From Bugula neritina (taxonomy: Eukaryota > Animalia > Bryozoa): a stretch of DNA of 43,323 nt. Shown in pieces: positions 1 to 43,323 of the stretch. Positions within the stretch are counted from its first letter, which is position 1. Every line of letters starts with the position of its first letter. The position numbers and the translations under genes are program-made. The notes beneath the pieces were generated by a model. It was not told the origin of the DNA. It saw only the letters and a program-made list of their open reading frames with translations, and made no database searches. The DNA is taken from NCBI GenBank assembly GCA_964035545.1, contig CAXIUT010000099.1, positions 54,698 through 98,020 of the forward strand. Reading direction: 5' to 3'.

Positions 1-99
1 CCCAACCCCAACCCCAACCCCAACCCCAACCCCAACCCCAACCCCAACCCCAACCCCAACCCCAACCCCAACCCCAACCCCAACCCCAACCCCAACCCC
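1..99. repeat. Left telomere, (CCCCAA)n
   Basis: Perfect C4A2 tandem repeat at the sequence start; Tetrahymena-type ciliate telomeric repeat. Confidence 0.98.
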
Positions 100-152
100 T
101 TATTCATGTATTCAATAATTATTCAAAGATATTTATATTTGAATAATATTGG

Positions 153-2101
153 ATGCAGTCTAGAAAGTAGCAATTAACTCCTAGAGATAAATAAAAAAAT
201 GACAAAGTTAAAGTTATTCTGAGAGTTCGTCCTTTCTTTAACAGCTAGGAACCTTAGTAATTTGTTTCTCAACAACCTGTACTTTTCTTATCATCTAGAA
301 TCAATCGATATCAATCAACAAACCAGGTTTTACATCTTTTATGAAATTTAGCTTTGTTCAGCATATTGCTCATAATTCTTAAATTGGATAAAGTCAAAAA
401 TAAATATTTTCTTCTGTTGAAGAGGCTGTAAAATGTGTCTTTGAAGGAATAGATTCAACTATTTTTGCTTAGTAAATATTAAGATATCTAGTGGTCAAAC
501 TGGAGCAGGAAAAACTTATACAATAATTGGAGATTGTCCTTAAAATAATGCAGATAATGACTTATACAAAAATACAATATGTAGTATTGGACGTGGAATT
601 TTACCTAGAGCTCTCTAAATAATTTTCTAAGAACATAGAAAAAAAAGAAATAGTAGGATAACTATCAGCTTTTATGAGATTTATAATGAAAAAATCTTTG
701 ATTTGCTGACTAATGGAATGAAAGCTTTATAAATCAGATAATCTAAAAGTGGATAAATAAGTATCCTTGGATTGACTAGTATCGAAGTAATCAATCTAAA
801 AGAAGCTATTAATTATCTAGCATAAGGCATAAAAGTAGTTATTTTATTATTTAGAATCGATCAACTAGCTCTACTTCAGTCAATATTAAGAGTTCTCGTT
901 CTCATTCAATTTTTCACCTTAAATATGAAAAGTTAGTTGTTAATCCCTAAACAAAATAGCATGAAGTTATTGTGGCTAATGTAAATATATATTTACAAAG
1001 CTTCGAGTTGTAGATCTGGCTGGTTCTTAAAAATTCAATATTTCTCCTGATCTTCCTCAAAGTTAAAAAGATATCAAGTTACTTTAGTTGAGATCAATAA
1101 ACGGTAGTTTGTCAAAACTTGGTCACTGTATATCAGCATTAACGATTCAATCAAGGACTCATATTCCTGTTCGAGATTCTAAATTAACAAGAATATTGAG
1201 TTAGTCTTTAATTGGTTCAGGTAAGATAAGACTTATTATTTGTGTTTCTCCATCTATATCAAGTATGTAAATTAATCAATATTTAGGAATTAGACTTCAT
1301 CTACTTTACAGTTTGCTGATAGAGTTAAAAAAGCTGTTTTTTAAAAGCCTGTAAATTCAAATACATAGAAAAAGAAATTTATTGATTATGAAGAATTTAT
1401 TTTGTTACAGTAATAATTAGAACAAGAAAAACAAAAAAGATAAGAGCTTTAAAAAGTTGTAATGAATCTTAAAATTCAACCTAATGAAATGAAACTATTA
1501 ATTTAAAATTAAAAATTAAAGGAATAACTAACTACCCTTAAAGAACAACTTAAAATTCATCATCATGATAGGTTAAATACAAGTCAGATTAAAAATAGAG
1601 ATAATAAGAAAAGTTTGTCTCCTAATTCAGTTAGCAATCCTTATACTCGATCTAGTTTTCCATACAAAGCTGGTTTTCAACAGAAAGTGACAAGTACTCT
1701 CATCTTTAAAATAGGATAATGCAGTTCAAATCAAGCAAACTCGTACACCTCCTAAACTGGCATCTCGATCATCGAAGGACTATGAAAGCAAATCTCAAAA
1801 AATGAGTTTGGATGATCCTCAATTATACATGAAGAAGAAGACAACAAAGTAGCCTTCATTCAAGAACAAAATAAAGCTGTTTATGTAGAAATCATAAATT
1901 GACTGTTAGTTGTAGGAGAAAGTCAAACAAAAATTGACAGAGATAAGTAATGATATTGTTATTCAGAGCAGGAGATATCGAATGGTAACAAAGAGTGGTT
2001 GTAGAACGATCAGGAAGAATCTTTATGGAAATGATTGGTATATTCCATTAAATGATGTGATTAATGGTTTGAGTATAGCTTCATTGTAGACAACAAGATG
2101 A
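153..2101 (+). CDS. Kinesin motor-domain protein with coiled-coil tail
   Basis: With UAR=Glu: [68 protein letters not shown]. 20-nt introns at 279-298, 472-491, 835-854, 981-1000, 1267-1286. The 3' end is uncertain: TGA at 1783-1785 unless a 28-nt intron (1687-1714) extends the frame to TGA 2099-2101. Confidence 0.92.
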
Positions 2102-2150
2102 TATCTTAATTTTGTTGTTCAGTCGGAAGCAGAAGTTATAAATATAAAAA

Positions 2151-2915
2151 TCAATGAAAATGTTTTTATGTTGCTAATTACAACTAATGAATGATATTTA
2201 GATAGTACTATTTTTACGACATCCAACTTTGCTTCCATTTCATCCATTCCAATTGATCATTATTGAATTTGCTTTCCAAATCGTTATATAAACGCATCAA
2301 TGAATTTATTTTATCTTTCAGTTGGTCGATCTTACTTAAATCTTGTCGAAGTTCATCGATCTCTATGGTCTTTTTGTGTTGATCATGGACTAACTTTTTT
2401 ATTCTTTCATCCATTTTATCGATTATTTCTTCGTACATTTTTGATTGTTTAGATATCATGTCTAATTTTAGTTTTAGCTATCTGATTTAGCCACTTTATT
2501 TCTTTATTGTTCCTCGTAAATCAGTATAATTATCAGATGATAAATTTTGATACTTTTAGCTACTACGTACACTAGAATTAACACTCTACCTTTTGAATTT
2601 TCCAAGTTATTTCCTCAAATACTAATTCTATTCTTTCAAAGTTGCATTTTCTTTGGAAATATTTTTTACTTGATTTTCTAATTTTTAATAATTATCATTG
2701 GGAACTGTTGTATTACGTACATTATTTTGTTGTTGAGGGATCTATTGTTTTCCTCTTGATATTTGATAAAAGTTTGTTGGAGACTGATTAGCTCCAATAC
2801 TCATCGTTAGTGATAAATTCTTGGTTGATTGGGCGTGGGTTAGAGTATTTTTGGGACTTTAAGGACGCAGGTTAGAATATGTTTGTTTGTAAAGAGGCTG
2901 GCGACCAGGAATCAT
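2151..2915 (-). CDS. Hypothetical coiled-coil protein (254 aa)
   Basis: Continuous ATG-to-TGA frame under UAR=Glu; includes the ORF-track fragment 2214-2459; heptad-rich C-terminal half. Confidence 0.75.
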
Positions 2916-3003
2916 TCAAGATAAAACTAAAAATATAATTAAACGAAGAAAAATAAAAATATATCGAAAAGAGGATTTTATTAATTTTATTAAGGCATAA
3001 ATT

Positions 3004-3525
3004 TCATCTAAATTTAACAATATGATAGAAATCCATGGGTGTTATTTTTCCATCTTAGCTAGCGCTATAAAATGCTTCTTTGATTTCATCTTCTGCTTGA
3101 TCTCTTTTTTATTTAGGCAGTTTTTGATAGCTCTAGCTCATTCTATATACTTATAAAAATTAATTCACATCTATAGATCCTGTTTTATTTGGATCTAAAA
3201 TACCAAATGCCTAATTTATTTTTTAAATTACATCAGCTAATTAGTTTTTTTATGCCATAGCGAGGTCAATATCTGGATTTAAAAAGATTTTGTAAAATTA
3301 TTATTGAGATATTGTTGCCTTAGTTATTTTCTATAGACTTCTAGATAAATGTCTAAAGTATTAAGGATACTGTGTATCTACATGATGATATATTAAAAGA
3401 GATAAAAGAGTAGACTTTTCGATGACAGGTTCTTTGCTTTTATCAACTGTATTAAATAAAGGTATACTAACTATCGAGTTGAATAATTCTAAAAGTTATG
3501 TTTGAATTGCTGATGAGTTATTCAT
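3004..3525 (-). CDS. EF-hand calcium-binding protein
   Basis: Canonical EF loop DPNKTGSIDVNE with the position-12 Glu encoded by TAA; probable in-frame 21-nt intron at 3211-3231. Confidence 0.75.
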
Positions 3526-3714
3526 GTTTAATATTATTATGAATACAAATAGTTTATGGATTTGAATTATTCTGGATAATATCTGAGTAAATATATTTAA
3601 GAATAAATAGAACTAAATTTATCCATATCTCATAAAAATAGGTTAATTTAAAAATATAAGTTGATTAAAGCAGATTATTCTCTTAATAATATTTTATCTA
3701 GTGAATATTAAATA

Positions 3715-4297
3715 ATGGTAAAAATTCTCCTTTTACTATCTCTAATTTTGTTCATTTCCTGCAGAGACTTCCCTCTTTATAATCAATGCGATCCAAGATG
3801 GGCAAACTAAAAATATGCTAACACTGTCAATACTATTTGCAAGTCAGGTGATATCATTTCAGCAGTATCAATGGCTCTTTCAGGTACTGGTCATACCATG
3901 AACCCTTCAACTTTGAATGCTTGGCTTAAAAAGAACAAAGGTTTTGATTCAAAGAATCAATATGTTTGGTCATCGATAAATTCACTAGGATTAACTTATG
4001 AAGGGAATGGTATCAAATACAATAATGAAAATGAATTTAGATGTAGGTTATGTAGTTATAATCAATGTTGATAAAGGTGCTCATTGGGTGTTAGCTACAG
4101 GATATTCTGGAAATACTATTAATGTTAAAGATTCTCTTCATACAACTACTACTAAATATGATATTAGTCAAATTGTTTCTGGTCATAATGCAGTTTACAA
4201 AGTTCCTACTGCCTTACCAAGATCTTTTGCGAATAAAAGAGATGAAATTGCTAAAATATCAGGGAGTCATCTATCATCATTATTGGTTGAATATTGA
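3715..4297 (+). CDS. Secreted peptidase C39-like (papain-fold) protein, catalytic Cys replaced, frame disrupted
   Basis: Signal peptide MVKILLLLSLILFISC; YNQCDPRW, SGDIISAVSMAL (GC becomes GD), NPSTLNAWL, HWVLATGY, VKDS. Needs a +1 frame change near 4000-4040 (31-nt intron 4010-4040 or an indel). Confidence 0.65.
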
Positions 4298-4333
4298 TTT
4301 CTATGATTTATTTGATATAATAAGGTGATCTAA

Positions 4334-4945
4334 TCATCCACTGTATAATTAAGAGAGGTCTTTCATTTTTTTAAGAAGAGTAGGATCACTTTCATTATCC
4401 CATTGTTGGAGTTCGATTCTTTCTTGCATCTTTTCAAGAGTCTCACGGAGCATTCTAGCGAATTCAATGGACATATCTTCCATCTTTTGTTTAAGGTCTG
4501 TAAGTTACTTTTATTTTTGTTTGAGTTTATCTTCATAGTCAGCTTTAGTGTTCTTTAAAGTTTATTTACTACGTTCTAACTAATACAATTTGTACTGATT
4601 TAACTTTCTTTATCTTCAAGTTATTTTCTTTTTTAGTCGACTTTTTGTTTCAATTATTGTTAGCTGGTTTCATACTGGTCTGTCATTTTGTTTCTAAGTA
4701 TTAAATCTTTTACGATATTTATAGTAGTTTATCCTTTTCTTTTTTGAATTCTTAATCGAGTTAGACAATCTATTTTTTCATATTTCTTTATTAAGTTTTT
4801 GAACGATCACATCGTTATTGTTCCCATACTATTTAAGTCTCTAAAGCTTGGACTTTATTGGTAAGAAATTCAACTTTTTAGGCATTGTCTTCTGCTCCAG
4901 GTTCTAGATATGATAGTTATTACATGCTTTCTTCTTTGGACCCAT
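4334..4945 (-). CDS. DRC12: Dynein regulatory complex protein DRC12/CCDC153-like coiled coil
   Basis: MGPKKK N-terminus, MTDQY, KMEDMSIEFARMLRETLEKMQERIE; three 20-nt introns (4576-4595, 4694-4713, 4904-4923) give an intact 183-aa frame. Confidence 0.75.
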
Positions 4946-4990
4946 TATTTATATTATTACAAGTTACAAAATACAATTTTATTAATATCA

Positions 4991-6081
4991 TCAAACTATA
5001 TCAAAGTCAATTTATTCCTCTTCTTTTTGTAATTAATTAGATTAAATATATAATTTAGATTCTTCTTTCTTTTGTTGACTGATTTAAATTGAATTCATTG
5101 ATTTTTGGTAAATATTCAAGCATTTATTGCCACAAAATAATCTTTTTTCCAGAATTAAATTATTTGAATCCATTTTTTTCAAACAATTCCAACAATATTT
5201 ATAATCAGGAAATTCAGATGAACTTTAATTTTTAATCATACAATTAATGCCAATTTCCTTTTATTTTATTGATTTTTTTGGTGAATCATCTTCATTCTTA
5301 TCTGTTTTAATATTTTCAAATAAACTTTTGGATATCATTTATTTTGGATATATTTTAACATTTTTATGTTATTTTTCCATTTATTATACTTAATTTGACC
5401 AATGAACTTGCTTTTTATTTTTATTTTCATTATTTTTGAAACTACTTGATCTTTGTTTTGGTTTTAATGTCTGCATAATCGATTACATCATTTTCTATTG
5501 TTATTCTTACTGAAGTTCTTCATGGTATTATTAGTCTTATTAAATATCTTTACATCTATTAATAGGTACAAACTTATTCTATTTTTTTCTATTATTTATG
5601 ATATCTTCTATGTTTTAAAGGGATTTTTTTTAATCTTTTTCTTAAAATTGATTTTGATTTTTTTAGATATATTTTCTCAATTTAATCCTGAATCCAACAG
5701 GTATATCTTTCCATTAATCAATATCTTCAATATGAATCGATAGTAATTGTTCAAGATTATCAATTTTTTTTTATTTTAGCCTTGGAAATATGTTTTGAAT
5801 CTTAAGTTGTGTTAAAACTTTAAGCAGAGAATTATTTTAGTGAAATGATTATTCAGTTGTACTCATTTTTGAATGTGGAGATCCATTTTGATTTTGTTTA
5901 TTTGAGTAGATAGAATTGGATGTTTTGTTCATGTTTTTTTATTGTTTTTTCAATTTGATTTGTTCTTTTAGACCTTCTAATTTATCTTTCTTAGTTAATA
6001 CAAGAGTACTAATTTTTAGGATTATCCTTCAAGTATCTTATGATCACTGTTTTTACCGCTCAGTCTTTTGTTTTTCATCAT
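4991..6081 (-). CDS. SAM-domain protein with C-terminal CxxC...FCxxxC (MYM/FCS-type) zinc finger
   Basis: SAM-like VLTQLKIQNIFPRLKEKKIDNLEQLLSIHIEDIDEWKDIPVGFRIKL; C-terminal YCWNC...LFCGNKC; 20-nt intron 5990-6009. Confidence 0.65.
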
Positions 6082-6159
6082 TTTTATTATTTAAATCAAG
6101 ACTCAAAATTATATTATGATTCAAATATGATAGATATCATTTCATTGTTTCAAACTATT

Positions 6160-6603
6160 TCAAAGTGATTTGGTTGTGAATTTTATATTGTTTTTTTTGT
6201 AAAGTTATTGAGCTTGTTAGTATGCCTATATACTATTAAAAATGACTCTTTTTTAATCTATTTAACGTACAAAAATCTTCAAAGACTTAATTGGTTCATA
6301 AATAGCTTGATATCCTGGACTATCGACAAATTTTATTTCTAGCTTGTCTAAAAAATTATTTGGCTTTGCAATAATTGGGTTCTTTTCTTCTTTATATTTA
6401 TCATGTTTCCATTTATATTCTTACTTATCGTGATCTTTGTGAATCTTCTTTTTAAGTACTCCTAATTTTTTTAATTTTTATTATTCATCACTCGATAGGT
6501 CACTAGCAGGATCCTATTTCCTTTATCTTTTCTTCACTTCCTTTTATTTTTGTCTTTTAACATCTGAAAGTGCTTTGAGAAAGGCTTTATTTGTTGCTTT
6601 CAT
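6160..6603 (-). CDS. Small basic protein with a Btz-like WxHDKY motif
   Basis: 147-aa frame; YKWKHDKYKEE resembles the CASC3/Barentsz WxHD motif (weak). Confidence 0.5.
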
Positions 6604-6953
6604 CCAATTTTATTCAACTTGTAAATTATAATTAACTAAAGAAAGGAACATAATTGCACTCTTATTAATTTTAAAATAAATAAAATTCATCTATAAATAT
6701 CAAAAATAATTTTAAATCAAATGATGAGTTTTAAAGAATAAATTGTTATTTTAAAAAGATAAAACTACACTTATTAATCTTTTATATTAAATCAGTTGAA
6801 GATGTTTAGCAATAATATATTTTTATTTAATAAAAAAAGATTGTCTAAAAGGAAAATGTATATCAAAAATATCACAAATAATGATAAAAAGTAGATTTTT
6901 AACTTTTCACTTACTTTTTTGTTTAAAAGAATCCCCCAGATTATAATAATCAG

Positions 6954-7939
6954 ATGATTGAAAGCCTTCTGAACCAAAGCAATTCAGTGACTAGTACAAT
7001 GGGATAATGTCCTCTTGAACTTGATAATGTTGGGTAGTATACTATCCACAATAAATTAATTTTGAGTGGACAGGCACTGTACATAACTAAATATTTAGAG
7101 TCTATTTAGCAAGTAAATAGGGAAAGACTTATGTTCTCAAAATATACAAAGCTACTCCAAAGAACATAAGAGCCTATTTAACTTAAGTGCAGATGTTGAA
7201 AAAATTATAGCATAAAGGGTTTATATCTATGGTGGATAATATCGAAGATGCTAGCATTTGCTGTAATCATGATATTCTGCAATCTCACATCCCTTGTAGT
7301 GTTATTGTTATGCCTTATATGGAAAATGGAGATTTGTTACGTTGGATTTCAACAAAGCATACTTTCTAAGAAAAAGCAGCAAGGTACTTTATTAGACAAA
7401 TTATATCCCGATTTAGATATTCATTATCGAAAAATATTTTTCATAGAGATATTAAACCATAAAATGTCCTTATTGATTCCAATTATAATCCTCTTATTAT
7501 CGATTTTGGATTAGCTACTGATTCAACTGTTTCAAGTCATGGTTTTGTTGGAAGTTCAAGATATGCTGCTCCAGAAGTTATCAAAGAAAAGGAGTATACT
7601 TCTAAGTGTTAAATATATAGCCTTGGAATACTGTTTTTTTTCTTATTGACAGGAAAACACCCATATAAAGAGGCTAAAATAACATAGGTGGGGTATCGAT
7701 TGATGGTAGAAAGAAAATATAGTCAATTTTGGATTAATTTTTAAAATAAAACTAAAATATTGCTTTCTGACTCTTTCAAACAATTGTTTGTGAGAATGGT
7801 GACTCCAGATCCTGTGAAAAGACCATCAATTGATGATCTTTTAGATTTTTAGTGGTTTCAAAATAAGACCTTAAGTTAAATTGAATTTTAAAGTTATATG
7901 GAGGGATCATTGTAAGAATAGTCATTTTAAAAAATATGA
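6954..7939 (+). CDS. Ser/Thr protein kinase (CAMK-like)
   Basis: YVLK, HRDIKPEN (E=TAA), DFG, YAAPE, IYSLG, DPVKRP; 20-nt intron 7079-7098. Confidence 0.92.
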
Positions 7940-7991
7940 TATATTTATTTTTCAGAAACTCTAATAATAAATATTAATATTGAAACTTCTA

Positions 7992-9076
7992 ATGATCTTC
8001 GAGCAGAATGAAGGCACTCTGAATGCATGGAAAACGGAAATGCATATGTACTAAAAGAATAAAAGAACTAAAAAGCCTTTTGGAAAGACAACTTCATAGA
8101 TGGAGCATGTAACTCATGAAAAGATGAAAGCAAAGGAATGTCTATTCAATCCAGTTCTTCAAACATTTGCTAAAAAAGACGATTAAATAGGAGCAAGCCA
8201 AAGTGCATAGCAAAAAAGGGCAAAATCTCTTATGAATCATCTGGTACATCATCAATCATATAGAAACAAACTGTTAAGTATGAAAAAAATTTTGATATTG
8301 TGACTCTGCAGTCAAATGATCCTTTTGTTCCAAAACCTGATAATAGAAAGCTTGGACCAATCCGAAACGCTTATAATGTGATCAATAATCAGAAAATGCC
8401 TTAGTTTTATTTCTAAAAAAGATAGATGAGACTTCCAGTTGAAAGAACAAAAAAATTACTTGAACACCATCATCGAGATTTCGACATTGTGAAGAATACT
8501 TTTAAAGAAGACAACTAAAAAAAATTAAAAGAAGAAATTGATAAAGATAATAAATAAATTTATGGAAAATATTCTAAAACTCATAATTACGATCGAGTTT
8601 TTGGCAAATTTTATGATGATAAAAAAGAAGAGTAATATCAAAAGCATAGAATAGCTGATGAAAAATAACACGGAAAAAATGTTTAAGAAAAACTACCTCC
8701 TTCTTATGTTTATAGAGAACCTTTAATTATTGACTATTCAAAACCTTTGCCTTAAACTTTGAAAATACTTGATTAGAGAAGTAATTACTAAAAAAGAAGG
8801 TTTCAAACGAAATATGTGGTTCTAGATGAGTATGCCAAAAGAAACTAATAATAAGAAGAAAAAACAAACCAAATTTTAAAAAATCATGTGCATTTCGGAA
8901 GAGTTCTTGAGGAAAAATATAAATAATTTGATATTGTTACAAATAAACAACATAAACCAACTCGAGCTGAAGACCTTTATGGTAAAAAATTAAATGTCCA
9001 TAGTTGGGAGCAATTAGAAAAAGAGGCATCTAAGGAAACATCGAAGATGGCTTTCAAAAGTGGAGGCTTCTCATGA
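7992..9076 (+). CDS. Hypothetical protein (354 aa), possibly ciliary, with repeated FNPV/FDIV/YNVI motifs
   Basis: Intact frame after removing 20-nt intron 8244-8263; recurring [FY][DN][IPV][IV] motifs. Confidence 0.65.
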
Positions 9077-9189
9077 ACATATGGTTATTATTAATCATAA
9101 TCTATTATTTCATATCCATTAATTTTGTATTAAATAGATAGGAATAAGATTTGAAATTCAGACTAAAGTGAGCCTGACATAATTAATTG

Positions 9190-10068
9190 ATGAAGAAAAG
9201 AGGACCAAAAAAGAACAGATCTTCCCTAAGTCGTCCAAGTTTTGGAGGAAATAGCAGTACCTCATTTATTCCAGGTCAAGATTCTTTCTCTTTTTCTGAG
9301 ATTCCTCGAGCAGTTGATGACAGTCATTCATGTAATTTTTTTCACAACAATCTTCCAAGAAGAACTACCTTTTTCTAGCCTGCTGAAAGTGAGGCAGAGT
9401 ATGCTCAAATCTATCCTCCAAGTGTTAAGAAGACACTAAACTAACATAATATTGGATAAGAAAACAATGAAAAAATTTGGAACTTTCTAACGAAATACAA
9501 TAATGCTAGTCCTGATGATACAAGTGAAGATGGTTCAAGTCTTAAATTTAACTCCAGAAATACAGAGGGAAATAGTCAGAATATTTTATCATCACTGGGT
9601 GAATAAGATTAAACTCCTATTCATACAACAGAACATAATATTTCTCCTCATGATATTTCTCCAGATGATATTTCAAAAGTAACTCAAGAAAGAAAAGTAG
9701 CCTAGCTTAGTTTCATGAATCTAAATATTACTCCAAAAATATAAAAACTAAAAGCTTACAATTAAGTTATCCAGTACACTCTTAAGCCTGAATTTCCTCA
9801 TTTATTAGAAAATAAAAATACACTATCAACTACTCAAAGACAAAGATTCATAAATAAAGGAAAAAATATCCCAAAACCGCTTCATTTATTGAGAATTTAA
9901 GAAGAAGACGAAGCACACAAAAGAAGAAAACTTGTCTATAAGGAATTCAACCACTTTGAAGATGAACAGAGGATAACAAGAATGACTCCATTGCGATACT
10001 GGCTTGGTGAGAAAATTTCTTATAAGGGTTTGAAAGCTAAAGGAAAATGGATCATTTAAGATAAATGA
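9190..10068 (+). CDS. Low-complexity protein with C-terminal CENP-C-like motif
   Basis: 292-aa intronless frame, S/P-rich; RITRMTPLRYWLGEKISY at 9970-10023 fits RxRxxPLxYWxGExxxY. Confidence 0.6.
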
Positions 10069-10138
10069 TCTTTGATTGATGACTCTAATCATAATATGTA
10101 ACCATAGTTTATAATTGGATTGATAAAAAAGCGGGAGA

Positions 10139-11940
10139 ATGATATTTGGAAAATATAACAAACATTCTCAATCCGAGTTCTCATAGTCAACAAGCAATAT
10201 CAAGCAAAAGTTGAATAGTTTCCGACAAACAATTCGTAAGTAAGAAAAAGAAAAGTAAAAAAGAAAATTGAGATAAAAATTATTTGAGGCGATGAGTGAA
10301 GATCACATTACTCTTCGAGATATTAATTTAAATGATTTACGAGATCAGTTTGATAAGATAGATGAAAGAAACTTTTCATCTTAGATAGATCATTTGGATT
10401 ATATCATCCAGAAATTTTATATTTATTCTGCTTCTGATAGTTCAGATCACTTCTTCTAACTAATGGACAATTATGTCCTGGATAAGCTATTGAGGATGGC
10501 AAATTGGGATAATGTGAGTTTATTTTAGGAAAAGCCTAGATGTTATATACGAATTCTTGCTATTTTGGCTAACTATACCAAGTATACTCGATTTATTCCT
10601 GTTTAATATCTGAATTAAATGCACTAAACATTATCACAAATCTTAAATATCTAAGATTTTTATTAAGATAGACATGTATTGTTATTTTTTACTCACTCTC
10701 AAATCAAACAAATGATCGAAATTATTTTCATGGGCTTGAGCTACATAGATCTGGATTAGGAACAATATTGTGATATCTTTATGAGATATAATAATAGTTT
10801 TTAGACGATAGCTTGTAAAGTAATGATTTATTTATTTAGGAAGCAATTCGAGTGTCAAATTATTTGAAAAAACATAATTTAAATGATAATGCTAAATAGA
10901 TTTATATTCTAGCAAAAATTATTGCAGTTTTGACAAATATTCTTACTTTTAAACCCCAAAATCAATAATAGAAAATTAAGACAATTTCAATCAATTCAAA
11001 TATTGTTAATATTCTTTTGGAAATGTTGACTTTAATTAATTTTTATTCTGCAATATAGATGGAGGTGGCTGTTTCTTTAATGCAATATTTTTACATTCAT
11101 TTAAAACAGAGTCCTTAAATCATACTAAGAAATAATTTAAAACCTATTTTTTAGTGTTTTGAGAAAAATTGTAATAAATATGCAGATATTCAAGATAAAA
11201 TAGTGAACTATGGTAAGTTGCTTGATATTGAAGGATAAAAAAAATAATCTATTTAAACATTAATTATATACTGTGATGGAATATAAAAAATAACTATCAA
11301 ATGGCTTGATATATTACATGCTCTTTTTGGACTTAATATTCCTGAAGAAAATTAATCGTCTTATTATGATTTCTACTTGTAGGGACTGAAATAGTATGTT
11401 ATACCATCATTTTCTCAGATTTTATCAATAAATACTTCTGTCACTAATAACTTAATTAAAAGAATATTAAATATTGTTAAAGATCTTTGTGTTTAAGAAG
11501 TATTTGTTGAGTTACTAGTCGATGAATTACCTATTCTATCTAAATTATTCTACTATGTCAAAACATAGTATCCAGAAACTACCATAAAGAAAAGATCTTT
11601 ACATAGTTTGGCTAATATGGTCATGATTTCTTTTGAAAGTGTTTCATGGTTAAGGTAACATGTTCTTGATTTAATGAATAATAATGATATGATAGAAATA
11701 TTTGCTCAAACCATTACAGACTATGCTGATTAATAGTTAAATATTGATATGCTGAAAGCATTACATTTATATCTGTCTAGTGATGTTAATGAGAGTCGAG
11801 AAGATAACCATTTGTGGAAGATTTTTTGTCGATAAGGTGGAATTAGTAGGCTAGAAAAGCTGATTTCTGGTGGCTATAGTTCTACAAAAGAAATTTAGTT
11901 GATAGCTGGACAAATATTAAATGATTTTAGTGTTGATTGA
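10139..11940 (+). CDS. Divergent importin-alpha-like ARM-repeat protein
   Basis: N-terminal IBB-like FRQTIRKEEKEKEKRKLR, helical ARM-like body, C-terminal GGISRLEKL...EIELIAGQILNDF; 20-nt intron 10820-10839. Confidence 0.6.
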
Positions 11941-12010
11941 TAGTGAATATATATTTTTTTAATTCGATATCATTTTCAATAATTAAAATTAGGATATAAA
12001 GAGATAAAGA

Positions 12011-12585
12011 ATGAACAAAAAGGCCCTGCAAAATTTAAAAAGTGTGTTTAAGAAAATAGAGAATCTAGGAAGAGACACTTTATTTCTTTCAAACCTTCTA
12101 AAAAAATATCCAAAAGAATAAATTGATTCAGTTATTGAAAAAGTATATCAGTCATATGTTAATGCTGCTTAATTTTCTAATCAAGAACTAAAAGAAGAAA
12201 TTATTAACACTTTAAAAGGATTCACAAAGAACTTTAGTACAAAATATAAGAAATAAGTGGTTATTATTATTTTATTTAGAAGAATTTATCTAGTTTTCAA
12301 CAGGAAGTAATAGCTTAGATTGAAATAAGGTAAAATATCTAAAAGCAACGCAATAAAGATAAAAGTAGTAAACTTTCTTATGAAGATAAATAGGAGTGCT
12401 AAAATAAATATTATCAAACTAAAATGAATCTTGATAATGATAAAGGAATCAGCTAAAAATAAATCTGTAAAGTTGCAATGAAAAACGAATAGGAAAAGTC
12501 TTCAATATTAAGAAGAGTTAAGAAAGAAGGAAAAATGATCACAAAAGAAAGAAACTGCAAACACAATAAAAGTTATAAAGAATGA
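12011..12585 (+). CDS. Hypothetical basic protein (184 aa)
   Basis: Intact frame after 20-nt intron 12260-12279; no recognised motif. Confidence 0.55.
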
Positions 12586-12625
12586 TTACTATTGACTCAA
12601 TCTATATTATTATTAACAACAATCG

Positions 12626-13744
12626 ATGAAGAGTGAATAAGATGAACTTATAATTAAAAGTAAGTTAACAGAAAAGAAGAAAGTGATAAAAGCCAAGCCA
12701 AATGCGATGATAGATAAATCTGATGATTCTGATTGGTCTCTTGACAGTCTAGAAGATATCAAAGGTATCAACCTTCACGAGATGGAAAGAAAATAAAATC
12801 ACTAAACTCAGAAATAAAAACCTGCAATTCAAGCTAAGTTTCCATAAAAGCCAAACGTGATGGCAAATGCTCCTTTACATTAGATTGGAAAGGTTATCTA
12901 TGTTGTTGGAGAGTTGTTGATTCTTGAAGCTAGTGGAGGGTCTTTTGTAGTAGATCTGGATAACTGGGTAGCCGATGGAGAAAGAAACTTGATGGGATTT
13001 GTAATTGATGTCTTGGGTAGAATATAAAATCCATATTATGCAATTAAACTATAAAATGTCCAAGATACTAATGCTTGGTTGGGAAAAGCTTTGTTCTATA
13101 TTGAAGGTAGTTCAAAGATCTTAAAAGATGATGATATTAAGAGTATGCAATCAAAGAGTGCAGCATAGATATAGTAATCTGACTCATCAGATGGAGAACT
13201 CGAAGTAGAAAGAAATCATTCTCAATAAAAGATAGAGAGAAAAAGAGAACCTGGATGGAAAAGAAATATTAGATACAGAGACCAATAAAGAAACTATGAA
13301 AGTAGAGATAGAACTTATTAAAAACCAAACCAAAGAAACTTTAGTAGATCTAGAAACTAACATAATCAAAAATATCTATAAAGCATGTACAATAGTCACT
13401 ATAAGGAAATGACAAGGCTTTACAATGGAGATATTCAACCTCCTTTCAATAGCTATTACAGTCCACAATAACAACAAGCAGCTAACTATCAACCTTTTGG
13501 AAACATAAACACTTTTCAACCTTTTCCAAGTCAACAGATGTCTATTCCTTCTTCTTATACCCAAAATAACAATATCGGACTATTTGGTGGAAATAATAGT
13601 CAATAACAACCTCAGTTTTATGGTCAACTTCCTCAGAATAACCAACATGGACTATCGAATCAGATAGGAAGGCAAAATAATCAAAATAAATGGGGACAGC
13701 CTAACTTTTAGACTAACAAAGAAGGAAATAAGGAATAAAAATGA
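12626..13744 (+). CDS. NAF1: H/ACA RNP assembly factor NAF1-like (Gar1/Naf1 domain) with Q/N-rich tail
   Basis: IGKVIYVVGELLILE...VVDLDNWV...MGFVIDVLGRIENPYYAIK, followed by an acidic patch and an R-rich then Q/N/P-rich C-terminus; intronless. Confidence 0.72.
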
Positions 13745-14684
13745 TAAATACTTCCCTTTATCTATTATTTATTAATTGGGTTCATAAATAAGCATTGAAG
13801 TCTATTAGAATTTAATATTTTATCATGAATTTATTGATTTAATTAATTATTAGATCAATACTTATCAATTATAGATGAAGATTTTATTATTTTTTGGAGA
13901 ACATCTTCAATGATAGTGGACATTTCAATCTATTCAAGAGTGTCTATGATATATGACTTCTATCAGTAATTTTAACTCTTATTCAATAATATTCTCTAAA
14001 CTATCCCTTATCTTCCTTTACTCTTTTATCTCTCCCTGAAACTTTGTTTATTATCTTTGATTATTTACCCTTATATTATCAATAGAACATGTCAAAATAA
14101 ATAAATGATCAATTTTTTACTTTAAATCAAATGATATTATCTTTACTAAAACTTTTTTAATCAGCTCATTCTGAGTCTTTAGCTTTGATTTAAACAAAAA
14201 TCATTTTACTGCTAAGATAATTAATTAAGTTATATATTGCTATTTTGAAGCTTCTCAAAATTCTTCAAAAAAAGCAAGATAAAACATACAATTTTATCCT
14301 ACCAAAGTTATTATTAAGCAATAGTAACTTATTTTGGAAAGAAATAAATCAAAAATGATTTAAATTCTAGTTTTTAGAGATTGAAAATATCAATTTTTTT
14401 ATCAATTAAAAGAGCTAATAACTCATAAATAATTTAAAAAAGCTTTGAAAAGACAAAAAAAGTTGTTTAAAAAGAGCCTAAAATCTATTTAATTAAAAAA
14501 AGATGGTAGATTATTTAAGAAATAGTTGAACAATAAATAAAATTCACTCAATATCGACAAAAGAGCTTCTAAATAAAAACAAATGAGGTAATATTCTCTT
14601 GTTAAACGATTTAAAGAATATAAATAGACAATAAGACCTGCTCATTTAATTAGAGTTATATTTTGATCTTGATATTATTTTTTT

Positions 14685-16600
14685 ATGAACCAACGTCTAG
14701 CAAACTTCTCTAGAACTGTTAGATTCTCCTTTACATTACTCTTCGTCTTGCTCTCCTTTCTTCCTTCTTCGAATGCCCAGCTAGAATATCATCCCTTGGT
14801 CTATATTCGTAACTATTTATTGAAGTAGAAAAAACCACCTTCACTGATCCAACAAGTTCAGGTATGACAGCTGCAACAGCTGATGGCTTCACCTTTCCTA
14901 TTACCTGGGACTATACCCTTGCAGACAATCTTAAAACTATGTTTGCTCTAAAGGGGTTTAAGTATGATGCTAATAGCGCTCTAAGCTATTAATCTTAAAT
15001 TATTTCACCAACTAATACAGGAGCTAGCTTTAAGATTATTCCTACGACTTCCTATGCAAAGATTCTTTACTTAAGCTTTACAGTAGTTGTAATAGTAGCT
15101 GAAGACTAGTTTTTGCAATTCGGAGATAATATTTACACCAATATATCTAGCGGTTAATTATCTAAGACATAAAATCTAGTTTATAAATCAACACTCTAGG
15201 GTAGTCTTAATTATATAATTTTTTTTGAATATTTATCCCAAAAAGAAGCCACTTTCAGTAACGGTCAATAATATTAAGCTAAGGTTATTTTATTTATCGA
15301 TTAAAGGTAAGTTAATGTAACCATAGGATCATAGACCTCACTTTTAGATGTTAAATATAGCTATCTAATATTGGTGAGTAATCCATCTAATCCTACTACG
15401 TTTGAATTTAAAATTTAAATTTATTCTTCTTCATCTAATGGAGCTTTATCTGCTGATAATTCAAACTTTGGAAATGTAGTTTAAAATTACTGCATTGAAA
15501 GCACTAATACTATTAATGCTTTTTTTATTGGTTTTTTTGGTACAGAATTTCTATGGGACAATACAAAAAATACATTTTCGACTTTTTTGAACGAAGTTTC
15601 TTTCTTATATTTATGCATAGGTAGTTCTTGTCCAAGTAGAAAATACTTGGATAGTGGCAGTAATAATTGTTCCACTTGTCCCATAGACTGCTATACTTGT
15701 GATAATTCTGGTAATTGTCTGACTTGTTCAGCTTCAGTTGATTTCAGATAACTCTTATCTAAAAGATGTGCTCCTAAAACTGGTTACTATGAGAGTAATG
15801 TTCAGGTAGCAGGAGATTGCACTGATTCATGCACAACATGTAGTGGAAATACTGCTTGTCAAGCCTGTTGTACACTTCCACCCTGTCCTAATCTACAATA
15901 TTGGCATCGAACTAATGCTATATGCACTCAATGTACAGGTTGCCTCACTTGTAACTAAGATGGAGATTGCCTTACCTGTTCAGCAGCAGTTGATTTTAGA
16001 TAACTCTCATCTACAAGCTGTGTTCCTATGACTGGCTACTATGAGAGTAATGCTCAGGTAGCAGGAGATTGTACAGATTCATGTACAACTTGTAGTGGAA
16101 ATACTGCCTGTCAAGCCTGCTGTGCACTTCCACCTTGTCCTGATAGACAATACTGGCATCGAACTAATGCTGTATGCACTCCATGCTCAGATACAAAATG
16201 TTTGACCTGTAATTAGAATGGAGACTGCCTTACCTGTTCATAAGATGTTGATTTCAGATAACTCTTATCTACAAGGTGTGTCCCAATAGCTGGATATTGT
16301 GAATCAAATGTGGCAGTTGCATAAGTTGAAGAGTTATGTTCAAGCAGTGAGAAAAAAGTTCGAGGGAATTATAATAAAGAAGCTACCATTACAGCTTTAT
16401 CACTAACAGGTGGAGTGGTATTGGCTGTGATTTTGGTTGTGATTGTGGCAAAAAAAAAAGCAGCTGCTTCAAGTGTTGGAGTTTTTGCAACAGTTGAACC
16501 AATACACGATATCTCTGCTATCAATTCTAGTGAACAAATAACCTCTACTACAAAAAAAAGCAAGTAGTTAAATATTAAAAGTACAAGATCAAGATATTGA
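14685..16600 (+). CDS. Type I membrane cysteine-rich (furin-like/CxxC repeat) surface protein
   Basis: N-terminal signal peptide, beta-rich N-domain, repeated CLTC...DFREL...C.P..GYYES units, TM helix GGVVLAVILVVIVA then KKK; 20-nt intron 14809-14828. Confidence 0.85.
15716..16320 (+). repeat. Intragenic tandem repeat, about 2.4 copies of a 252-258 nt unit
   Basis: Units start at 15716, 15968 and 16226; near-identical blocks such as gagagtaatg(t/c)tcaggtagcaggagattg and tggcatcgaactaatgct. Confidence 0.9.
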
Positions 16601-16931
16601 TCATTCATCCATAATTCATTTTTAGTCATCAACTATTGATTAATTATAACTTTTGAAATAAATAATTTTTACTTTGAATATTACTATAAATTACTTTATG
16701 AAATTTTTATAAAAAGAACTTTATTCTAAAAAATAGAATTAAATTTTTTCTTGATTAAAACATTTGTTCAGAGATTCTTTATATCAACTTATTTTAGTCA
16801 AATAGTTTTTTCTATTCCTTATTAAAATATAGTGCTCAATCAAAATAATAAAACTATCTACAAATCGTGAAATAGATCCCAAATTTAATATAAAAGAAGA
16901 GAAAGAAACCATAAAAGATTATTTTCAGATA

Positions 16932-19900
16932 TCAAGCTTTTTTTATATCTTTGAAGTCTCCTTCTTACTTCATATAACTAACAAACTCTCTTTCTATAGT
17001 TTCTTTCTTCTAGCACCATTCTTTAAGGTGTCTGCAGAAGGTTAATAGTGTCTGAAGCTGAGAACTTTTCCCTTTATCTTGAATTTTTTAAGGTTAGTTT
17101 TATATTTTATTGATCTCTCTGATCTCTTTTTCAAGTTCGTTGATAATTTTAGTCAACTCTTTACCAAATCGGTAGTCCTTAATCTTGGCTCTACATTCAA
17201 TGATTTTCACTTTACAAGACAATTAATGAGTATCTTTTTTAGATTGAATCATTGAAAACCCCATAAGAGAGATTGTTCCTTTAGCATTTTGTTCCATTTA
17301 AGTTTTCTTTTTGGTTTTATAAGATTGGAAGTATTCAAGCGACTTTTGATAGAAATCAATAGCTTCTTCATATTATTGGAACATTTTATGTATTTAGGCA
17401 TAGTAGTAGTAAATCATAAAGGTCTAGCGGTGAATTTGTTAGTTTTTTCCTTCATAATCATTTAAATAAAGTTAATTAAAAAGTTCCTTTGCTTTATCTA
17501 TTTCAAGGAAAGCCTTTTCTTTTTGATGAAATGTAGCATAAACCATCCCTAGATTACACTTAATGCGAGCATAGACAATTGACTTTTCTCCAGAAGTCAA
17601 TCTAAACATATTTGCAGACTGCTCAAATTTGTCTTTAGACTGTTCAAACTTTTTCCACTTCATATATAGAATGGCGAAGTGATTAAGGGAGTTAGCGATG
17701 TCACTATGCTGATTTTTGTATAAATGAACTATAAATAAGTGATATCTGTTTAGATGTTATTCAGCTTAGCTGTATTGCATAAGAAAGGTCATTGTTCGAC
17801 CAATCTGCATTTCTATTTTATATCTGTGGTGATATTTTTCAAATTGATTTTTACTTAATACTTCTCTCAACATGTTTATTCCTTTCTCAAAACATTTCAT
17901 TGCAAATGAATACTAACCTAGATCAAGATAGGCCAAGCCCATTGTATAGAGAGTCTTCGATACGATCGTATGCTAGGGTTTGTTTTTAAATGGGACTACT
18001 TTGATTTCCTATTTTAAAATTTGAAGAGACTAAGTTGAATTTTTGAGTTATCTGTGTACTTGAGCGATATCTATGACTGTTTTCATTGATTTAGGGTCAA
18101 ATTAACTGTAATATTGGGTGTTAACAACATACTATTTTTCAAGAAAGTCTATAGCTTGTTTTAAAGAGGTCATGGTTTGTTATTTTCTTTCTAACTAAGC
18201 CAGCATGTGATATGTTTTAGGGACTTAAATATCATTGATAGAAGTTTATTTTATCGACACTAATGAATTCATAACTACTTTAATTATATTAGATTTGTTT
18301 TGATTGAAATCTTATCTTTGTTTTCTTATTTATGCCTTTCGAATTTAAATCAAAGAACGATCATAACTTTTCTCTTCTATTAAAGCTATTAATTTTTATT
18401 AAATTTTATCATATCTTTATTCGACTTTTTTCATATCGATTGCTTGTTCACCTTCAAGATAAGAAGAGATCTTGGCCATCAGTTGGAAGATAAGTGTTTT
18501 TTACATGTATAGTTTTTTATGATTCTGGAAAGATATATCTTTGTCCTTTATATTTTCTAGCATTTCTTCTGATATTTAATCTGCTTAGTCTAATTCTTTT
18601 GAAGTTTAACCGTAGCTTTGCATCTCATATCTAAGATGGGCAAGTTTCATTTTGATTTATAACCTACCAAAAGCCACATCAAAATCCCAACTTTCTTTTT
18701 CCTTAAGAACATCTTATAGTGCTTCATTTGCCTATCCAAGTTGATTTTAGACTTCATCATATTTATCCAGACTCTATCCTGCCTAAGAATATTTTTTTGT
18801 GATATCAATTTATTTGATAAGTTATCCTTTGTCTTGAAGAACATTTTCGAGAAATTTTGCACCAGTTTAAGTTCTTTTTATAGAACCTCTTTCACCTATC
18901 AGAACTATCATTGTTTCTAAAGCTTTTGCTGGTTATCCATTTTGAATCAAAGCTTCAGATTTTTTAATGGTAAAATTGACTTACTATGTTTTATTTTGAC
19001 CTCTAGCTTAAGTTATTTTAGCTTCGTAATAGTCAACACTTTTCTGAGTCTAGTTACTTTTAAGAAATACTTGTCCATAATCTTACATATTAACTTTTTA
19101 TCCCATCAGTTCCTTATACGTGTAATATGCAAGTCTATCATTCTTTTTTAGAAAATCAGGATTTTCAGCTCCCAAAACATTGAAGATAGATCCATACTGT
19201 AGAATATAAAAATCAAATTCTCCTCTGGTTTATTTTCCGATAACTTTGAATATGTTTAATGCATTGAATAAAATTTATTTTTCTTCAAATTTTGATATAT
19301 CAACCAGATTGACAAAACCGTAATCGTTTTAAGTAATCTTTCTATCGTCTACTTCAATATCTTCAAAAATAATTTAAATAATTTTATTATGATTTCTTTC
19401 TTTAGCAAATTTTTTAGCAACCTAAATATCTTCAGTTGAAGAAACAAATCCATGAATTTCTATGTAACTTCCAAAGCAGTTTTAAATATATTAGGTTTAG
19501 GTTTAAGAAAGATCAGTCCCTCTGTAAAGTTTATAATTTTTGCGAGTTTGACTATAGGGATATTGCTGTTTATAAATATTTTTTATTGCATGAAACATTT
19601 TATTAAAAGGGTCTCCAATAATAAAAAACTAATCAGGAGTTTTAGCTATTCTAAGTGTGTTATTAAGACATCGATAGAAGAAACTATCTTCAGTATAAAA
19701 ACGTAGAATCTAGCTGTCATTGAATGGATAAGTCTGATAGTAGTTGATAAAATCTTTATCTCTAGTTGATGTGTACATGATGGAACATTGCTAGACGAAT
19801 AGTTTTTTTGAGGATTAGATGTCACCTTTTTTGTTGTGTAAATTAGCAAGGCAATAGAGATTATTTCTATATCTGATAAGTTAAGCTTTATCTTTAAGTT

Positions 19901-20513
19901 TTAATTTCATAAAATTTGGTAATCTTACCTTTTATAATTTTAGAGATTTCTTTTCTATCTTTTTTTATATTTTAACTTTTTACATATCTTGCTTTATTTC
20001 CGCTAGTACTCCATCGAATTTATCATCTACGCCTCTAACTTTACTTCCAAATTGATGTTTTCTTATTCTTTTAATAATATTAGCGTTTTTTTGAGTAATA
20101 ACCTTAAGCATTATTGAGTTTTCATCTCCTAAAATCTGGAAAAGATCTTAACCAATACTTTCATCGCAAACTACTTTGCATTTCTATATTTGTGACCATG
20201 CTTCGTACTAAGAATAGTGAGTACAAATGGGAAGATCTTATTCAGCAAAATTTAAACTGGAAAAAGCTTTTTTGCATTTATTATATAACTCTTTCATTTA
20301 AGGAGTATTCTCTTTGATATTTGCATGCATAAAAACCCATAAATATTTATCTCTTTGGGCAAAAGACTTGAAAAAGTTTTCTCTTGGACGAGATATCACC
20401 TACAATCCTGGTAGTTGGATATCTTTTGCTCTTTATCTAGTCCTAAGTTTTCCTGTGTTGCGACCAACTGGAATTGTGGGAGGTCTAAATAGATACTTTT
20501 GACTTTAATTCAT
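16932..20513 (-). CDS. ADP-ribosyltransferase (R-S-E class) domain fused to C-terminal TPR repeats, 1193 aa
   Basis: Intronless frame; ILRFYTEDSFFYRCLNNTLR, LYRG, GFVSST, FEEKEILF, then TPR-like repeats (SKTLYTMGLAYLDLGEYSFAMKCFEKG; IANSLNHFAILY; YEEAIDFYQKSLE). Confidence 0.8.
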
Positions 20514-20681
20514 TTGATTTTAGAGCTTATATAAAAAGTATTTAAAATAAGTTTTTTAAAACTAAAAATAATGAATTTTATTGATGATATTAACTTTAAT
20601 TCTTAAATGGGAAATTATATAATAATGAAAGGTAATTTTTATTTTAATGTTTATATATTTTATTGCTTATTAATAAAGGTA

Positions 20682-21776
20682 ATGGGTTGTGGAGGTTCAC
20701 ATTTAGATGTATCAAAACCAAGTAAGAGGTAAACTGTTTTCGGTGTATTTGATGTAAGTCTGGTTGAAGCTCAAATCCAACATGAGACAAGTAAATTTTC
20801 AACAATGGATCCATATGTCCATGTCAAGTTTTCAAATCAAATTTTTAAAGGAGAGGTTATTAAGAATGGAGGTAAAAATCCAAAGTTTAAAGATAGACAT
20901 TCTTTTATTGTGAACAGTTATTATAAACATTTCGGTAGATGTTTATAAATAGAACTTATGGATAGTAATATAACATCAGATGATGTTATTGGATATGGAA
21001 TCATTGATTTAGATCCTTACCTAAATGCCTTGCAAGTTATGGAACCTTAAAATTCTATGAAACAATCTGGAGGACCAAAAAAGGAACAAAAAATTATGTT
21101 GAGATGTTTTCTTAACTATGATCGAAAACAAGCTGGCTATGTTGCTTTAGAAGCATCTTTTAGAGAAGAAAAAACAGATATTGTTAACTTTAGATTTTAA
21201 ACTGCAGAATTTTAGCGAAGTACTAAAGTTTTTGGGGATATGGAGTGCTATGTAAAGGTTACAGCTGGGTAAGAAGTACTTTAAACACAAAAATGTCTTG
21301 ATACAAAAACAGAAAAACCAGTATGGAAAGATTAACATTTAAGTTTTACATGTCCAAGGTCATTATAAAAAATACAGGTTGATGTGATGGATGGAGAAAA
21401 TGTAATTGGAAGTCTTGAAATGCATAAAAGTGATTTATTATTGGATAATTAAGAGAATTAATTCCGAAAAGATCTGACCTTTGAAGGGAAAGTTGCTGGA
21501 AGAATTTGGTTTAATACAAAGAAAAATGCAAATCCTCTTTTCAAGGAACTTAACGGAAAATATACAAAGGAAATGCCTGGAGCATAAAAAAAAGAAGAAA
21601 AAAAATAAGAGAAGAAATAAGAATAAAAGAAATAAGAAAAGAAATAAGAATAAAAGAAATAGGAAAAGAAATAGGAAAAGAAATAAGAGGAAAAAAAAGA
21701 GGAAAAAAAAGAATAGATAAAGCAAGAAGAGAAACCATAATAGAAAAAATAAGAGTAAAATAATGCGATTAGCTGA
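20682..21776 (+). CDS. N-acylated tandem C2-domain protein with KKEE tail
   Basis: MGCGGS myristoyl/palmitoyl motif; C2 signatures MDPYVHVKF, GGKNPKF, DDVIGYGIIDL; second C2 (MECYVKVT, KPVWKDE); intronless. Confidence 0.85.
21585..21757 (+). repeat. Coding (KKEE)n low-complexity repeat
   Basis: AAR AAA followed by interchangeable GAA/GAG/TAA/TAG codons. Confidence 0.9.
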
Positions 21777-21801
21777 TTATCTATTCATTTAAAATAAAAA
21801 A

Positions 21802-22131
21802 TCACAAGTTTTGACAATAGCCATAAAGATGAGGTTCTTTTTTAAACTCTTTTTCTTTCCTAGCTTTGATAGATTATATTTCGAATCTATTGTATTTTTT
21901 GGAAATAAGTTTAATGAAACAAATCTCTTTTAATCTCACATTGCTCATTATTTTCCTCTCTGACCAATTTAATTAACGTTACTACTGATTCTTGAACAAT
22001 TATTTACAATTTATCATGTTTATTCTATCACTTCTGTTATTTAGACATTTTTACTATTTCTTCGAATTGTTTATTTTAAATATATCTATTGTTTTTGAAG
22101 CTATGAATCAAAATATTTATTAACTCGGCAT
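21802..22131 (-). CDS. Possible small hypothetical protein
   Basis: About 100-codon frame ending at TGA; joining to the ATG needs an atypical 24-nt intron; no motif. Confidence 0.25.
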
Positions 22132-22212
22132 ATAACAGTTTTTATTTTATTTGAAGAGCTTAAATCAATATTAAACTCTCTTGATTATATTTTAAGGGTA
22201 AATTAATATCAT

Positions 22213-23327
22213 ATGGGAAACGAACAACCTAGAAAAATAGCTAGAGTCACAAAACCTCAAATAGACATGGGTACTCTCAAAGCTAAAATACATCTTGACC
22301 TCATCAAAGATCGTAAAAACAGCTAAATCATCAAAGGATAAAAAGAACTAGTTACTAAAATAAAGTCTAATTCAAGAAATAAAGTTGAAGAGATCTTGAT
22401 TGCTGAAAGAGTCATCAATGGATTAAAATATGCTGAAGGTATTCTATTTACTATTTAGCTTGTCAAATACTAGCAGGATATGCTGCTAATCTTCGTTCAC
22501 AAGCACATTTTATTGCTTAGAATATGGTAGATCCTAAAAAAATGGAAGTTTTCTTGCCTTTGATATACTCTTTGATCTTTGCAGCTGATCATATGGGTTT
22601 GTCTTCTTTGGTTGAGTTCAAAAATTTGATGAGAGCTCTGAACGACCCAGTTGCTCTTTAAAAATATGTGAATCCTTAGATTATAAAAGCTCTTACTCCA
22701 TCACCTAAACCAGAATAACTGAATATGTATATGGGGTAGTTTTCTTAAAGAAATGATATTCCTTTAGAGGAAATTAATATAGCTGGTCATAAGTTTACTA
22801 AAAATTGGGGTAACATACCTTCACAACCTCCGAGCAATCCCAGCATTCCAAGTAGTGGATTCTAAGACCTTTAAAGAAAATTAGGATAAGATTTGAAAAA
22901 TAAGTTCGGAGGCGGTGGTTTTGGCGGAAAAGGTGGAAATGGAGGTTTTGGAGGAAATGGAGGAAATGGAGATTTTGGTGGTAATGGAGGTTTTAACCCA
23001 TACGGAGGTAATAACAATCCTTTAAACTTCCCTCAAAATCCTATCAATCCAAACAACCAGAACAACCAATTTATTGGAGGTAACAATCCCAATATGGGAA
23101 CAAATGTGCCGCCATCTCAAACGCCAGGTAATTTGGGTCCAAATTTTATTGTTCCAGTTGATATTCCTTCTAAGAATCAGAATCCAGTAGTGAAGCAAAG
23201 TATTCAAAGCATAAATGATATTGACTATTTTCCTGAGATGGATGCCAATCCTGCGTTATTCGATAAGGGAGGTTTTAAAGATCCTAATTTTGACTAGATA
23301 TGTGAGAGGTTAAAGAAAGGGTTATGA
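22213..23327 (+). CDS. IST1: IST1 (ESCRT-III-associated regulator of Vps4)
   Basis: IST1-type N-domain (AERVI...ACQIL, IYSLIFAA, VNPEIIKAL), G/N/P-rich linker, C-terminal MIM-like FDEICERLKK; 20-nt intron 22439-22458. Confidence 0.78.
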
Positions 23328-23401
23328 TCTATATTGATTCATTAATATTAATGATAAGCTATAATTCTTCTTTTTTTGTAATAAATCGATAAAGATCACA
23401 A

Positions 23402-25630
23402 ATGTCTTTTAATCCCTTCAATTTATTTAAGGGCAATCCTCGAGTTATGGAATTGATGTCTCATAATGAACCAATAAATGCATTACTTTTAGAGGATCCT
23501 TTTATTTCTTAATTTAAAAGAACAGATAATGAATCTCTCAACAGTTAGTAATCATAAAATAATGCAGTATGAATTATTAAAAATATGTAGAATTAATCAA
23601 GTATATTACCTAGATTGACTAGGACAAATAAAACGATAAAAATAGAAGTTATAGGTAAATCTAAAAATTATTAAGATTTCCATTTGTTGCAGCATAAATC
23701 TTAGCAATCAATAATTAGATGACATTCAAGTATTTACTTTAAGATATCAAATTTAAAAATTAGTAAATAGAAGAAGAAATTGAAGTTTAAGTATGTTTTT
23801 TATCTATATAGATAGAAATTGATTCAGAATCATCGTAGAGGTCTTATAGTTCAATAAAATCTAATAATTCTAGTAGTTCTAAACTATAAAAAGTTGAAAG
23901 AAAAACATTTCAGGAAGAGGATAAGTAAAATATTGTTTTGTCGGATAGTGGAGATAAAAACTTGTCTGACTATTTGAGTGAGGATCGATAAATATGTGAA
24001 GATGATTTTCCTGATGTTAAACCTAAAAAGAAAGTTATAATGAAGTAAACAGTAAAAAGAATAGTTAAAAAGGTTGAAAAGCCTTTGGTGTTTCAGATAA
24101 TAAAGTATTTCGATAACTCTAAAATAATTCATATTTTAGATGGCTACGTATCTAAAGTTCTAGAAAATATTCTTAATAACAAATTTGAAGCATTTATCAA
24201 TGTTTTATAGAAATATCACTCATTTTAGAATTTAAAAAGTATATTCAGGCATATAGATTCATATTCCGTTCAGGAGTTATTGCTTGTATTGATAACTAAG
24301 GTAGTTGATTGCGATAGAATGATTAAATTTGAAGATGAGACTTTGATAATTGACTTTATTCAGAACAATTGTGTTTAGAAGATGGATAAATGGTCAAATA
24401 ATATAAATTTGTAAGAAAGGAGTTATTTTCTTTATCTGTATAGTTTAGTGATTGATAAAATAGGAAATAAAATCAAATAAAAATAAAATAATTAAAAAGG
24501 ATAAACAACTATTGATATTGAAAAATAGATCAAACTTTTAGTAAATATTATTCATGATGGACATATTGTAAAATTATAGTAAGTGTTAGATTAAGTTATT
24601 TCTAATAAAGAAGATAATAAAGAATTATAGAATATAGTACTATCTTATTTGAAGGTATTAAAAAATATATTGATAGTATTTTTATTACTAAAAAAGATAA
24701 AAAATAATGATAAGATATGTAAGAAGTAGGTTAATAAAATTCAATAGATTTTGTAAAAATGTGAAGATTCTTTTGATAAATTAATAAATTTAGGTTTGCA
24801 TTTTATTTTCTAAGACTATTTAGCTTTATATCCTTCAGATTTACAAAAATATAAGACTCAAAATAATTTGACTTCTAAAATGTAATTACTATAAATAATA
24901 TCAAAACTAATTTAAGACAATATATACTTTTCAAGAAAGACTTTAATAAACTAATCCAATTTTTAACATCTATTTAAATTATTTTAATTATATCCTAATA
25001 GTTCTATTTTTCATAATATGGTTATCAAATTATTAACACCTTTTATCTCCTCAGACAACGATATTTTTACTATTAATAAAGTACATTTATTATAATTTAG
25101 TTTTTCCAGAAGAAAGCTTTATTTTAATTTATCTATCAAAATGTTAAAAAAGATTATCAAATAAGATATTAATATAAAAATAAAAGTAGAGTCTGTTATA
25201 TTGGACAAATCATTTCAATTTGTTTTTTGATATAAAAATTTTAATTGGAATAAAGTTAAGAATTAAATAAATTTAAAAGCAGTTAATAGTGGCAATATAT
25301 TCATGAATGTCTTGTTGAAGAATAAAAAGGAGTTAGAAAAAAAATATTAGGAGGACATTAAAAGTTAAAAAATAAAAAACCTATCATTTTTTTCAATAAA
25401 GAAGTATTTTAAATAATATCTAGGATAGCCTAAGTCATTTTAGATACTTTTTAAGCGGAATGAAATACAAAAGTTTTGATGAATTCTAAAACTTTTAACC
25501 TGGAAATAGTGATTCAGAAGATGAAACAGATGAAGTTAATAAATTTATGGTTGGAGAAGATAAGATAAAGGAATCAATTAGTATTTAAATCGATTAAAAG
25601 AAATATTTTGAATAAAATATAGATCTTTGA
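23402..25630 (+). CDS. SIT4/PP6 phosphatase-associated (SAPS-domain) protein
   Basis: LLLED..ISEFK, LIKYI, YRFPFVAAEIL, GYVSKVL, CYIGQII; introns 23548-23567, 25081-25100, 25404-25423 (20 nt) and 23655-23675, 23791-23811 (21 nt). Confidence 0.8.
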
Positions 25631-25653
25631 TTTTGTATGAACTATCCTATTAA

Positions 25654-28476
25654 TCATAAAAGAGATCTTGACATTAATGCCTTTTTTAAGTCAGAATAAT
25701 TGAACTAAAAACCATTTTTTAATAGATATTCTGGATGCACTCTTTGACTTTCAAGAAGAACACTTGACATTTACCCTAAAGTTAATTTGAAGAACCACTA
25801 TGGAACTCTAAACAAAGGTGTTCTATCATAGAGATTTCCCATAATTTTGAATAAACTGTCATAAGTATGATGTTCTGGGGAAGATAAGTTGATAGCTTTT
25901 CCTTGATAATTTTTATCTTTGTTCGCTATGTGATAAATTGCTGAACTTGCATCTTAGACATGAATCCAAGGCACATATTGTCCTCCATCTCCATATTTTT
26001 TACCTCTTAAAAGAGAAAATATCTTTAAAAATAATAATAAGGAGCCTTAAGATCCAAATACATGGCCAATACGTAATAGAATAGCATTAGGTAATTTTTA
26101 TTTAGTTCTTTTTTAAATTGATTTGAGACAGTTTATTCTAAAAGTCTCTTCTTATCCAATATTTGAAGTTTCTGAAAGAATTTAACTTGATCTTGAACCA
26201 TAGATACCTGCTGCTGAACTTTGTAAAAATAAAATATCTTTTTTAGAATTCTATATAGCTGAAGATAACAAATCAATACTACTAAGTCTACTTTAAACTA
26301 TCTTCTGTTTTATTTATTCAGTCCATCTATTTTATCCTGGATTGAAACCAGATAAATTAACTACAACATCTTTATCTCTTATGATTTATGTTATTTATTG
26401 ACGAGCTTTTTAAAATTATTCTTTAGAAGGTTAAGGATTCCATTTTTATATTTTAGCAAAAGGCAGTTCTTTGATTGATTCAGCTGATCTGGAAAGAATG
26501 GTGACATGCCAACCATTTTTATAGAAAGTTCTAGCTACTGATTTACCGATAAATCCACTTCCACCAGCAATAACAACTTGCTTATTTTTGTTTTAAGGTT
26601 TTAATTGTGGTTTGAAGGAACCTTTATACTTGAAAAAAGTTGAACCTCCTATGATTTTAGGATATTTTAGTACTCCATCAAAGTTCCATCCTTCTTGAGT
26701 TTGTGTCTAAATCCATTAACTGCTAAGAAGGAACATTTTGGGAATAGGCAATTTATAGTTCCAGAGCCATAGTCCAGTTGATTTGTAATGCAGACAATTT
26801 TATATTCTTGTGATATCATAGCCGAATCTAAAAATATTTTTAAGTTTATTGATTCCTAGACTTTATGTAAGAATTTGACCTGTTTAATTAGATTTGAAAT
26901 AAGGAGTTGATCTGAAATAAGTGGAATATATTTTAGCTCCTTTTTATCCCTAGTTAAACACTCTTGTCCACTTTTGTTATATTGCGTTTGTTTATTTATT
27001 AAACTAAGTATCCACATAGGCACCAAATTTTTTGTTTTATAAAGAACCTGATAATCCTAAAATATTTGTAAGAAAACCTCCTTATGTAGATACTATTCCT
27101 TAACCTGTCCCTATTAATTGCTATCTGAATAATTTGGTTGTTTAAGGTAGTCGATTAAAATTTTATTTACCCAATACTCTTTAAAATAGACAATTTTTAT
27201 GATTATTCTAAAATCCAATGTTGGGATTATAAATTGGCAACCAATGAAGATTACTGCTGGTTCCACCTAGAGAATAACTGACAGTTTTTTAGAATATTTT
27301 TTATTCTAGTCCATGTAGATATTTAGTTGATGTAGACATAAAAATATCTCTGAAGTAAGAAAGAGGTTTATCTAGTTGTCCTATTTTTGCTACTAAATCT
27401 GCCATGTTTTGTACTGTTTATGCTCTTTTACTTCTTTTTTTGATAAACTTTTATAATCCTGATCCATCTTTAAAGTCAATCATTGATACCAAATCCCATG
27501 CGCTTTATATTGCTAATCCTGCTCCTTGTGCTAGGTTAGGCGCAGTGGCATGAGCTGCATCACCAATGATAATAATGTTATTATTTTAAGATTTCCATGG
27601 AAATTAAGTAACTCCTTTTATTTTTTTTATATCAGTTCTTAAAATAGTTTATGCTGGAGTTCTACTTATCAACTATCTAATATTTATGGGTGCTTTCCAA
27701 TGTGAAAATAATTAAAGTATCCATTATTTATGTTATTATGAACAAGTATGACTTCCATGGTATTATGTTAATCCATACTTATTGATAGGAACAGCTATGA
27801 ACCAAAAAGTGTATGGTTTTTTTAAAGGAACATATCCGAATCGTTTTTCTGACCCCCAACTTTCAAATGCATGCTGATGCCATTCATCTTCAACTATTTT
27901 ATTTTTAGTTAGATCAACTACAGCTCTAAAATATGCATATCCGCAATGATAAGGCAAGATCTAAGGTTTTTTATGTTATTTCATTATAATATTTCTCACT
28001 GAGGAATTGATTCCATCTGCTCCGATTAGAGTATTTGTTGAAAATTATTCTCCAGTAGATAGTTTTATATCGACAGAATTTTTATGTGAGATAGCACTAT
28101 CTATTGACGTTCCTGTCTTTATTTATATGCCTAAAGATAAACATTTATCATAGAGTATTTTTATTAGCATTTATCGCTAGAGACACAGAATTTTATATCT
28201 TTTTGGAAAATTTATTTATGATGAAGCAAGCTTTTATCCCAAATGGTTAAAATAACTAGCTGACGGCATGTAATGACTGTGTTTTTATAGTTATTTTAAG
28301 ATTCCTAGCTGTTCAAAGACCATTTGTGATGGAGGCCATAATCCTATTCCTCCTCCGAAACTTTGTATGAGTACATCAGGTCTTTTTTATATGATCAGAG
28401 GGGTTTTTCCTGAAGTTTTAGCTGCTAAGGCAAGAGTAAGTCCACAAATACCTCCTCCTGCTATGACTACTTGCAT
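25654..28476 (-). CDS. Three-domain fusion: FAD-dependent monooxygenase + DUF4166-like + TIGR01777/SDR39U1-type NAD-dependent epimerase, 940 aa
   Basis: Intronless; GGGICGL, IGADGINSSVR, IGDAAHATAPNLAQGAGLAIE; LFERVLG..F.RLP...WTRVF...KYKGSF; IAGGSGFIG, VVNLSG, RWTEEIKQKIVESRL, GDGGQYVPWIHVED, LLESQRVHPEYL. Confidence 0.85.
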
Positions 28477-28592
28477 AATAAAAATCAATGATAAGTCTAA
28501 ATTAATATTTAAGTTATTAAATCAAAACTATAACGTTCTTTTTCATTTATTCTTTAAAACATTTGATATAATTTATCTATAATAATAACATA

Positions 28593-28979
28593 ATGTATCA
28601 CTCTAATCATAAATTTAGCAACCTCAAGAACCTTTCAAACCAATCATCGAAACTAAGCAATACCAAGTTGTCTTTTACTTAGCCTTCGCCTTTTACAGAA
28701 AAAGTCAACTAGCCTTACATGCCTCATGAATAATACAACTATAATCGTATATTTGAAGCGGGGCAACTAAACTGTCCCTTCGGCATAAGACCTCAAAATG
28801 TATTTCCCATGAAAGAGGAGTGGATGTCGACAGCTGAGAAGTAAAAATAATAAGAATGTTATGTTTTACAGGAGGTGAATTTGAATTAGCAGTTCTAGAT
28901 AATTTAGGAGCCTAAATTAACAGATTTTTCATAATGGGAAAATCAATAAGATTTTAACAATATTCAGTTCGAATAATGA
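28593..28979 (+). CDS. Hypothetical acidic protein (128 aa)
   Basis: Open ATG-TGA frame with higher GC than its flanks; no motif. Confidence 0.5.
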
Positions 28980-29025
28980 TCAGATATAACTTATTTAACT
29001 AAACTATTATACAAAAAAACATTAA

Positions 29026-30842
29026 TCACATTTAGTATTAATTTCCATATACCTTTTTAAATATTTCTTTAAATTAAGTATTCAATTTTTAAGAGAGCTT
29101 ACTGGTCTCATCTTTCTTTTACATTAACTTTTTCAACCTGTGACTTTGGTATATTTCAACATATTACTGGATCAACATATCGAACTGATTTAGTCTTTGC
29201 TAGCGAGCTAAATCTACTCCTTTATCCATTCCGAATACTTTTAATCGAATCATGTCCTACCTAAGAAGTAAAGTACATCTTTGAAGAGAGAGACCACTTG
29301 AAGCATATACTAAAGACCTGCCTTTATGAGAGTCATGTGTTTGCTTTGTATCATTTATTTTGATTTTTGTGCGATAGTTATACTAAACTATAGACTGATG
29401 CTTATTTTCGATGGTTTTAAAATTTGAGCTAAAACATCAGAAACAACATAGATATCGACTCTAAATATATCAATTATTACTTTTTGAGGGTTTGTATGAG
29501 TTGTTTAATATTGCCTTTCATCCATAGATCTAGTATGAGTTGAATTCCTTTTGCTCTTTGAGTCATAATAGTTAAAAATTTACTATGTTATTCTACCATC
29601 ATCTATTTAAGTTATGTACTCTATATTTTTCTATTACTGAACTATTCTGATGTCCTTTTAATACTACTAAGAGCATCATTGATATTTTAGTTTACACCTG
29701 AAAGTTGTTTGGCAATAGAATCATTTCTTTTAGACATGAGATTCTTTGTCTTTTAATTGGTGATATGCTGCATTGGATTAGAAAGGGTGTTACCTCTTTT
29801 TATCTTGTTGTTCTTTTGGATAGCATCGTCTATTTTCTATATTTTATCGTGAGAAATCGAATTATTACTATAGATATACTGACCTTTGAAGTTTACTTAT
29901 GATAGGTGGCATTCGTGGTAAGTCAATCCTCCTCCACTGTATGCAATTTGTCTGATTTTATCATTTACCATCATGCTAAGTATTCCTTTTGAACTTGTTT
30001 AAATATTGTCAGTAAGAATGAATTCTTTACTAGTATCCCACACTTTTAGATTATCAGTGCCTGCAGTAAAAAGATATTTATCTTAGTGGAATATTACAGA
30101 ATTGATAGGCATAGTTTAACTTTTAGTACTTCCAGCCAATGAATAAGGAGATTCTATTTCATAGACTCTAGCCATTCTATCCATATTACCTATTGCAAAT
30201 TGGTTAAAGCAGTTGCTATCTATCGATAATACTGATGAATCGATTTCGTATTGATAAATAGGTTTCATCATGCGAAGATCTATTGTTTGGACTATTCCAT
30301 CTTATCCTCCTGTAACAACTACTCTTGAATCTAGACCAATATTCAAGGCATTGATTCTTTTTTTATGGTTTTTGATGATCATGCAACAGTTTTTTGTTCT
30401 GAGATCCCAAAGCTTGCCATTCGTATCTGCTGAACCACTGACAATTAAATGATCATACTTCTTGTCAGCAAATAACGAACTTACCTCTACAGTATGTCCT
30501 TTGAGACAGAAGTTGACTAAATACAACAAAGGATACTTTTCTGTGAGTTGATGTCCCAGACATTAAGTGATCCTCGACTACTACCGACAATAATTGATTT
30601 TTAATTGGTCGTAAAGGTGAGAGAGGTGAGTGCTGATGGGTTGTTATTGGTTTGAGTATTGAGTACTGCAATGGGTTTTATTTTATCGATATTGTAGAGA
30701 ATGAGATTGTTCTATTAATCACCAACTGCAAAGGAGTGACTGTTTCCTTCTGCGAATTTGCCGCATATAATTTTTTTACCCATAGTTTGATAGTCATCTA
30801 GATAGAAAATAAAATACGTAACCGTTGATTCCGTTTTCGCAT
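29026..30842 (-). CDS. KATNB1: Katanin p80 WD40 subunit
   Basis: N-terminal WD40 repeats (LKGH...SGSADTNGKLWDLR) and C-terminal con80 region with GVDLAREQRL; 20-nt introns 29257-29276, 29461-29480, 30517-30536, 30798-30817. Confidence 0.85.
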
Positions 30843-31031
30843 TCTTTGATATTATTAATATAGATGGTTAATATAGGAATATTTAGATATTTGATTGAAA
30901 ACTTCCATTAATCGAGATAAAACATTCTTTTCTATTGAATTATTTTGAATAATAAAAGAATTAATTCATATCTAATGGTTGAATTGAGTATTAGATAGGT
31001 TAGTAAATTTATTTATTAATATTGATAAAGA

Positions 31032-31814
31032 ATGAAAAGTTGTGAGAGGATGAGGTACTGGAAGAAAAGGTATATGGACGGAATGAGTGCTTAAATGAAA
31101 TCAAAGCTGTCTCGTTCTTCATCATTTAGACCTAATAGTCAACAAACTAGTCATAGTTCTCGATTTCAAAAAACAAATCCTGAATCTAGATTTGGAAATG
31201 ATGGTAAATCAGAAGTGTTTCCTAAAAATAGAAGTAGTATTAATCTGTATCAGAAATTGAGTACTCAAATGAGTGATATTAAGTAGACACTGAAGGAATG
31301 TTTGATTTATTCATCGAAAGTAAAAAAAAGGACAAAATAAAAGCTAACAATATTTACAGAATAATGCAGTCAGAATATACAAGATAGATATAATTGCAAT
31401 TATAACAATACTTTAGGACATTTGAATGATAGAAATTTAAAGAAGAGAATTAAATCTAAAAAATAAATATTTGGGAAATCATCTCAAATTAAAGGATTTA
31501 ATTCTTATACGTAATCTAAGATATTATAAAGTGATGAAAAAGTTTTATTTTATGGTATTAGCTAGATAGATGGAAAGGAATTTAAGATAAAAATCAAATT
31601 AGGTCAAAATGGTTACTTCTTATATGCAAAAAATAGCTATATCAAGCTAATGATGGAAATGTACTATCAAGATTATATGAAGCTCCATGTAGGTATGCTT
31701 CGAGGAAATCCTTGTAATATTTTTAAGAATTTATCGATTGACTAATAATAGCTAGTGTTTAATATTAATGGCAAAGAGCCTCAATCAATTAGGACTTATC
31801 TTAATTACTACTGA
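31032..31814 (+). CDS. Hypothetical protein (260 aa)
   Basis: Continuous frame under UAR=Glu; contains ORF-track fragment 31095-31286. Confidence 0.6.
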
Positions 31815-31940
31815 TTAGTTTATAATTTTTATTGTATTTTTACCTACTTTAATATTAATTGATTAGTTATGTTTTATTTAATAGTTGGATAGTTCAAGAT
31901 ATTGATTTTCATAATTGAATAAATAAATTGATATTGATTG

Positions 31941-33390
31941 ATGCTATCTGTTCAGAAATTAGCGACTCGTCAACTGCTTACTCGTAATGCCTATTCATTA
32001 GGTTTTGGTAAGAAGAGAAAGGCAACTCCAAGTGATCTTTAGAAATACGATGTGGTGGTGGTTGGAGGAGGAATGGGAGCCATTTTGACCAACCATCTAG
32101 ACCACCTAGTCCAGGATAAATACAAAATGTACATCAGTTACGATAACGTGACAACTGAATTATACCCAGAAAGAAATCTTTATGAACAAGGATGGTAAAA
32201 TTATTTTAACATAGCATTACTAAATTTAATTTCTGTCTTCCTACTCGATAGGCTATCTGTAAAAATATTGGAAAGTCTGATTTCATTGGAGTGGAAAAAA
32301 TTAATCCTGAAAGTAATAAAGTCACTCTTAGAAATGGTAGAGTTATTCAATATTAAAATTTGGTTGTTGCTGCAGGTCAGAAAAACAACTTTCAATAAAT
32401 CAAAGGGTTCTAAGATGCATGGGCTGATCCTGTTCATCCATTCTTTACCAATCTTGATCATAGCTCATGGAAGTCTACTACTTCTAAAGCACCAAGAGCT
32501 CATCTCAACTTCAATGGAGGGTCTGCTTACTTCTATATTCCTCCAAACAACTATCATGGATAAATTGACCACTATAACTTCCTTGTTTCCAAAGCATATT
32601 GGAATCTTCATGCTAGTTCAGGAAAAATCAACTGGAACACATCTAACCTTACTATCGTTAACCCAAACAAAACTTTCTGCAAACACTTCAAAAAGGTTGA
32701 CGACTACTTGAAAAATGCCTGCTTTGAAAATAACATTAATATTGAGAATGATCTTACTTTGATTTAGGTGAGAAAGGTATTTATTTTATAATATAGAATG
32801 ACCAAACTGCTGTCTTCAGACATAATATATCAGGGTAAATTGTGGAAAGACCTTATGGAAATTTCTATTCTTTGATGCCTACTACTACTCATTCGATGAT
32901 TAGCTAGGCTGGACTGAGTGATTCAACTGGATTTCTTGATGTTGATCCATAAACTCTTCAGCATAAAAAGTATGCTAATATTTTTGGAGTTGGTGATGTT
33001 CTTAATGTTCCTACGACTAAATCTTTTTATGGAGGTATTTCTCAAGTAGCTGTGGTTCGTCATAATCTTTAGAGAGCATTGAATGGCTTATCTCTAAATG
33101 CTAAATATGATGGTTATGCCAAATTGACTTTACCTACTGGCATGTCTTCAATTGCTAATGTTGAGCATAAATATGGAGGTCAATAAATAGCTTTTTCAGC
33201 TGATGGAGCGGCATCATCTTTGAGGTTTAGTATGTATAGCATGACTGGTAAGCATAATGCATAAAAAATATATAAATTCAAAAGTTGGGGTCCTCCTTAT
33301 AACTATGTCAAGAAGACTTTCGATGGCGGAGATAGTCAAGCTGCTAAGATTGGAAATAGTCAACTTGAACCTGAAAAAAAAAGTGCCTGA
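31941..33390 (+). CDS. Mitochondrial sulfide:quinone oxidoreductase-like protein lacking catalytic cysteines (ATPTT1-like)
   Basis: Basic presequence, YDVVVVGGG, YENLVVAAG, LDVDPETLQHKKYANIFGVGD, PTTKS, AKYDGY; 20-nt introns 32195-32214, 32777-32796. Confidence 0.85.
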
Positions 33391-33536
33391 GTGATCAGAT
33401 ATAAAATAGAATTCTTATTTATCTATCAACTTAATATTAAAAATCGACTATTTTATTAATAGATTAAATTTTGAATTTCATTTTATTTTAATTTTATGAT
33501 TTAATGGATTAATAATGATAAATAATCAGCTATCAT

Positions 33537-35914
<2,378 letters not shown>

Positions 35915-36089
35915 TTGAATTATTAACTAAAATTAGCGCTTCTGTATTTAAATTATCAAATCCAATATTTCACTCGTATATATAACCCTTCAAATTATCA
36001 AAATATTTAAGATATAGAAATGTGCTAAAATGAAGTTAATTTAATTTTTATTCAATAATCATAGAGATTTATCTTTTATTATTTTATTG

Positions 36090-36908
36090 ATGAAGAATAA
36101 AAAAGGGCAAAGTCACTCAGAATTACTTCTTTATTGTTCTTTGGCAATCAACGTAGTATGCCTAATACTGATATTTATTATGCTTTATAAATAAAAAAAG
36201 AATTAAAATCGAAGTAAAAGAGTCTCAAAACAAAAATATGATAGAGTAAATCCTTACATAACTTCGAACTATGATTCATAAGATAAAATATTGGGAATGA
36301 AGTTATTTTCTTTCAAAAATGATCCTTTGTTTAGTGAAAAAGAGTGTCAAACTAATATTAAATAAGGATTTAAAGAGAAATAAATAAAACCTAAAATAAA
36401 GTAGTAAATTGTTGAAGGAAATTAGAAGAAAAATTAAATATTAGTCAGTAGTTTAAGACAGTAAATTTAGATTGAACAACAAAGAAGCAAATATTTATAA
36501 GATAAACTATCTAAATTCGAATTAGAAACTTATTCTAAATAATAAAAAAGAAATAATTCGAAACCAAGTTAAAAGTATGAACTTTAAGTTGATAAATTTA
36601 GATCAAATTAAAGATATAGTTTTCATCAAGATAAGAACTAACTGTAATACTTGAAAAATTAGCTATAATTTTGTCAGAACAGGTTAGATCAAAGTTACTA
36701 AACCTAGAAAGAATTGAAGAAACAGATCAGTATATATAAAACGATGGGTTAACACATCTTAGACCATCCATAATATCATCGCTTAGTATAAATAAATGAA
36801 ATTCATCAAGAAATAATATGTAATCTCAGACAAGAGTTATTTTAAGAATCCAAATTCAAAGGATCAAGGAGTCATTCTCGTCTAAATTACTCTTTCAGAT
36901 AAGTATGA
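36090..36908 (+). CDS. Hypothetical protein with N-terminal TM helix and coiled coil (272 aa)
   Basis: LLLYCSLAINVVCLILIFIMLY hydrophobic segment; continuous frame. Confidence 0.6.
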
Positions 36909-36969
36909 AAAGAAATAATTATCTAATGATATTTTGTTTGATTATTTGCAATTATAATAATTATAAGAG

Positions 36970-39306
36970 ATGCCTAGGAGAAGATAAAAGAGAACTGATA
37001 CTTAAAATTCAGATGACTATGATGAGAAACCACAAAAAGAGAGAGTTTCGTATTTTGGTACTGTACGGATCAATAGGACCATAGCTCCTGATCAAATTGA
37101 AGGAGATGATTCATCAAAATATTCTATACTTGCTTGGGCCAATTCACTGCAGGCTCAAAGGTTGCTTCAATGGCCAGAGAGGAAGTAGTTATTTAGAAGA
37201 GCACTTTAATGTCTGCCTCATTCATATAAAATATGGCATATGTATCTTCAATAATTTATGGATTTCTGTTCATCTCGTTCACTTCGATCAAAGTAATGGA
37301 ACGAGTTGAATATTGCATTTGATGAGGCGATTAGTCGATTGCCTAAGATGCCTCGGATTTGGTTGATGTATGCTGAAACTTTAGAAAAACAACAGATGGT
37401 ATCAAAGGCAAGATAAGTCTACAATTGGTCTTTTAGAAATTTACCATTGACTCAACATTAAAAAATATGGCATAGATTTTCATTATGGTCAATGAAATTA
37501 GATAACACTGCAACTGCTTTGAGAGTAGTTCCCAGATATTTGAAAATAAATCCTGATTTCAAGGAAACTTATGCTGAATACTTATTTGAAAAAAAAATGT
37601 TTGATAAAGGAGCAGCAGTTATACAAGAGATACTTGAAGATAATGGATATCATAGTAAAGCTGGCAAGGATAAGAAAATATTTTATTTTTAGATGATAGA
37701 ACTAGTGACTTAACATCCAGATGATATAAAGTGTATTAATGGGTACATATTCATAAGAGATGCATTGAAGTTATACCCTGAGGATGCTGGTAAAGTTTGG
37801 GTGAAAATAAGTGATTATTTTATTAGATTAGGAGAATTTTAAAAAGCTAGAATGATATTATAAGAAGCAATTGAATCCATTGATAATGCTAAAGATTTTG
37901 GTATCATATTTAGTGCCTATATTAAATTTTCATAAGAAATGATTACTGCCCTTGCTAATTAAGAAATTCAATCTCAGTATGAAGTTGTTTAAACTGATAA
38001 TGTGGATTACTAAATTAAAAGTAGAATTTAAAGATTATAAAAATTATTGAAAAGACAACCTTACCTCTTATTAAATATTTCTATCAAAAAAAATCCAAAT
38101 TAAGTACAAAATTGGTTAAATTTAATAAAACTTTATCAAAAAGCTGAAGAAATCGATCAATGTTTCTAAGTGATAGAAAGAGCAATCGATGCTATTAACC
38201 CTTAGCTTACAGAAGGTAAACTTTCAGATATTTGGATTTAATTTTCTAAGATTTTACAAAATCAAAGATAAATTAAAAAATGTAATTTAGTATTACATCA
38301 AGCCACTCAAGTTCCATTTAGAATGATGGAAGATTATTTATCAATTTGGAGAAGATGGGTAGAAATGCTTCTAGAATAAAGATATTATGAAGATTCTTTA
38401 AGAGTTATAAAACATGTTCTTTTCAGAAAAAGAAAAGATTTAGATCCTAAAACAAAAAGTATTGAAGAAGCCCTTAAAGTTCATGCTACATTATGGCAGC
38501 TATATATTGATTTATAAATCAATTTCGGTAATTTCGATACCATAAAAACAGCATTTGAAAGGTGCAGAGAGCATAGAAGTCTTACACCTTTGATGTTGCT
38601 TAATTATACAACATTCCTTTGGTAGAATACTTACTTTTAGGAGACTTTTAGAGTATTTTAATTTGCTCTTTCGAATTTTAAATGGCCCAGTTTAAATTAA
38701 ATTTGGCTTGATTATATTAACAAATTTATAACTCGCTATGGTAATTCAGCAGCTGGTGTAGAAAGAGCCAGATCTATGTTTGAAAGACTGTTCAAAGATA
38801 TTCCTAAAGAGCATGCTGGTATTTTCTTTTATATTTATGCATAATTTTAATAGTAGTATGGTTTATATTCTCATGCTATTGAGATCTATGATAGAATGGT
38901 GAGAGGAGTTCTTCCAACTGAAAAATTCCAGGCGTATTCGATATATATCGCTAAAGTAGCCAAATTATTAGGAATTACTAAAACAAGACCAGTATTTGAA
39001 GATGCATTGCACAACTTAAAGGAGGGATAAATTTTGATTTTAGGGAGAAAATATGTAGAGTTAGAGACTAATTTGGGAGAAATATAAAGAGCAAGAGGAG
39101 TATTTGGTTATATTGGTCAATTTACTGATCCTAAAGATGATATGAATGCTTTATGGCGAGATTGGGAGAAATTTTAAGTCTAGTATGGAGATAAGGAGAG
39201 CTATAAAGAATATTTAAGAATTAAGCGATCAGTTGAGGCTAAATATGCTATGCTTCCTCCAGATTTGTAAAAAATATAGACTCAAGTAAAGAGTGGTCTT
39301 GTGTGA
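36970..39306 (+). CDS. SYF1: Pre-mRNA splicing factor SYF1/XAB2 (HAT repeats)
   Basis: LPHSYKIW, KMPRIWLMY, LPLTQHEKIW, ETNLGEIERARG, WEKFEVEYGD...LRIKRSV; 778-aa frame with no frame-shifting intron. Confidence 0.92.
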
Positions 39307-39434
39307 TAAATGCTTATTTGATTAAATATTATGATCAAAATATATTTAAGCTTTTAAAATATATTAATTTTACTTGATTACAAGTTATCAACGTTGCTTT
39401 ATATAATTCTGACAATTATTCTAATTTCAAACAG

Positions 39435-41083
39435 ATGTCAAACGAAAAAGTAAAGCTTTCTTAATCTAGCAACTTAAGGAAGAAATTCATCGTTTAAACT
39501 AGTAACTTAGAAAGCTTTAAGAAGAGAAAGAGGCTCATGAACATGAAAATAAAAAGCTATTGCTCGAGGTATGATAACAATTAGATAGGCTAATACAAAA
39601 TTAGATTTTCAGACTCGGAAAGCTGATTAATACTAACAAAAATATAAAGAGACTCTTAAATATAAAAACCAAGAATAAGAATTGAAGGAATTTGATAAAA
39701 AATTACAAGATAAATAGAACTAAATCATCAAACTCATGAGAGTAGATCATTAAAAAACTCAATAAATGCAGAGTCTTCTTGAATAAAATGATTAACTAAA
39801 GAAAAATGGCAGTAAGCTATAAAGTGATCTCAATCAGATAAAGTAGGCAGCTCTTAATGCGATAGTTGACAAGGATACAACAATTAACGAATTAACTGAT
39901 AAATTAGAATAGTACTAGAATTCATAAAATATTAATAACTTGAAAGCTTTGATGGCTGATATGCAATAGAAGTATGGAGAGTTGGAATAAAAAATGGATC
40001 AAACTAAACTTTAATGCAATCAGATTATTGAAGCAAAAGATGAAGAGATAAGTGAGTTAAATTAAAGGATAATTTCTTTAAAAGACAAAAATGAAGAAAG
40101 GATCTCACGAATGGAACAAGAGATAGTTAACTATGAAAAACATATCGAATAGATAACTGCAGAGAGAGATTATGATCAAAATTATTAAGAAAAATATTAT
40201 CATACTGAATAAAGGCTTAGAAAAACATAGAAAAAGTTAGTTGATTTAGAACAGCATACAGCAGATTAGAAAGATTAGCTAGTTCAAGCTATTCAAAAAT
40301 TAGAGCAAGATCAGTAGCATTTTAAGAATCAAAGTGAATAACTTAAAGATGTCAGAGGTAAAATGGCACATTTTGAGAAGTTAACTGAGTCGATAAAAAA
40401 AGAATGGGATTAACAGAAGTCTAAATATGAAAAGACAAATGAATAAAGTATAAGAAAGATAAGTCAACTTTAAAATTTTAAGAAAATAACAAACGATAAT
40501 TTATCGATAAAAAATCAAGAAATAGAAAGGTTAAAAGCAGATATTTAATAAAACAAGTTGAAATAAATACCTAACTTAAATAATAAGGCTGGATCAAGTG
40601 TGACTTCTCCTCAAAAGACTTCATAAGATAGTACTGGTTTGATTGAAAAACTTAAAAAGCAAAACAAGGATCTTTAGTAAGCAGTAAGTAATTTAATATT
40701 TAGAATGAATCTTTAAAGAGAAAGGTAGAAGAACAAACAAAAGAACTTCAATAATCAAGACAGAAGCTATTGCAGGCTAAAAGTTCAGGAAGTCATGAGG
40801 AGGTAAACAAATTGTAGGTAAAAATGGAAGAACTTACATCATATCTTAAGAAGGTAGAAGTAAATTATTATTTATAAAGTGTGATATGTTGATGAAGAAG
40901 ATAACACATGCTGAAGACTAAAACTTTTGGTCGATTAAGGAGAAAAAGTATAAAGAGGAGATAGAAAATATGAACAAAAAATTCAAAAAATAAAATTCTT
41001 AGTTGCTAGAAAGAATCGATCGGATGAAGAAGTTGGTTCCAAAGGATAAAAAAACAGATTACTATCAATCAGGATTTAAATGA
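39435..41083 (+). CDS. Long coiled-coil protein (522 aa)
   Basis: E/K/Q-rich heptads; 20-nt introns 39450-39469, 39569-39588, 40684-40703, 40860-40879. Confidence 0.8.
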
Positions 41084-41362
41084 TTGCTGTTTCTTTATCT
41101 AATACTGATAATTAAGCCGTTTAGATGTTGTTTTGAAATTATTTTTTTGTTTTATTAATGAAGTTCACAATTTTGTATCTATCAAATTATCCTCGATATA
41201 TTGTATAGCTTTTAATAGCTTTTATCAACTATCAAACTTATTAAGAGTGCTAAAGTCTTTCAGTTAAATCGAGATTTAGGCACAATAACTGATTTTTCAA
41301 TATCAACCCATTTTAATAATAATAAAAAAATATCTATCAATCATTATTTTTGTAGAAGTCAG

Positions 41363-43076
41363 TCAAACATGCTTTTACAACTCACTGCAAAGATTTTACC
41401 AATATATCATTGGAAAACGTATCTACATGGCTAACCTATCAGTCTAATAATTAGCTATTGTATATTAAGGAAGAATATGAGCCATACTGACTAGACTTGA
41501 TGTAGAAGATTTTCTTGTCATTGACAAGTGACCATTCATTTATTTTTTAAGTGCTTTGATCAAAGGCTGAGGAGAATTATCTTTTAGAAATAGATTTAGG
41601 TTTGATTTATTATCATTAATAAGACAGCAAAAAGTTGGTATGTATACATCTCTAAGATATGAATCCATGATGTATTGTACGGGTAGATTGAAAATTTCTT
41701 AGAGTAATCCGGCTTCAAAAAGTTTTTTTTAACTGATTCGATCATCGAATGAGAGGTATCCTAAAAGAATAATCAGCTCATTTAACAAGGATCTAGCATG
41801 TCCATTTTAATTATACTATTCCATCTATCTTTTACAGTATCTAATCAAAGTACAAAAAGGACCAATAACAGAATTGATAAGTCCTTCACATTTACTATCG
41901 GATACTATCTTTCGAAAAGATGGAAGAGATCCTTCGCAGCAGCAATTAAGAATCTTAAGAGTGAGACCCATACAACACTAAGTAGCGATTGGATAGCTAT
42001 CAGGAAGGAGTTATCCTGTCGGTACACTTTAAGTTTCTTTAAGTTGGATAAAATAGCTGAGTAAAAAGGGAACAATAAATTAAACTAACTTAAAAAGATA
42101 ACCTTGATTTGAATATTATTTGATTGACTAGTTTGGGAGAGAGTAGTCAGGTTGAAGTTTCGGGCATGCTCTTCTCATGACAAATAACATGAACCTTAGC
42201 AATTATAGAGTTGTTTCAGTTTAAATAATAGTTTCTTCTTGAATAAATTGCTAGCAAAGAGGATTTTTTATTTTTTTGAATATTTGCGAACAAAGGATAA
42301 GCTCTACTGTGGTTTCTGTAATAGAATGGATGCCTTCTTCTATATGAGAGAATCGATACCTTTTGATTTATGCAAAAGCAGGGAATTGATTATTTTGAAT
42401 GTGAGATATTGAATATTGATATATGACTGTGAGGAAACTTTCTTTTATTCTCTTCCTAAAATCCAATTTCCAAAAGAAACTAATCCATTTAGTCTGTTTG
42501 TCAAAATCAAATAATCTCTGTTCGTTCCTACAGAGGCAAACGTATGAAGCACTTTGAAACCTAGCTAATCATGATCGTACATAGCTCAAGACCTCTTAAA
42601 AGTTGAGTGAACTCAGCTTTATGCAGGCTGGGCACTTTGGGTAATAGTTCAAATAGTGCTGGAATGAAACGTGACTGTCTTAACAGATGAAGATCTAATT
42701 CCTTTTTAGCTTCTACCAACTTGTTGATATCTCTCGATATGATTTCGATTGCCTAGTAGTCTCTATTTTGAAACTTGGTTTGCTTTTCTAGGTCGAGAGT
42801 CAGTTTCATTATCCGTTGTTTTTTTGTGCTGCTGATTTCTTTGCTGGCAAGACACTTATCATCATGTTGCAAACCCATGTTATTGAGTTTTTGTCTAAGT
42901 TTACGATACTTGAGTTTGGTGTCTGCTTTTGTGGGTTCTTATTCTAGCAACAGTTAGTGTTTGGGATCTAAAAGTTATGTTTGTTCGATTGTTAGTTCAG
43001 AGCTGGCTTCAGTGCAGGTCTGGTTGTCTTCTTTGAGACTATCAGGAGGAGTATTTCTGTTTTTGGAAACCTACAT
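41363..43076 (-). CDS. SCAPER C-terminal-like protein, possibly 5'-truncated by the telomere
   Basis: NRDYLILTNRL, LLNELIILLGY, LPVQY...VYIPT, RFPMIYWE resemble the SCAPER C-terminus; 20-nt introns 42340-42359, 42561-42580; frame stays open upstream of ATG 43076 to the telomere. Confidence 0.65.
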
Positions 43077-43150
43077 CAATAAGATGATATTTTTACAATT
43101 AAATTTGAATTCAAAGATCTACTCGTCATCATCATCAAATATTCTTTAAT

Positions 43151-43323
43151 GGGGTTGGGGTTGGGGTTGGGGTTGGGGTTGGGGTTGGGGTTGGGGTTGG
43201 GTGGGGTTGGGGTTGGGGTTGGGGTTGGGGTTGGGGTTGGGGTTGGGGTTGGGGTTGGGGTTGGGTGGGGTTGGGGTTGGGGTTGGGGTTGGGGTTGGGG
43301 TTGGGGTTGGGGTTGGGGTTGGG
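43151..43323. repeat. Right telomere, (GGGGTT)n
   Basis: G4T2 repeat at the sequence end with two variant units near 43201 and 43263. Confidence 0.98.

Follow-up and report, generated by a model that had tools for sequence, protein, structure and literature searches.

The reading frame that starts at position 9190 raises the question of whether a short protein encoded in a bryozoan genome assembly is a centromere protein of a ciliate. The frame lies on the forward strand of the window, the whole stretch of 43,323 nucleotides that was analysed. It is a peritrich ciliate gene that has been carried along in the bryozoan assembly. Its 292-residue product is predicted to be nuclear and mostly unstructured, and on balance it probably serves as a centromere-nucleosome adaptor of the CENP-C type. 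Judged by its sequence, the protein would be a compact variant of the centromere-targeting proteins of the CENP-C/CENPC-k type.

The window covers the terminal part of a 98-kb contig (G000:C108) and closes with TTGGGG telomere repeats at positions 43151–43323. Two irregular units (GGGTGGGG) interrupt this tract near 43199 and 43265. The G+C content of the window is 29%, and its long frames are broken solely by TAA and TAG, never by TGA. Sequence comparison indicates that TAA and TAG are read as glutamate in this ciliate, which is the peritrich code. The MCM4 gene on the reverse strand (34025–35989) served as one check of the code. Adjacent pieces of this gene align to MCM4 residues 560–591 and 593–630, so the in-frame stop between them falls on residue 592, which we take to be the glutamate of the invariant MCM motif 'MEQQT'.

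A second check came from an ortholog. An exhaustive search of 1.8 billion proteins with the 52-aa C-terminal piece of the window protein returned a sole true relative, a 52-aa fragment (P0001; E 2e-7), whose contigs (L007, L008 and L009) come from ENA marine metagenome assemblies. With TAA and TAG read as glutamate, L007:50–925 encodes a full ortholog of 291 aa that is 62% identical to the window protein over 285 aligned residues. The ortholog shares its start with the window gene, has its TGA stop one codon later and ends 15 residues past the motif. In the alignment of the two genes, TAA and TAG codons face GAA or GAG most often. For example, the window TAA in 'IIEDK' of the C-terminal tail is GAA in the ortholog. 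The glutamate of 'YWLGEK' is a TAG codon in the ortholog, which fits the glutamate code and the GE[KR] consensus of the motif alike. Besides the ciliate of the window, the gene was found in only this one other species. A word search with alignment A1 recovered P0001 again and no further relative, and a word search with the N-terminal piece gave zero candidates. Scans of JGI metagenomes with a single piece and with alignment A1 returned pattern matches and no tblastn-confirmed relative, and in the ESM Atlas the C-terminal piece matched nothing better than weak clusters, viral or hypothetical (score ≤0.78).

The original prediction described a compact gene hidden from standard-code annotation, and this description is accurate. 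The 292-codon frame contains ten in-frame TAA or TAG codons (at 9376, 9442, 9457, 9604, 9610, 9703, 9742, 9763, 9898 and 10057), and public gene callers recovered only the 52-aa fragment of the ortholog because of the TAG codon in its 'YWLGEK'. The start codon, ATG 9190, is the earliest ATG past an in-frame TGA at 9175–9177. No AT-rich GTA..AG intron candidate of 15–35 nt occurs within the frame of the window gene or of its ortholog, which makes the intronless, 292-aa gene model solid. Read-through past the TGA was considered and rejected; the 73-codon in-frame continuation has no similarity to anything, and the ortholog likewise stops at TGA. The protein is polar and of low complexity, with 8.6% asparagine. 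It had been called rich in serine and proline, which is apt only in part: serine makes up 9.6%, proline 6.2%, glutamate 10.3% and lysine 9.6%. The features of the gene are collected in Table 1.

Table 1. Features of the candidate gene and its 5' flank, in window coordinates.
Feature	Position	Strand	Remarks
Complete coding sequence, intronless	9190..10068	+	292 aa, then TGA stop at 10066-10068
Basic N-terminus MKKRGPKKNR	9190..9219	+	Net charge +7 in residues 1-30; ortholog MKRRSSKNNK also basic
Conserved N-terminal half, residues 16-120	9235..9549	+	60-93% identity to ortholog (15-residue windows); dN/dS 0.25
Charged stretch ahead of motif, KPLHLLRI-E-EEDEAHKRRKLVYKEFNHFEDEQ	9865..9969	+	KPLHLLRI and KLV.KEF kept in ortholog
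CENP-C-type motif RITRMTPLRYWLGEKISY, residues 261-278	9970..10023	+	PDB phmmer matches; core invariant in ortholog
Basic C-terminal tail KGLKAKGKWIIEDK	10024..10065	+	LKAKGKW.IEDK kept in ortholog
Conserved 5' flank (GAATAAG.TTTGAAA..CAGACTAAAGTGAG)	9141..9189	+	~80% identity to L007:1-49

The gene is closely flanked by others. The upstream neighbour stops ~115 bp before ATG 9190, and the downstream neighbour begins ~225 bp past the TGA. The 49-nt flank ahead of the ATG shows ~80% identity between the two species at a coding-sequence dS of ~0.96 and is likely a promoter or 5'UTR element. A short block just past the stop (TGATTGATGACTCTAAT), common to window positions 10073–10090 and L007:923–942, is a probable 3'-end signal. 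The upstream neighbour (8120–9073, forward strand) encodes a lysine-rich protein of 318 aa with a recurring short F/DIVTN-like repeat (NFDIVT, DFDIVKN, FDIVTNK). This neighbour was also found at low depth, over window positions 8000–9066, in a run from another study with another organism label (X3), indicating that the same or a very close ciliate was present in another sample. The X3 contig ends at 9066, just before the stop codon of the upstream gene and ~120 bp short of the candidate gene; low coverage and an alternative chromosome end are both possible.

As originally predicted, RITRMTPLRYWLGEKISY lies in the 292-aa frame exactly 14 residues ahead of the stop. A phmmer search with the 49-aa C-terminal piece against 177,635 PDB sequences gave five matches in total, at marginal E-values of 0.04–0.8, and all five are CENP-C motifs of CENP-C or Mif2. 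They comprise the motif chains of chicken, human and rat CENP-C, a tagged CENP-C construct and a yeast Mif2 peptide from a kinetochore-nucleosome structure. Four of the five come from solved structures of centromeric nucleosomes or kinetochores (7bxt, 7xhn, 4x23 and 6qld). The residues aligned in these matches are P-L-x-Y-W-x-G-E-[KR]-I-x-Y plus an arginine at W-7. Conservation of the motif, proposed earlier as a check, was observed in the second peritrich-code species, in which the 13-residue core TRMTPLRYWLGEK is invariant (L007 and L009) despite an overall identity of 62%.

The lead of the motif differs from what had been claimed. Instead of the consensus RxRxxPL it reads RxxRxxPL, with arginine at W-10 and W-7 and isoleucine at W-9 (valine in the ortholog), unlike chicken and human CENP-C, which in the PDB alignment have arginine at both W-9 and W-7. 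The W-9 arginine is the acidic-patch anchor in rat CENP-C, the human central region, Mif2, the CENPC-k motif of Arabidopsis KNL2 and plant motifs. From the two sequences, isoleucine or valine at W-9 is to be regarded as a real departure from the canonical motif.

Conservation along the protein is highest in residues 16–120, which are presumed to form a partner-binding region. The conserved blocks in this half are SFGG..STSF.PGQDSFSFSEIPRA.DDSH, FFHN..PRRT.FFE, EYAQIYPPSVKK and KIWNFLTKY. The basic N-terminus is possibly a nuclear-localisation signal. For centromere targeting, plant CENPC and CENPC-k motifs close to the C-terminus depend on adjoining basic stretches that bind DNA, and the C-terminal motif together with its basic flanks is sufficient for targeting (PMC11879092). 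By analogy with these flanks, the KRRK patch in the charged stretch ahead of the window motif may contact DNA.

Known centromere proteins carry further domains that were searched for in the window protein. Owing to the in-frame TAA and TAG codons, remote searches were run piecewise (pieces of at least 20 aa for Pfam), which is less sensitive. With E up to 10, Pfam gave zero matches for the pieces of the protein and its ortholog, the cupin (PF11699), SANTA and SANT/Myb models included, so the profile match to which the original prediction had looked did not appear in either species. For SANTA, the N-terminal half was searched as pieces of 62, 21 and 48 aa, lowering sensitivity, and the SANT/Myb domain of the animal KNL2/M18BP1 members likewise had no Pfam match in the pieces of either species. 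The lack of a cupin agrees with the length of the protein, since the residues remaining after the motif leave no room for one, and with the result for PF11699, whose three matches in the assembly were sub-threshold and all on host contigs. The PDB includes the N-termini of human and yeast CENP-C bound to Mis12 complexes. The 62-aa N-terminal piece matched zero PDB chains at E up to 10, and no Mis12-binding motif was detectable in it, such motifs being short and divergent. The missing cupin, the lack of a detectable Mis12-binding motif and the Ile/Val at W-9 are sequence features that speak against simple membership of the CENP-C family. The original assignment as a CENP-C or KNL2-type candidate is partly supported, by the reality of the compact gene, the conserved C-terminal motif and its exclusive PDB matches to CENP-C/Mif2.

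An alternative, which we consider unlikely, is that the protein bears the motif and acts at the centromere without being orthologous to CENP-C. Candidates are then a KNL2/M18BP1-like loader or licenser of CenH3, and a lineage-specific CenH3 reader that works beside a canonical long CENP-C. The CENPC-k motif of plant αKNL2 lies at the C-terminal end and is replaceable by a CENPC motif (PMC11879092). The window motif, at residues 261–278 of 292, has this position near the C-terminus, and a KNL2-type CENPC-k motif is here indistinguishable from a CENPC motif. Two CENP-C genes are present in apicomplexans, and the CENP-C of Tetrahymena retains its cupin. A long CENP-C could also be absent from the data. 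The Ndc80 and Nuf2 Pfam models matched only large host contigs of the assembly (G000:C1:34609139-34609372 and G000:C3:29408804-29408926) and no ciliate contig; probably the ciliate genome in the assembly is incomplete, or its Ndc80 and Nuf2 are too divergent. Because the ciliate part looks incomplete, a long CENP-C could be missing, and by analogy with Tetrahymena, whose CENP-C has 1291 aa and a cupin, the ciliate of the window may have a second, long, cupin-bearing one. On the other hand, neither species gave a SANTA or SANT/Myb match in the less sensitive piecewise searches, and a search of the assembly for a paralog or another such motif recovered nothing beyond this locus.

It is also necessary to consider whether such a motif can arise by chance. 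The DNA pattern for PL.YW.GE has a single occurrence in the 216-Mb assembly, at the gene described here, and the reversed control of the pattern gave 0 forward and 2 reverse matches, indicating that the core alone is near chance genome-wide. The two other matches of the 1.8-billion-protein search (P0002 and P0003), which scored higher than eukaryotic CENP-Cs, are bacterial Ig-like cell-surface repeat proteins. They carry many copies of strings such as ITPARYKVGDTIKISG and RPVKLEYWKGEDIDY, of the type P.K.EYW.GD.I.Y.G, indicating that look-alikes can arise without homology. Scans that look for the motif alone can be misled by such bacterial look-alikes in so large a database. The window motif stands above chance through its neighbouring R..R and [KR]..Y residues, through its location in a frame that is under purifying selection, and through the invariance of the core in the ortholog.

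The gene is real and is under purifying selection. A second run with the same organism label (X2) contains a diverged allele or strain that differs by ~1.4% within the frame. Eleven of its 12 differences are synonymous in this frame and one, H154R, is not (dN/dS ~0.025). Given 21% synonymous sites, the rough probability of 11 in 12 by chance is ~3e-7. No difference falls in 9880–10068, the stretch with the motif. Between the window gene and its ortholog, dN/dS is 0.27 overall and, by thirds of the protein, 0.25 (N-terminal), 0.36 (middle) and 0.17 (C-terminal), at a dS of ~0.96 that places synonymous sites near saturation. Within the species of the ortholog, dN/dS is 0.11.

These results bear on a further alternative, that the motif is convergent or fortuitous and belongs to a conserved nuclear, chromatin or other disordered protein unrelated to centromeres, such as a macronuclear acidic-patch binder. 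This is quite unlikely. The canonical W-9 arginine is missing, the best PDB E-value is just 0.04, similar strings occur in unrelated bacterial proteins, the control pattern gave two matches against one observed, and neither Pfam nor the Atlas lends support. Nonetheless, every one of the PDB matches is a CENP-C motif, the 13-residue core has stayed invariant in proteins that are otherwise 62% identical, the C-terminal third has the lowest dN/dS, and the position of the motif and its basic flanks are those of plant CENPC and CENPC-k. Finally, that the frame is open just by chance in the AT-rich DNA of a ciliate is wholly improbable and effectively refuted: although the window has many long open frames, TGA being the only stop, and none of the RNA runs holds the 9190–10068 stretch, allelic differences are almost all synonymous, a full-length ortholog has a matching start and stop region, and dN/dS is low both between species and within the other species.

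The ciliate contigs of the assembly carry several H3-like genes. One of them (L041, G000:C43:16200-19300; ~1446–1870 of this locus, reverse strand) encodes an N-terminal tail unrelated to H3, an H3-like α2-α3 region and the C-terminal extension RIRG-LGDVGNR. A divergent N-terminal tail and a C-terminal extension are the hallmarks that were used to call the CenH3 of Paramecium, and on its sequence the gene is a candidate CenH3-like partner from the same ciliate. Its best PDB match is the H3 chain of 4x23, where the rat CENP-C motif peptide matched by the window protein is found as well. The gene changes frame between its two halves without an obvious intron, which is possibly an assembly indel. 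Two other H3-like genes (L017 on G000:C136 and L029 on G000:C51) each have a 20-nt GTA..AG intron (GTACTTATTAATTTATATAG and GTAATTAAAATTTTACTCAG, respectively). Loop 1 is lengthened and the tail divergent in the C51 gene, making this gene a second candidate for CenH3 or an H3 variant. An H2A.Z-like gene with in-frame TAA/TAG codons is present among the ciliate sequences, and no ciliate H2B was found there.

If the CENP-C-type reading is right, the protein would be imported into the micronucleus, where the C-terminal motif would dock on CenH3 nucleosomes. Tyr272 and Trp273 would touch the hydrophobic C-terminal extension of CenH3. Arg266, together with Arg263 in place of the usual W-9 arginine, would reach the acidic patch of H2A/H2B, and the basic flanks KRRK and KAKGK would contact DNA. 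The N-terminal half (residues 16–120), conserved still better, would recruit a further layer, in the simplest case the Mis12/KMN network. The protein would thus be a minimal CENP-C that dispenses with the cupin. A bolder version of this proposal, which we hold only as a tentative and rather doubtful possibility, is that the CENP-C of peritrichs has been cut to a monomeric tether of 292 residues that has no cupin, with a conserved N-terminal module that binds the outer kinetochore and a motif with a shifted arginine that binds the CenH3 nucleosome.

If this bolder version is true, the protein would be smaller than every CENP-C described so far and might make up the entire inner kinetochore of peritrich cells, and both dimerisation and the long linker would be dispensable for CENP-C function. 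The protein combines a near-canonical CENP-C motif with a very small build that has no cupin. As a natural 'minimal CENP-C' it would help to find out which parts of CENP-C are required for linking CenH3 chromatin to the outer kinetochore, and its shifted arginine would provide a test case for the variation allowed in the spacing of the arginine anchor. The gene also illustrates how genes in the peritrich code escape standard annotation. The inner-kinetochore proteins of ciliates first became known from a Tetrahymena preprint of December 2025, the literature searched describes none from peritrichs or Paramecium, and the 292-aa protein would be a second, independent way into ciliate centromere biology.

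Among the known systems closest to the window protein, CENP-C and Mif2 share its motif. Like human, chicken and rat CENP-C, the window protein has P-L-x-Y-W-x-G-E-[KR]-I-x-Y residue for residue, an arginine at W-7 and a disordered context. Yeast Mif2 aligns over P-L-x-Y-W-x-x-E-K-I-x-Y, with asparagine where the window protein has glycine. In length the proteins differ, since the window protein has 292 aa and the human CENP-C chain in the PDB match has 943 aa; yeast Mif2 has ~550 aa. Unlike CENP-C and Mif2, the window protein is without a C-terminal cupin and without detectable regions for binding Mis12 or the CCAN.

Plant αKNL2 and CENP-C share its layout. As in these proteins, the motif of the window protein is near the C-terminus and is flanked by basic stretches, KRRK and KAKGK. 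Its plant counterparts exceed it in length by a factor of two to three, and the N-terminal SANTA domain that defines KNL2 was not detected in the pieces of the window protein. The CENP-C paralogs of apicomplexans, set alongside by description, provide a case of alveolates with more than one CENP-C gene at the inner kinetochore.

Another close system is that of Tetrahymena. Only CenH3 and Ndc80 were previously known from the ciliate kinetochore, and the original prediction held that inner-kinetochore subunits were hard to detect in ciliates. That view has been outdated by the report of December 2025 that KiTT8 (TTHERM_01212850, UniProt Q24G81), a protein of 1291 aa, is the CENP-C of Tetrahymena (bioRxiv 10.1101/2025.11.28.691167). 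KiTT8 is located at micronuclear kinetochores; it carries a Mis12 motif at the N-terminus, a cupin at the C-terminus and, in addition, a CENP-C-like motif (bioRxiv 10.1101/2025.11.28.691167). Kinetochore genes of Tetrahymena show a cell-cycle peak. No report of a CENP-C from Paramecium or a peritrich was found in the literature searched. Compared with the published description of KiTT8, with its Mis12 motif and cupin, the window protein is far shorter and cupin-less. Like KiTT8, however, it belongs to a ciliate of the Oligohymenophorea and carries a CENP-C-like motif in a protein that is otherwise very divergent.
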